This document shows positions 1 to 38,692 of a stretch of 38,692 nucleotides of DNA, piece after piece. The notes beneath the pieces are model-generated. The model saw only the letters and a list, made by a program, of their open reading frames with translations, made no database searches and was not told where the DNA came from. Made by a program: the position numbers and the translations under genes. The number at the start of each line of letters is the position of its first letter. The first letter of the stretch is position 1. Source of the stretch: a virus (lineage: Duplodnaviria; Caudoviricetes); IMG/VR virus record IMGVR_UViG_3300020441_000430, positions 1 to 38,692 of that record. One strand, given 5' to 3'.

Positions 1-19
1 TATATGATATAATACTTCA

Positions 20-652
20 TTAATATACATCTTCTGCCGTAAATAGAACTCGATCTTGTTCTATTTTACCCTCGTATATCTTGATGCCGTATACAAGTGC
101 GTATTCGTGAACATCTTGAATTTTTGTTTTTGCTGGATAAACTTTAAAATCACCATGTTCATCCCAATTTTGTTTGAGTTGTTGTCTTAAAGTAAAATTA
201 CCACCACCATTTATTTTGCCTGTGCATAATTTACCAACTTCCATTGCTTCAGTTATGACTTCTGCATCTATCTTATCTAAACTTTTAGCGTGTTTATAAA
301 AATCTTCGTATAGTAATTCTGATTGTTCTTCATCTAGATCGTATTCTTCTTTTAGTAATAGTAATGCAACTGCATATGAGGCAAGTATAGATTTACCACC
401 TGGTATTTTACCTAATAGTTTTTTAATATTAAATACTAATCTATGCAATGGTGTAAGAGAGTTTTTCTCTTCTTTTGATTTAGGATTATTTGGTATTTTT
501 TGATTTTTGTTGTCGGGGTCTGTTAAGAATTTAATTCTAGTGCCTCTTTCATCTATGAAACCAAACTTGAAGGCAGGCGTTTTGTTAAAAGGTGTCACTA
601 ACATCTTTAGAAAACGAAATACTATTAAACTGTCTATTACTCTTCCGACCAT
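20..652 (-). CDS. conserved T4-like phage hypothetical protein (late, probably virion-associated)
   Basis: 210 aa; N-terminal FRFLKMLVTPF..TPAFKFGFIDE.G block recalled from marine T4-like phages; TAAATA late promoter immediately upstream. Confidence 0.6.
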   Translation of the reverse strand: MVGRVIDSLIVFRFLKMLVTPFNKTPAFKFGFIDERGTRIKFLTDPDNKNQKIPNNPKSKEEKNSLTPLHRLVFNIKKLLGKIPGGKSILASYAVALLLLKEEYDLDEEQSELLYEDFYKHAKSLDKIDAEVITEAMEVGKLCTGKINGGGNFTLRQQLKQNWDEHGDFKVYPAKTKIQDVHEYALVYGIKIYEGKIEQDRVLFTAEDVY

Positions 653-665
653 AATACTATTTATG

Positions 666-1037
666 TTATAAAACTCTTAATCGTTTAACAAGTGTCTCAT
701 CTATTGGTATATCTGTCATCCAGTCTTCTTTAATCAGATCAAGATAGATTAACATAGTTTTGATAGATGACCAATGTTTTTGTTCTTTAATTTTAAAATT
801 TAACATTCTCATACATGCCTCAAAACCAAATACATTGAAGAGACATATAATATGATTCAACATGAGGCGTTCTCTAAGTTCACCATTCTCATGATATCGA
901 TGTAGTAATCGTTTTAGATAACGAAACCTACGCAAGTCCTCATTAAAGTCTTCAATGTCTTCACATTGAGGATCATCATAATGTTTCATCGCATATGCGT
1001 TAAAATTTTTTGCTGTGATTTTGTCAAAAAGACCCAT
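666..1037 (-). CDS. conserved T4-like phage hypothetical protein
   Basis: 123 aa; YAMKHYDDPQC...EDLRRFRYLKRL...RLMLNHII motif typical of a T4-like conserved family. Confidence 0.7.
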   Translation of the reverse strand: MGLFDKITAKNFNAYAMKHYDDPQCEDIEDFNEDLRRFRYLKRLLHRYHENGELRERLMLNHIICLFNVFGFEACMRMLNFKIKEQKHWSSIKTMLIYLDLIKEDWMTDIPIDETLVKRLRVL

Positions 1038-1093
1038 AATATAATTTGTTAGTTTTGTCTACTATTATATTTAGTAGACATTACTAAGCGGAC

Positions 1094-1516
1094 TTAAACT
1101 AAAGAACCGTAAACTTTGTAAGAACCTGATTCTAACTGTTCGTATTTTACATTCAGATTAACGATTTTCTCTTCTTTGTCAAGTTGGTCTATAGGTGTAT
1201 CAACTGATTTACCTATTGTCTCACCCATTTGTGAGAATTGTAAGTCTAAAGAACCTGATTTACCAAACTCTTCTTCTTGCACTTCACCATGTCCTTCTAC
1301 TGAATGTTTCTTCATAAGACCTAATAGTGATAGTTTAGACTCCATCTGTGCGACTGCGGCTTTTGGATTCATAAATTCTGATACTGCAACATGACCTAAA
1401 ATTGCGTTCACTTTATTTTTTACATCTGGATTATCGATGTCATAAGGCACTTTCTCTGCCTCTAAACCAGAACCCTGTAAAATGTTTTCTTCTAAATATT
1501 CTTTAAATGTTTTCAT
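1094..1516 (-). CDS. hypothetical protein with capsid-targeting-like N-terminus
   Basis: 140 aa; starts MKTFKEYLEE, similar to T4 internal-protein leader MKTYQEFIAE. Confidence 0.6.
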   Translation of the reverse strand: MKTFKEYLEENILQGSGLEAEKVPYDIDNPDVKNKVNAILGHVAVSEFMNPKAAVAQMESKLSLLGLMKKHSVEGHGEVQEEEFGKSGSLDLQFSQMGETIGKSVDTPIDQLDKEEKIVNLNVKYEQLESGSYKVYGSLV

Positions 1517-1519
1517 ATG

Positions 1520-1783
1520 TTATCCTGTAATTGCGACACCCACACCTAAAACTTCTGCATGAGCGGCGAATATTTCGTTAGAAGCGTCCTTTTGAACTAT
1601 CTCTACACCACCTGATTTGAGAGTGAATGTACCGATGAGAGAGTTACCACTTGTTTCTATAGAAACTAATCTGTCTGTCGTGCCTGAATTAACAAGTCGC
1701 ACGGCAGTAGATAGTCCAAAATTAGAACCATTACCTGAGCTTGTTCCACAAGCTGCTTCTGAACCTAAAACATGTATTCTCAT
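1520..1783 (-). CDS. small putative virion structural protein
   Basis: 87 aa, G/S/T/V-rich; AAGG SD; in late block. Confidence 0.55.
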   Translation of the reverse strand: MRIHVLGSEAACGTSSGNGSNFGLSTAVRLVNSGTTDRLVSIETSGNSLIGTFTLKSGGVEIVQKDASNEIFAAHAEVLGVGVAITG

Positions 1784-1798
1784 AATGTTACCTTATAT

Positions 1799-2350
1799 TT
1801 ATGCAGCTACTGTAATTGTTCCAGCGGCAGTTCCGATACCAGCAACATTAGTAATGGTTGCATTACCACCACCTGCTGTATCAACAATTGTTCCACCGTT
1901 TAGAGACATAGCGTTTGCGCCAATACTTAATACATCACCTGCATCTGTAGCTGCGTTACCAGCTGCTATTGTAAGACTGAACACAAGTTCGTTGGTTGTT
2001 GAACCACTTGCATATGATAATGTATGATTTGCATTCGTGTCATTAACAACAGTTAATTGTGGTGTTCCTGCTACAGTCACATTCTCGTTAAAGAATACTT
2101 TGACTGATAGTGTTCCACCGTCTGACTTGTCAAATGCTGTTGTGACAAAATCTATCTCAGTAATGTCTGCCTGTCCGATACCAACTGCAAGGTCAGCACC
2201 AGTAGCAACTAAAATCTCTTCTAGATTTCTAGAACCAACTGTTTTCTTTAGAACCCAGCCTTCTGGTTTTGCAATACAATTTTTTGCATCAGCAGTATTT
2301 AAGTATTTTGGTTTTGATTCGTCTGAATCTGATACTCCCCATAATGCCAT
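1799..2350 (-). CDS. putative virion surface protein with Ig-like beta domain
   Basis: 183 aa; MALWG start; V.F.E.V.V.GTPQL and Y.SGS.T..L.F motifs of Ig-like repeats; GAGG SD. Confidence 0.6.
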   Translation of the reverse strand: MALWGVSDSDESKPKYLNTADAKNCIAKPEGWVLKKTVGSRNLEEILVATGADLAVGIGQADITEIDFVTTAFDKSDGGTLSVKVFFNENVTVAGTPQLTVVNDTNANHTLSYASGSTTNELVFSLTIAAGNAATDAGDVLSIGANAMSLNGGTIVDTAGGGNATITNVAGIGTAAGTITVAA

Positions 2351-2370
2351 TTTATTTTCCTCTCTCTCGT

Positions 2371-2940
2371 TTATTTTGCAACTTTCAATACTGCCTTAAA
2401 GACTTTATTGAAACTTGATTTATCTTTTTGTAATAACTGTAGGTATTTAGTTCTTTGAGGTGCTCGAATAGACATTAAAGCATCATAAACTTTTACCGCA
2501 TCAGCCCTTTTTACCTTTATTTTCTTCATATCATCAGTTCTAACTTCGCCATCTTTCGTGTAATCTTTAAATTTTCCTAATTGAACTAATATGTTCGCAT
2601 CAGGTCTATTCTGAACACCTTTTGCCTTTGAATCCATGGCGTCTAAAGCTCTCTGATAAACCTCGTCTTCTTGTGCCTCGCTATATTTACCACCTGCCAT
2701 TGTAGAGATTTTATCTAATCTTTTCTTTAGATCATCTTTATTTTTGGCCTGTGCAACTGCACGAGCAATCTTTTTATTACCACCGTCAGACATCATGCCA
2801 AAGTCTGCAATCTTTTCCATAACAGCGTTGACTTGTTTGGCTTGTTTTACATATCCAAGTTTTAACAATTTCTTTCTGAATGCTTTTGTTCTCGCATCAG
2901 ATGTTAAAATCTTCTCTATGACTTTTTCTGTTTCGTTCAT
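2371..2940 (-). CDS. basic hypothetical protein, probable head-internal protein
   Basis: 189 aa, K-rich; start overlaps stop of upstream gene. Confidence 0.55.
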   Translation of the reverse strand: MNETEKVIEKILTSDARTKAFRKKLLKLGYVKQAKQVNAVMEKIADFGMMSDGGNKKIARAVAQAKNKDDLKKRLDKISTMAGGKYSEAQEDEVYQRALDAMDSKAKGVQNRPDANILVQLGKFKDYTKDGEVRTDDMKKIKVKRADAVKVYDALMSIRAPQRTKYLQLLQKDKSSFNKVFKAVLKVAK

Positions 2941-4202
2941 TATTTACCAACCATGGTAACATCTGACATACCGCCACCATCTAACATATTCTTCTTAATT
3001 GACTTGTCAAATATGTAGTCAACAACTGCGGTAAAACCTTTCATGTCTGTATCTGATACTTGAAAACCACCTGAAATCTTTTCTAGTTTTGCACCAACTT
3101 TCTTGGTGACTACTTTTAAATGTTTCTCTAAACTCTTGTCTTTTACTTTTGTGAATTTAAGAACTTTGCCTTCTACGAGTTCGCAATGTTCTGAATCGTG
3201 CATATCTCTATATGTGTCCATAATGTCAAAAGAGTTCATAATTGGTCTGCCCTGTGCATCTTTCTTTCTACTTGCGGCTCTATCACTCATCATCTTCATG
3301 GTGTTAAGTTCACCAATCAATGATAATACTTTTTGTTGTGCCTTTAGTATTGCCTCGTATGTAGGATTAAACCCTGTATTTTTGAGTGTCTTGTCACCTG
3401 ATTTTGCGATTTGTTGATAACCTTTCTTGACTTTTTCCATGTCTTTAGAAAGTTTCTTCGCCATGTTTATTTCTTTATCAGTGACTTCGTTTATTGATTC
3501 TGGAAGTTTTGCGTAGTTTTGTCCTGGTTTTGGGTTATTGATATACTGTGGAAAGTTAGGACCAAATGATTTGGTATACTTCTTAGGATTCTTTGCAATG
3601 TCTTTCAACCTATTTAAGTAATCTTTTGGATTCTTTTTATATGCTTTCATATTATCAACAAAACCATCTTGTGATATTAGTTGTGATAATACTCTGTATA
3701 GTTTTGCATCTTTAGATGACCATACATTGGCAAAATGTCTTTGCATCATATTATTATCTAATGATACTTCTTGTAAGTTTGATTCGTTTGTTGGTTTTTT
3801 AGGTGCAGGATTCTTTCTTCTCATGTCAACGATTGCAGTCCAGAGTTCTTCTCTAGTCATTGTATCGCCTGAACCTGCATCTTTGAATTGCATTGCAAAA
3901 TACTTTTCCATTCTTTCAAAGATTTCATCAGCATTTAGAAATGACTTTATATACTTTCTAAGTTCTCTGTTTGCTTTTGCGTTGTATTGTGCGTTGACTC
4001 TTGCTTTTTTATTGATAAATGCAAAGTAATAATCACCATCATAGATAGGGTAACTTAGAGATAACCATGAATTCTTTAATGCACTATTATTAACATAATG
4101 AGTTTCTTTGTCGTTCTTTTCAATCCACTCTTGTTCTTTTTTATCTATGCCGACTTTCTTTGCGAAGACTTTAAGAGGCATTTCTTTTGACATTCTTGCC
4201 AT
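2940..4202 (-). CDS. multi-module hypothetical protein, probable head-internal protein
   Basis: 420 aa; modules separated by ESNLQE, ESINE, ELVE motifs resembling prohead protease sites. Confidence 0.55.
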   Translation of the reverse strand: MARMSKEMPLKVFAKKVGIDKKEQEWIEKNDKETHYVNNSALKNSWLSLSYPIYDGDYYFAFINKKARVNAQYNAKANRELRKYIKSFLNADEIFERMEKYFAMQFKDAGSGDTMTREELWTAIVDMRRKNPAPKKPTNESNLQEVSLDNNMMQRHFANVWSSKDAKLYRVLSQLISQDGFVDNMKAYKKNPKDYLNRLKDIAKNPKKYTKSFGPNFPQYINNPKPGQNYAKLPESINEVTDKEINMAKKLSKDMEKVKKGYQQIAKSGDKTLKNTGFNPTYEAILKAQQKVLSLIGELNTMKMMSDRAASRKKDAQGRPIMNSFDIMDTYRDMHDSEHCELVEGKVLKFTKVKDKSLEKHLKVVTKKVGAKLEKISGGFQVSDTDMKGFTAVVDYIFDKSIKKNMLDGGGMSDVTMVGK

Positions 4203-4205
4203 GAT

Positions 4206-4679
4206 TTACCTCGGCATGCCTTTTGCTACTTTACCTCTTCGCATCTTCTTCATGATGCCTCTTTCGATATTTGATTCGTCTATGTTTTCTTGCCACATAT
4301 TACGAATAGCATCAAACTCATTGAATTTAACTTGATGTTGTGCATTTTCTATTTCTTCTGAACTACAATGACTTGCTTTCACAACTTTTTTTTCTTTAAT
4401 ATAATCTTCATTTGCATACTTCAATGCGTTCTGAACTTCTTTTGATTTAAGAATGTTATCACCATAGAACTTTTTGATTTCACTAGATGCGACATTCATT
4501 GCCCCACCTAGATCGAGTGCAACTTCTACTGCTTTCTTGATCTTGGCATCTTTAACTTTGTTTCTTCTAAAGTAAGTAGATACTTCACGACCTGTTAGTT
4601 TCTGTTTGCCGTAAGGTCCTAATGGATTAACCTTACCATCTTTATCTAAAACTTGTTTTGCTTCTTGAAATAAATTCAT
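4206..4679 (-). CDS. hypothetical protein, probable head-internal protein
   Basis: 157 aa; tightly packed in late operon; ENIDE motif. Confidence 0.55.
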   Translation of the reverse strand: MNLFQEAKQVLDKDGKVNPLGPYGKQKLTGREVSTYFRRNKVKDAKIKKAVEVALDLGGAMNVASSEIKKFYGDNILKSKEVQNALKYANEDYIKEKKVVKASHCSSEEIENAQHQVKFNEFDAIRNMWQENIDESNIERGIMKKMRRGKVAKGMPR

Positions 4680-4680
4680 A

Positions 4681-4920
4681 TTATCCTCGGCTACTAGCCA
4701 TTAGTTCTTCAAACTTTTTAGGGTTCATTTTATACATATCTTGCAATGTTTTAAGTGCTTTTTCATGTGGTGAACCAGACATTTTTACAAATTTCTCTAT
4801 GTATGCAAGAGCTTTTTTATTTTTCATTTTAGGAAAAAAATCTTTTACTTTCAATTGTTGTGGATTAGGACCAATTGTATTTGATTCTTTTAATTGCCTA
4901 ATAGTTCTTTCTAGATTCAC
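4681..4920 (-). CDS. hypothetical protein
   Basis: 79 aa; 1 nt gaps to both neighbours; GAGG SD. Confidence 0.55.
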   Translation of the reverse strand: MNLERTIRQLKESNTIGPNPQQLKVKDFFPKMKNKKALAYIEKFVKMSGSPHEKALKTLQDMYKMNPKKFEELMASSRG

Positions 4921-4921
4921 A

Positions 4922-5383
4922 CTAACCTCTTACTTTGGCAGCTAAATCTTTATCAGCACCGCCCCATGTTCCTTTTGACTTAGTTGCAAAGCTGTTCACT
5001 CTGGCATGTCCCCATTGGGTCGGGTTTGTGCCAGGTCTATGACCAGTTCTCCAAGCAGCTACACCTCTTTTGAATACTTGTTTTAATATACCAAAAGGCA
5101 TGCCTGTCTTTTCTGCTTTCTTTTTAAGAGATGCATCTGCATCTCCTTCATCTAAATCTTCTGGATGATCTTCCATTGCCTCTTTCAAGTGAACTTCAAA
5201 CTCTTCGTTATAAGGGAAACCTTTTAAAGGGTTATCAAATACTTGTGAGAAATGTTTTGCAGTATTGGCTACTAAATTTTTATTAGCTTTCTGAGCTTCT
5301 CGAATATAAGAATCTACTGCCTCACCTGGAGTCATTGTTTGTAGATACTTTGTATATTCTGGTGTTCCTATTTCGTGTGGCAT
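4922..5383 (-). CDS. DUF5824-like domain protein
   Basis: C-terminal LKKKAEKTG.P..IL.QV..RG.AAWRTGHRPG....QW..ARVNSF motif. Confidence 0.65.
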   Translation of the reverse strand: MPHEIGTPEYTKYLQTMTPGEAVDSYIREAQKANKNLVANTAKHFSQVFDNPLKGFPYNEEFEVHLKEAMEDHPEDLDEGDADASLKKKAEKTGMPFGILKQVFKRGVAAWRTGHRPGTNPTQWGHARVNSFATKSKGTWGGADKDLAAKVRG

Positions 5384-5384
5384 A

Positions 5385-6563
5385 TTATTTTCTCTTAGTA
5401 ATGTCTTTTGCCTTATCTGTCAACTTTGCGATGTCATCTTTTAAGTCTTGAATTTTAAAGTTGAGATCATCAGCCATCTCTTCTTGACGGTCTGCCTTCA
5501 ATTCCTGAGCCTCAGCATATTCTTTCATTCTTTTTGCTGTTGCTTCATCTTTTCCTTGCGCTTTCTGTCTTTGTTCTGAAGCGTCATCTCTGTATTTCTC
5601 AGCGGCGTCATCATGAACTTGTCTTTGTTTTCTCATGAATTCAAGTTTTCTTTTCATCTTATCGATAGGTTTCATGGCAGCTTCTTTCTTTTTGTGTTGT
5701 GCCATTCTATAGTCTGCAGCTGAATCTCTTTCAAAGTCTTGTCTGATGCCTAAACTCCCTAAGGGACCTGCTTCATCAAGACTTTCGAACTTTTTTACAG
5801 AATCTAATACCTCTGATATTAGTTCTACACCAAACTCTTCAATGATAGGAAGTAAAGCTTCTTTCATTGTTGCCATCTTTCTGAGTCTTTCTTTCTTTCT
5901 CATTTCTGCATCTCTAAGTTTTGCATTTGCATCTTTAACAGACTTCTGCATATCTCTTCTTACTTGTGCAATAGATTTCTTTTCAGGTTTGCCAGACATC
6001 ATAGTTGTTTCTTTGACATCTTTCTCTTTAATGTTTTTCTTTTTAGGGTCATGTTCTAAGTCTTCGACTTCTTTTACAGTGTATTTTTTACCTGATACTA
6101 CGAATTCTTTTTCATCGTTGTCTTTTGCATTTTTTAATGCCATTGAGAACTTGTTGCCCTCATCTTTCATTGCCTTACTAATTGCGGCTCTTCTCTTTTT
6201 TAGATATTCATCTGATGAATCTGTATCGCCATCGTTATCGATGTCTGCATCTGCCTTACCGACAGGATCGAGTTTCTTTTCTTCGATTGATTCTTCTTTG
6301 AGTTCTGGATTTACATCTAGAATATCGTCTTTTGATAAGCCTCGACTTAATTGAAATTTCATTATTGACTTTTTATCGCCAACAACATGTGCTTCATCGT
6401 CACCTGGTTTAGGTTTCATAAATCTTACACCTGCTTTTTTGGCGAGAGGCATAAGTTTTCTTTCAGAACCAGGCACAATTTGTATACCCATTTTCATTTC
6501 AGATAGTTCTAAAATGTTTTTTGATGCGTCAAGTATAGACTTAGATAAATCTTGTATACTCAT
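5385..6563 (-). CDS. charged coiled-coil protein, probable prohead core/internal protein
   Basis: 392 aa, K/E-rich; DADIDNDGDTDSSDEYL EF-hand-like motif; several (I/L)xE sites. Confidence 0.6.
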   Translation of the reverse strand: MSIQDLSKSILDASKNILELSEMKMGIQIVPGSERKLMPLAKKAGVRFMKPKPGDDEAHVVGDKKSIMKFQLSRGLSKDDILDVNPELKEESIEEKKLDPVGKADADIDNDGDTDSSDEYLKKRRAAISKAMKDEGNKFSMALKNAKDNDEKEFVVSGKKYTVKEVEDLEHDPKKKNIKEKDVKETTMMSGKPEKKSIAQVRRDMQKSVKDANAKLRDAEMRKKERLRKMATMKEALLPIIEEFGVELISEVLDSVKKFESLDEAGPLGSLGIRQDFERDSAADYRMAQHKKKEAAMKPIDKMKRKLEFMRKQRQVHDDAAEKYRDDASEQRQKAQGKDEATAKRMKEYAEAQELKADRQEEMADDLNFKIQDLKDDIAKLTDKAKDITKRK

Positions 6564-6952
6564 TATAGTTCCCCTTTTTCGAAATAGTCAAACAGTTTTT
6601 GTTTGCCTGACTCATTTAATCTTAATGTTTTTGATAGTCTGCCTAACATATTTCGTTCTGCTAGTTTTTCTACTGATTTTTCTACAGAACCATTGTCAAG
6701 TTCTTTAATTCTATTATCTACTTCTTTAAGTTCTTCTTGGAGTCTAAGTCTTTCTTCTTGTAATGACTCCAATGTCTCTTCTGTCTTCGAGTCCTCTGCG
6801 AATTCTTCTTTAAGCAGTTCCTCGATCTCATTTTCTACATCAGTTCCTTCAGAAACAACTGGTGTTTCTTCGACAACTGACTCGACTTTTTCTGTTTCTT
6901 TAACAAAAGAACGAACTTCCTGTAGTTTTTCTTTCCAAGTATTCTGTGCCAT
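6563..6952 (-). CDS. acidic coiled-coil hypothetical protein
   Basis: Start reassigned to ATG at 6952 (MAQNTWKEKL), just downstream of TATAAATA at 6961-6968; the longer ORF call overlaps the next gene. Confidence 0.6.
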   Translation of the reverse strand: MAQNTWKEKLQEVRSFVKETEKVESVVEETPVVSEGTDVENEIEELLKEEFAEDSKTEETLESLQEERLRLQEELKEVDNRIKELDNGSVEKSVEKLAERNMLGRLSKTLRLNESGKQKLFDYFEKGEL

Positions 6953-6960
6953 GATATAGT

Positions 6961-6968
6961 TATTTATA
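6961..6968 (-). promoter_or_regulatory. T4-type late promoter
   Basis: TATAAATA 8 nt upstream of ATG 6952. Confidence 0.65.
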
Positions 6969-7245
6969 TGTTCTCGATTCTTAAAACGAGTCCATTTTCT
7001 CCTTTTATTACTCTGTGATACACCATTTTTGGTATCCAATAATCGTGTCCCACTTTCATTTCTTCTGGTAATGAGTCGTCCATCTGTAATTTCCAACCAT
7101 TACCTCTCAAAACATGCACCTTTCTACTCTTCTTGTCACGGTGCCATACAAGTTCTTCTTCGTTTGTATCATCAGAAAATTCTCTAATGATATATTCTCT
7201 TTGTGTTCCGTGTTGAACTTCGATACTATCTGTATAAGGTTTCAT
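6964..7245 (-). CDS. small cupin-like protein
   Basis: 93 aa; WHRD...V....GW.LQ and IP....HRVIKG cupin-like motifs; TATAAATA upstream. Confidence 0.6.
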   Translation of the reverse strand: MKPYTDSIEVQHGTQREYIIREFSDDTNEEELVWHRDKKSRKVHVLRGNGWKLQMDDSLPEEMKVGHDYWIPKMVYHRVIKGENGLVLRIENI

Positions 7246-7251
7246 CTCTAA

Positions 7252-7259
7252 TATTTATA
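7252..7259 (-). promoter_or_regulatory. T4-type late promoter
   Basis: TATAAATA in a short intergenic gap. Confidence 0.65.
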
Positions 7260-7260
7260 G

Positions 7261-7806
7261 TTACCAGAAAAATGAACCTCCGCCAGATAAACCTAATTGT
7301 TTTGCATAACGAGGCAATCTGCAAGACCAGTATCCTGGTTTTGTTTTGTCATTTGCAGTATCACAATTATGTCTTGCAACATATGATGCTCTAGCTTTAG
7401 TATCATCAAACTTTACACTTAAACCTGTTGTATCGCCAAATGTGACTTTCTTTACTTTGTCACCATCTTTGACATATACATAAAACTTTTTAGGACCACC
7501 TCGTTTTGGTTTACCAATAGGTGGATTCTTTTCATCTTCTTCTTTGAAATACATCATAGGACAGTCTAAAGGCACTAATTCTCCCTCATAAACTTCATAT
7601 TCACCTAGATCAGTTTCAAGTATTAGACCATCTATTTCTGTCAATCTATATCTTTTCTCTGCAACAAGTTTTCTTGCCTCTTTTATAATTTCAAAATACA
7701 TCATAGAACCTAATCTAAAAGGATTATCTAAGAGATTTGTACCTGTTTTTTGCATTTCTGATAGAGTTTCATCTATTGCAATGTCTTTAAATGTTTTGAT
7801 AATCAT
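7261..7806 (-). CDS. conserved phage protein with KKFYVYVK...V.FGD...ARH.C...YWSC domain (DUF6321-like)
   Basis: 181 aa; recognisable C-terminal motif. Confidence 0.6.
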   Translation of the reverse strand: MIIKTFKDIAIDETLSEMQKTGTNLLDNPFRLGSMMYFEIIKEARKLVAEKRYRLTEIDGLILETDLGEYEVYEGELVPLDCPMMYFKEEDEKNPPIGKPKRGGPKKFYVYVKDGDKVKKVTFGDTTGLSVKFDDTKARASYVARHNCDTANDKTKPGYWSCRLPRYAKQLGLSGGGSFFW

Positions 7807-8213
7807 GATGCTTTCTTGATTGGTATACCAGATTTATTTGCTTTATCTATTGGTTTTCTTTTCTTCTGCATTTCTTTTTGTCTAATACCTTTGACAAGTC
7901 GTTTTGCAATCTTAGCAATTTTACCTGATTTCTTATCTAAGAATTTACTAAGTGCAATCTTTTGACCTAATCCGAGATCACTCAACTTTGCACCTTTAAG
8001 TCTTTTCTTTGCAAGTTTATTTCTTGCTTGTTTCATTGCTCTTTTCATAAGAGTCTTTCTATCTATCTTAATTTTTTTTCTTGCTCTTTTGGCACCCATT
8101 TTCATTTTGGCACGATTTTTACGAGCCGCTTTTGCCCTTTTGAGACGAGTCATCATAGAATCGACTCTTTCGTCTAACTCTGTATCTTGATTGAATTCTC
8201 TAAATGTTTTCAT
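7803..8213 (-). CDS. highly basic protein with capsid-targeting-like leader (possible DNA-binding internal protein)
   Basis: MKTFREFNQDTELDE followed by a very K/R-rich body. Confidence 0.6.
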   Translation of the reverse strand: MKTFREFNQDTELDERVDSMMTRLKRAKAARKNRAKMKMGAKRARKKIKIDRKTLMKRAMKQARNKLAKKRLKGAKLSDLGLGQKIALSKFLDKKSGKIAKIAKRLVKGIRQKEMQKKRKPIDKANKSGIPIKKAS

Positions 8214-9331
8214 TTTTTATCTTTTGCATCTAGATAAGCCGCTATTGCCATCTTTCTAATTTTTGAATCTGATTTACCTTTAAACTGAGGTGCATCTGAT
8301 TTTCTGAAATCATCTATGTAATCACCTGCATCATCTTTCTTTGGGTCTAACTCCATAGTTAGTGTGCTTAATTGTTGAATTATTGTCATGAGTGTTGGTT
8401 GTGGTATAGATGCAAGTATCTCTGCTTGTTGTTTTGATATACCTTTAATCTTATCTAATTTTTTCTTGACTTTAGGCATTACTTTTGCTTCGTTTTTTGG
8501 CACACAATTTGGCACCATTTTACCACCTTTCTTTTTCATACCAACTTGTTTGTGAGTATCCCAACATGCCTCGTCTACTTGTTCAGACATTCTTAGAAAC
8601 ATTTTACCTTTTTCTTGTTTCTTATCTGTTGCAGTCATACCAACCATCTTTGCAATACTATTGATATATTTCATACCTGCTTCTGCGTTCTTCTTATATC
8701 TTTTACCCATTTCGGATTTAAGTTTCTTCGTGATTACACCAAGAACTTGGTCAACACCTGTGACTAGTTTACCCTCATGTAGATCATCACCATCTGGTGT
8801 GTAATCCATAACTATAGTAGAACCTGTTTCTATACAATCAGACAATGCAAACTTAAAGTCTCTGGTCTTTTTGTTTAGATCATCTAATGTTTCTCTTTGT
8901 TCTGAACCTCTGATCTTAGATTTAGTTCTGATAATTAAATTTTGTAGTTTATCTGCGTTCTTGTATTCTTTTACAAATCGATTTACTATTTTTGGAGGTA
9001 ATGTATCTGCCTCTGTTGCGTTAGGATTAGAGTATGTGACTTCGTTTACTACTTCTTCGCCATACATTGCTTTGAATTTCTTAGTGTGTTTAGATGGTTT
9101 TGTTTTTTTCATCTTACCATCTTTGTCTTTATCGCCTGGTGCAGGTTTGTATGCGTTTGGATTATCATCAGACATACTCGCACCTTTCTTGAAATGTGCA
9201 TCTCTGGCATCTTTTTTATCTTTCTTTACGCCTGAGTAATATTTTTTTGGTTGAGTTCCTTTTTTATCATCGACATCGGGGTCTTGTGCGACTCTGCGTA
9301 TTTTTTCTCTTAGTAAGTCTAATCTGTTCAT
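8210..9331 (-). CDS. multi-module head-internal-like protein
   Basis: 373 aa; modules QPKKYYSG..KTKPSKHTKKFK, CW...Q.GMKKK.GK.VPNCVP and YIDDF.KSDAPQF.GKS separated by xxE motifs. Confidence 0.6.
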   Translation of the reverse strand: MNRLDLLREKIRRVAQDPDVDDKKGTQPKKYYSGVKKDKKDARDAHFKKGASMSDDNPNAYKPAPGDKDKDGKMKKTKPSKHTKKFKAMYGEEVVNEVTYSNPNATEADTLPPKIVNRFVKEYKNADKLQNLIIRTKSKIRGSEQRETLDDLNKKTRDFKFALSDCIETGSTIVMDYTPDGDDLHEGKLVTGVDQVLGVITKKLKSEMGKRYKKNAEAGMKYINSIAKMVGMTATDKKQEKGKMFLRMSEQVDEACWDTHKQVGMKKKGGKMVPNCVPKNEAKVMPKVKKKLDKIKGISKQQAEILASIPQPTLMTIIQQLSTLTMELDPKKDDAGDYIDDFRKSDAPQFKGKSDSKIRKMAIAAYLDAKDKK

Positions 9332-9339
9332 ACTACTAT

Positions 9340-10632
9340 TTATCTCTTTTTAAGGTTTAATTGTGCTTCTTTCCATGCAGTTGCATTTTTGTTACCAGGA
9401 AATGCAGAAACCCATGTCATCATCTTAGAGTATAGTCTAGTAGTTTTTTTCTCTAGCGCAGATAAAGTATCGTCATTTGTGATTGTCATGAAATCTTTAC
9501 CAAACAATGTCATCATAGCTTTCATATTCTTTTGAACTTTTTCCCACTCACCTTGAACAATTGCAGGCGCAAGTTTTCTTGGTCTTGCCTCGTTTCTCTG
9601 TTGTGCAAACTCTAAACTTGTATTTACAAAGATCATTTTAGATTCATAACCTAATGCATCTAATTGTTTCTTATAGTTTCTAATTTTAGTTGCTCTTGCA
9701 GATGTTGTATCAAAAATTACACCTAATCGACCTGCGAGATAACCATCTAAAGCTTTTGCAGTTAGATTTTTTGCCCTTGTTCTGATAGGTTCTTTGACTG
9801 GTTCAGGCGTTGTTCTCAAATCTAAACTAAGACCTGCCTTTTTTAAACCATTTTCAAATGCTTTGTCTGAGTTTACCTTTTTTAAACCTAAAGTTGATAG
9901 TGATAGACCATCAACGACTGTAGATTTACCAGAACCAGGACCACCCATAAGAAATACTGCCTTGAATATGCCTGGGTCATATACACCCTCTGTAATCATG
10001 TCTTTCATCATATATTCAGGTAATGTTCCTTCTGCGATGCCCATGCCTTTACGGACATCTTTGTATAATTGTTCTGCCTCTCTAGTATTTCTGGTCGGCA
10101 CACCTTGTTTGAATGAATCTAAGTCGCCCTTTTCTGCGAATGCTCTCATCTTACTTGCACTCATGCCTGATACATCATCTGCATCTGCATCTCTCTCACC
10201 TGCACTAACGATTTCTATATTATTAAACTTATAAAAACCATGACGACCTTTTACTGAGTTATATTTCTTTAGTAATGTATCAAACTCTCTGATTCTATCT
10301 GAACCTACAACCATGTATATGTCTCGATATCCTTGATTGTATAAAGCAGTTGCGATATCAAATACAGTTCTTGCACTCACATCTGGCACACCTATTTTTT
10401 TACCAAAAAACTTTCTGAGATATTTTACTTTGACTTTATGTGGTAAAGGATTCTTTTTCTTATCATTAGAATGTGATGTAAATATCATCGGGTCACCACC
10501 TGCCGTTCTCGCAACTTTAGATAATCTCTCTGCTAATTTTGCATGACCTGTTGTGGGTGGGTTAAAGCGACCAAAAGAAAAGACTGCTGGCCTATCTTTT
10601 GCTTCTCTTAAAAATTTGTGATATGTCTTCAT
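9340..10632 (-). CDS. cytidyltransferase-like nucleotidyltransferase fused to P-loop (zeta toxin/PNK-like) kinase
   Basis: FGRFNPPTTGH (HIGH-like), VVGSDR and MSASKMR motifs; C-terminal FLMGGPGSGKS Walker A and later RN..R.R lid motif. Confidence 0.8.
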   Translation of the reverse strand: MKTYHKFLREAKDRPAVFSFGRFNPPTTGHAKLAERLSKVARTAGGDPMIFTSHSNDKKKNPLPHKVKVKYLRKFFGKKIGVPDVSARTVFDIATALYNQGYRDIYMVVGSDRIREFDTLLKKYNSVKGRHGFYKFNNIEIVSAGERDADADDVSGMSASKMRAFAEKGDLDSFKQGVPTRNTREAEQLYKDVRKGMGIAEGTLPEYMMKDMITEGVYDPGIFKAVFLMGGPGSGKSTVVDGLSLSTLGLKKVNSDKAFENGLKKAGLSLDLRTTPEPVKEPIRTRAKNLTAKALDGYLAGRLGVIFDTTSARATKIRNYKKQLDALGYESKMIFVNTSLEFAQQRNEARPRKLAPAIVQGEWEKVQKNMKAMMTLFGKDFMTITNDDTLSALEKKTTRLYSKMMTWVSAFPGNKNATAWKEAQLNLKKR

Positions 10633-10955
10633 TTATTCTTTTCCTTAGTCTTCTTCTTCATCTTGTCTATGTATTTTCTATACACAGCGGCTTCTGATGT
10701 TTTACCCATTTCTCTTGCTCTTTGTTCCATTGCAACAGCGGCCTGTATTTTGTGTGCATGTTTTCTGCCTGAGTTTTCAATTTTCTTTACACTTGCCTCA
10801 GCAGTTGCAACATCTTTAAAACCTAAACCTTGTATTGTATCTTTAGGATTTTCATCTGTATATAAATCAGAATGTTTCTTAGAATTTGCAGGTTGACCTT
10901 TCTTTCTAGGTATTCTAGGATTATCTTCTTCTGTATATTCTCTAAACGACTTCAT
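10629..10955 (-). CDS. conserved hypothetical protein with capsid-targeting-like leader
   Basis: MKSFREYTEE start; DLYTDENPKDTI.GLGFKD motif. Confidence 0.6.
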   Translation of the reverse strand: MKSFREYTEEDNPRIPRKKGQPANSKKHSDLYTDENPKDTIQGLGFKDVATAEASVKKIENSGRKHAHKIQAAVAMEQRAREMGKTSEAAVYRKYIDKMKKKTKEKNK

Positions 10956-11701
10956 TTGTTCCTAATATTTCCTATTGCATCTGTGTATGCAAGTGTAAGA
11001 GGTAATAAATCTTTTATTGGTAAATCTATCTTCATACAATTAACTTTAATTTTTGGGTTAATTAAAACAGTTGTCAAGAATCTGTGATGTCCATCAATAA
11101 TTCTATTGTCTTTAGAGACTATGAAGTTATTGAACTTAGATGTTAAAAAGTTTTTAGATGATTCTACGCCATCTTTAGATACTTTTTTAATTGATTTATC
11201 AAAGTATATCTGTGCCTGTATAGGTTTTAGATTACCAACTGCAATCTTCTCATTTGATACTTTTACTATATCATCTTTTGGGTCACCATCTGCTTTTGCA
11301 AGACCACTGCTAACCCATACTTTACCTGTCTTTTGATCTAGACCTTGTGGATATGGGTCATCGGGAAGTTCGTTCTTTGCAAAAGGTTTGTTAATGTCTA
11401 TCGAACCTGATGATAATCTTTTCTGTAATAAATTTACATCTCTATTATCAATAACAGGCATATCTTTTCTTTGTGCAAATCCTAACTTCGCACTTCTCTG
11501 TGCAAGTGTATAATTCTTGTCAAAATCAGGAAGTTCTTTATCTAATTCAAAACCATTTGCACTAAATTTTTTTTCTGCAAAACTTCTTGCAATATTTAAA
11601 GATGTAGATAATATTTCTAATTTACCTGCTTCTGCACCACCTTTTTTCTCTGCAAGTATGGTTGTTAATTCGTCTGTTATATATTCTAGAAAACTAAACA
11701 T
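10952..11701 (-). CDS. ParB/Sulfiredoxin-like domain protein
   Basis: L.P.Q and IVS.D..IIDGHHR motifs; likely start ATG 11701 (MFSFLEYITDE) overlapping the upstream stop. Confidence 0.65.
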   Translation of the reverse strand: MFSFLEYITDELTTILAEKKGGAEAGKLEILSTSLNIARSFAEKKFSANGFELDKELPDFDKNYTLAQRSAKLGFAQRKDMPVIDNRDVNLLQKRLSSGSIDINKPFAKNELPDDPYPQGLDQKTGKVWVSSGLAKADGDPKDDIVKVSNEKIAVGNLKPIQAQIYFDKSIKKVSKDGVESSKNFLTSKFNNFIVSKDNRIIDGHHRFLTTVLINPKIKVNCMKIDLPIKDLLPLTLAYTDAIGNIRNK

Positions 11702-12909
11702 TATTTGTCCCAATTTTTAGCAACTGTAAAGTTATTTAGTGAGAACTCCATACGATCTACCAACTTCACTGCCTTTCCTTCTTTATCAATCGCAACATAT
11801 CCTTCTGGATTTACTGTCTTTAACCCTGTGTCTGTTCTTACAAATGTGCCAACTGATTTTGCCTTGTTTAAACCTTTTATTACTATGTCTTTTGCGATTA
11901 CTAATTGAGTTTGAAATATGGTCAATGCATCTATAAAAACTCTCATTGCAAGTAATTCTCTTCTCAGTTGTTCACCCATTTTTCTTTTCTGTTCTTTAGT
12001 TTTTTCTAATTTAACTTTACCAACTACACTTTTCTTCCAATAGTCATCAAAATGTTTTAGATATGCCTTGTAAGATAAATCAAATTTACCTTTACGAATC
12101 TGTGTATTGACATATGTTTTGTATGTGGCGCCTGCACCTTTTTTTGCAATGGTTTCTTGCACTTTCTGAAACTTAATTAGTGTTGCTCGTTTGATTTTTT
12201 GAAATGCTTTACCTGTATTTGTTAGAGATTTTGTTAATGCAAGAGTTTCTTTTGCAGTAAGTGTAGAATTACCCGATACATCTTTATATGATGCATCATC
12301 TAACCAGATATCGGAGGAGGCTCCAAGTGTTGAAATATCTACGCCAAAACTGGCACTTAAATCTGCAATGGTGCCACCAGAATACGATGTATGAAATACT
12401 ATTCCGTATTTTGCGTTGTCGATTGTTTGACCTAATTTGCTATCTTTTTGTATTGCGTATAGTATTGTGTTAGGTTGAAATGTGATGTAGTCTACATCAT
12501 CTATTGTTTGTTCTTTCTTATCACTATCTGTAAACATTAGATCGCCTTGAAATATCTTATCACCCCATGATAATTTTGATAGATACTTATATGATTCTAA
12601 GAACTTAGTCTCTAGATCACCAGATAACTCTGATGCATTCTTGATTTCTGATTCTGATGTGTAGAATAAAGGTTCTTTATTGAATAGTGATTTCTTTGCG
12701 ACAAAGAATCTGCCGTCTTCTGGATGTTTTCCTGCCCATATTGCAGGTGCACCATCCCATTTAACAGTCATGTTGACTTTTGACTTAGAGTTGCCTTTCA
12801 TCATATCTCTAAGTGATCTCACAAAATTGATAGCTGCACGACCGCCATCGATACCATTATTAATGATTTCGTCTTCTAAGTGTTCTAAATGTAAATTCTT
12901 GACTGCCAT
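11701..12909 (-). CDS. DUF6267-like protein with ATP-dependent (RNA) ligase-type motifs
   Basis: HLEHLED start; TVKWDG (motif I KxDG), QGDLMF, PEGYV (motif IV), VKLV (motif V). Confidence 0.7.
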   Translation of the reverse strand: MAVKNLHLEHLEDEIINNGIDGGRAAINFVRSLRDMMKGNSKSKVNMTVKWDGAPAIWAGKHPEDGRFFVAKKSLFNKEPLFYTSESEIKNASELSGDLETKFLESYKYLSKLSWGDKIFQGDLMFTDSDKKEQTIDDVDYITFQPNTILYAIQKDSKLGQTIDNAKYGIVFHTSYSGGTIADLSASFGVDISTLGASSDIWLDDASYKDVSGNSTLTAKETLALTKSLTNTGKAFQKIKRATLIKFQKVQETIAKKGAGATYKTYVNTQIRKGKFDLSYKAYLKHFDDYWKKSVVGKVKLEKTKEQKRKMGEQLRRELLAMRVFIDALTIFQTQLVIAKDIVIKGLNKAKSVGTFVRTDTGLKTVNPEGYVAIDKEGKAVKLVDRMEFSLNNFTVAKNWDK

Positions 12910-12940
12910 AGTAATATATCACAAAAATGTGTAATACTAC

Positions 12941-12946
12941 TATTTA
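12941..12946 (-). promoter_or_regulatory. late promoter core heading the ligase-like operon
   Basis: TAAATA; the same core recurs at gene boundaries 658-663, 1068-1073, 9337-9342, 13379-13384, 13566-13571, 29299-29304, 38348-38353. Confidence 0.55.
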
Positions 12947-12950
12947 TGAT

Positions 12951-13358
12951 TTAATCGACCGCTGGACAAGGATTCTGAAATATACCAACACATGGGTCAG
13001 GTTCACCCTCATCTATTATCTTTTGTATTCTAGGAACTTTAGTATTATATTGATCTATGATTGTCTGAATATTTGAGGCCTCAGCATATAATTCATCATC
13101 TGATAAATCTTTAACAGCGTTCCACATACTAAACAATTGTAGATCATTAGAGTCTGCTGAACCATCTGATGTTGGATTTGCAGTTCTCCATGCCTCACAA
13201 AAACCTTTTATACCAGTATCAGTTGTGCATGTAAATCCACAATAAGTTCTTTCTACTGCTGATGTAGAATCTTTAACAGCCAATAAACCCTCTTTTAAAT
13301 TAGTATAGAAACCTATTTTGTAATCGTAATCTGCCTTTATGTCTGTGTATACACCCAT
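12951..13358 (-). CDS. hypothetical protein
   Basis: 135 aa; AGGAG SD; TAAATA at 13379-13384. Confidence 0.6.
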   Translation of the reverse strand: MGVYTDIKADYDYKIGFYTNLKEGLLAVKDSTSAVERTYCGFTCTTDTGIKGFCEAWRTANPTSDGSADSNDLQLFSMWNAVKDLSDDELYAEASNIQTIIDQYNTKVPRIQKIIDEGEPDPCVGIFQNPCPAVD

Positions 13359-13381
13359 AATTTCTCCTGTAATATTACTAT

Positions 13382-13555
13382 TTAGTTTTTTGAGAGCGGG
13401 CGTGAGTGTAATTTGTCTTCTATTTGAGCAATTTTTTGTGAGACGATTTCTACTTTGCGTTCCTCACCATTTTGTTTGAATGAACGAAGTTCTCTCTTTA
13501 GTTGAACCTTTTGAGATATTAGATTTATTACTTCGTTCGATTTCAAGTTTTTCAT
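13382..13555 (-). CDS. small coiled-coil hypothetical protein (57 aa, not in ORF track)
   Basis: Manual translation MKNLKSNEVINLISQKVQLKRELRSFKQNGEERKVEIVSQKIAQIEDKLHSRPLSKN; TAAATA at 13566-13571 just upstream. Confidence 0.6.
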   Translation of the reverse strand: MKNLKSNEVINLISQKVQLKRELRSFKQNGEERKVEIVSQKIAQIEDKLHSRPLSKN

Positions 13556-13589
13556 AATGTAGTATTATTTATCCCTACCATTATATAAC

Positions 13590-13618
13590 AAAAAAACCAC
13601 CTTGAAAAGGTGGTTTTT
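13590..13618 (-). terminator. intrinsic terminator closing the large non-coding transcript
   Basis: Minus strand AAAAACCACCTT-TTC-AAGGTGGTTTTTTT: hairpin plus U-tract, symmetric so possibly bidirectional. Confidence 0.75.
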
Positions 13619-14825
13619 AAGGTAGTTTGTGTTTTAATATGTCGTCTGACTCTACTAACAATCGACATGTGCAATTATTGTTCTAAAGTTTTGAATGGGT
13701 CTATTAGAACTCGGCGCTCCGCCGAAACACTTAGACCAACCTTACGGTTCAACAAGACCTACATCCATCCAATACCTAATAAGCAGTGTTCTGATCTTGT
13801 CTATCTATTTAAAGTAGGGGAGGGGGCTCCTTCTCCTCACCATTCTTGCGCTACCCAGACTGCTTTAAATAAAATTCAATAAGGTGAAGTTCGATTGAAA
13901 CTACTCGGCGTTTCGAACCACTGTTTCGTTTCCATCCTGAGTGAGATATTAAATCTCCCTACTAACTGTTAGACGACTATACTCTCTTATTCTCCAAGAA
14001 TCTAACACTGCAAGCAACCATCGTTTTGCATCTCACATCTATAACTTATCGTCATACTCTAACTCAGGAGTTTTTTCTACGCTCGGATTCTGTATAGGTC
14101 TCCGACTATCTGATTGTTGCACGCTTGAGTCTCATCTCTTGTTTTCACAACAACCAGTCAACACGCTTCCATCTTGTATTCGTATATCACCACTCTATCA
14201 CCCTAGCAACTCTAAATTAACCAATCTACTGACAGGAATGCATAATGCCCTCGCCATGAGTCAACCGATGATAGTTCTTTTGTCAACATTCTTGCTACTC
14301 AACTGGACTCCTCGATCTGGTCTCATTCTGACTTAGGTTAGTTTCAGAACTCAATCGACATCGGTGTCTTGCAATTCTCACAATTTTTGAAACTGATACT
14401 CTTCGTAATTCACCATGGTGAATCCTCAAAGTTTTAACAATGAGTTCAGTTAAAGAAATTATATGACCGCTCTCGCTCGAATAGTGAAGTAGTTAATCAG
14501 TTATATTGGGAAGCACTAGGGCAACCCTCACTGTTGTGTTCTTACCCACAAACTCTACGATTTACGATAAGTCTTATGCTCTATGTTCAACCTCTATTTC
14601 AAGGCCAATGGCAGTTCAGAAAGATTAGGACCACTTCTCTACACACCTCTGTGTGGCAGGAATCGAACCTGCGATCTCTCAGCGACTTTTGAACTTCTAG
14701 TGACTGTTTCTAATGATAAGCAACCCTCTCGGTGTCATGTGGACTAAATCCTTATCAAGTAAAGTTTCTCTAATTTTTAAAAGGTCGCACTTTCAAGCCC
14801 TTTGATGTTTAAGTGTTATCTCACT
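13590..14825 (-). ncRNA. candidate large (~1.2 kb) structured non-coding RNA
   Basis: No ORF of 60 aa or more on the minus strand; strong promoter upstream and terminator downstream; many hairpins, GNRA loops, a T-loop arm and long-range complementary segments. Confidence 0.7.
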
Positions 14826-14831
14826 ATGGAT

Positions 14832-14861
14832 AGTATACTAAAAAGTTGATGTCATTGTCAA
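14832..14861 (-). promoter_or_regulatory. sigma70-type promoter driving the large ncRNA
   Basis: TTGACA-18 nt-TATACT on the minus strand. Confidence 0.75.
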
Positions 14862-14878
14862 CCTTTTGGCGAAAATAA

Positions 14879-15037
14879 TTACACTTTTTTTTCTTTAGAT
14901 TTCATCCATTCTTCAACTATGAAGAATGATTCTTGTTTGTCTAAATCAAACATATCTCTCAGCACTCTAGGTGCCTCAAACATATTTATTTTACCAGACT
15001 CTTGTATGTCATCCAGGAACATGAAGAAAGTTTCCAT
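14879..15037 (-). CDS. small conserved phage protein (52 aa, not in ORF track)
   Basis: METFFMFLDDIQESGKINMFEAPRVLRDMFDLDKQESFFIVEEWMKSKEKKV; LD..ESG..NMF.A motif common in phage small proteins; ATG overlaps upstream stop; GGAG SD. Confidence 0.65.
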   Translation of the reverse strand: METFFMFLDDIQESGKINMFEAPRVLRDMFDLDKQESFFIVEEWMKSKEKKV

Positions 15038-15501
15038 TAAAAATCTCCGTCTGCAACTTGAACTACAACAAAACCCTCATCTCTCCACATGTCAACAACA
15101 CATTGTCTATCATCGAAGATAAGATCGATTTTGCCACCCATATCTAAAAACTTGTTTGCAATTTCTCTTTTGAACTCAACATCACTTCTGTAATCACCGT
15201 CAGGTCTTAAAAATAAACCTTTGTGACCATCACCAATCCATTCTGAAATTTGACTCTCGGTGATCTCCCTTTGTGATTCGTTTCTTGCACTAAAGAATGC
15301 AACTTCATCTCCACTTGCGATGAATCTTTTTGCAATGTCACACACCCATTGAATAGGTGTATCGTTTACTGTCTCTTCTCTAAATCTGTCCCAATCTTTT
15401 GCTTGTGAACCATCAACAAAACATCTACGATGTTCACAATCAGCAATAGTGCCGTCTACATCGAAGATAATTGTTTGATTAATAATTCTTTCTTTTCTCA
15501 T
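15037..15501 (-). CDS. HAD-family phosphatase resembling the PseT/Pnkp 3'-phosphatase domain
   Basis: IIFDVDGT, FSAR, LR..GD.R.D...K and FDDR motifs; start moved to ATG 15501. Confidence 0.8.
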   Translation of the reverse strand: MRKERIINQTIIFDVDGTIADCEHRRCFVDGSQAKDWDRFREETVNDTPIQWVCDIAKRFIASGDEVAFFSARNESQREITESQISEWIGDGHKGLFLRPDGDYRSDVEFKREIANKFLDMGGKIDLIFDDRQCVVDMWRDEGFVVVQVADGDF

Positions 15502-15728
15502 TAGTGAAACTCCTTCCATTCACCATCTATAGAAATTTTTTCTATATGCATTTTACCGATAGGGTTCATAAAACCATGTTCTGGTAATTTAGAACACATT
15601 AAGTCCCAATCATCGCCATCGCCTAAAGCGAGTTCTGATAATACATCAGGTATAGGTATCTCAATAACAGCACCGTCATTGACAACGCCATTGTAAATTG
15701 GAAAACCTTTTATTTTTACTTTTTTCAT
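15501..15728 (-). CDS. hypothetical protein
   Basis: 75 aa directly downstream of a sigma70 promoter. Confidence 0.55.
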   Translation of the reverse strand: MKKVKIKGFPIYNGVVNDGAVIEIPIPDVLSELALGDGDDWDLMCSKLPEHGFMNPIGKMHIEKISIDGEWKEFH

Positions 15729-15734
15729 ACTGTT

Positions 15735-15764
15735 AGTATATCAAAAAGTGAGACCTATTGTCAA
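15735..15764 (-). promoter_or_regulatory. sigma70-type early promoter
   Basis: TTGACA-18 nt-TATACT, same architecture as 14832-14861. Confidence 0.7.
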
Positions 15765-16231
15765 GCGTATTTGGCGTTGCCTCTAAGTGCAAAGTATAGA
15801 CCACCAACATATAAACTGACATGTAGATAGTCTTTATAGATTACATCCCATAGACTAGCAGGACTCAGAATCCATATAACACCTGTTGCAATACAAGTCA
15901 TAGTGATACCACTAAAACGAGTCAACAAATCTCCTAGTTCTTCTGTAATATTTCTAAATTTAGGTGAATATCTGCCGATTCTTGCAATAAAGAAATGTCT
16001 AGCATGCCATGGTATGAGACCAAAAAGTCCACCTACAATCAAACCTATAGCAGAACCAATCTCACCATATGTGACAAACCACCATACGATATATGGCAAA
16101 CCCCATGCCTCTGCTGTTGCACCTGTGACAGGAAGTTTACTAAGACCTTGTTGCAAGAACATTGCAGATAATGGTATTCTTAAAAAGAATGTGGCAATCG
16201 GTGCCGATATTTTAGGTATTATCTCTCTCAT
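15761..16231 (-). CDS. DoxX-family membrane protein
   Basis: LRIPL...F...G..K and E...AIGLI.G motifs; several TM segments; start moved to ATG 16231. Confidence 0.7.
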   Translation of the reverse strand: MREIIPKISAPIATFFLRIPLSAMFLQQGLSKLPVTGATAEAWGLPYIVWWFVTYGEIGSAIGLIVGGLFGLIPWHARHFFIARIGRYSPKFRNITEELGDLLTRFSGITMTCIATGVIWILSPASLWDVIYKDYLHVSLYVGGLYFALRGNAKYA

Positions 16232-16664
16232 ATGACCAATAATAATGTTCGTTCTCTTCGATATAAGGACCTTTTTCAAATCCCCATTTTGTCATTATAC
16301 CATTTGCAGCTAGATTATCTTTATGTGTGTATGCATGTATTCTATCATGATATTGTGTGACGATAGGCATTATTAAATCCATAACACCTTGATTTTGATA
16401 TGTAAAATGTGTGCATACATCTATTGCTAAACATGATAATTCATCATCAAGGTCATCCACAAGATGAAAATCATTCACACATATAGAACCAATCCAATAA
16501 GCAATAGCAATATCATTTTCATCTACTACTACAAATGAGTCTGTTAAATTTTTACAAATAAACAACCATGTGTCAGCACTAAATCTTTTCTCACTTGAAT
16601 GACTTTCATGTTGAACTTTCCAACATGCCTCCCAATCTTTCTCCTGTATTCGTCTAACTTGCAT
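16212..16664 (-). CDS. GNAT-family acetyltransferase
   Basis: YQNQGV acyl-CoA motif and N.AA......WGF motif; likely start ATG 16664. Confidence 0.7.
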   Translation of the reverse strand: MQVRRIQEKDWEACWKVQHESHSSEKRFSADTWLFICKNLTDSFVVVDENDIAIAYWIGSICVNDFHLVDDLDDELSCLAIDVCTHFTYQNQGVMDLIMPIVTQYHDRIHAYTHKDNLAANGIMTKWGFEKGPYIEENEHYYWSYERDNT

Positions 16665-16839
16665 TTGCCATGATTTCATCTAACTGATCTGGTGTCAAAT
16701 CAGTTTTCAATTCAACAGTAAATGTATCTTCATTTTCATTGTGTGTCACAATAAACGGTATCTCGGTACCTGCCTCTTGTAATATACCGATGTTCTCGTT
16801 GAACTGTCGATAGTCATCTCTACTTAAAGTCGCAATCAT
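16654..16839 (-). CDS. hypothetical protein
   Basis: 61 aa; overlaps both neighbours; AGGAG SD. Confidence 0.55.
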   Translation of the reverse strand: MIATLSRDDYRQFNENIGILQEAGTEIPFIVTHNENEDTFTVELKTDLTPDQLDEIMANAS

Positions 16840-17465
16840 ATTGGTAAAACTCCTCTTTCTTCTACTTCTTTATTCTCAGGAAATAGTGTAGAAGGTTCAT
16901 CTATTTCCCCACTCTCAACTTTCTGATAGTGAACAAAATCTCTCCAGAAATCTTTGATTGATTTATGTATGTAAACTTTTGTTTTGCCAATCCAATTACC
17001 TTTTTTATCTCTGTAAATATATTTGTATTCATAAGTTATAGAACCGTCAGCATTTCTACTATGAATAGATGCAGGTCTCCCTGTATAATAACATCTAGGT
17101 GCTGTGACTTTCTTACTCATTGTTTCGCCTAACAAATTTGTTACCTGTTCACCTTTTAGATCGACTAGAGATTCTTTAAACTCTGACTTTTCAATCAAGT
17201 CTAAGACTTCTTCTGGTTCTACTTGCCATGTCTCTGAACCACTTGTAGGTTGACCAAATTCATTTTCCATTAAGTGTTTAAGTTTATTCTCGCACATTGT
17301 TAAAGAGTGCATAGATTTACTTGTATCTATTCTTAAAAACTCTTTAAGACCACCAGCAGTCGATCTGTGTGTCAACATTCTATCGTCTATGTCTTCAGCT
17401 TTTCCTATTTTGACATGGGGAAGTCCATCTTCATCCCAATTACAAAAACCATATAGACCTATCAT
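16836..17465 (-). CDS. GIY-YIG/T5orf172-like nuclease-domain protein
   Basis: LYGF...VKIG.A....DR...E....H....SETW pattern in N-terminal half. Confidence 0.55.
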   Translation of the reverse strand: MIGLYGFCNWDEDGLPHVKIGKAEDIDDRMLTHRSTAGGLKEFLRIDTSKSMHSLTMCENKLKHLMENEFGQPTSGSETWQVEPEEVLDLIEKSEFKESLVDLKGEQVTNLLGETMSKKVTAPRCYYTGRPASIHSRNADGSITYEYKYIYRDKKGNWIGKTKVYIHKSIKDFWRDFVHYQKVESGEIDEPSTLFPENKEVEERGVLPI

Positions 17466-18739
17466 CGACCAACCTCACCAAGATATTTTGCTTTCGTTTC
17501 TGCCCATGTCATGAAACAAACATCATCATAGAACAATGTCTCTGTAAGGTTTGTTCTATCATTCTTAACTAGATTATTAATTCTCTTTCTTGCATACTTT
17601 TCTTTCCAGAGTTCTGATAGTGCCTCTGTTGATGTGTCAAAAGACTTGACTAAATCTTTTTCTTCTATCTCACCTCTAAGAAACTCTCGTGAGTTATCAT
17701 AAAGTGTAGAATAATATATGCCTCTTTGATGTTCTGACTTAATAATATCTTTTGGTATTTTAAGTTGTGAATAAATGAACTGTCTCATACGATTTCTATG
17801 GTCTCTCTTTAATGTTTGTCCGTTTTCTCTCTTTGCAACATATAACATAAAGTATCTATCATTGTAATGTTTCTCTGCATATTTTAACATTTCTTTCTCT
17901 GTTTCTTTTGTCAACTCATATGATAAAGAACCTTGACTGTAACCCATTTTCTTCCAGTGTTTGAGTCTATCGTATTGTGATAAACCACCTGTTTTAGATT
18001 TACCATACAGTGATGTAGTTGTCACACTAACAAGTTTATCACCGTAGTTTTCTTGCCATTGATTCTGTATATCATCTGATAAACAAAGTAATGCAAGTAA
18101 TTTACCACCTGTGTAATTGAAACCTAGTGGTTGTAATGGCACTATTGTAGAACCAATACAAGAGTTGTTTAGTTTGCCACTATTTGTTTTGTATTCTCTT
18201 TCCCACCCTATAAAATTATCTCTTGGTGTTAGATCAATAAAATCACCTGTGATACAAATTACACCTAGATATTTACCTGAGACTTTATCTCTGACTAAGT
18301 AATGTAGATTACGCCCTATGTTTGAACTATTCTTCATAGTAGAAGTAAATGTTCTTACACAATTCCATTTCTCTGTAAGAGAACCAGCAGATTGTCTGTC
18401 TTTAATTGAATCTGTATAAATTAATTCTGGTTCTAGTTTCTCAAAGTCCATAGGGTCTTCTGGAAACCAAATGTTATTCTTACTCTCATTGATGAGTTTA
18501 ATATGGTCTTCATTGATTAATTGTTTCTCAGCACCAAAAAGTGTGCCCATTTCTTGTGAAGGATATCTTTGTTGTATTTCTAGATACTTTTGATAGAGTG
18601 TATATTCACCAACAGACATCTTAGAAACATATGATAAGTCATCTATAATCTTTTGTCGAAGATCATACTTAGACATAACTTCTTTCTCGACATAGTTTGC
18701 CTGATAGTCATCATATTGTTTCTGAACAAATGGTTCCAT
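17462..18739 (-). CDS. DUF4338/DruA-like protein
   Basis: GR.L.YLV.D..SGKYLGVI, PRD.FIGW, IVP.QPLGFNY.GGKLLAL and TTSLYG...SQY motifs. Confidence 0.7.
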   Translation of the reverse strand: MEPFVQKQYDDYQANYVEKEVMSKYDLRQKIIDDLSYVSKMSVGEYTLYQKYLEIQQRYPSQEMGTLFGAEKQLINEDHIKLINESKNNIWFPEDPMDFEKLEPELIYTDSIKDRQSAGSLTEKWNCVRTFTSTMKNSSNIGRNLHYLVRDKVSGKYLGVICITGDFIDLTPRDNFIGWEREYKTNSGKLNNSCIGSTIVPLQPLGFNYTGGKLLALLCLSDDIQNQWQENYGDKLVSVTTTSLYGKSKTGGLSQYDRLKHWKKMGYSQGSLSYELTKETEKEMLKYAEKHYNDRYFMLYVAKRENGQTLKRDHRNRMRQFIYSQLKIPKDIIKSEHQRGIYYSTLYDNSREFLRGEIEEKDLVKSFDTSTEALSELWKEKYARKRINNLVKNDRTNLTETLFYDDVCFMTWAETKAKYLGEVGR

Positions 18740-20112
18740 TATACTTTAAAGTCTCTAAACTTTTCACTCCTATCAAATACTGGTGTATCATCATTGATAT
18801 CAATACTATCAACTAATTCTTCTTGTGCCTCTTGTTCAACATCATATAGTTTCATTCTTGACCTATCAATACCGATTACAAATCTTTTGAATATGGTTGG
18901 GTCATTGTATCTATTCTTCAATTGTTTAACTACTAACTGGTCTAACTCTTCTAGTTCTTCTGATGTAATTAATGCAAACATTAAGTCAGCAGTTGCAGGC
19001 AGACCAAAAGATTCTGATGTATCTTCTAAACCAATATCTGTAGAACCATAGCCACTTCTTGTAGTTTGAGTTGCAGATACCATTGGCACATCATGTTCAA
19101 CTGCAAGACCTCTTAATTCTTCGGCGATACTCTTAACTAATGTGTAAGAGTTTGCACCTGAACCTGGTCTTATTCTATGTGATGCACAAATGTTTAGATA
19201 ATCTATAAAGATAATATCAGGTCTAAAATCTTTCTTGATGTTTAGTTCTTGTAGTAAATGTCTAAAATGACCTACATGAGCGGCCGCTGTAGGATATTCT
19301 TTTACTATAAGTTTACCCTTTGTTTTGTTTTTGATTCTTTGTATCTTCTTGTCATACTCTTTCTTAGAAACATCTGGCAGTTCTTTCATTGGCACATTCA
19401 TTGTGTTCGCATCGATTCTCTCTGCGATTCTTTCTTCACTCATCTCCATAGTAATGTAAAGAACATTTTTACCCATGAGTAAACAATTAGATGCCATATG
19501 GCACATGAACAATGATTTACCAACACCAGTTCCTGCCAGACAAATGTTTAGTGTCTTATTAGGCAGACCACCTTTTGTAATCTTATTGAAGTATTCAAGA
19601 TCAAAAGGCATCTTCTCTTCTTCTGTATTGTAAAACTCAAATCTCTCTTCAGCATCTTCTAACTGGTCGTGACCAATATGTGTATCAAAAGATACTGAAA
19701 GAGCGTCTTTGAGTAAGTCTGGTATTTCACCAGTTGACCTTTTAGATTTCTCGTCTAAGACTTCAATACTGTCCATGACGGCAATGTAGATTGCTCTATC
19801 TTTGCACCACTTCTCAGTTTCATCTACGAGCCAATCTAAGGGTGTATCATCTTTTTTGATATTCTCTACAAGTTGTTTTGAAGACTTGACTATTGCATCT
19901 CCTTTCGAAGTCACATTATCAAGATTAATGAGAAGTGCTTCAACTGTAGGACTTTTAGTATACTTATCGAAATAGTTTACTATCTCTTCAAATACTAATT
20001 TTTCAGATGATTCGGTGAAATACTCAGACTTGATAAAAGGGATTACCTTTCTAGTATAAGTATCATTCTGAATCAGATTCTTGATTATCGTGTTCTCGAT
20101 TCTCGCTTCCAT
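18739..20112 (-). CDS. 41: T4 gp41-like replicative DNA helicase
   Basis: AGTGVGKS Walker [37 protein letters not shown]. Confidence 0.95.
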
Positions 20113-21115
20113 ATTTAAAATATCCGTTTACAACTTTTTCTAATTTTTCCATTACATCTTCTGTGAAGTATTTTTCTGGATTGTTATTAATAGTTTTACC
20201 AAACTCAGTTTTGCCTGTAGGTAATAACACTCTAGTAGATGATTTTTCAAAAACACCACTATCTAATGCAAGATCAAGCAGACCATAATATCTATCAAGA
20301 CCTTTATCATATGTTAATCTAACATCTACGATTCTGTTTTCAACAGTTAATCTAGATTTTGCATTCTTACAATGTATTATATTACCGACTACTTCTGTTC
20401 CTTCTTTTTCTTTTCTCTTAGAAAGATATATGATTGATGAAGCGGCATATTTTAAACCTGAACCACCACCCATTTCTTTTGTAGGGAACATAGAACCAAT
20501 AACATCGTATGTGTGATTAGTCACTATCATAGGGACTTTTGCACGACCAAGTTTTAAAGTTAAAACTCTGAATGCACCTTTGACAATCTGAGCACGAGTC
20601 ATATCTCTTGTTTCTTTACCAGCCGCTGTGTCTTCAATTTCTTTTGTAGTTGATAACATACCAAGTGAATCTAAACAAAACATCATAGGCGGTCTTTCTG
20701 ACTCGTCTGTTTCAAGATATTTGTCGAGAATTGATATTGATTGTTGTCTGAACTCTTGAACAGTGACAACAGGAACAATAATCATTCTGTTTGAATCGAT
20801 GCCTCTCTCTTCAATCATCTCTTTAGTGATTGCAGATTCAGACTCGAAATAGATTACGGCAGACTCAGGATTATCTTCTAAGAATTGTTTACACATTCCT
20901 AATGCGAAGAAAGTTTTACCTGTCGCAGACTCACCTGCGATTGCTGTAATTTTGTTTGCTGGAAGTCCACCATAAAGTGAACCAGATAATAGAGCGTTGA
21001 ATATATAACTCCCTGTGTCTACAAAGGAATCAACATCACCAGCAGATACGCCCTCTGCAACGATATTTGCATACTCGTTGCCAGATGCTTTTACTAAATC
21101 TTTAATAAATGACAT
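20063..21115 (-). CDS. uvsX: UvsX RecA-like recombinase
   Basis: [33 protein letters not shown]; canonical position between gp43 and gp41. Confidence 0.95.
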
Positions 21116-21140
21116 AAATCACACCTCTCATAATTTAATT

Positions 21141-21181
21141 TATACTGTATACAGTATACTATTATTCTGATATTTTGTCTA
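21141..21181 (-). promoter_or_regulatory. uvsX promoter with overlapping palindrome
   Basis: TAGACA-17 nt-TATACT; perfect palindrome TATACTGTATACAGTATA at 21141-21158. Confidence 0.55.
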
Positions 21182-21353
21182 GACGATTTTCGAAATTAGA
21201 TTTGTTTTGTTGGTCGCAAAGTTTAGATTCAAATTTATATCTTTCTTCTAACATTTTAAGAATCATAGATACTTGTGCTTCTAAGTGAATTATAAATCCA
21301 CATATCACACCTATCATTGCGATATAGAAAACATCCATTAATGATATAATCAT
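21162..21353 (-). CDS. small membrane protein
   Basis: 63 aa with N-terminal hydrophobic helix. Confidence 0.55.
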   Translation of the reverse strand: MIISLMDVFYIAMIGVICGFIIHLEAQVSMILKMLEERYKFESKLCDQQNKSNFENRLDKISE

Positions 21354-21790
21354 ACTTCTAATTCTTGTTGTGTTTCTAGAACTACTACGCCTTGTTCTAT
21401 TAAGATTTCTCTATTTGCAAGATGACCTTTCTCAATCTCTTCTTTGTTTCCACCTGTGTATGGAACTGCGTGATGGTCGTTGACCATTTGTTGATTGATA
21501 GAGACTTCATTGCCCTTGTGAAATAACTCACCTAATATTCTGCCAAATTTACCTTTATCGTGAGAAACTAATTCTATATCAAATGGTCTCTCTAGTATTT
21601 CTTTTAGATGTGCCTTTGATGCTTTACCAAATTTCTTTTCTACTAGGTCACGAGTTCTAGATTCGGGAGTATCGATCCCCAACATTCTAACTCTTTGTTT
21701 TTTATAAGTCATGCCGAATCCTAGATCGATATCTACATCTACTGTATCTCCATCCACAACTTTTACTACTGAAACTTTATATCTATACAT
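21350..21790 (-). CDS. SNase/thermonuclease-family nuclease
   Basis: VVDGDT, RVR..GIDTPE, GKFGR.L motifs. Confidence 0.85.
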   Translation of the reverse strand: MYRYKVSVVKVVDGDTVDVDIDLGFGMTYKKQRVRMLGIDTPESRTRDLVEKKFGKASKAHLKEILERPFDIELVSHDKGKFGRILGELFHKGNEVSINQQMVNDHHAVPYTGGNKEEIEKGHLANREILIEQGVVVLETQQELEV

Positions 21791-22205
21791 ATTGATTATG
21801 TTGCCTATGCTCCTTCTTTTGTTCCCAATCTTCTATTGCTCTTTTAATACTATCTTCTGCAAGAACTGAACAATGTAATTTGATTGGTGGCAATTCAAGT
21901 GCTTCTGCGATTTCTTTATCTTTGACTTGTTTTGCCTCGTCTATTGTTTTACCTTTAAGCATATCAACAAACAATGTAGAAGATGCTATTGCACTTCCAC
22001 AACCATATGTTTTAAACTTGACATCAACAATTCTCTCATCGTCATCAAGTTTGATTTGTAATTTCATAACATCACCACATGCAGGTGCACCTGTTAAACC
22101 TGTGCCTACATTTGGTTCTTTAGGGTCAAATCTTCCAACAGAATGTTTCTCTGGATTATTCAACACACTTTCAAATCTTTCTACTACTTTTCTACTATAT
22201 GCCAT
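21783..22205 (-). CDS. iscU: IscU-type Fe-S cluster scaffold protein
   Basis: GAPACGDVMKLQI, FKTYGCGSAIASS, LPPIKLHCS (three Cys plus LPPVK-like chaperone motif). Confidence 0.92.
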   Translation of the reverse strand: MAYSRKVVERFESVLNNPEKHSVGRFDPKEPNVGTGLTGAPACGDVMKLQIKLDDDERIVDVKFKTYGCGSAIASSTLFVDMLKGKTIDEAKQVKDKEIAEALELPPIKLHCSVLAEDSIKRAIEDWEQKKEHRQHNQYV

Positions 22206-22213
22206 GCTTTTAT

Positions 22214-23011
22214 TTATGTTAAAAAAGAATCGAGACTTGCGTTTCCGAACTTATCTTCTATCTTATTTACATTTCTACTATTAAACTCTTGAAAATCTTT
22301 ATTGTATATAAAAGGTATTTCACTTACTGGTGTCCACTCTTTTTCACCTGGCGCCATAACTTTCCATTCTAAGTTGTCATCTTTTGGATAGTTTATAGTC
22401 CAATCTACTGTTGAGTTAGATAGATACTCTCTATCATCTTTATTGATCGGGTAAATATATTTGTATTGTTTACCTTTGACTCTTTTTAAATTTAAGTCTA
22501 TTCTCTGTTCGTAATTTGGTCTATGGCCATATTTTTTACCATCTGTATTAGGTAAAAGACCTTGCATAGTTCTAGGGTGAACTTTCTCACCATTCTCTGT
22601 CACATATAAATCTGTTTCAGAAAAACCACCATATAAAAAGTTTGCAGATTGATAAACATATCCAACTTTACCTACTATGCCATCTGCCCATGTAAACAGA
22701 TATCTAATTCTTAAATGTTTTCTAATCCATTTTACAACTAGAGATAACATCTGACTCTCTGAATTTTTAGGCATATTATCTGTCATCGCCATCTTACCTA
22801 TCTCAAAGTAATCAGCAGATGTTAGTTCTGGAAATAAAACTTGTATTGTATGTTTTGGTCTGGTGCCCCACCCTAATGATAATACACCTACTAACTCGTC
22901 ATCGACATAACACCCCAACCAATGTTTTGTAAGTTTAGGTATTATTGGTGAGTAATGCCACTTCTGTAAAAATAAAGTTGCAACTCTGTAGTCTACTTCT
23001 TTTATTATCAT
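22214..23011 (-). CDS. Mom-family (GNAT-fold) DNA adenine modification protein
   Basis: WHYS near N-terminus, E..KM......PKNSES..LS, TWAD...G..G.VYQSANF.Y.G motifs; overlaps the gp43 stop. Confidence 0.7.
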   Translation of the reverse strand: MIIKEVDYRVATLFLQKWHYSPIIPKLTKHWLGCYVDDELVGVLSLGWGTRPKHTIQVLFPELTSADYFEIGKMAMTDNMPKNSESQMLSLVVKWIRKHLRIRYLFTWADGIVGKVGYVYQSANFLYGGFSETDLYVTENGEKVHPRTMQGLLPNTDGKKYGHRPNYEQRIDLNLKRVKGKQYKYIYPINKDDREYLSNSTVDWTINYPKDDNLEWKVMAPGEKEWTPVSEIPFIYNKDFQEFNSRNVNKIEDKFGNASLDSFLT

Positions 23012-25518
23012 GAGAAGAAACTGTCAAGTGATGCAACAGGTTCTACATTCCAATTGATTAACTGAACAATATTTTTGAGTGGTTCAACAAATGATTTATC
23101 GAACTGCATATCATAATCTACAAATCTATGTAAGTCAAATTCTTTAGGCAGAACAGATGTAAATGAGATCACATTCTCATTGATAGGATTAGGTGTCGTA
23201 AGATAAGTAAAGTGTATCTTCTCACCGTTTTTGATTGTTTCATATCTCATGTCTAAACTCTTTTCTCTGAGATGATGATTAAATAGTAATGAACCTCTTA
23301 CATGAATTGGTGTGCCTTTAGAATAAATATTTGTTGTATCTGCATACTGAACTAGACCTTTACACCCTCTAGGAAAACTTGCATCTTCAACTGGCAGATT
23401 ACGAAACTCTTTTCGTGCAGTCTCTACGAACTGCCAAAGTTCTTGTTCATTACCTGTCATTACAACTTTAAGTGCCTCTTCTAGTTTCTTTCTGACCCAT
23501 AACGGCGTTGATGACTTTGCAGTTTCTATACCCATCATTTTGAGTTTAGGTTTTGTAAGTCTAACACCCTCATTGTCATGCACATTTAGAATGTATCGTT
23601 TCTTGGCAGTCCAAATACCTCTGTCTGCAATAACTTCACGACCCATTTCCATTTTCTGTTCGAATGCATTTGTATAATTTGCAAGATCAATAAAACCTTT
23701 TTCTAACACATCTTCTATCTGAACTTCTGCTTTAGATAAGAAGTCAATCACTTTATCTTTTGGTGCATCAGGCAATACTTGATTAACAAGTTTATCTACT
23801 GTAATATAGATTGAGTCTGTATCGATTGCAATTACATAATCTTCATTATCAGTTTTAAGAACTTTGTTTAGATATTCATTACATATCTTTTCTGCCCAAC
23901 GAATCGCAAGTTGACCTGATAATGTAATCGCTTCTGCCATATCAATAGAAAAGAATGCAAAGTATTGATTCGCCATTGCACCATAAGCTGAGTTCAATGC
24001 AATCTTACGAACTTGTTGATTGTTGTATGCCCTCTTAATTAGAGTATCGAGTTGTTTTCTTCTAACAGTATCAGTAGTTCTTTCTTTTTCTTTCTGATAC
24101 TCAATCATCTTACCTTTCCATTTCTTTCTCTCTTCATAAAAAGTTTCCATGAGTTCAGGAAACATACCTTGTTTATCACGAGAGAAAAGAACACCATTAG
24201 GTGCAACGGCAGTGTTTGTTTGTTTACAATATGATAAGTCACATTCTTTGTTTAACATTCTATCTACAGTGACATCTTGACGATTACCTTTGAGCATTTT
24301 CTCAGGCGAGATATTGTATTGCATTATCAAATGTGGATATAGTGAGTTTAAATCAAAAGACATCACCCAATTATGACCACCAACAATAGGTTCTTTTACA
24401 TAGGCACCTACAATAGGTTTATTTTTGTCGTTGCCTGTTTTAAGTCTTTGTGGTGGTGTTTGTATATTCTGGTCTTTTAGAAAGTTATAGATGATTGTTT
24501 CCCAATATTTCACCATGCCGAATGTATCAATGTAATTACACTTTGCACTATAAGCCATTGTGATAATTAGATCAATGAAACCTAATTTCTCTTCTAGTTC
24601 TTCTACAAGAACAACATCTCGAACATTATATTCTAGAAATTTACCATAATCTTGCCGATACAGTGTATGTAAAGAACCGAAATCACTGTAGTCTAATTTA
24701 CCTTTACCTAGTTCAAACTGTGCAATATAATCTAACTTATATGATTCTTGATTATGAAATGTATTCTTACGATATAGTTCTAGATAGTCAACAATATTTA
24801 CACCACTGAGTTCGAAGATTTGATTCTTCTGATAACCCATTGATGTATATTCTCTTGTGTGTGATTGACCCCATGGCGATAACTTCTTATGTTCGTCTTC
24901 ACCTAGAATCTTGTCAATACGATTACAAAGATATGTGATATCAAAACTGTTTACATTCCAACCTGTTATGATATCAAACCATTCTGTTCGCCAATACTTA
25001 ATAAATTTTTGTAGTAAGTCTGTTTCGTTTTTACAATTGTGATAGACTAGATTTTGATTATGTTCCCACGGACCAATGCCAAAGACTTGACATTCTTTAC
25101 CAAAAGGTTTGATTGATATTGCATTAATCTTTTCAGCCGCCAAGATTGGTTCTGGAAAACCATCTTCACACTCACACTCAATATCTAAAGTTGCAGTCTT
25201 GATTAATGATGTATCAAACTTGATGTCACCTTGAAACTTATCTGCAAGATAAGTATAAACATATCTGTCATAACCATGAACTTCGAATCCTTCTACGCCT
25301 GAGTATTTCTCTCTGAATTTACGAGCGCCACCCATAGAGTTAAGATTGACAACTTCTAGATTACGGCCGTCTAATGATTTATAAGGTGACTCAGATTTTT
25401 TAGATAGAATGTAATGATTAGGTCTATAGTTTACTGCAACCTTTTGTTTGGTTTTGCCTTTGTAACCTATGACTAAAATTTTGTCACGACTACGACATAC
25501 ATTCGTATAAAAATCCAT
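23008..25518 (-). CDS. 43: T4 gp43-like family B DNA polymerase
   Basis: DIEC exonuclease motif, SFDLNSLYPH, K...NSAYG, IDTDS, KKRY. Confidence 0.97.
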   Translation of the reverse strand: MDFYTNVCRSRDKILVIGYKGKTKQKVAVNYRPNHYILSKKSESPYKSLDGRNLEVVNLNSMGGARKFREKYSGVEGFEVHGYDRYVYTYLADKFQGDIKFDTSLIKTATLDIECECEDGFPEPILAAEKINAISIKPFGKECQVFGIGPWEHNQNLVYHNCKNETDLLQKFIKYWRTEWFDIITGWNVNSFDITYLCNRIDKILGEDEHKKLSPWGQSHTREYTSMGYQKNQIFELSGVNIVDYLELYRKNTFHNQESYKLDYIAQFELGKGKLDYSDFGSLHTLYRQDYGKFLEYNVRDVVLVEELEEKLGFIDLIITMAYSAKCNYIDTFGMVKYWETIIYNFLKDQNIQTPPQRLKTGNDKNKPIVGAYVKEPIVGGHNWVMSFDLNSLYPHLIMQYNISPEKMLKGNRQDVTVDRMLNKECDLSYCKQTNTAVAPNGVLFSRDKQGMFPELMETFYEERKKWKGKMIEYQKEKERTTDTVRRKQLDTLIKRAYNNQQVRKIALNSAYGAMANQYFAFFSIDMAEAITLSGQLAIRWAEKICNEYLNKVLKTDNEDYVIAIDTDSIYITVDKLVNQVLPDAPKDKVIDFLSKAEVQIEDVLEKGFIDLANYTNAFEQKMEMGREVIADRGIWTAKKRYILNVHDNEGVRLTKPKLKMMGIETAKSSTPLWVRKKLEEALKVVMTGNEQELWQFVETARKEFRNLPVEDASFPRGCKGLVQYADTTNIYSKGTPIHVRGSLLFNHHLREKSLDMRYETIKNGEKIHFTYLTTPNPINENVISFTSVLPKEFDLHRFVDYDMQFDKSFVEPLKNIVQLINWNVEPVASLDSFFS

Positions 25519-25539
25519 AATATAATTGTATCAGAAAAA

Positions 25540-25782
25540 CTATTCGTTTAATAGTGTTTTTTTGCCTTCAAATTCAAAATGTTTCATTGCAACTGATTTA
25601 ATTTCACACCAATGACCTATCTTGTTTAATTCATCTTCGACTGTCTTCATTAAGTCTGGATGATCTGCCACACCAGTAGCATTCTTTCCTAGGTTTTCAA
25701 TGTTTACTTTACCAGCTTCAATCTCTGCATCTGCTCTTTTTACAGTTGCAGTTAAAATTTTGTTTAACATATCTACTGCCAT
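25540..25782 (-). CDS. conserved hypothetical protein
   Basis: 80 aa; GV..HPD motif; GGAGG SD. Confidence 0.65.
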   Translation of the reverse strand: MAVDMLNKILTATVKRADAEIEAGKVNIENLGKNATGVADHPDLMKTVEDELNKIGHWCEIKSVAMKHFEFEGKKTLLNE

Positions 25783-25790
25783 GATACCTC

Positions 25791-26243
25791 CTATGTATCT
25801 AATACCATTTCTTGTAGTTCTTTACTTCTTCTGCCTACTTGTCCATACCATTTAGAATCTTCCATCTGTCTAGACATTTCATCCCAATCTTCTACTGAAC
25901 ATGCATATAACATATTTCTAAATTTACCTAAACGATTTGCACCTAAGTTAAAACACATATTAACTAATACATGTTGTATACTTTCAGGCAATTCTTCAAA
26001 GATAATATTATTCTTATCACAAACATGTATTGTTTCGTCTACATGTTTATCAAAGTCTGCTTCGTAGTATCGATCTACAGTTTCTTGCGATATAGGTGTT
26101 CCTTCTGGTTCACCATACTCAGCATCGTCTTCTCTAATAAGATGACCTACACCAAGTGTTAAGTAACCAAGTGAGTCTTTATAAATTTCTAAGACTTCTC
26201 CTTCGTGTCGTTTAATTTCCTGTTTTAGAATCTCTTTGTTCAT
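25791..26243 (-). CDS. GH24 T4-lysozyme-like muramidase
   Basis: HEG....Y.DSLGY.T.G.GHL catalytic motif; NM.FNLG; S.WY.QV..R. Confidence 0.85.
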   Translation of the reverse strand: MNKEILKQEIKRHEGEVLEIYKDSLGYLTLGVGHLIREDDAEYGEPEGTPISQETVDRYYEADFDKHVDETIHVCDKNNIIFEELPESIQHVLVNMCFNLGANRLGKFRNMLYACSVEDWDEMSRQMEDSKWYGQVGRRSKELQEMVLDT

Positions 26244-26535
26244 TCTCTTCCCTCTTCATTTGCTCTTGCATGAGTTCAACTAATATATCACCCATGAGTT
26301 TATTAAGTTCGTTATTATTTAGTAATTCTTCAATTACTTCTTCTGTTGCCTCAACACCGTTCGGCACTCTTCTTATAGTTCGTTTAAAGTTGAGTTGAGG
26401 TTCACCATTTACGAACTGCACATCACCATATTGATAGACTAATCCTTCCCATTCACCAGATACTAATTCTATACCTGCATTTTCTTCGTAAGGATTTTCT
26501 ACTACACGATAAACTTTTTTGAATAACATTGTCAT
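26212..26535 (-). CDS. conserved T4-like hypothetical protein
   Basis: 107 aa; I....G.W.G.VYQYG.V and MGDIL motifs, typical of the gene upstream of gp43. Confidence 0.65.
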   Translation of the reverse strand: MTMLFKKVYRVVENPYEENAGIELVSGEWEGLVYQYGDVQFVNGEPQLNFKRTIRRVPNGVEATEEVIEELLNNNELNKLMGDILVELMQEQMKREENEQRDSKTGN

Positions 26536-27647
26536 CTTATTATATCTATGTCTGGATTTTTATTCCAAACTTCTAACTCCGTTCTCAATCTATTTTCTGA
26601 TTTAAGTTTACTAAATCTTTTACCTGCTAACTTTTTCCACCAAGTGACTATCTCTTCTAATTCAAATCTATCATAGTTAGGTCTTTTAGTTAGTGTATCT
26701 GTTTCTAAGTTAAGATAGTCTGCAACATTATCATATCCGTATGTAGATATAAATGTTCTTTTCTTTTCTGTAAGGCCTTTTGCATCTACGAGTGCTGTCT
26801 TAAATGTTTCTAAATCTTTTCCTTCTAATGAGTTTCTAATAATAGAAATCATTTTTGTTTGTGTTTTTAATTTTCTACTACTTGCATCTTCATCTACAAG
26901 TGGTCCTTTGTTTCTATCTTCAAACCACTTTCTAAGATCGTGGTATTTTTCATCGTTGATTGCAGGCACAAAATCTGATAATGTTAGACCTGCATATCTT
27001 AGAAAAGGTTTCATGCCATCATATTGTGATACTTGTTTTGTAGAACCATATAATGATGTTGTTTCAAACATACAGAAATCTGTATTATATTTTTCACTTA
27101 GAGTTCTTCTTGCAAGATGTGAACAACAAATACCTGCAAGTAATTTACCACCAAGATAATTAAAACCAAAAGGTTGTGTTGGCACTATTATAAAACCCAT
27201 GATAGTGCTATCATTAAATCTCTTCATGACTTCCATGTTTGTTGTCTGTAATGGTCTGCCTAAGAAATCATTTCTAGGTTTAGAGTTAATAGTTGGTGAA
27301 CCGAATCTAATAAAACCTACAATCTTGTTTGTGTTTACCTCGTAGACAACCCACTTTAAACTTTTACCTGGCACTGACTTTTCTATTGCATGTGATGTGA
27401 CTATCTCTAGATAGTTATCATACATATCATTTGATACTTCTCTACAAACAAATTGCATGTCTTCTGGATGCATTGTAAAGTCTTGAAACATCTCGTCTTC
27501 TGGTCCATAACCAAACAAAGGTGTTGGTATATCTTCCATTCTTTCAAGTTTTACTTTACGAAGATAATCATCAATGCGACCAAAGTTCTTATAATAATCT
27601 ATAAAAATCTGTGATGCAAATTGGGCGTCTTGTTTGTTAAGTATCAT
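26532..27647 (-). CDS. second DUF4338/DruA-like protein
   Basis: PG..L...V.E..T.KIVGFIR.GSP, IVPTQPFGFNYLGGKLLA and ETTSLYG...SQYDG; paralogous to 17462-18739; start moved to ATG 27647. Confidence 0.7.
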   Translation of the reverse strand: MILNKQDAQFASQIFIDYYKNFGRIDDYLRKVKLERMEDIPTPLFGYGPEDEMFQDFTMHPEDMQFVCREVSNDMYDNYLEIVTSHAIEKSVPGKSLKWVVYEVNTNKIVGFIRFGSPTINSKPRNDFLGRPLQTTNMEVMKRFNDSTIMGFIIVPTQPFGFNYLGGKLLAGICCSHLARRTLSEKYNTDFCMFETTSLYGSTKQVSQYDGMKPFLRYAGLTLSDFVPAINDEKYHDLRKWFEDRNKGPLVDEDASSRKLKTQTKMISIIRNSLEGKDLETFKTALVDAKGLTEKKRTFISTYGYDNVADYLNLETDTLTKRPNYDRFELEEIVTWWKKLAGKRFSKLKSENRLRTELEVWNKNPDIDIIR

Positions 27648-27692
27648 AAAAAAACCTGATACCATTTTACAACAGTATCAGGTCCTTGTCTA
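27648..27692 (-). promoter_or_regulatory. promoter overlapped by an inverted repeat / terminator-like hairpin
   Basis: TAGACA-17 nt-TAAAAT; arms ACCTGATAC (27654-27662) and GTATCAGGT (27675-27683) followed by a U-run on the minus strand. Confidence 0.55.
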
Positions 27693-27698
27693 GTTGTT

Positions 27699-28208
27699 TT
27701 ATTCAGAATCAGTTAATGCACTTAAAACATTATCTGGTGCAGAGGCCTCATATGGGTCTGTATCTGCCAAGTCTCTCATATCATCTTCTGCAAAGATATG
27801 TTCAACTGTATTATTGTTGATCACCATTGCATATCTCCATGATCTTTTACCAAAACCTAGATTACCTTTTTCAACTAATGCACCAATTTTTGATGTCCAC
27901 TCAAAGTTTCCATCTGGTAATGCTTTTACATTCTTGATGCCTTGATTCTCGAACCATGCATTCATTACAAATGAATCGTTTACTGATAAACAATAAACCT
28001 CATCTATGCCTGCATCTTGAAAATCATTATAGAGTTCTTCATAACCTGGTAATTGTTGAGACGAACAAGTCGGAGTAAATGCACCTGGAAGTGCAAATAT
28101 TAATACTCTCTTTTCTGCAAATGATTGAACAGTATTTAAACTCTGCCAATCATCATCTTGTCTAAAATTAAACCAAATACTAGGTATTGAATCGCCAACA
28201 TTTATCAT
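27699..28208 (-). CDS. peroxiredoxin (Prx5-like)
   Basis: LPGAFTPTCS, SVND.FVM.AW, RSWRYAM motifs. Confidence 0.92.
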   Translation of the reverse strand: MINVGDSIPSIWFNFRQDDDWQSLNTVQSFAEKRVLIFALPGAFTPTCSSQQLPGYEELYNDFQDAGIDEVYCLSVNDSFVMNAWFENQGIKNVKALPDGNFEWTSKIGALVEKGNLGFGKRSWRYAMVINNNTVEHIFAEDDMRDLADTDPYEASAPDNVLSALTDSE

Positions 28209-28227
28209 AATAAATCCCTTTCAAAAT

Positions 28228-28300
28228 TGGAGCGAGATAGAAGAGTTGCACTTCTATCTCCTAACTGGTAGTTAGGTATTTTGCTTTAAACTAATCTCGC
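28228..28300 (-). tRNA. atypical tRNA-Gly, anticodon ACC, CCA encoded
   Basis: GCGAGAT/ATCTCGC acceptor stem plus U73-CCA; anticodon arm CCTAA-CTACCAG-TTAGG; T-arm AGAAG-TGCAACT-CTTCT; D-loop lacks GG. Confidence 0.8.
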
Positions 28301-28307
28301 ACTTTCC

Positions 28308-28346
28308 ATATTACTAAAGAACTCTATAAATTGCAAGTGGTTTTTT
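28308..28346 (-). promoter_or_regulatory. promoter for the tRNA (AAAAAACCAC class)
   Basis: AAAAAACCAC-TTGCAA-17 nt-TAATAT, ending 7 nt before tRNA G1. Confidence 0.65.
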
Positions 28347-28351
28347 AAAAA

Positions 28352-28762
28352 TTATTTAATTTTTATTACTTGCGGTTTTTCTTCTTCTGGAACTTCTCTT
28401 TCTAACGAGATTACTAGAAGACCATTAACACAATTTGCAGACTTGACTTTGACATGTTCGCCAAGAGTCCATGATCTTTTGAAACTTCTTTCTGAAATTC
28501 CTTTATGGACAAAATCTAAGTCTTGTCTTGTGGTATTGTCGCCTATTACTGTCAATATTGAATCTTTAAACTCAATATTTAATTCTTCTTTGTTGAAACC
28601 TGCCACTGCTAACTCAATGAGATAAGAGTCGTCTGAGGACTTAATCACATTGTAGGGTGGGAAGTTGTCGTTGATATTCGAGATTCTCTCCATGTCTGAA
28701 AAGAGTTTATCGAATCCTATTGAAAACGGTCTGAATTGACCAAATGTATCTATACTTGTCAT
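28352..28762 (-). CDS. hsp20: small heat-shock protein Hsp20 (IbpA-like)
   Basis: IGFD, FPPYNV, IELAVAGF, HKGISERSF.R, NGLL.I.L; AAGGAG SD before ATG 28762. Confidence 0.93.
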   Translation of the reverse strand: MTSIDTFGQFRPFSIGFDKLFSDMERISNINDNFPPYNVIKSSDDSYLIELAVAGFNKEELNIEFKDSILTVIGDNTTRQDLDFVHKGISERSFKRSWTLGEHVKVKSANCVNGLLVISLEREVPEEEKPQVIKIK

Positions 28763-28774
28763 AGTTTCTCCTTT

Positions 28775-29057
28775 ATTAAGCAAGTTGTAGTTCTAATCCC
28801 CTTATGGGCAATTAGGCGTATGAATCTCTTTAAACCCGAGCTTCGAGAAGCTCTTTTTAAGATTCAAAGAGTTCATACTAAAACTTTTATTCTTCCTCTG
28901 TGTCGATTCTAGAACTCGTTTCTGGTCGAATAAAAGGTTGAGTTGATATAGTCGGTTTCTTAATCTTACGATTTAGTCACCCTTATATCGCCTCAGTTAG
29001 TTATCAAAAACACCTGCGTTTTGATTATTCATCGCCGACAAGCAAATTTAATAACTA
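28775..29057 (-). ncRNA. candidate structured RNA or long 5' leader of hsp20
   Basis: ORF-free; a series of hairpins downstream of the promoter at 29063-29102. Confidence 0.5.
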
Positions 29058-29062
29058 GGATC

Positions 29063-29102
29063 ATTATATAGTGTTTTTACCCACTTTTTCAAGTGGTTTT
29101 TT
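29063..29102 (-). promoter_or_regulatory. sigma70-type promoter (AAAAAACCAC class)
   Basis: AAAAAACCAC-TTGAAA-18 nt-TATAAT. Confidence 0.65.
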
Positions 29103-29115
29103 CAATTTTTTTTAA

Positions 29116-29214
29116 TTAATTGATACTATTGATTACTCTAGGTAATCGACCTGACTTCATAAGTCTGTGAAATTTGTCTGCGTAGTAGGCAGACAATGAT
29201 GCTAATTTACGCAT
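29116..29214 (-). CDS. small basic peptide (32 aa, not in ORF track)
   Basis: MRKLASLSAYYADKFHRLMKSGRLPRVINSIN with AGGAG SD. Confidence 0.55.
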   Translation of the reverse strand: MRKLASLSAYYADKFHRLMKSGRLPRVINSIN

Positions 29215-29314
29215 TTTTATCTCCTATAATGTATGGTGACTATCCGTGAATGACATTCGATTGCTCTACTTGTTCTTGTCACATAATTGTCACAAAAGTA
29301 TTTAGTATATTATA

Positions 29315-29524
29315 CTAGTTAAATACTATATTTGCAAGGCCTTTTTTGTTTCTTCTGACTAACTCGTTTCTAACTTTCTGTCTTTTCTTTGCTGGGTTAT
29401 CAATTTTGTTATAATATTCAAGTAGTTCTTTCAGACTTTTGCATTTCATATAATTATGTTCTACAGTTCGTCTTCTTGTACCTCTTTCTAATTTAACAAC
29501 CGATGGTGAAAATTTAACTGGCAT
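29315..29524 (-). CDS. small basic conserved hypothetical protein
   Basis: 69 aa; AGGAG SD; K.RQK.RNELVRR motif. Confidence 0.6.
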   Translation of the reverse strand: MPVKFSPSVVKLERGTRRRTVEHNYMKCKSLKELLEYYNKIDNPAKKRQKVRNELVRRNKKGLANIVFN

Positions 29525-30086
29525 TATTCTCCTTTTGTTTTTGTATTTCTTTATAGTTTGTGTGTGTCTGTATTGTTATCTCTGGTATTTCTATACTAGG
29601 ATAACTTGTTATTAACATATAAATCATACTACTTATATCTTGCCAACTAAGGCTAGGTAAATCATGGTTTATAAGACCTAGATTTAGTGTAGTAAGTTTA
29701 TATTTTTTATCTGAGTTATAAGTTAAGTTATTACTCAAATGATTTAATGATGCTTTCTGAGATGCATACATGTAACCTTTAGATATATTTGGTTGTGATG
29801 CACGAGATGAGAAGTTAATAATAAACTTAGTCTCATCATCATACCATGCACGATTAACTATTTCTAAAATTTTTGTTTGGTCAAAATCTCTATGTGCAAA
29901 GTTAATTAACACATCTAGATTATTAGGATTATCGTAGTCAAATCCCCAAAAGTTCGTATCATTCATAATAATATCATCTATTCTTGGTGTTGATACTTTG
30001 ATTGTCTCACCTTGATATGGTGTTGACTCTAATGTATTCTTTATGTTCTCTGCGAGACCACTACTTCCTGTTATTGCTACTTTCAT
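29514..30086 (-). CDS. SDR-like NAD(P)-binding oxidoreductase
   Basis: AITG.SGL, IINFSS and YxxxK (YASQK) motifs. Confidence 0.7.
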   Translation of the reverse strand: MKVAITGSSGLAENIKNTLESTPYQGETIKVSTPRIDDIIMNDTNFWGFDYDNPNNLDVLINFAHRDFDQTKILEIVNRAWYDDETKFIINFSSRASQPNISKGYMYASQKASLNHLSNNLTYNSDKKYKLTTLNLGLINHDLPSLSWQDISSMIYMLITSYPSIEIPEITIQTHTNYKEIQKQKENNAS

Positions 30087-31026
30087 AATATTCCTTAATC
30101 AAATCAAAAGATGGTTTACCAAACAACGAACCATCTACACTACATTTATTACATGGTGAATGTGAACGATCACCTTTCATTAATCTTTTTCTAATCTTAG
30201 TCATAGGTTTACTAAACCATACATCATGCATAGATTGTTGCATGAGATTGCCCACAACATGTTCTTTGCCCCAATCGTTAGAACAAAACAAAACATCGCC
30301 ATTCCAATCTACAAACATTTTATAAAAAGGATAATGACATGGTTTACCTTTGAGTGATGTGATATCTGATTCTTCTATGCCGACCCAATCCATTACACCA
30401 CTACGATTGTTTAATATTAAACCATGTTTCTCAAAGTCGCCCCAATGCATACGATACTTAAATTGATTCTCATTGATTCTTGCATCAGCCATCATTTGAT
30501 CAAAATGTTCCATTTGATGTATACCATCATAAAGGTTTATATAAAGTAAGTCTAGACCATTCCGTATTAAATCTCGTGTATATTGAACAGTTAATTTATC
30601 TCCGTTTGTATTGCATTCTAAAGTTGCAGTAGGAAGATGAAATCTAAACATCTTTACTATTTCTCTAAAGTTAGGATTTAATAAGTTTTCACCAAATCCA
30701 CTAAATGATATTTTACCTTGATATTGATTGTTTGCAAGTTCTTCTGCAATAAGGTCTGCACCCTTAACAGTTAGATGTAAGTTTTTATTATCATAGATTT
30801 TTGGGTCGTGTCTAGGACAAAATACACATTTACGATTACATAGTTCTGTTGTATTAATCTCTACAGTAAGAATAGAATCTAATGGACTTTGACCAACAAC
30901 TTTCTTCCAATGTTTTTTCTCTTGTTGTCTTCTATGATCTAAAAAATCATATTGGTCAACTGCCTGTATTGGTATGTTTCTTTTATCTTTTTTCACAATG
31001 TCTTTGTGCTTTTTGCAACACTTCAT
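30061..31026 (-). CDS. radical SAM protein with SPASM/twitch domain
   Basis: CNRKCVFC motif; C-terminal C..PF...G.V..C..D and C..C; true start may be GTG 30996. Confidence 0.9.
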   Translation of the reverse strand: MKCCKKHKDIVKKDKRNIPIQAVDQYDFLDHRRQQEKKHWKKVVGQSPLDSILTVEINTTELCNRKCVFCPRHDPKIYDNKNLHLTVKGADLIAEELANNQYQGKISFSGFGENLLNPNFREIVKMFRFHLPTATLECNTNGDKLTVQYTRDLIRNGLDLLYINLYDGIHQMEHFDQMMADARINENQFKYRMHWGDFEKHGLILNNRSGVMDWVGIEESDITSLKGKPCHYPFYKMFVDWNGDVLFCSNDWGKEHVVGNLMQQSMHDVWFSKPMTKIRKRLMKGDRSHSPCNKCSVDGSLFGKPSFDLIKEYYESSNNRK

Positions 31027-31588
31027 AATTATTTAATATCACAAGTGACATAACTGTATTAATACTTCTTATTGATTTTGCAGTCAATCTATCATTATTA
31101 TAATCAATCTGAAAAGCAGGAGTTAATACTGCAACTTTTGTATATAACATACTTCTTCTAGACGGTGTATCACCTAAAAAAGGATTTATTTCTTTAACAC
31201 AATTATATTTAAGTCCACGAGTAGTCGTATAAACATCTGCAAGTTGTAAACCAACAAAGACTGCCCAATCAGCAGGTGTAGGTGGGTCAACTAAATCAAA
31301 TCGGTGTATATATTCGAACCTTTTCTGACTTGCCTTTGACAAGTATCCTATCGACTTCTGTAAATGCTCTTTCTGGACAGAGTTGATAAGTTCGTTCCGA
31401 TAACAACAAGTCCACCCCCTCATAATTGCGTGTTTGTCCTTCGAGTCTAGCACCCAGGTTGACGGCATCTCCGATGACGGAATAGTCAAATCTAAGTTCT
31501 GAACCCATGTTTCCGACAATGCATTCGCCTGAACTGATACCGATGCCCACATTAATAGGAGGCAGGTTAAGAGGTTTAAGTTCTTCAT
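30983..31588 (-). CDS. hypothetical secreted/membrane protein; start uncertain, overlaps cyclase gene
   Basis: LQLADVYTT..GL....E.NP motif (DUF5658-like) in the non-overlapping part. Confidence 0.5.
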   Translation of the reverse strand: MKNLNLLTCLLLMWASVSVQANALSETWVQNLDLTIPSSEMPSTWVLDSKDKHAIMRGWTCCYRNELINSVQKEHLQKSIGYLSKASQKRFEYIHRFDLVDPPTPADWAVFVGLQLADVYTTTRGLKYNCVKEINPFLGDTPSRRSMLYTKVAVLTPAFQIDYNNDRLTAKSIRSINTVMSLVILNNYEVLQKAQRHCEKR

Positions 31589-33137
31589 TTAATTTCTCCG
31601 TTGCAACTAATACTTCTAGTGCAGATTTTACGGCAAGTTCGGCATGGTCTTCACAATCCAAGGGAGCATTCCAAAAACTCATGATACAATCGCCCATATA
31701 CTTGTCAATAGTTCCTTTATTATTTAGTATGATTTTAGTTTGCACATCCAAGAACTTGTTTATGAGTTCTACTAATCCTTCTGGATCATCTTTGTTCTTA
31801 TATGCCTCGCTTATAGGAGTAAATCCGCAAATGTCCATGAACATGAATGTCATTTCTCTTCTCTCACCACCTAGTTTAAGTTTACTAGGGTCTTTTTGTA
31901 GTTCTTCAACCATCTCAGGAGATAAATATTTTTTGAATTGCTTTTTAATTTGTTCTTTGAGTTGATAAGTGATATAGTATTTGTTGAAAGAAGCATGTCC
32001 AAAAACCACTACGGAGGCTAACGATGAGTAGAAAATATCGAAAAGAACGAGTGATGAAGACCACAAATAGAAACCCCCACCCACCTGAAACGCAACGATA
32101 CCTAGACTCGCTATCGCCGAAACAGTTGTGGGAAGTTTGTAAACCGATACCCATATTCCTAAAAGAACTATCAAAAGAAGAGCAACTTCAAGAAATTCAA
32201 AATAGTAGGATTGCTGTATTTGAACTCCTGTCAAAAAGGTTTGGATTTGGTTTGCTTGCACTTCATGGGGATACATTGCACCCATTGGGGTTGAAACTGG
32301 ATTACTCAATCCCTCAGCAGTCAGACCATAAATAAGAATCTTATTTTCAATATCTGATTCTTTTAAATCTGCAAAAGATATAGAATCAAATTGATTCCAA
32401 TATGATATCATAACATCGGCAGTAGATGTTGTCTCTATGGGTTTACTACGACCCATTCTAATCCATTCTATGCCTGCATCTTCTGTGACTCTTGTTTGAT
32501 AATTTCTGTGATCACCCAATGCCCTTAATGTTTCTAATGCTAAACTAGGATAAACTACATCATTCGCCATGACAATAGCAGGAGCGGAACGGATAGTCTG
32601 GTCGAAGTTAGGTGTATTTGGCACTGATGGTGTTGCAATTGTGACACCCATTCCGTATGCAGAATCTTGTAAGAACTGCGTAGGACTTATAAGTCCGTCA
32701 AACTGCCATACATGTTCTTTGATGGCACCACCTCCAAAAACACTCGTGTTTACATAAGGTGCGTTACCTTCACCCGTTTGCGTGGTCGGTGCGGAAGATA
32801 AAACTGTTAATCTATTTTGTAATCCATTTGCAAAGTATTCGTCTTGACCAAATCTATCTTCTTCTGCAAATAGTATATTGAATACATGAGTATTTGAGTG
32901 ATGTGTTTCCCATAATGTATCTGCATATACATCTCTAGGGAATGGATATTGACCATACTTCTCTATAGATTTCTCATCTATATTAACTAGAAGTATATCT
33001 TCTACTTGTTCTTTTTCTTTTGTTGAATGTAGATAATCAAAGTAAGACCATTTGATATTATCTACTATATACGGTGACCAAATCTTTAGCCCTAACAGTA
33101 TCAGCACTGATACTGCGACTGTTTTCCATGAATACAT
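31296..33137 (-). CDS. CHASE2-domain membrane-bound class III adenylate cyclase
   Basis: IDEKS....GQYPFPR (CHASE2), three TM helices, FMDICGF, DKYMGD and GDAVNLGARLE catalytic motifs. Confidence 0.92.
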   Translation of the reverse strand: MYSWKTVAVSVLILLGLKIWSPYIVDNIKWSYFDYLHSTKEKEQVEDILLVNIDEKSIEKYGQYPFPRDVYADTLWETHHSNTHVFNILFAEEDRFGQDEYFANGLQNRLTVLSSAPTTQTGEGNAPYVNTSVFGGGAIKEHVWQFDGLISPTQFLQDSAYGMGVTIATPSVPNTPNFDQTIRSAPAIVMANDVVYPSLALETLRALGDHRNYQTRVTEDAGIEWIRMGRSKPIETTSTADVMISYWNQFDSISFADLKESDIENKILIYGLTAEGLSNPVSTPMGAMYPHEVQANQIQTFLTGVQIQQSYYFEFLEVALLLIVLLGIWVSVYKLPTTVSAIASLGIVAFQVGGGFYLWSSSLVLFDIFYSSLASVVVFGHASFNKYYITYQLKEQIKKQFKKYLSPEMVEELQKDPSKLKLGGERREMTFMFMDICGFTPISEAYKNKDDPEGLVELINKFLDVQTKIILNNKGTIDKYMGDCIMSFWNAPLDCEDHAELAVKSALEVLVATEKLNEELKPLNLPPINVGIGISSGECIVGNMGSELRFDYSVIGDAVNLGARLEGQTRNYEGVDLLLSERTYQLCPERAFTEVDRILVKGKSEKVRIYTPI

Positions 33138-33793
33138 TAATTACCTTGTGTCACATTGACTGTGCAACCACCAACTGTATAACAACTTTGAGTTAGTGTG
33201 TAAGTCTGATTTGTCCCGCCTTGCTGAAGTAAATTTAAAATTGTATGTTCTGACCCTGTTATTGTGATTTGTGCATTATGAGATGCATCGCCTTTCTGCA
33301 TCATTGTAGATTCTGAATCATCTGTATTACCATACCAATATATGTGTGCGTAATGACTGCCTGAACCCTCTTGATGCATATCGTGTTCTACGCCATCAAC
33401 ATGTATATCTATGTAGTGTGTATGCGTTCCGTTTTGATATACATCGACTGTATTAGTATCGCCCCATATATGACGACCATATGTTGCACCATTTAACTGT
33501 TGTATGTTTTCGGTATTATCAACACCATCTACATCACCACCCCAACTCTTACCAGAACCCCAATAAGGAACCCATGAAATAGTATTACCATTTCCACTTT
33601 GTGATAAGTTGAATGTGTTGCCTGCGTGTGCAAAAGAAAAGTCTATGAAATTGCCATATCCTATTTGTTCTATGTTTAAATTGAGATCATCACCACTGCC
33701 AACTTGTTCTACATGAACATGATTGTCATCAGTAGGACCAGCAAATACTGATACTGATAATAAACTAATTAGACTGATTAATATAAATTTCAA
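33137..33793 (-). CDS. secreted curlin-like repeat protein (His-rich)
   Basis: Signal peptide; repeated Q.G..N / I.Q.G units. Confidence 0.7.
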   Translation of the reverse strand: MKFILISLISLLSVSVFAGPTDDNHVHVEQVGSGDDLNLNIEQIGYGNFIDFSFAHAGNTFNLSQSGNGNTISWVPYWGSGKSWGGDVDGVDNTENIQQLNGATYGRHIWGDTNTVDVYQNGTHTHYIDIHVDGVEHDMHQEGSGSHYAHIYWYGNTDDSESTMMQKGDASHNAQITITGSEHTILNLLQQGGTNQTYTLTQSCYTVGGCTVNVTQGN

Positions 33794-34916
33794 TTCCTTC
33801 TCCTCTTCCGAAAGTTATTATGCCTGAGTATCCTTCTACATCTGTTTCTAATGTTCCTGAATTACCAGCGGCTATTATTATATTTATGACTCCGTTTACA
33901 TTACGGAAGAAAACTAAGTCACCATCTTGTTCAAAAACATTGTATTGTGAATCTTTATTGAAACCAACTGTTGCACCTTGTAGTGTAAAAGTAGCGGTGC
34001 CTGTTTGTGCTTGTGTATCTCCTAATGAGACTGTAGTTTTTTCTAGTTCTTCTATGACATCTAGTAAGTCTGTGAGATAGTCAACATCTAAGAAGTCTAT
34101 ATCTAATTCTGAAAACTCCAGATCACCTTTAGTATTTTCAAGTGCATCTTGTTCTAATTCATTAAACTCTAAAAAGTCTACATCTAATATGCCTTGATCT
34201 TGGTCATTTTCATCTTGATAATTTTCTTCTATTTGATTTCTTATTTCTGACGGTGGATTTACAATAAACATATTATCAATTAGATTCGGTGTGATACCTT
34301 GAATGATTACTGATTGTGTAGGTGCTGAATCATATGATGATACTACTGTAGCCGCATATGCCTCTGTTAATACAACTTCGCCACCATCGTTGTATACAAC
34401 TATTTCGCCTGATGATGCACCTGTCTCTTCATCAGGAAGTAAAACAACCATTGTCCTTCCGAGTTCATCGATGGTTGTAGTAAAATCTGTCCCTCTCATT
34501 GTGATGTTTGCAGTTGGTGTTGAAACATCTACATTTTGTTTTTTAATTCTATTACCAGCACCTGAGGCAAAACGAGCAGTGCCTCTGACCATGCTGATTG
34601 CCATTTTAGATTTACTTGGGTCTGGGTCGTAATATGCCTCGTCAATGTAGACAAGACTATTCTCTGTTAATGAAAGTTTCTCTTCGTCTAAAAACTGTAT
34701 TAACATTCTGCCATTAGCAGTTTCGGCTTCATCGTATATGTTTACATCTGTTCCGACATCTGATTGAAGTCGATTCGATTCTCGCACAAGTGATGTGACA
34801 CCTGTAGATTCTATAACACCACCGATGGGTTCGCCATAAACGAACCCACTGATGATTAAAAGACTAGCTATCGTTAGCTGCGTCTTTCTGATTGATTTGA
34901 ATAACACTGTTATCAC
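33765..34916 (-). CDS. FecR-domain protein
   Basis: Signal-like N-terminus; T..GR..I.F.D...L.L.ENS, G..RF.SG, TPTA.I..RGTDF motifs; acidic C-terminal region. Confidence 0.85.
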   Translation of the reverse strand: MITVLFKSIRKTQLTIASLLIISGFVYGEPIGGVIESTGVTSLVRESNRLQSDVGTDVNIYDEAETANGRMLIQFLDEEKLSLTENSLVYIDEAYYDPDPSKSKMAISMVRGTARFASGAGNRIKKQNVDVSTPTANITMRGTDFTTTIDELGRTMVVLLPDEETGASSGEIVVYNDGGEVVLTEAYAATVVSSYDSAPTQSVIIQGITPNLIDNMFIVNPPSEIRNQIEENYQDENDQDQGILDVDFLEFNELEQDALENTKGDLEFSELDIDFLDVDYLTDLLDVIEELEKTTVSLGDTQAQTGTATFTLQGATVGFNKDSQYNVFEQDGDLVFFRNVNGVINIIIAAGNSGTLETDVEGYSGIITFGRGEGIEIYINQSN

Positions 34917-35601
34917 TTGTTATATCTAGTGTGATGTGTGCATCAGGTGAACTACAGGCGTTAGACGCTCCGCTTGCACATGTGCCAGATATCTGATTGA
35001 TATCTACATCAGCACTGTCTCCAGTTAATTCAAAATTTAGCTCTTGTTCGCCATCATTTTGCAAAGTGTTAATGTTGTTTGAGTCACCTGTAATGTCAAA
35101 GTTCCAAACTAAGTCATCAGATTCCCAATCAACATCAAATACATTATTACTTCCAACTAAGATTAAATCGGCATTCAATCTCTCTGCACTGTAGACATAC
35201 CCTTGATCTAAATCAAAAGTATTAGAGTCACCAGTGATAGTAAATTGAATTGATGAATCGTCAGCAGAACCTTGGTAACCTATGTTCCAATCTATGCTGT
35301 TCGAATCACCTGTCAATATTAAATCGTAATCAGAAGAATCTGCGATAACTGGACCGAATAATATGTTTTGGTTACCAATCATGTCTAGATTAATATCTAA
35401 AGACTGACCAGTAATACTCATTGCTGAACCAGAACCACTTGAAAAGTCGTCTCCTCCAACTTTGTTACCAAAACCGATTTGATCAATATATAACTTCAAA
35501 GTGTCACCAGTTTGTGTTATTATAACCTCGTTATCATCAGTTGCTTGTGCGAAAACGAATGATGTCGACAAAAGTAATACTAAACTAAGTATTTTATTCA
35601 T
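34864..35601 (-). CDS. secreted curlin-like repeat protein
   Basis: Signal peptide; DNE..I.Q.GD.L...IDQ.G.GN and repeated ..GDSN.. beta-solenoid units. Confidence 0.72.
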   Translation of the reverse strand: MNKILSLVLLLSTSFVFAQATDDNEVIITQTGDTLKLYIDQIGFGNKVGGDDFSSGSGSAMSITGQSLDINLDMIGNQNILFGPVIADSSDYDLILTGDSNSIDWNIGYQGSADDSSIQFTITGDSNTFDLDQGYVYSAERLNADLILVGSNNVFDVDWESDDLVWNFDITGDSNNINTLQNDGEQELNFELTGDSADVDINQISGTCASGASNACSSPDAHITLDITSDNSVIQINQKDAANDS

Positions 35602-35605
35602 TTTC

Positions 35606-36619
35606 TTATCCCCTTATATTTTCCAAAGGTTCAGGTATCTCAATATCAATGTCATCATCATTCGATTCGTCAATCTCATGTAATTCGTTGGTGCCATCGC
35701 TATTATGTGGATGCCTGTGTCCTTCGTCAATAACCCAATAGCCTCTATCATGACCTTGGTAAATTAATTCCAACACGGCAGCTTCAATAGCCACTCGTGT
35801 TGCGTAAGTCACTGACTCATTATTTCCCACTCCGTCCTCGAATTCGACTAACTGTGTTCCTTCTTCTATGAATCGGAATACATCGCCTCCTTCACCGACT
35901 GAAAGGATAGTCTTTCTAGTCTGGACATTTAATAAAACTTCGCCTGTTAGAACTGATACAGCTCTCATACTTACAGTGACGGCATCTTTACGATACTGTC
36001 TACTTACTCCAATCCCTAATGTTCTGGCGCCTCGACCACCAGTATAAAGATTGGAATCATAACCAACAATACCACCCTCTATTATAATACCTGCAAATAG
36101 GAGTGGATTTAATTCTTGATACTTGTCTTGTCCTTCTTTTTTTGCAAAGTCTTGCCTTGCACTTCTAATAATTTGTCTCTCTCTAACTAAGTGATCTATG
36201 CCATTTCTTTCTACAACTCTAAACCATTTATTACCACCAGCAGTTTTCAATGCATCAATCACCATAGGTGTGCCACCTTGTGTGACTGCTGTAGAGAATG
36301 ATGCAATGTTTGGTAATTCTTTTCTCTGACCTGTTAAGTCTTGAAACTTATATACTGCCACTACAGGCATCTCTTTTGCAGGTGGTAAATCTAACAATTC
36401 TAAAAATGAAGGAAGTCTAATAACTTCTGCCTCGTCTACACAAATGTATGGCATTGCTCTTTCAAAAGTTCTGCCAAGTGCCTTTGCGTAATTCACTAAG
36501 TCATGGTTATACTCTTCTCCCCATGTTCTAGGATTACAATCTTGTGGGTCACTAGAAAACTTGGGGACTGATGCACAACCAGATAGTAGAATTGTTAGTG
36601 CTAGTAAATACTTAACCAT
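35606..36619 (-). CDS. csgG: curli secretion channel CsgG-like lipoprotein
   Basis: Lipobox LLSGC; VAVY.F.D.TGQRK, FSTAVTQG, WF.VVER.G...L..ERQIIR, EGGIVGYD; start moved to ATG 36619. Confidence 0.9.
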   Translation of the reverse strand: MVKYLLALTILLSGCASVPKFSSDPQDCNPRTWGEEYNHDLVNYAKALGRTFERAMPYICVDEAEVIRLPSFLELLDLPPAKEMPVVAVYKFQDLTGQRKELPNIASFSTAVTQGGTPMVIDALKTAGGNKWFRVVERNGIDHLVRERQIIRSARQDFAKKEGQDKYQELNPLLFAGIIIEGGIVGYDSNLYTGGRGARTLGIGVSRQYRKDAVTVSMRAVSVLTGEVLLNVQTRKTILSVGEGGDVFRFIEEGTQLVEFEDGVGNNESVTYATRVAIEAAVLELIYQGHDRGYWVIDEGHRHPHNSDGTNELHEIDESNDDDIDIEIPEPLENIRG

Positions 36620-37085
36620 CAGGATCTTGTCCGAAGTTTCCAGTTCCAATTGGTATTTCAATGACTGTTTCAGTTCCGTCAGAACCAGTAATTGTCATTC
36701 TAATATACTCTGAACCATCTTCATTTGTAATCACTTCATATGTGACTACATTTCCTTCTAGTGTGAAAGAACCAAATCTAACAGAACCATCATTTGAGAA
36801 CATAGATTCAACCAATTGTTTTGCCATTTGGGCATAGATTCTTGATTCTAAGTTCCTGATAAATTTTGCTAAGGTTGAATTATCTGCCTCTCTTTCAGCT
36901 GCCTTTCTAGCAGCTTCAAGGGCGTCCTCGATTTCTTTTTTTCTTGAATGTTCTTGGTTTTCTATGGTTAGATAGTGAGCGCCTTGGCCTTTTCCTGAAA
37001 AGCTAGGGTTCTTAAACTCATGAACAATAGGTGTCGCAAACAATGTTGCGCTTAAAAATAAACTACTTAATATTATTATCTTCAC
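36612..37085 (-). CDS. csgF: curli assembly protein CsgF-like
   Basis: Signal peptide then F.NPSFSG motif; F..NLESRIYAQ....L; adjacent to csgG. Confidence 0.85.
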   Translation of the reverse strand: MKIIILSSLFLSATLFATPIVHEFKNPSFSGKGQGAHYLTIENQEHSRKKEIEDALEAARKAAEREADNSTLAKFIRNLESRIYAQMAKQLVESMFSNDGSVRFGSFTLEGNVVTYEVITNEDGSEYIRMTITGSDGTETVIEIPIGTGNFGQDPDG

Positions 37086-37395
37086 TTGATTTCTCCTTTA
37101 GTATCTGAGAGTCTCTATACTCTAATACTGTATTTAACTTCTCTTGAAGTCTAATCTGATCTTGATCTAGCATTCGCATCTGATCTATCAGTTTAATTAA
37201 AACCGTCTGTTGTTTATCAATCATCGGTTGTAATTCATCAGTCACAAATTTCCAGACAAAGTAGATAAAATAACCCATTGCAAGTGCAATGATTATTGGG
37301 AAACCAAATTCATTTAACATATCTGCAACTACAGATAGATAATCAACTTCTAAATCTAAGACATCTTCTCTTTCGATGTTAATCTCTTCTTGCAT
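37063..37395 (-). CDS. small membrane protein with TM helix and coiled coil
   Basis: EFGFPII.A..MGYFIYFVW helix; LIDQ.RMLD.D.IRL; similar to neighbour. Confidence 0.65.
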   Translation of the reverse strand: MQEEINIEREDVLDLEVDYLSVVADMLNEFGFPIIIALAMGYFIYFVWKFVTDELQPMIDKQQTVLIKLIDQMRMLDQDQIRLQEKLNTVLEYRDSQILKEKSSEDNNIK

Positions 37396-37672
37396 CTATG
37401 CTACCATCCTCTACAAAATTTTCCGCTCGAGCAACTCTCTCTAAATCAGGTTTTAATTCGAGATGTTGTGAAATAAGTAGGTCAATTTTTACTATATCAT
37501 TATTCATAACTCTTGCTCTATCTTCTAACATAGCAATAATACCTGTAAGAGACTTAACACTGTCAAGCACTCCTTCAAGTATGTATTTCAAAGTTAAGAA
37601 GATAAAGAAAGCCATAACTAGAGAACCAAAAATTGGTGCTCCTACTTCTGCTAAAAAATCTATCCAGTTCAT
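37379..37672 (-). CDS. small membrane protein with TM helix and coiled coil
   Basis: EVGAPI.G....AFFIFLTL helix; first gene after TATAAATA; start ATG 37672. Confidence 0.65.
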   Translation of the reverse strand: MNWIDFLAEVGAPIFGSLVMAFFIFLTLKYILEGVLDSVKSLTGIIAMLEDRARVMNNDIVKIDLLISQHLELKPDLERVARAENFVEDGSIDARRD

Positions 37673-37685
37673 AATATTATACAAC

Positions 37686-37693
37686 TATTTATA
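37686..37693 (-). promoter_or_regulatory. T4-type late promoter heading the curli/cyclase operon
   Basis: Perfect TATAAATA just downstream of a terminator. Confidence 0.7.
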
Positions 37694-37717
37694 CGAATAG
37701 AATAGTCTCAGAGGCAT

Positions 37718-37743
37718 AAAAAAAGGGGTCTTACGACCCCTTT
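37718..37743 (-). terminator. intrinsic terminator
   Basis: GGGGTC-GTAA-GACCCC followed by a U-tract. Confidence 0.85.
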
Positions 37744-37766
37744 ATGTTTTTATTTGAATAGTGCAG

Positions 37767-38075
37767 TTATGCTCTTAGCTGTGCCCAAATTTCATTTACG
37801 ACTTCAGCTTTTTTACCACTTCTCTTAACTGCTAAAGATTCTCTATCTGCCATTTCTAGCAACTGAACCTTAGTCAATCTGTTAAGTTCTGCTTTTGAAG
37901 TCACGCCATTGTCGTTAGCATCAGCCACTGGTGCTGGTGCAGGCGCTGGAGTGATTTCACTCGCAGTATCTACTCCTCTGTAAGTAGTTGTAGATGAAGA
38001 GGATGTAGTTGTGTATCTGTCATAGACAACATATCCAACCACTGCTACTACTAATATTGCAATAAAGTATTCCAT
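37767..38075 (-). CDS. membrane-anchored protein with C-terminal Rho-N/SAP-like helical motif
   Basis: N-terminal TM, T/S/PA linker, L..LTK.QL.E.A......V..S.KKAE motif; GAGG SD. Confidence 0.6.
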   Translation of the reverse strand: MEYFIAILVVAVVGYVVYDRYTTTSSSSTTTYRGVDTASEITPAPAPAPVADANDNGVTSKAELNRLTKVQLLEMADRESLAVKRSGKKAEVVNEIWAQLRA

Positions 38076-38105
38076 AATTACCTCTCAATTTATTATGCAG
38101 TCTCC

Positions 38106-38144
38106 ATTATATTAGAAAGTGCATAAACTATCAAGTGGTTTTTT
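38106..38144 (-). promoter_or_regulatory. sigma70-type promoter (AAAAAACCAC class)
   Basis: AAAAAACCAC-TTGATA-17 nt-TATAAT. Confidence 0.65.
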
Positions 38145-38148
38145 AAAA

Positions 38149-38325
38149 TTACTTGTCTTTGGCTTTGCCGACATTAATCGCAACCCAATCAAGGACAGAA
38201 TAGGCCTTTTTGACCCAACCATCATCAATCGGAGTAGGTGTCAAGGCAGCTACTAAAGAAGCACCCATGACTAACCATGGTATTACTTGCACCCATGCTA
38301 TAATCCATTGTAGAAATTCTAACAT
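38149..38325 (-). CDS. small membrane protein, holin-like (58 aa, not in ORF track)
   Basis: MLEFLQWIIAWVQVIPWLVMGASLVAALTPTPIDDGWVKKAYSVLDWVAINVGKAKDK; GGAGG SD; TAAATA at 38348-38353. Confidence 0.65.
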   Translation of the reverse strand: MLEFLQWIIAWVQVIPWLVMGASLVAALTPTPIDDGWVKKAYSVLDWVAINVGKAKDK

Positions 38326-38350
38326 ATTATCCTCCTAAATGTGATATTAT

Positions 38351-38692
38351 TTAGGAAATCGTGTTGCCGATAGAGTATTTTTGAGTGAGAACCCACTCTG
38401 TTTTTTCTTTAAAAGGTATCACTTTGATTTGTGATAAAGGTGCTCTTGGTTCTGATATTTGATTTGAATCTAATACTTTAACTAGATTCCATTGTCTCAG
38501 TAGATCAACAATAGTGTTTCTTCGACCGATATCTGACTCATCAAAATTAGTTTGTTTACCATCTAATTTGAATAGTTCTTTAAAATGAACGATGTAATAC
38601 TTACCTTTTTTGTGCAGAATATGACAAGATTGAAACAACTCTTTTTCTTTTCTTGATGCCACACCAATACGAGATAAAGTTTCTCTTATCTT
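38351..38692 (-). CDS. regA: RegA translational repressor (5' end outside window)
   Basis: Frame open to the edge: KIRETLSRIGVAS...LFQSCHILHK.G.YYIVHFKELF.LDG...RRNTI. Confidence 0.95.
   Translation of the reverse strand, partial: KIRETLSRIGVASRKEKELFQSCHILHKKGKYYIVHFKELFKLDGKQTNFDESDIGRRNTIVDLLRQWNLVKVLDSNQISEPRAPLSQIKVIPFKEKTEWVLTQKYSIGNTIS

What the first reader, a model, noticed from the sequence alone, without database searches (positions are those of the whole stretch)
13590..14861. ~1.2 kb ORF-free, highly structured transcription unit: candidate giant ncRNA
In an otherwise gene-dense genome, a TTGACA/TATACT promoter (14832-14861) and a terminator (13590-13618) bracket ~1.23 kb with no credible ORF. 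Local hairpins: AACC-GUAA-GGUU (13738-13749), UUGU-GAAA-ACAA (14139-14150), 13711-13725, 13943-13957, 14642-14655 and a 16 nt palindrome (14408-14423). Enclosing helices: 13806-13814/13863-13871, 13935-13942/14062-14069, 14204-14209/14292-14297, 14340-14346/14388-14394, 13639-13644/13663-13668. A possible ~750 nt-range helix joins 13677-13694 with 14426-14441. This resembles large ornate phage RNAs such as GOLLD and ROOL but is longer than their typical sizes, so it may be a new class.
Basis: partly seen in the sequence, partly recalled or inferred. Interest (0 to 1): 0.88.

Follow-up and report, generated by a model that had tools for sequence, protein, structure and literature searches.

The report
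Giant tRNA-framed marine phage RNA
Uncultured marine phages carry a conserved non-coding gene of about 1,000 letters, present in ocean RNA data and matching no catalogued family, whose predicted fold is a rearranged tRNA frame holding a 700-letter insert and two self-matching loops that likely let copies join into a larger particle, which may bind host tRNA-handling proteins.

Summary
The gap is a real non-coding RNA gene, but it is modular rather than one 1.2-kb fold. A leader plus core (14825-13886) is conserved in 34 distinct sequences of marine T4-like phages, with 62-69% identity between three clades and at least four gene contexts; the aligned full-length copies keep the promoter, and a terminator follows wherever the contig reaches it. 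The 3' 270 nt is a swappable tail. Structure rests on covariation (63 pairs changed on both sides against 30±6 in shuffles), not folding energy (z -0.45). Fourteen marine RNA runs hold it. Rfam GOLLD and ROOL models miss it while finding controls. All 22 non-redundant copies carry a circularly permuted tRNA-like domain: variable loop, T arm, closed acceptor hairpin, D arm. Its anticodon-like stem is completed by a strand about 700 nt downstream. Two loops stay self-complementary while changing sequence (CAUG/AUAU/CUAG; CG/GC), the signature of the intermolecular bridges in OLE and GOLLD. Best reading: a new family of large phage RNAs that likely self-assembles and displays a tRNA elbow. Assembly, strand, ends and partner are untested. 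The scan had not noted this family elsewhere; it had noted other, unrelated large phage RNAs.

The parts
14832..14861 (-). sigma-70-type promoter (TTGACA, 18 nt, TATACT)
   Evidence: TTGACA/TTGCAT..TATAAT-like elements upstream of the aligned full-length homologues
14812..14825 (-). predicted 5' end hairpin (start site inferred from the -10 box)
   Evidence: sequence; a different hairpin sits at the same place in the other clades
14761..14803 (-). leader pseudoknot: stem 14803-14799/14784-14780, loop 14793-14789 pairing with 14765-14761
   Evidence: 4 of 5 and 3 of 5 pairs changed on both sides, 91% and 98% canonical; kept in L003/L022, which lack the core
14714..14757 (-). leader junction: stem 14757-14751/14720-14714 with inner hairpins
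   Evidence: 95% canonical, 2 of 7 pairs two-sided; inner stem 100%, 1 of 3
13886..14697 (-). conserved core (812 nt), closed by helix 14697-14691/13892-13886
   Evidence: 7 bp, 100% canonical, one two-sided change
14630..14682 (-). permuted tRNA-like domain: anticodon-stem 3' strand 14682-14678, variable loop 14677-14673, T arm 14672-14656, closed acceptor hairpin 14655-14642, U8/R9 14641-14640, D-stem 5' strand and D loop 14639-14630
   Evidence: 22 of 22; coordinates; G15:C48 in 22 of 22; YrlA model's only match in 5 of 5 records, below cut-off
13937..13947 (-). distal strand that reads as tRNA positions 21-31: it can complete the D stem (4 bp, invariant) and the anticodon-like stem (5 bp)
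   Evidence: D stem 100% Watson-Crick but invariant; anticodon-like stem 96% canonical, one two-sided change; rival partners exist
14555..14579 (-). nearly invariant block; 14572-14566 can pair with 14050-14044, and 14558-14555 pairs with 14492-14489
   Evidence: the first is 100% canonical with no two-sided change, the second has one (L126)
14408..14423 (-). self-complementary hairpin with a palindromic 4-nt loop, a predicted symmetric kissing or dimer site
   Evidence: palindrome of 10 nt or more at this place in 21 of 22; centre CATG 10, ATAT 8, CTAG 3
13977..14097 (-). pseudoknot: loop 14097-14092 pairs with 13982-13977
   Evidence: 6 bp, 99% canonical, 3 pairs two-sided (L104 and L126 variants)
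13895..13934 (-). 3' hairpin with a GAAA/AGUA internal loop and an apical loop (13919-13910) whose centre switches CG/GC, a predicted self-kissing loop
   Evidence: 22 of 22 keep the loop, CG in 6, GC in 16
13620..13885 (-). variable 3' tail of small structured cassettes (0 to about 270 nt among homologues)
13590..13618 (-). intrinsic terminator
   Evidence: a terminator follows the core or tail in the homologues whose contigs reach that far

Best explanation
This is a stand-alone non-coding RNA gene of marine T4-like phages whose core is predicted to fold as a circularly permuted tRNA-like frame carrying a 700-nt ornate insert, and which likely assembles into homo-oligomers through two self-complementary loops and may present its tRNA elbow to host tRNA-binding proteins. 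Shown: conservation without a reading frame, own promoter and terminator, covarying helices and pseudoknots, the tRNA-like element order and invariant bases, the two loop switches, and presence in marine RNA libraries. Inferred: transcription by host sigma-70 polymerase from 14825 on the minus strand (0.9); a real folded ncRNA (0.97); a family distinct from GOLLD and ROOL (0.8); a tRNA-like L shape with capped acceptor end and no anticodon, so neither charged nor decoding (0.7); intermolecular kissing as in OLE, ROOL and GOLLD, giving a dimer or cage (0.6); a role as a stable, multivalent sponge or scaffold for tRNA-elbow binders such as anti-phage tRNA nucleases, modification enzymes or translation factors (0.3). 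It is accessory: most related phages lack it and some have lost the core.
For: Homologues: (34 distinct cores, three clades at 62-69%, at least four contexts, both orientations relative to neighbours). Covariation: 12 sequences, 960 columns: 63 two-sided pairs against 30.1±5.6, maximum 43, in 30 column shuffles; per helix, slid controls lower; 10 two-sided pairs against 5.6±1.0, 0 of 500 shuffles; 0-2 when slid. tRNA-like domain: U8, R9, G10, A14, G15, G18, G19, C48, TTCGA T loop in 22 of 22; the D-arm half matches phage tRNA-Met(CAU) genes; ARAGORN finds no tRNA in family loci; the distal pattern arises in 0.055% of shuffles strictly, 1.5% with wobble. [quoted passage not shown] RNA: 14 RNA runs, 11 studies; mismatch-free contigs tile 13674-14947 in X1 and 13681-14669 in X2, with patchy cover of flanking genes.
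Against: There is no energy signal in a single sequence. Only three clades exist, so few independent changes; many core helices are invariant and carry no information. The distal strand has rival partners: 14036-14032 pairs with 13945-13941 (100% canonical), and a local D stem is 98% canonical; so the insert may lie after the D arm rather than in the D loop, or the D arm may not form. L086 keeps only 3 of 5 anticodon-like pairs, L126 and L155 keep 4. L087 lacks the main palindrome. Two self-kissing loops suffice for dimers or chains, not necessarily a cage. The RNA data are contigs: they show no strand, ends or level, and DNA can be in them. No partner gene travels with the RNA, so the decoy role has no direct support.
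Confidence: 0.45

Rival explanations
1. A monomeric scaffold in the manner of Y RNA: the tRNA-like domain tethers one protein and the insert another, and the palindromic loops are incidental or give only a transient dimer.
For: The element order is that of YrlA (PMC4201824 passages); the YrlA model's only match in each of 5 records is this domain; the invariant single-stranded blocks could be protein sites.
Against: No Ro60/TROVE gene in G000 or in G005 (146 kb, 81% complete); the Ro60 motif is found in 1 of 22 and not at the expected place; ten times the YrlA length; two separate loops keep self-complementarity.
Confidence: 0.18
2. A precursor processed like two-piece tmRNA: RNase P and trimming open the acceptor loop, CCA is added, and the charged RNA enters or jams ribosomes.
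For: Same permuted order; the D arm is of tRNA-Met(CAU) type; the nearest cultured relative of G005, Melnitz, carries a two-piece tmRNA (PMC9004378 passages); M. smegmatis YrlA is cut and gains CCA. Contigs of three runs stop at 14661-14686 (weak).
Against: The acceptor-like stem is 5-7 bp, often bulged, with no conserved G3-U70 or CCA; no shared tag frame; alpha_tmRNA model no match at E<=10; contigs in 4 of 4 runs cross the loop, two by more than 31 nt.
Confidence: 0.1
3. A very diverged or rearranged GOLLD or ROOL.
For: Similar size and phage setting; by eye, short words are shared with ROOL env-120 and GOLLD env-38, among them a ROOL L18-like kissing loop; such families diverge so far that my sequence-only controls were weak (E about 0.004).
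Against: The covariance models give nothing at E<=10 while finding controls at 130-329 bits; hallmark words are absent; my models find only flanking tRNAs around 8 ROOL and 3 GOLLD loci; the shared words are not in one order and are not conserved within ROOL; the 5' and 3' parts pair with each other here, unlike the separate domains of GOLLD.
Confidence: 0.12
4. The 680-760-nt insert is a self-splicing intron in the D loop of a small permuted tRNA-like RNA.
For: The insert interrupts a tRNA-like frame cleanly between positions 20 and 21; the deepest contigs lie inside it.
Against: No group I or II model hit; domain V and S-element words 0 of 22 (these two patterns are recalled); no terminal G at a fixed place; no joint from 14629 to 13948 in 4 runs; no insert-less allele among 119 loci from 49 of 64 parts of the viral collection.
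Confidence: 0.06
5. A selfish or nearly neutral mobile RNA cassette whose fold serves only its own stability or spread.
For: Patchy presence (4 full and 2 core-less among 47 loci with enough flank); it sits in a slot that other relatives fill with unrelated genes; several contexts.
Against: No ORF, transposase or reverse transcriptase travels with it; a strong own promoter and long invariant blocks across clades imply selection on the RNA.
Confidence: 0.09

Closest known systems
GOLLD RNA (Rfam RF02032)
   Same: Large (over 800 nt), ornate, phage-borne, accessory; a CG/GC switch in a self-kissing loop as in bridge B8 (PMC12286853 section 8); tRNA associations.
   Different: No model match; hallmark words absent; no tRNA gene next to it; the tRNA-like part is a permuted frame around the body, not a whole tRNA in a linker; the 5' and 3' ends of the core pair.
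ROOL RNA (Rfam RF03087)
   Same: Ornate phage RNA with pseudoknots and a 3' hairpin whose loop resembles ROOL L18 by eye.
   Different: About 580 nt against 810-1,050; no model match; conserved ROOL words absent; no tRNA-like domain described for ROOL in what I read.
OLE RNA (dimer bridge B3)
   Same: A loop whose central four bases switch between palindromes.
   Different: No Rfam match in the all-family scans; OLE is a chromosomal RNA of anaerobes and extremophiles bound to proteins.
YrlA bacterial Y RNAs (Rfam RF02553)
   Same: Order V-T-closed acceptor-D, tRNA invariants, Levitt pair.
   Different: About 110 nt; needs Ro60 and its binding motif, neither found; scores 13-21.5 bits against a cut-off of 69.
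Two-piece (permuted) tmRNA (Rfam RF01849)
   Same: Permuted tRNA-like domain with a closed acceptor end and a large insert; common in Melnitz-like phages.
   Different: Here the insert is on the D side and an anticodon-like stem is kept; no alanine identity pair, CCA or tag frame; no model match.

Membership tests
GOLLD | match to the conserved 3' domain model (cut-off 150 bits) | tested here: not met
   none at E<=10; controls Bongo 216, Rey 182 and G122 275 bits
GOLLD | hallmark words of the Rfam consensus | tested here: not met
   five of six words in 0 of 22; the sixth (19 of 22) is the tRNA D arm here; controls carry five of the six in 2-3 of 3, and one pattern matched 0 of 3 controls
GOLLD | often beside tRNA genes | tested here: not met
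   none in the family loci scanned; the window's one tRNA is 13 kb away
GOLLD | RNA-only nanocage | not testable with these tools
   only the loop switches point to it
ROOL | match to model RF03087 (cut-off 99 bits) | tested here: not met
   0 of 5 records; controls 130-329 bits
ROOL | conserved words of the consensus | tested here: not met
   five of six in 0 of 22 (controls 2-4 of 8); one loose pattern in 15 of 22
ROOL | same elements in collinear or permuted order | tested here: inconclusive
   80-column sub-profiles gave no match above reversed controls apart from the T arm, but sequence-only power is low
YrlA | V-T-AS-D order with tRNA invariants and Levitt pair | tested here: met
   22 of 22
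YrlA | score over the family cut-off | tested here: not met
   13-21.5 bits against 69
YrlA | Ro60 gene alongside and Ro60-binding motif | tested here: not met
   0 of 2 records, both incomplete; three loci not searchable; motif 1 of 22, misplaced
two-piece tmRNA | 7-bp acceptor stem with G3-U70 and CCA | tested here: not met
two-piece tmRNA | tag reading frame and model match | tested here: not met
group I / group II intron | catalytic core match; spliced product or intron-less allele | tested here: not met
   contigs drop rare forms, so absence of a joint is weak

The most novel reading that the evidence does not exclude
A new class of kilobase phage RNA built by wrapping a 700-nt folded body inside a circularly permuted initiator-type tRNA; copies join through palindromic loops into an RNA-only particle studded with tRNA elbows that soaks up host tRNA-attacking or translation proteins during infection of abundant marine bacteria.
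Probability: 0.25. Interest if true: 0.95.

Novelty: new variant of a known kind. Interest (0 to 1): 0.8.

Why it matters
Large ornate bacterial and phage RNAs are few, and the function of the cage-forming ones (GOLLD, ROOL) is an open question. This family is as long as or longer than GOLLD, turns up in many ocean RNA data sets, and has a recognisable handle that those RNAs lack: a tRNA-shaped domain with a capped acceptor end. That gives direct tests (tRNA enzymes, pull-downs, loop swaps) of the idea that such RNAs act on translation or tRNA-directed defence. It would also be a third way, after tmRNA and Y RNA, of building a big RNA on a permuted tRNA.

Tried and rejected
Single-sequence folding gave no signal. 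blastn against 50,697 phage records gave nothing for the window and only tRNA T arms for L082. One core pattern found 0 matches in GTDB genomes. Looser patterns added one divergent member (L126) and otherwise chance hits: 4 of 31, 10 of 39 (inside a protein gene), and the non-family rows. The permuted-tRNA pattern gave family members or tandem tRNA genes, apart from L504 and a few rows beside single tRNA genes. Melnitz, HTVC008M and Mosig lack the RNA: the weak hits checked are tRNAs, and gp23 is followed closely by the next gene. By-eye likeness to ROOL and GOLLD was dropped. A P7-like reading of 14097/13982 as a group I core was dropped because the G-C pair is not kept in L087-type copies. 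Contig depth (X1 225-445 over the core, 0-5 in most flanking bins) was not used to rank expression, because the runs were found with this stretch and contig depth is flat; low cover of tail and leader is likewise not evidence of processing. Literature: searches found no description of this RNA; subscription journals are mostly outside the library. In PMC10690425 (10,000 viral RNA candidates) four motifs and two contig names were not found in supplementary files 3-6, but the archives and PDFs that probably hold its alignments could not be read, so fragments may be listed there.

Full report
Setting. The window is a 38.7-kb fragment, estimated 23% complete, of a virus record. It has T4-type DNA polymerase, helicase, UvsX and RegA-like genes, and its polymerase is at most 50% identical to cultured cyanophages. 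The stretch 13556-14878 is the largest gap between minus-strand ORFs in a window that is 93% coding. A promoter at 14861-14832 and a terminator at 13618-13590 bracket it. Rfam gives nothing at gathering level and nothing meaningful up to E 10.

Homologues and modularity. Of 79 loci found through the 402-aa neighbour, 47 have at least 2.1 kb upstream. Four of these carry the RNA (three nearly identical), two (L003, L022) carry only the promoter, 80 nt of leader and the tail, and 41 have nothing like it. Patterns from the core found 28 of 28 homologues in viral contigs, 27 of 31 and 30 of 30 in metagenome contigs; many are the same contigs, and L163 matches the window over the tail and may not be independent. 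There are 34 distinct full-length cores. From 70 full-length locus copies I kept 22 below 98.5% identity; partial copies were left out. They form three clades at 62-69% identity. The gene lies in at least four gene contexts and in both orientations relative to its neighbours. In G005 (146 kb, 81% complete) it sits against the grain between the major head gene and a tail tube gene, where the nearest cultured phages (Melnitz 68.5%, HTVC008M 64%, Mosig 62% in the capsid protein) have no such gap and no match. The host is unknown; streamlined marine heterotrophs are an inference from that kinship. Between core end and terminator lies a mix-and-match tail of 0 to 270 nt. So the conserved unit is leader plus core, and the window's 1,236 nt includes a long tail.

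Structure. On 12 of the 22 sequences (960 columns with at most half gaps) the consensus fold has 63 pairs changed on both sides, against 30.1±5.6 (maximum 43) in 30 shuffles that keep each column and its gap pattern. Energy is -201 against -152.5±8.2, though column shuffling also breaks stacking, so the pair count is the better measure. Named helices in the 3' part give 10 two-sided pairs against 5.6±1.0 in shuffles and 0-2 when slid (15 sequences; the structure was chosen from these sequences, and relatedness inflates the shuffle test). Best supported are the leader pseudoknot, the helices 14533/14498, 14527/14508 and 14152/14115, the pseudoknot 14097/13982 and the 3' hairpin (three rows there had wrong coordinates, two were redone and the third in 115 and 121). 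The middle (about 14480-14200) aligns poorly. No reading frame is shared among the 10 copies listed.

The tRNA frame. All 22 copies read, 5' to 3': a five-base variable loop, a perfect T arm, a closed hairpin stacked on it (5-7 bp, covarying), U8, a purine, four D-stem bases and a D loop with A14, G15, G18 and G19; G15 and C48 are invariant. This is the order of YrlA Y RNAs (PMC4201824, passages), and the YrlA model's only match in each of 5 records is here, far below cut-off. That paper warns that tandem tRNAs mimic this pattern. Most non-family hits of a pattern scan are indeed tRNA pairs, nearly all ending in tRNA-Met(CAU), whose D arm this one resembles; family loci contain no tRNA by ARAGORN. 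A strand 681-757 nt downstream (13947-13937) reads as positions 21-31. It can complete the D stem with four invariant Watson-Crick pairs and an anticodon-like stem of five pairs (full in 19 of 22, two of them with wobble pairs; four pairs in 2, three in 1; C-G in three copies where the others have U-A). The strict pattern arises in 0.055% of shuffles. The anticodon loop is replaced by a junction with the closing helix and the 3' hairpin. Against this: a local D stem is nearly as good (98%), and 14036-14032 can pair with part of the same distal strand (100%, no two-sided change). The safe statement is a permuted tRNA-like domain with the RNA's body inserted on its D side, in the D loop or just after the D arm.

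Signs of self-assembly. At 14408-14423, 21 of 22 copies keep a perfect palindrome of 10-16 nt while the sequence changes, with centres CATG, ATAT and CTAG. A 12-mer palindrome somewhere in a shuffled copy is common (24%), so the evidence is the fixed place and the changing palindromic loop. The loop at 13919-13910 is invariant except for its centre, CG in 6 and GC in 16, with both states inside one clade. PMC12286853 (sections 6-8) uses exactly these two kinds of switch as support for intermolecular bridges in OLE and GOLLD, because adjacent bases cannot pair within one chain. Assembly here is inferred, not shown.

Expression. Eighteen public runs hold the stretch; 14 are on record as marine metatranscriptomes, from 11 studies, with shares 0.41-0.90. 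I laid 4 of the 14 (3 studies) on 9000-21000. Mismatch-free contigs tile 13674-14947 (X1) and 13681-14669 (X2) and cover most of 13652-14686 in X3 and X5, while flanking genes are covered in patches; loose ends match other clades of the family. These are contigs, so strand, ends and level are not shown and DNA cannot be excluded. No joint that skips the insert was listed. RNA ends and any processing remain open.

Comparison. GOLLD and ROOL models give no match at E 10 and do find controls. Hallmark words are missing. My profiles and a covariance model of the 5' domain hit only tRNAs flanking 8 ROOL and 3 GOLLD loci. Short words shared by eye with the sequences in that paper's Supplementary Table 4 are not in one order and vary within ROOL, but a remote kinship cannot be excluded. 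There is no Ro60 gene, no alpha-tmRNA match and no intron core. It works like the large ornate phage RNAs and borrows the YrlA/tmRNA plan, but it is a member of none.

Sources seen. PMC12286853: passages, sections 6-8, supplementary file 1 part 2, file 4 part 1 and search hits, file 3 searched; the GOLLD alignment, file 2 and the large spreadsheet were not seen. PMC12990946: abstract and section 6. PMC5737381, PMC4201824, PMC9004378: passages. PMC10690425: search listing and searches of supplementary files 3-6; its archives and PDFs could not be read and could hold fragments of this RNA. tRNA numbering, the tmRNA identity elements, intron motifs and the idea of tRNA-cleaving defence are from my own knowledge. 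Seven paper searches found no description. The scan's own index had no look-alike by sequence or place.

Verdict. A real, conserved, covariation-supported large ncRNA of a family not in Rfam 15, with an unusual permuted tRNA frame and predicted intermolecular loops. Interest 0.8. The full mechanism (oligomer displaying a tRNA elbow) stands at about 0.45, and the decoy role is the weakest step.

Noticed in passing
window 28228-28300 (-): A tRNA called Gly with anticodon ACC and a non-standard T loop; A34 anticodons for glycine are very rare in bacteria (recalled).
   Followed up: no
L003 1388-1790; L022 5000-5400: Close relatives keep promoter, leader pseudoknot, tail and terminator but lack the 880-nt core, leaving a possible 350-nt RNA.
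   Followed up: partly
window 13871-13806 (-); L082 tail: A tail cassette with a compensated closing helix and a possible pseudoknot, shared between two clades; no Rfam match. Other cassettes recur in different combinations.
   Followed up: partly
L088 1376-1503 (-), also L090, L096, L097, L104, L107: Glutamine riboswitch over the gathering score, with a 79-nt insertion in L088 and L104, back to back with the RNA's promoter and upstream of the tail tube gene in G005; like those reported for Melnitz-type phages.
   Followed up: no
L504 near 300-345: An unrelated permuted tRNA-like element with an 8-bp closed acceptor stem, not overlapping a tRNA gene; possibly a Y RNA.
   Followed up: no
L016, L018, L021, L012, L013, L040 (slot upstream of the 57-aa gene): The slot that holds the RNA in the window holds a 425-aa or a 500-aa gene in other relatives: a hypervariable site.
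   Followed up: no
window 14577-14567 (-): An invariant inverted repeat with a one-base centre, too tight for a hairpin; it could be a third intermolecular duplex or a protein site.
   Followed up: no
window 17462-18739 and 26532-27665 (-): Two genes match the same family of unknown function, phrog_19197.
   Followed up: no
window 15735-15764 (-): A second 11/12 sigma-70-type promoter, with extended -10, upstream of the polynucleotide-kinase-like gene cluster; it could read through into the RNA.
   Followed up: no

Follow-up and report, generated by a model that had tools for sequence, protein, structure and literature searches.

Why would a phage carry a lone tRNA that keeps its glycine identity while its features for translation are degraded? 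We addressed this question in a 38,692-nucleotide stretch of DNA (hereafter the window) from a marine T4-like phage with a rebuilt tRNA-Gly, a Mom-family gene and two DruA-like genes on board. The original prediction, made by reading the sequence, was that the tRNA supplies glycine to Mom for modification of newly replicated DNA.

A rebuilt tRNA-Gly with predicted weak EF-Tu binding

ARAGORN and Rfam (53.1 bits, E 8.6e-9) both detect the tRNA (28228-28300, minus strand) and no other in the window; it lies 5.2 kb upstream of mom on the same strand, as had been predicted. Its glycine identity set is complete (G1-C72, C2-G71, U73, C35 and C36) and matches that described in PMC9976931; G3-C70 is present as well, its anticodon is ACC, and its CCA is encoded in the DNA. 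The D-loop is 6 nt long without GG (G18G19 lost), the T-loop is UGCAACU (the UGC type), the T-stem is A49-U65/G50-C64/A51-U63, and a C32-G38 pair is present in the anticodon loop. The predicted resemblance to the staphylococcal non-proteinogenic tRNA-Gly was borne out, as NP1-NP3 have the same A49-U65 and A51-U63 pairs, G18G19 loss and glycine identity (PMC7826273, PMC4052509). These T-stem pairs weaken EF-Tu binding (PMC3239215, PMC7826273), and the predicted EF-Tu dG of the window tRNA, calculated from the table in PMC3239215, is about -9.5 kcal/mol versus the -9.6/-9.7 measured for the staphylococcal tRNAs. NP1-NP3 serve FmhB/FemA/FemB with lipid II as acceptor (PMC7826273, PMC4052509, PMC3239215), whereas the window tRNA is phage-encoded, has the anticodon ACC, is linked to Mom and DruA and presumably has DNA as its acceptor.

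Across phages, mean predicted EF-Tu dG was -9.33 for Mom/DruA-linked types (n=19), -10.26 for unlinked UGC types (n=18) and -10.51 for canonical phage tRNA-Gly (n=127 of 130). Bases 32-38 were paired in all 19 linked types, via four pair types, while none of 130 canonical phage tRNA-Gly had C-G, G-C or A-U at these positions. An alignment of 19 such RNAs, in which D-arm and acceptor columns are partly misaligned, had the anticodon and T stems paired in 98-99% of cells and changes on both sides in 112 cells versus 35 in shuffles, so the tRNA fold is not a chance pattern. The acceptor arm and anticodon are kept while the T-loop drifts.

Reading the sequence also revealed a candidate sigma-70-type promoter, TTGCAA-17-TAATAT (28308-28336, minus strand), 7 nt ahead of tRNA base 1; a promoter scan gave no excess over shuffles, with this candidate below the cut-off and unlisted. 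The same -10 region occurs 5' of the orthologous tRNAs in loci L217, L223, L228 and L229. Metatranscriptome contigs span the tRNA and the peroxiredoxin gene beside it, and one ends exactly at tRNA base 1, which is a weak hint at most, as such contigs can neither show transcript ends nor exclude DNA.

Mom and two DruA-like proteins among replication genes

We found the Mom-family gene (22214-23011, minus strand, 265 aa) where it had been predicted, its ATG overlapping the stop of the T4-like family B DNA polymerase gene (23008-25518, minus strand; Pfam/PHROG matches) at 23008-23011. The protein matches Pfam PF25680 (E 4.7e-48, 164 bits, cut-off 27), the Mom-like PHROG 1384 (E 2.6e-37) and, by phmmer, phage Mu Mom 8BV8 (E 4.6e-17); the structure comparison gave the same answer, with 8BV8 as the top Foldseek match to its model (E 8e-15) and another GNAT next (3.6e-5). 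By sequence and predicted GNAT fold, the protein thus belongs to the Mom family. Residue equivalences as aligned by phmmer (offset +9 to Mu numbering) place H19, Y20, S86, D110 and Y120 at the kept Mu positions H58, Y59, S124, D149 and Y159. Both essential arginines are missing, R111 being K73 and R151 being I112; in Mu Mom, R111K greatly lowers activity and R151A abolishes it (PMC13219725). K73 is common to all 19 aligned members of the window's Mom clade and so appears to be a clade variant rather than decay. According to that paper, Mu Mom moves glycine from any Gly-tRNA-Gly onto N6-adenine, and each of the three tRNA-Gly isoacceptors of its E. coli host can serve it; the portion available makes no mention of a phage tRNA or EF-Tu competition. 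Unlike Mu, the window combines these two substitutions with a T4-like phage, a polymerase-coupled gene, an apparently private tRNA and two DruA-like GNATs.

The two DruA/DUF4338-family genes were not singled out in the original prediction. DruA1 (26532-27665, minus strand, 377 aa; PF14236 E 1.9e-9, 37.6 bits) is separated from the tRNA, its conserved neighbour, by a peroxiredoxin gene (27699-28208, minus strand) that is useful as a slot marker and probably a bystander. DruA2 (17462-18739, minus strand, 425 aa; PF14236 E 1.4e-21, 77.3 bits, cut-off 27 for both) lies directly 3' of the replicative helicase gene, as it does in the tRNA-bearing relatives L217, L223 and L228, and is a possible further client of the tRNA. 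The predicted DruA1 model has a GNAT fold. It superimposes on 8BV8 with Z 8.4 and rmsd 3.6 over 163 aligned of 202 residues, tied with other GNATs; Foldseek of the model against PDB gave weak GNAT matches and none at E<=0.001, and hhalign of the DruA1 and Mom profiles was not significant (probability 1.3%). DruA1 is thus modelled as a GNAT, with no clear likeness to Mom beyond the generic fold. Both proteins exceed the PF14236 cut-off and DruA1 has the predicted fold, as expected of Druantia DruA; unlike Druantia, however, these genes sit amid replication genes, and the Pfam/PHROG matches of the 55 ORFs of the window fragment included no recognised DruB-DruE or other Druantia gene.

Linkage of the tRNA to Mom and DruA-like genes across phages

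A Mom or DruA-like gene lay within 10 kb of the UGC-type tRNA-Gly at 38/67 viral loci, as compared with 5/129 loci for canonical tRNA-Gly. Mom was present at 15 and a DruA-like gene at 25 of the 38 linked loci, and the difference persisted after 85% clustering (11/28 versus 5/72, p 2.5e-4). Some UGC-type tRNA-Gly abut mom. Others lie in frame, in the same phase, inside four mom ORFs, the Pol-Mom fusion L059 and the Pol-DruA fusion L067, so Mom and DruA domains occupy the same architecture; in other phages, Mom or DruA-like genes are likewise found 3' of a T4-like polymerase or fused to one. Among cultured phages, HTVC008M and Mosig (DruA-like genes, no Mom) bear a rebuilt tRNA-Gly(ACC), and Psychrobacter phage Y8A, which has Mom, bears a rewired tandem tRNA pair. 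A conserved tRNA-Gly-like "pseudo-tRNA" inside a mom homologue is already in print for Dehalococcoides ssrA islands, with no proposed function in the available portion of PMC3146451. It resembles the structures tied to mom in L017, L030, L045 and L059, whereas the window tRNA stands alone and goes with a DruA-like gene.

The predicted co-occurrence therefore held for the two enzyme families together but not for mom at the window's own kind of locus. Orthologous tRNA-Gly(ACC) had DruA1 within 1.3 kb at 16/16 loci while the T-loop varied freely, shrinking in L228. No mom was found in the fetched DNA of these 16 loci, six of which extend beyond the polymerase end, the place that mom occupies in the window, and two relative contigs (140 and 114 kb) contain the tRNA and two DruA-like genes without Mom. 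Polymerase trees (a quick tree and a FastTree tree) restrict mom, within the tRNA-bearing clade, to the window's species, where it looks like a later addition. Among polymerase-anchored loci including hsp20, tRNA-Gly was present in 11/13 with DruA1 and 0/21 without it; the polymerase tree held three independent pairs (two concordant, one uninformative; p 0.5), which are too few. Genes of one cassette travel together anyway, which weakens this linkage as evidence. Relatives that lack DruA1 have in its place a C5-methylase with TET/JBP and a kinase, or an N6/N4-methylase-like gene, suggesting that this is a DNA-modification slot.

The link is not obligatory, and neither the Mom nor the DruA family needs such a tRNA. 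Glycine tRNAs occurred in the fetched flanks of 13/80 DruA1 loci and 7/80 Mom-clade loci (difference p 0.23), five DruA1-bearing cyanophages have only canonical tRNA-Gly(UCC), and in L232/L233 DruA1 is present in a slot without the tRNA. We found no glycine or rebuilt tRNA in the cultured phage Melnitz (Mom 57% identical), and no rebuilt tRNA in an Edwardsiella phage and five further relative contigs, in searches that heavily rewired forms could escape; ARAGORN misses the tRNA forms of L228, Mosig and Y8A. Most of 15 Mom-clade contigs lacked a clear match (tRNA match in 4/15, one of them tRNA-Trp). Because the structure behind RNA model R1 contains some misalignment and the model picks up canonical tRNA-Gly too, each R1 match used was read by eye. 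We rejected the UGC T-loop with missing GG as a stand-alone marker, since 29/67 loci had no enzyme nearby, many of them large tRNA arrays; seven near-complete genomes have such a tRNA but neither enzyme.

A probable private glycine donor and its alternatives

A tRNA reserved for the window's Mom, which would make N6-carbamoylmethyl-adenine, with the DruA-like genes unrelated, now seems very unlikely. Mom is the only enzyme here from a family known to use Gly-tRNA-Gly (PMC13219725), rebuilt tRNA-Gly lies directly 3' of mom in L009, L010, L021, L026 and L049 of the same Mom clade, and six of seven glycine tRNAs near that clade are no more than 300 nt away from the mom match. Against this stand the persistence of the orthologous tRNAs without mom, the confinement of mom to one species of the clade, the scarcity of tRNAs at Mom-clade loci and the Melnitz result. 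The tRNA might instead be an unusual but working translation tRNA whose position is incidental, which we consider quite improbable. GGU is indeed favoured, making up 301/477 of the codons for glycine across 22 genes of the window; large phage arrays contain UGC/no-GG variants of several tRNA species, and near-canonical tRNA-Gly(ACC) adjoins DruA1 in L253 and L284. However, array-type UGC tRNAs have strong T-stems and mostly open 32-38 positions, unlike the window type; the wobble base is A or U in the same slot (L020 versus L029); orthologues have a T-loop that drifts and even collapses; and ARAGORN overlooks the three forms named above.

It is also unlikely, in our judgement, that the tRNA gives its glycine outside the ribosome to a sugar, polyol or protein through the DruA-like GNAT, or is a decoy RNA that absorbs tRNA-Gly-targeting host toxins. 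A cytidylyltransferase gene and one more gene, mostly unassigned or glycosyltransferase-like, trail DruA1 in relatives, the DruA1 fold is equally close to many non-DNA GNATs, and the TacT toxin determinants U73 and G71 (PMC9976931) are intact. Yet tblastn found neither partner of DruA1 in the window fragment, DruA-like genes follow or fuse with DNA polymerase and follow helicase, and DruA shares the embedded-tRNA architecture with Mom and alternates with DNA methylase/TET cassettes; a decoy, for its part, would need no linkage to a transferase.

We favor as the probable explanation that the rebuilt tRNA-Gly is a private glycine donor for phage GNAT-fold DNA modifiers, with DruA1 as main client and Mom as a later user. 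This reading starts from what is seen directly, namely the identity elements, lost elbow motifs, acceptor-arm and anticodon conservation, GNAT folds and gene linkage. Host synthetase would likely charge the tRNA with glycine, and the charged tRNA is predicted to escape EF-Tu in the host and so stay out of protein synthesis. DruA-like proteins may then use this Gly-tRNA, DruA1 foremost and Mom likely as a second, more recent user, and pass glycine to newly made phage DNA, which would protect it from restriction. The predicted idea of a phage-supplied glycyl donor for DNA modification thus holds in general, supported by the linkage, but its specific client is likely DruA1 rather than Mom. The pairing had also been thought undescribed: in the literature searched we found no description of a functional tRNA-enzyme pairing, so this mostly stands, apart from the published Dehalococcoides locus (PMC3146451).

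A broader proposal, to which we give slightly less than even chances, is that DruA/DUF4338 is a second widespread Gly-tRNA-dependent DNA-modifying family and that phages repeatedly evolved private, ribosome-proof tRNA-Gly feeding it and Mom, even in polymerase-modifier fusion linkers. If so, it would suggest a chemistry for Druantia DruA and an undescribed glycine-derived base in the SAR11 phages HTVC008M and Mosig, and cultures of these and Y8A put the prediction within reach of nucleoside mass spectrometry. It also bears on how a tRNA-dependent DNA modifier wins charged tRNA from EF-Tu, with phages using the staphylococcal cell-wall trick, and gives DUF4338/DruA a testable donor substrate. 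The literature we found names none; the available portion of PMC10853773 terms DruA/DUF4338 (PF14236) a GNAT domain without stating a substrate, and the Phold preprint mentions phage DruA-like proteins. The family is abundant, with 6770 homologous clusters among the 7997 candidates scored.

A glycine tRNA class tied to Mom and DruA-like genes

The sole tRNA detected in the window by ARAGORN and Rfam is a tRNA-Gly(ACC) (28228-28300, minus strand) with a UGC T-loop, as is likewise found in staphylococcal non-proteinogenic tRNA-Gly. Its predicted anatomy held: the glycine identity set, as listed in the available text of PMC9976931, is complete, and the staphylococcal marks A49-U65, A51-U63 and loss of G18G19 (available portions of PMC4052509 and PMC7826273) are present. 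The additive table in the accessible part of PMC3239215 predicts an EF-Tu dG of -9.5 for this tRNA, compared with -9.6/-9.7 for the staphylococcal species and -10.8 for bacterial tRNA-Gly.

The expected co-occurrence of this tRNA type with Mom or DUF4338 genes was recovered in IMG/VR. Searching for tRNA-Gly by exact pattern, with the T-loop set to UGCAA, returned 67 loci, and a UUCGA version of the pattern served as the control (129 loci, a partial sample of ~6300, flanks fetched for 80); enzymes were detected with local profiles seeded with window homologues and iterated over all fetched loci. Within 10 kb, Mom accompanied 15 of the 67 UGC loci (always within 1.5 kb), DruA-like genes 25 and either enzyme 38, compared with 0/129 for Mom and 5/129 for DruA-like genes at control loci (1.14 Mb vs 0.96 Mb). 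Clustered at 85% identity, 11 of 28 UGC types, the window's included, were linked to an enzyme gene within this distance, against 5 of 72 in the control (p 2.5e-4). Of the 29 unlinked UGC loci, many are arrays of 10-34 tRNAs, several of which contain further tRNAs with the UGC/no-GG change, and neither enzyme gene was found in seven near-complete genomes of unlinked loci (50 of the 67 loci covered). T-stems are predicted to be strong in unlinked types (mean EF-Tu dG -10.26, n=18) and weak in linked ones (-9.33, n=19; p 3.5e-4), and positions 32-38 pair in all 19 linked types; UGC-type tRNA-Gly therefore forms two classes, with the window tRNA in the enzyme-linked class.

The rebuilt tRNA-Gly (glycine identity intact, D-loop GG lost) directly follows mom in five viral loci (L009, L010, L021, L026 and L049) and also lies in frame within mom ORFs, one Pol-Mom fusion and one Pol-DruA fusion. 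Each fusion carries it in the linker between a family B polymerase and either a Mom domain (L059:9278-12478, minus strand, 1066 aa) or a DruA-like domain (L067:7683-10982, plus strand, 1099 aa), and both of these records have terminal repeats and are rated complete. Within mom ORFs, a tRNA-Gly occupies the 5' end in L017 (twice) and L030 and the 3' end in L045, all in phase 0. Four other loci (L295, L154, L012 and L013) have a canonical tRNA-Gly directly behind the DruA1 or mom stop codon, an arrangement that may represent a precursor state, with a normal tRNA-Gly adding to the supply of donor.

The partner of the window tRNA

A pattern with the T-loop left unconstrained recovered 16 tRNA-Gly(ACC) loci orthologous to the window tRNA, several being copies of one species, and all 16 have the DruA/DUF4338-like gene DruA1 (26532-27665, minus strand, in the window) within 1.3 kb. 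Mom was found in the fetched DNA of none of the 16, six of which extend beyond the polymerase end, so the original prediction that the tRNA is dedicated to the window's mom was not borne out; its main partner is probably DruA1, and not mainly Mom. T-loops vary widely among the orthologues, with acceptor arm, anticodon and C32-G38 conserved, a pattern that fits selection for charging and not decoding. One orthologue (L228:200-268), missed by ARAGORN, has a collapsed T-loop with intact acceptor and anticodon arms.

Among 80 polymerase-anchored relatives, 34 include hsp20; of these, 11 of 13 with DruA1 have a tRNA-Gly (six rebuilt, five near-canonical), compared with 0 of 21 without DruA1. Mom follows the polymerase in the window's species and one other relative (L008) only, and mom is absent, apart from the window's species, from the tRNA-bearing clade in which the window falls on the tree. 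The tree provides three independent pairs for tRNA and DruA1, two of them concordant (p 0.5), at low phylogenetic power.

The slot at 26212-28208, between peroxiredoxin and a 107-aa gene, is a swappable cassette in relatives, holding DruA1 with a cytidylyltransferase and further genes, a C5-methylase with TET/JBP and a kinase, or an N6/N4-methylase-like gene; in the window's species it holds DruA1 alone. The two alternatives to DruA1 point to a putative function in DNA modification. The DruA1 model (pLDDT 84, 40 sequences) is a GNAT, with Mu Mom second in structure comparison (Z 8.4, 163 residues aligned) and tied with unrelated GNATs. DUF4338 has been called a GNAT domain in the available text of PMC10853773, and the accessible part of the Phold preprint notes phage DruA-like proteins. 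A small additional GNAT (16212-16679, weak Acetyltransf_3 match) lies downstream of the second DruA-like gene, DruA2 (17462-18739, minus strand), and has a distant homologue between peroxiredoxin and DruA1 in another locus (L229).

The window Mom and a proposed glycine donor scheme

The Mom gene (22214-23011, minus strand, 265 aa), which has a 4-nt overlap with the polymerase stop, is, as predicted, a clear family member by Pfam and PHROG, aligning with Mu Mom at E 4.6e-17; the first match of its model (pLDDT 87) was the Mu Mom structure 8BV8 (E 8e-15). In the alignment it keeps H58, Y59, S124, D149 and Y159 and carries the substitutions R111 to K, R151 to I, W48 to R and W181 to K, with K at position 111 common to all 19 aligned members of its clade. 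Because R111K strongly reduces and R151A inactivates Mu Mom (available text of PMC13219725), activity of the window protein is plausible, not assured.

We cautiously favor a private tRNA-Gly serving as glycine donor for DNA modification by DruA1 and Mom, for which anatomy, folds and linkage only are directly established. Transcription would start at a putative promoter directly ahead of the tRNA and extend into peroxiredoxin; the host's GlyRS would charge the tRNA with glycine, weak T-stem pairs would keep it off EF-Tu, and DruA1, perhaps DruA2, and Mom would place the glycine on replicated phage DNA, where it could blunt restriction enzymes. That the acceptor is something other than DNA, or that the tRNA acts as a decoy, is unlikely. 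A working translation tRNA, for which GGU as the phage's main glycine codon (301/477) leaves room, seems quite improbable, since T-loop variation with retained charging features fits charging selection rather than decoding. We give slightly less credence still to a pairing with Mom only, against which stand both the DruA1 linkage of the orthologues and the restriction of mom, within the tRNA-bearing clade, to the window's species.

Both halves of the donor scheme have precedent, in Mom chemistry and in non-proteinogenic tRNA-Gly. The original view that their pairing was undescribed mostly holds for function and fails for gene arrangement, as a mom homologue of Dehalococcoides islands has been published with a tRNA-Gly-like locus inside it, to which no function was given (available text of PMC3146451). 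Literature searches yielded no proposal of a phage-encoded EF-Tu-evading donor or of Gly-tRNA use by DUF4338, and the accessible parts of PMC7824862 and a preprint hold nothing on either.

Enzyme-side counts and phage setting

For Mom and DruA1 themselves the tRNA is not obligatory, in line with the use of host tRNA-Gly by Mu Mom: a glycine tRNA lies in the flanks (≤6 kb) of 7 of 80 loci of the window's Mom clade and 13 of 80 DruA1 loci, mostly adjacent (6/7 within 300 nt and 13/13 within 1.5 kb, respectively). Among cultured phages, HTVC008M and Mosig, which have a DruA-like gene and no Mom, carry a rebuilt tRNA-Gly(ACC), and the Mom-bearing Psychrobacter phage Y8A has a tandem pair of glycine-tRNA-like RNAs (L320/L321, 7786-7926), heavily rewired and reduced in the D arm, that ARAGORN misses. 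Five DruA1-bearing cyanophages have tRNA-Gly(UCC) only, in canonical form, and no tRNA-Gly was found in Melnitz or an Edwardsiella phage, both with Mom. Five Kyanoviridae without either enzyme have the rebuilt form in 0/5 and canonical tRNA-Gly in 2/5.

The window is a 38.7-kb T4-like phage fragment. The genes annotated in it by Pfam and PHROG (regA, hsp20, peroxiredoxin, polymerase, uvsX and helicase) are encoded on the minus strand. Its value lies in combining Mom, two DruA-like genes and the tRNA, which are found apart in relatives. Synechococcus, Pelagibacter and Methylophilales phages carry the nearest cultured homologues of the window's DruA-like and Mom genes, and marine metatranscriptome assemblies contain near-identical sequence. 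Across positions 1-38692, ACGT, CCGG and CGCG do not occur, GTAC, GGCC and GATC are depleted (observed/expected 0.04, 0.34 and 0.37), and AATT, TTAA, TGCA and AGCT are not avoided, which suggests host restriction pressure incompletely covered by any modification. An AT-rich, gene-free stretch 5' of hsp20 (28790-29110) has two hairpins and no Rfam match, and pieces of it occur in metatranscriptome contigs. At 31296-37085, the phage carries CHASE2-adenylate cyclase, FecR-like, curlin-repeat-like, CsgG and CsgF genes.

Follow-up and report, generated by a model that had tools for sequence, protein, structure and literature searches.

A degenerate tRNA-Gly(ACC) beside a DUF4338 gene in phage DNA: a candidate glycyl donor for DNA modification

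Why would a phage keep, as the only tRNA gene in a long stretch of its genome, a tRNA-Gly that lacks the features of an elongator tRNA? The gene lies in the window (the whole 38,692-nt stretch of Caudoviricetes DNA that was analyzed), a 38.7-kb fragment that represents about 23% of a virus genome and includes T4-type replication genes. DNA near-identical to the window is present in marine metagenomes.

The tRNA gene and its neighborhood

The sole tRNA that ARAGORN calls in the window is tRNA-Gly(acc), and the Rfam tRNA model agrees (RF00005, 53.1 bits, E 1.8e-9). This gene and the features around it are:

28228-28300, minus strand: degenerate tRNA-Gly(ACC), 73 nt, CCA encoded (ARAGORN and Rfam RF00005)
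28308-28336, minus strand: promoter-like element TTGCAA-17-TAATAT, 7 nt before G1 (read from the sequence)
28352-28762, minus strand: Hsp20, the upstream synteny anchor
27699-28208, minus strand: peroxiredoxin, between the tRNA and the GNAT gene
26532-27665, minus strand: DUF4338/DruA-like protein (PF14236, phrog_19197), predicted GNAT fold
23008-25518, minus strand: T4-type DNA polymerase B, downstream of the tRNA

A first, sequence-only reading had drawn attention to the ACC anticodon, the TGCAACT T-loop, the D-loop without GG, the A49-U65 and A51-U63 pairs, the perfect stems and the encoded CCA, and all of these are found. The acceptor stem (7/7), anticodon stem (5/5) and T-stem (5/5) are fully paired, the discriminator is U73, the T-stem begins A49-U65/G50-C64/A51-U63, position 55 is G, and positions 32 and 38 form a C-G pair. 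Both canonical elongator features, i.e., G18G19 in the D-loop and a TTCRANY T-loop, are missing. In the minimum free energy fold the anticodon arm closes fully, to 7 bp and a 3-nt loop (z -3.2), as had been noted; the argument that such a loop is unsuited to decoding is weak, and we dropped it as proof, because 107 of 110 tRNA-Gly(GCC) can pair in the same way. Only the C32-G38 pair sets the window tRNA apart in this respect. Assembly error, the explanation that would have undone the earlier reading, is ruled out by three runs from other studies (X7, X11, X14), whose contigs span the tRNA without any difference in it; in a fourth run (X12) it is covered only in two pieces. RNA runs contain 0.44-0.69 of the region's words. 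When the tRNA region was searched with blastn against cultured phages, only 30-nt matches were obtained, all outside the tRNA, and a scan for the exact anticodon arm gave three matches, all due to chance and in coding DNA.

The tRNA had also been credited with its own promoter. The element upstream scores 8/12, which is below the threshold of the promoter scan (hence it is not listed there), and it is conserved in six orthologues. However, relatives without the tRNA still have a similar promoter-like element at the same place, so that it looks like an operon promoter rather than one belonging to the tRNA. Judging from this arrangement, the tRNA would stand first in an operon and be transcribed with hardly any leader; in orthologues, 7-11 nt separate the end of the -10-like hexamer from G1, and thus the 5' leader may be almost absent. 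The peroxiredoxin gene is probably a bystander, because it also occurs in relatives that lack both the tRNA and the GNAT gene. The DNA polymerase gene downstream places the module in the replication region. Elsewhere in the window (31296-37085), genes for a CHASE2-adenylate/guanylate cyclase, a FecR-like protein, a curlin-repeat protein, CsgG and CsgF stand in a row that is common to relatives.

The claim that ACC is almost absent among bacterial tRNA-Gly is borne out by a search of 185,579 GTDB species genomes, in which we found 54 pattern matches to prokaryotic A34 tRNA-Gly, 35 of which pass a stem filter. Viral stretches, searched with a pattern that requires an encoded CCA, hold about 120 ACC genes versus about 6,800 TCC and about 3,800 GCC. 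Almost all of the viral ACC matches are cloverleaves (118 of 120, 55 of them distinct), and they fall into two groups, canonical tRNAs in large arrays versus solitary ones. Members of the canonical class (L027, L038, L056, L064, L068, L098 and others) occur in arrays that reach 25 tRNAs, in many cases next to tRNA-Gly(TCC), and are probably real A34 decoders. Many of these array tRNAs have no GNAT gene with them.

Glycine identity and likeness to non-proteinogenic tRNAs

The bacterial glycine identity set (taken from PMC9976931) is intact in the window tRNA: G1-C72, C2-G71, G3-C70, C35, C36 and U73, plus CCA. A known kind of tRNA for comparison is the staphylococcal non-proteinogenic (NP) tRNA-Gly, whose T-loop contains TGC or TGT and whose T-stem has A49-U65, U50-A64 and A51-U63, and which binds EF-Tu weakly and feeds Fem transferases (PMC7826273). 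Like NP1-3, which work with FmhB, FemA and FemB, the window tRNA has TGC for TTC in the T-loop, A49-U65 and A51-U63, and a calculated T-stem energy for EF-Tu of -9.5 kcal/mol (from the additive pair-energy table of PMC3239215, by which bacterial Gly tRNAs average -10.8 to -11.0), and in both cases the proposed role is that of glycyl donor to a GNAT-fold transferase. It differs in being phage-encoded, in its anticodon (ACC, with TCC and CCC in relatives, instead of UCC), in having G50-C64 where NP has U50-A64 (an energetically equal exchange) and in its partner, which is a DUF4338 protein and not Fem. There is no Fem-family match among the 58 window proteins. By analogy, the window tRNA likely works like a staphylococcal NP tRNA-Gly but is not a member of that class, which, according to PMC7826273, had to date been found in S. 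aureus and S. epidermidis only.

Five of the 35 stem-filtered prokaryotic ACC genes lie on Salinicoccus or Lacicoccus chromosomes (L471, L481, L485, L497, L498) and combine the exact staphylococcal NP T-stem with the lack of GG; from these features they are likely NP tRNAs with an altered wobble base. Both genera have glycine-rich cross-bridges. The NP T-stem of these ACC genes suggests that A34 arises once a tRNA-Gly has been freed from decoding.

An alignment of 14 homologues, most of which come from the same site behind hsp20 or from beside the same GNAT gene, favors selection over decay, as had been proposed from the perfect stems. Paired cells make up 98% of the total and compensatory changes on both sides occur at 14 of 23 pairs, versus pairing of 40%-51% in slid controls (because the aligned homologues are related, this shuffle figure is not a probability). 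G1-C72, C2-G71, G3-C70, C35, C36, U73 and CCA are invariant in all 14. What varies is position 34, which is ACC or TCC at the same site and A, U or C across relatives, and is thus free as the earlier reading had expected. T-stem and T-loop also vary, and the anticodon loop keeps the pattern CT-NCC-AG. In one orthologue (L575/L605, 69 nt) the T arm has collapsed to a short hairpin and the T-loop is lost. The closest orthologue has a near-normal T-loop, TTCAAAT, and the TGY triplet is not kept there. An invariant identity set alongside a drifting T arm and position 34 indicates that features for charging are kept while those facing the ribosome drift; the suspected poor fitness for decoding agrees with the free position 34 and with the collapsed T arm.

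GNAT-fold genes beside the tRNA

The best-supported partner of the window tRNA, judged from gene neighborhoods, is likely the DUF4338 gene. Among 39 hsp20-anchored loci, a tRNA-Gly accompanies DUF4338 in all 17 that have this gene; behind hsp20 of the other 22 there is no tRNA-Gly. Four syntenic relatives (L570, L571, L572, L574) lack both, at two separate sites around the peroxiredoxin gene; because they form one nested clade, this co-loss is one event, possibly a single segment replacement, and identity of the peroxiredoxin to that of the window drops to 63%-65% in the clade. In a forward test, a DUF4338 gene was found within 1 kb of 11 of 42 distinct ACC tRNAs, versus 1 of 74 TCC and 0 of 76 GCC (Fisher p 5e-5 and 4e-6, not corrected for kinship). 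Counted by flanked loci, a homologue is near 23/79 ACC, 2/76 TCC and 0/83 GCC. It lies on either side of the tRNA in different lineages, as close as 9 nt.

In the reverse direction, 17 of the best 80 DUF4338 loci carry a tRNA-Gly (seven ACC and ten TCC), in 16 cases within 1.3 kb, and one further locus holds a cut copy; no other tRNA is above the ARAGORN threshold. An intact tRNA-Gly was not seen at the remaining 63 of these 80 loci, many of which have short flanks, and DUF4338 was found in none of three near-complete ACC records. The link between the tRNA and DUF4338 is optional. A scan of the collected loci that was blind to the anticodon, part of the loci having been retrieved with Gly patterns, identified 70 distinct cloverleaves no more than 1.5 kb from a GNAT gene: All 30 beside DUF4338 and all 16 beside PF22559 are Gly, and the 19 others are array tRNAs beside Mom genes. 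As a separate observation, CCGG (log2 -2.5 versus -0.25) and AGC are depleted in 20 DUF4338 loci compared with eight without the gene, in uncorrected figures confounded by host and kinship. For this reason, k-mer depletion was set aside as an indicator of a modification target.

An AlphaFold2 model of the DUF4338 protein (77 sequences, pLDDT 92) has a GNAT fold, and the top 50 structural matches are nearly all GNATs. In a comparison with 48,161 chains, the best match is Mu Mom (8bv8; Z 10.1, rmsd 3.4, 165 aligned residues), although ordinary acetyl-CoA GNATs (9.8 and 9.6) lie less than 1 Z below and so tie with it, and FemA follows at Z 8.9. Foldseek with the model returned nothing at E<=0.001. 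By Pfam, the protein matches PF14236 only and not the Mom family, PF25680. HHalign of DUF4338 against Mom was not significant (probability 0.7%), nor were the comparisons between the three GNAT families considered here, and thus DUF4338 differs from Mom in lacking significant profile similarity, the likeness in fold being that of a predicted model. DUF4338 has been called a GNAT that may target proteins (PMC10853773), and a cyanophage homologue has been labeled structurally Mom-like, with acetyl-CoA assumed and no activity assay reported there (PMC12801897); the passages concerned in these two papers tie the DUF4338/DruA family to no tRNA. Mu Mom itself transfers glycine from Gly-tRNA-Gly to adenine N6 in double-stranded DNA (PMC13219725), and thus shares with the arrangement proposed here the GNAT fold, Gly-tRNA-Gly as donor and phage DNA as target. 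It accepts all three E. coli isoacceptors and so draws on the host supply, and a phage-encoded donor tRNA is not mentioned in the passages of PMC13219725 that describe it.

The window also encodes a Mom-family protein and a second DUF4338 protein:

22214-23011, minus strand: Mom-family protein (PF25680, E 4.7e-48; 8bv8, E 4.6e-17)
17462-18739, minus strand: another DUF4338 paralogue (identity to the first about 30%), with a T5orf172 gene after it

In a pairwise alignment, the window Mom keeps H58, Y59, S124 and D149 of the Mu protein, and R111 and R151 are replaced by K73 and I112, respectively. In Mu Mom, R111K strongly reduces activity and R151A is inactive (PMC13219725). On these substitutions, the window protein may belong to a clade with different chemistry. 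It is possible that it is a second user of the tRNA, and the same holds for the DUF4338 paralogue. As the main partner, the window Mom was rejected. Mom is present in 5 of 50 ACC records (50 of the 120 ACC loci were searched) and 0 of 49 TCC records (p 0.056), Mom was found in none of 5 records searched for it, and the complete phage Melnitz-1 has Mom but no CCA-bearing tRNA-Gly. In addition, five relatives keep the tRNA and DUF4338 with no Mom behind the polymerase, from which it follows that the tRNA tracks DUF4338 and not the window's Mom. The stretch at 16212-18739, in which the DUF4338 paralogue is followed by the T5orf172 gene and by a GNAT with a weak Pfam match (PF13302, E 1e-3), could, from its gene content, be a modification-plus-nuclease module.

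Similar tRNAs occur beside other GNAT families. The solitary ACC tRNAs of L032, L069, L087 and L101 adjoin a gene in which a DNA adenine methylase-like domain is fused to a GNAT domain (PF22555+PF22559), with ParB next, and in a model of the PF22559 domain Mom is tied for the first structural match (Z 10.3). In an independent scan for this fusion, 34 of 46 loci (34 of the 38 with at least 250 nt upstream) have a tRNA-Gly, with anticodons CCC, TCC or ACC; no other tRNA type is found at the ARAGORN default threshold, and the shuffle background is one per 4.9 Mb. Degenerate tRNA-Gly genes also lie directly behind true Mom genes in L019 and L020, one of them with the window's own T-loop. In L019 the Mom gene is flanked on both sides by such a tRNA (9917-9987 and 10788-10859), and L524 has a tandem pair of tRNA-Gly before the fusion gene (1478-1626). 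A 446-aa unannotated ORF, the neighbor of the tRNA in L029-type loci, matches nothing in the window.

The tRNAs linked to GNAT genes were compared, as a set of 51 distinct sequences, with TCC (72) and GCC (101) controls; it should be noted that the 51 are related and were in part retrieved with Gly patterns. The D-loop GG is lacking in 34 versus 2 and 2, a C-G or G-C pair at 32-38 is present in 22 versus 0 and 0, position 55 is not U in 19 versus 3 and 5, and position 33 is not U in 5 versus 0 and 0. The mean calculated EF-Tu energy is -9.58 versus -10.46 for TCC and -10.73 for GCC, in a set where 4 of the 28 "weak" T-stems are of the G49C65/G50U64/G51C63 type, which the additive model mis-scores. 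The glycine identity set is complete in 51 of 51. Their anticodons are ACC, TCC or CCC, never GCC.

Proposed role, alternatives and cultured phages

On balance, and with moderate confidence, we take the window tRNA to be a dedicated non-proteinogenic glycyl donor for Mom-type DNA modification by the DUF4338 GNAT. The host GlyRS would charge it, given that it retains all known bacterial identity elements. Its weak T-stem, together with the broken elbow, would then exclude it from EF-Tu and the ribosome, as is the case for staphylococcal NP tRNA-Gly, and the GNAT would accept its glycine, much as Mu Mom uses Gly-tRNA-Gly. The acceptor would be a base or base adduct in new phage DNA, and the modification would protect that DNA from host nucleases. 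A34 itself would not be the function but a side effect of the tRNA's release from decoding.

The tRNA could also supply glycine to the GNAT for a different acceptor, i.e., a sugar, a host envelope component or a protein, in the manner of Fem, MprF or L/F transferases. The fold search establishes only a general GNAT fold, with FemA not far below Mom, a protein target has been suggested for the family (PMC10853773), and uncharacterized and cytidylyltransferase-like genes are often beside the tRNA in relatives. We nevertheless regard this as unlikely: in both families that were modeled Mom ranks first or shares first place, DUF4338 genes in cultured phages sit among gp43, the clamp loader and regA, the third family is joined to a DNA adenine methylase-like domain with ParB following, and the same kind of tRNA flanks true Mom genes.

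An explanation by translation, which we consider quite unlikely, is that unmodified A34 reads GGU, the main Gly codon of the phage (in 35 window genes, 400 of the 633 Gly codons are GGT), or the whole GGN set. A34 mutants of tRNA-Gly do decode all four Gly codons (PMC10853795), and canonical ACC tRNAs exist in large arrays. However, GGT use does not follow the anticodon across relatives: Orthologues at the same site have TCC at similar GGT use (0.56 versus 0.54-0.64), and where the tRNA is missing the GGT share is still 0.49-0.56. It is the GNAT gene that the tRNA goes with, and neither the orthologue with a collapsed T arm nor family members with non-U33 loops fit a decoding role.

The sequence-only reading had offered an anti-defense role, as a decoy for anticodon nucleases or a species resistant to them, to which tRNA-Gly acetylating toxins may be added; it named neither a partner gene nor a part in donating glycine. 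There is some basis for it in the recognition of U73 and G71 of tRNA-Gly by TacT (PMC9976931) and in the absence of GCC among the 51 GNAT-linked tRNAs. A replacement tRNA has to work in translation, and the GNAT-linked tRNAs have lost ribosome features. There are reportedly published phage tRNAs that escape defenses aimed at tRNAs (PARIS, retrons), and they are a precedent with altered loops like those seen here. Those tRNAs are understood to translate; the window tRNA differs from them in losing ribosome-facing features and in being tied to a GNAT gene and not to a tRNA array. We find the anti-defense role very unlikely, because of this co-occurrence and because the deviations cluster at EF-Tu and elbow sites. 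Nor would a decoy be expected to lie next to three GNAT families, on one side of the gene or the other, or to have an anticodon loop that is conserved while the T arm drifts. That the gene is a relic (a pseudogene, an RNA processing signal or a passenger in a mobile hsp20-GNAT segment) is the most improbable of all, since, even though the co-loss could be a single segment swap, in keeping with the lower peroxiredoxin identity, the paired stems with changes on both sides largely refute decay, the identity elements and CCA are invariant, and the tRNA is upstream or downstream of the GNAT gene depending on lineage.

Both parts of the favored arrangement, a glycyl-donor tRNA read by a Mom-type GNAT, have precedent in NP tRNA-Gly and in Mom, and their pairing on a phage would be the new element. 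A full-text literature search, outside of which most subscription papers fall, found no phage-encoded donor tRNA-Gly paired with a GNAT. More tentatively than for the local role, we suggest that three distantly related GNAT families (DUF4338/DruA, Mom and PF22559) are repeatedly paired with a private, translation-blind tRNA-Gly in a widespread RNA-plus-enzyme system of DNA decoration, that DUF4338 proteins, including DruA of Druantia, are aminoacyl-tRNA-dependent DNA modifiers that would place undescribed bases in abundant SAR11 phages, and that many such tRNA genes are unannotated. If true, this would give a concrete non-translational reason for the long-standing question of why some phages keep a single tRNA, and would extend NP tRNAs beyond staphylococcal cell-wall synthesis. 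Gly-tRNA would be the predicted co-substrate of two phage GNAT families, of which one also occurs in the Druantia defense system, and a natural tRNA that is chargeable but evades EF-Tu would be a useful donor for tRNA-dependent transferases.

Several cultured phages (HTVC008M, Mosig, Argie, Sting and Clawz) are ready test systems. The complete genome of Pelagibacter phage HTVC008M has DUF4338 at two places and no Mom, and its sole Rfam tRNA match is a degenerate, unannotated tRNA-Gly(ACC) (KC465899.1, 91140-91213; L608:1501-1574). The pelagiphage Mosig, also complete, has a DUF4338 gene and a similar degenerate tRNA-Gly(ACC). In five complete cyanophages with DUF4338, the only tRNA-Gly is a near-canonical one with anticodon TCC, so that the host's or an ordinary tRNA must suffice there, as it does for Mu. 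In mycobacteriophage Argie, a tRNA-Gly stands directly before the fusion gene, and its relative Taptic is said to have a single tRNA-Gly. The Gordonia phages Sting and Clawz have unannotated tRNA-Gly-like genes immediately before the methylase-like/GNAT gene (approximately L521:3322-3395 and L522:3324-3397), which were missed by ARAGORN and read by eye; their anticodons are CCC and TCC, and their T-loops are far from the consensus.
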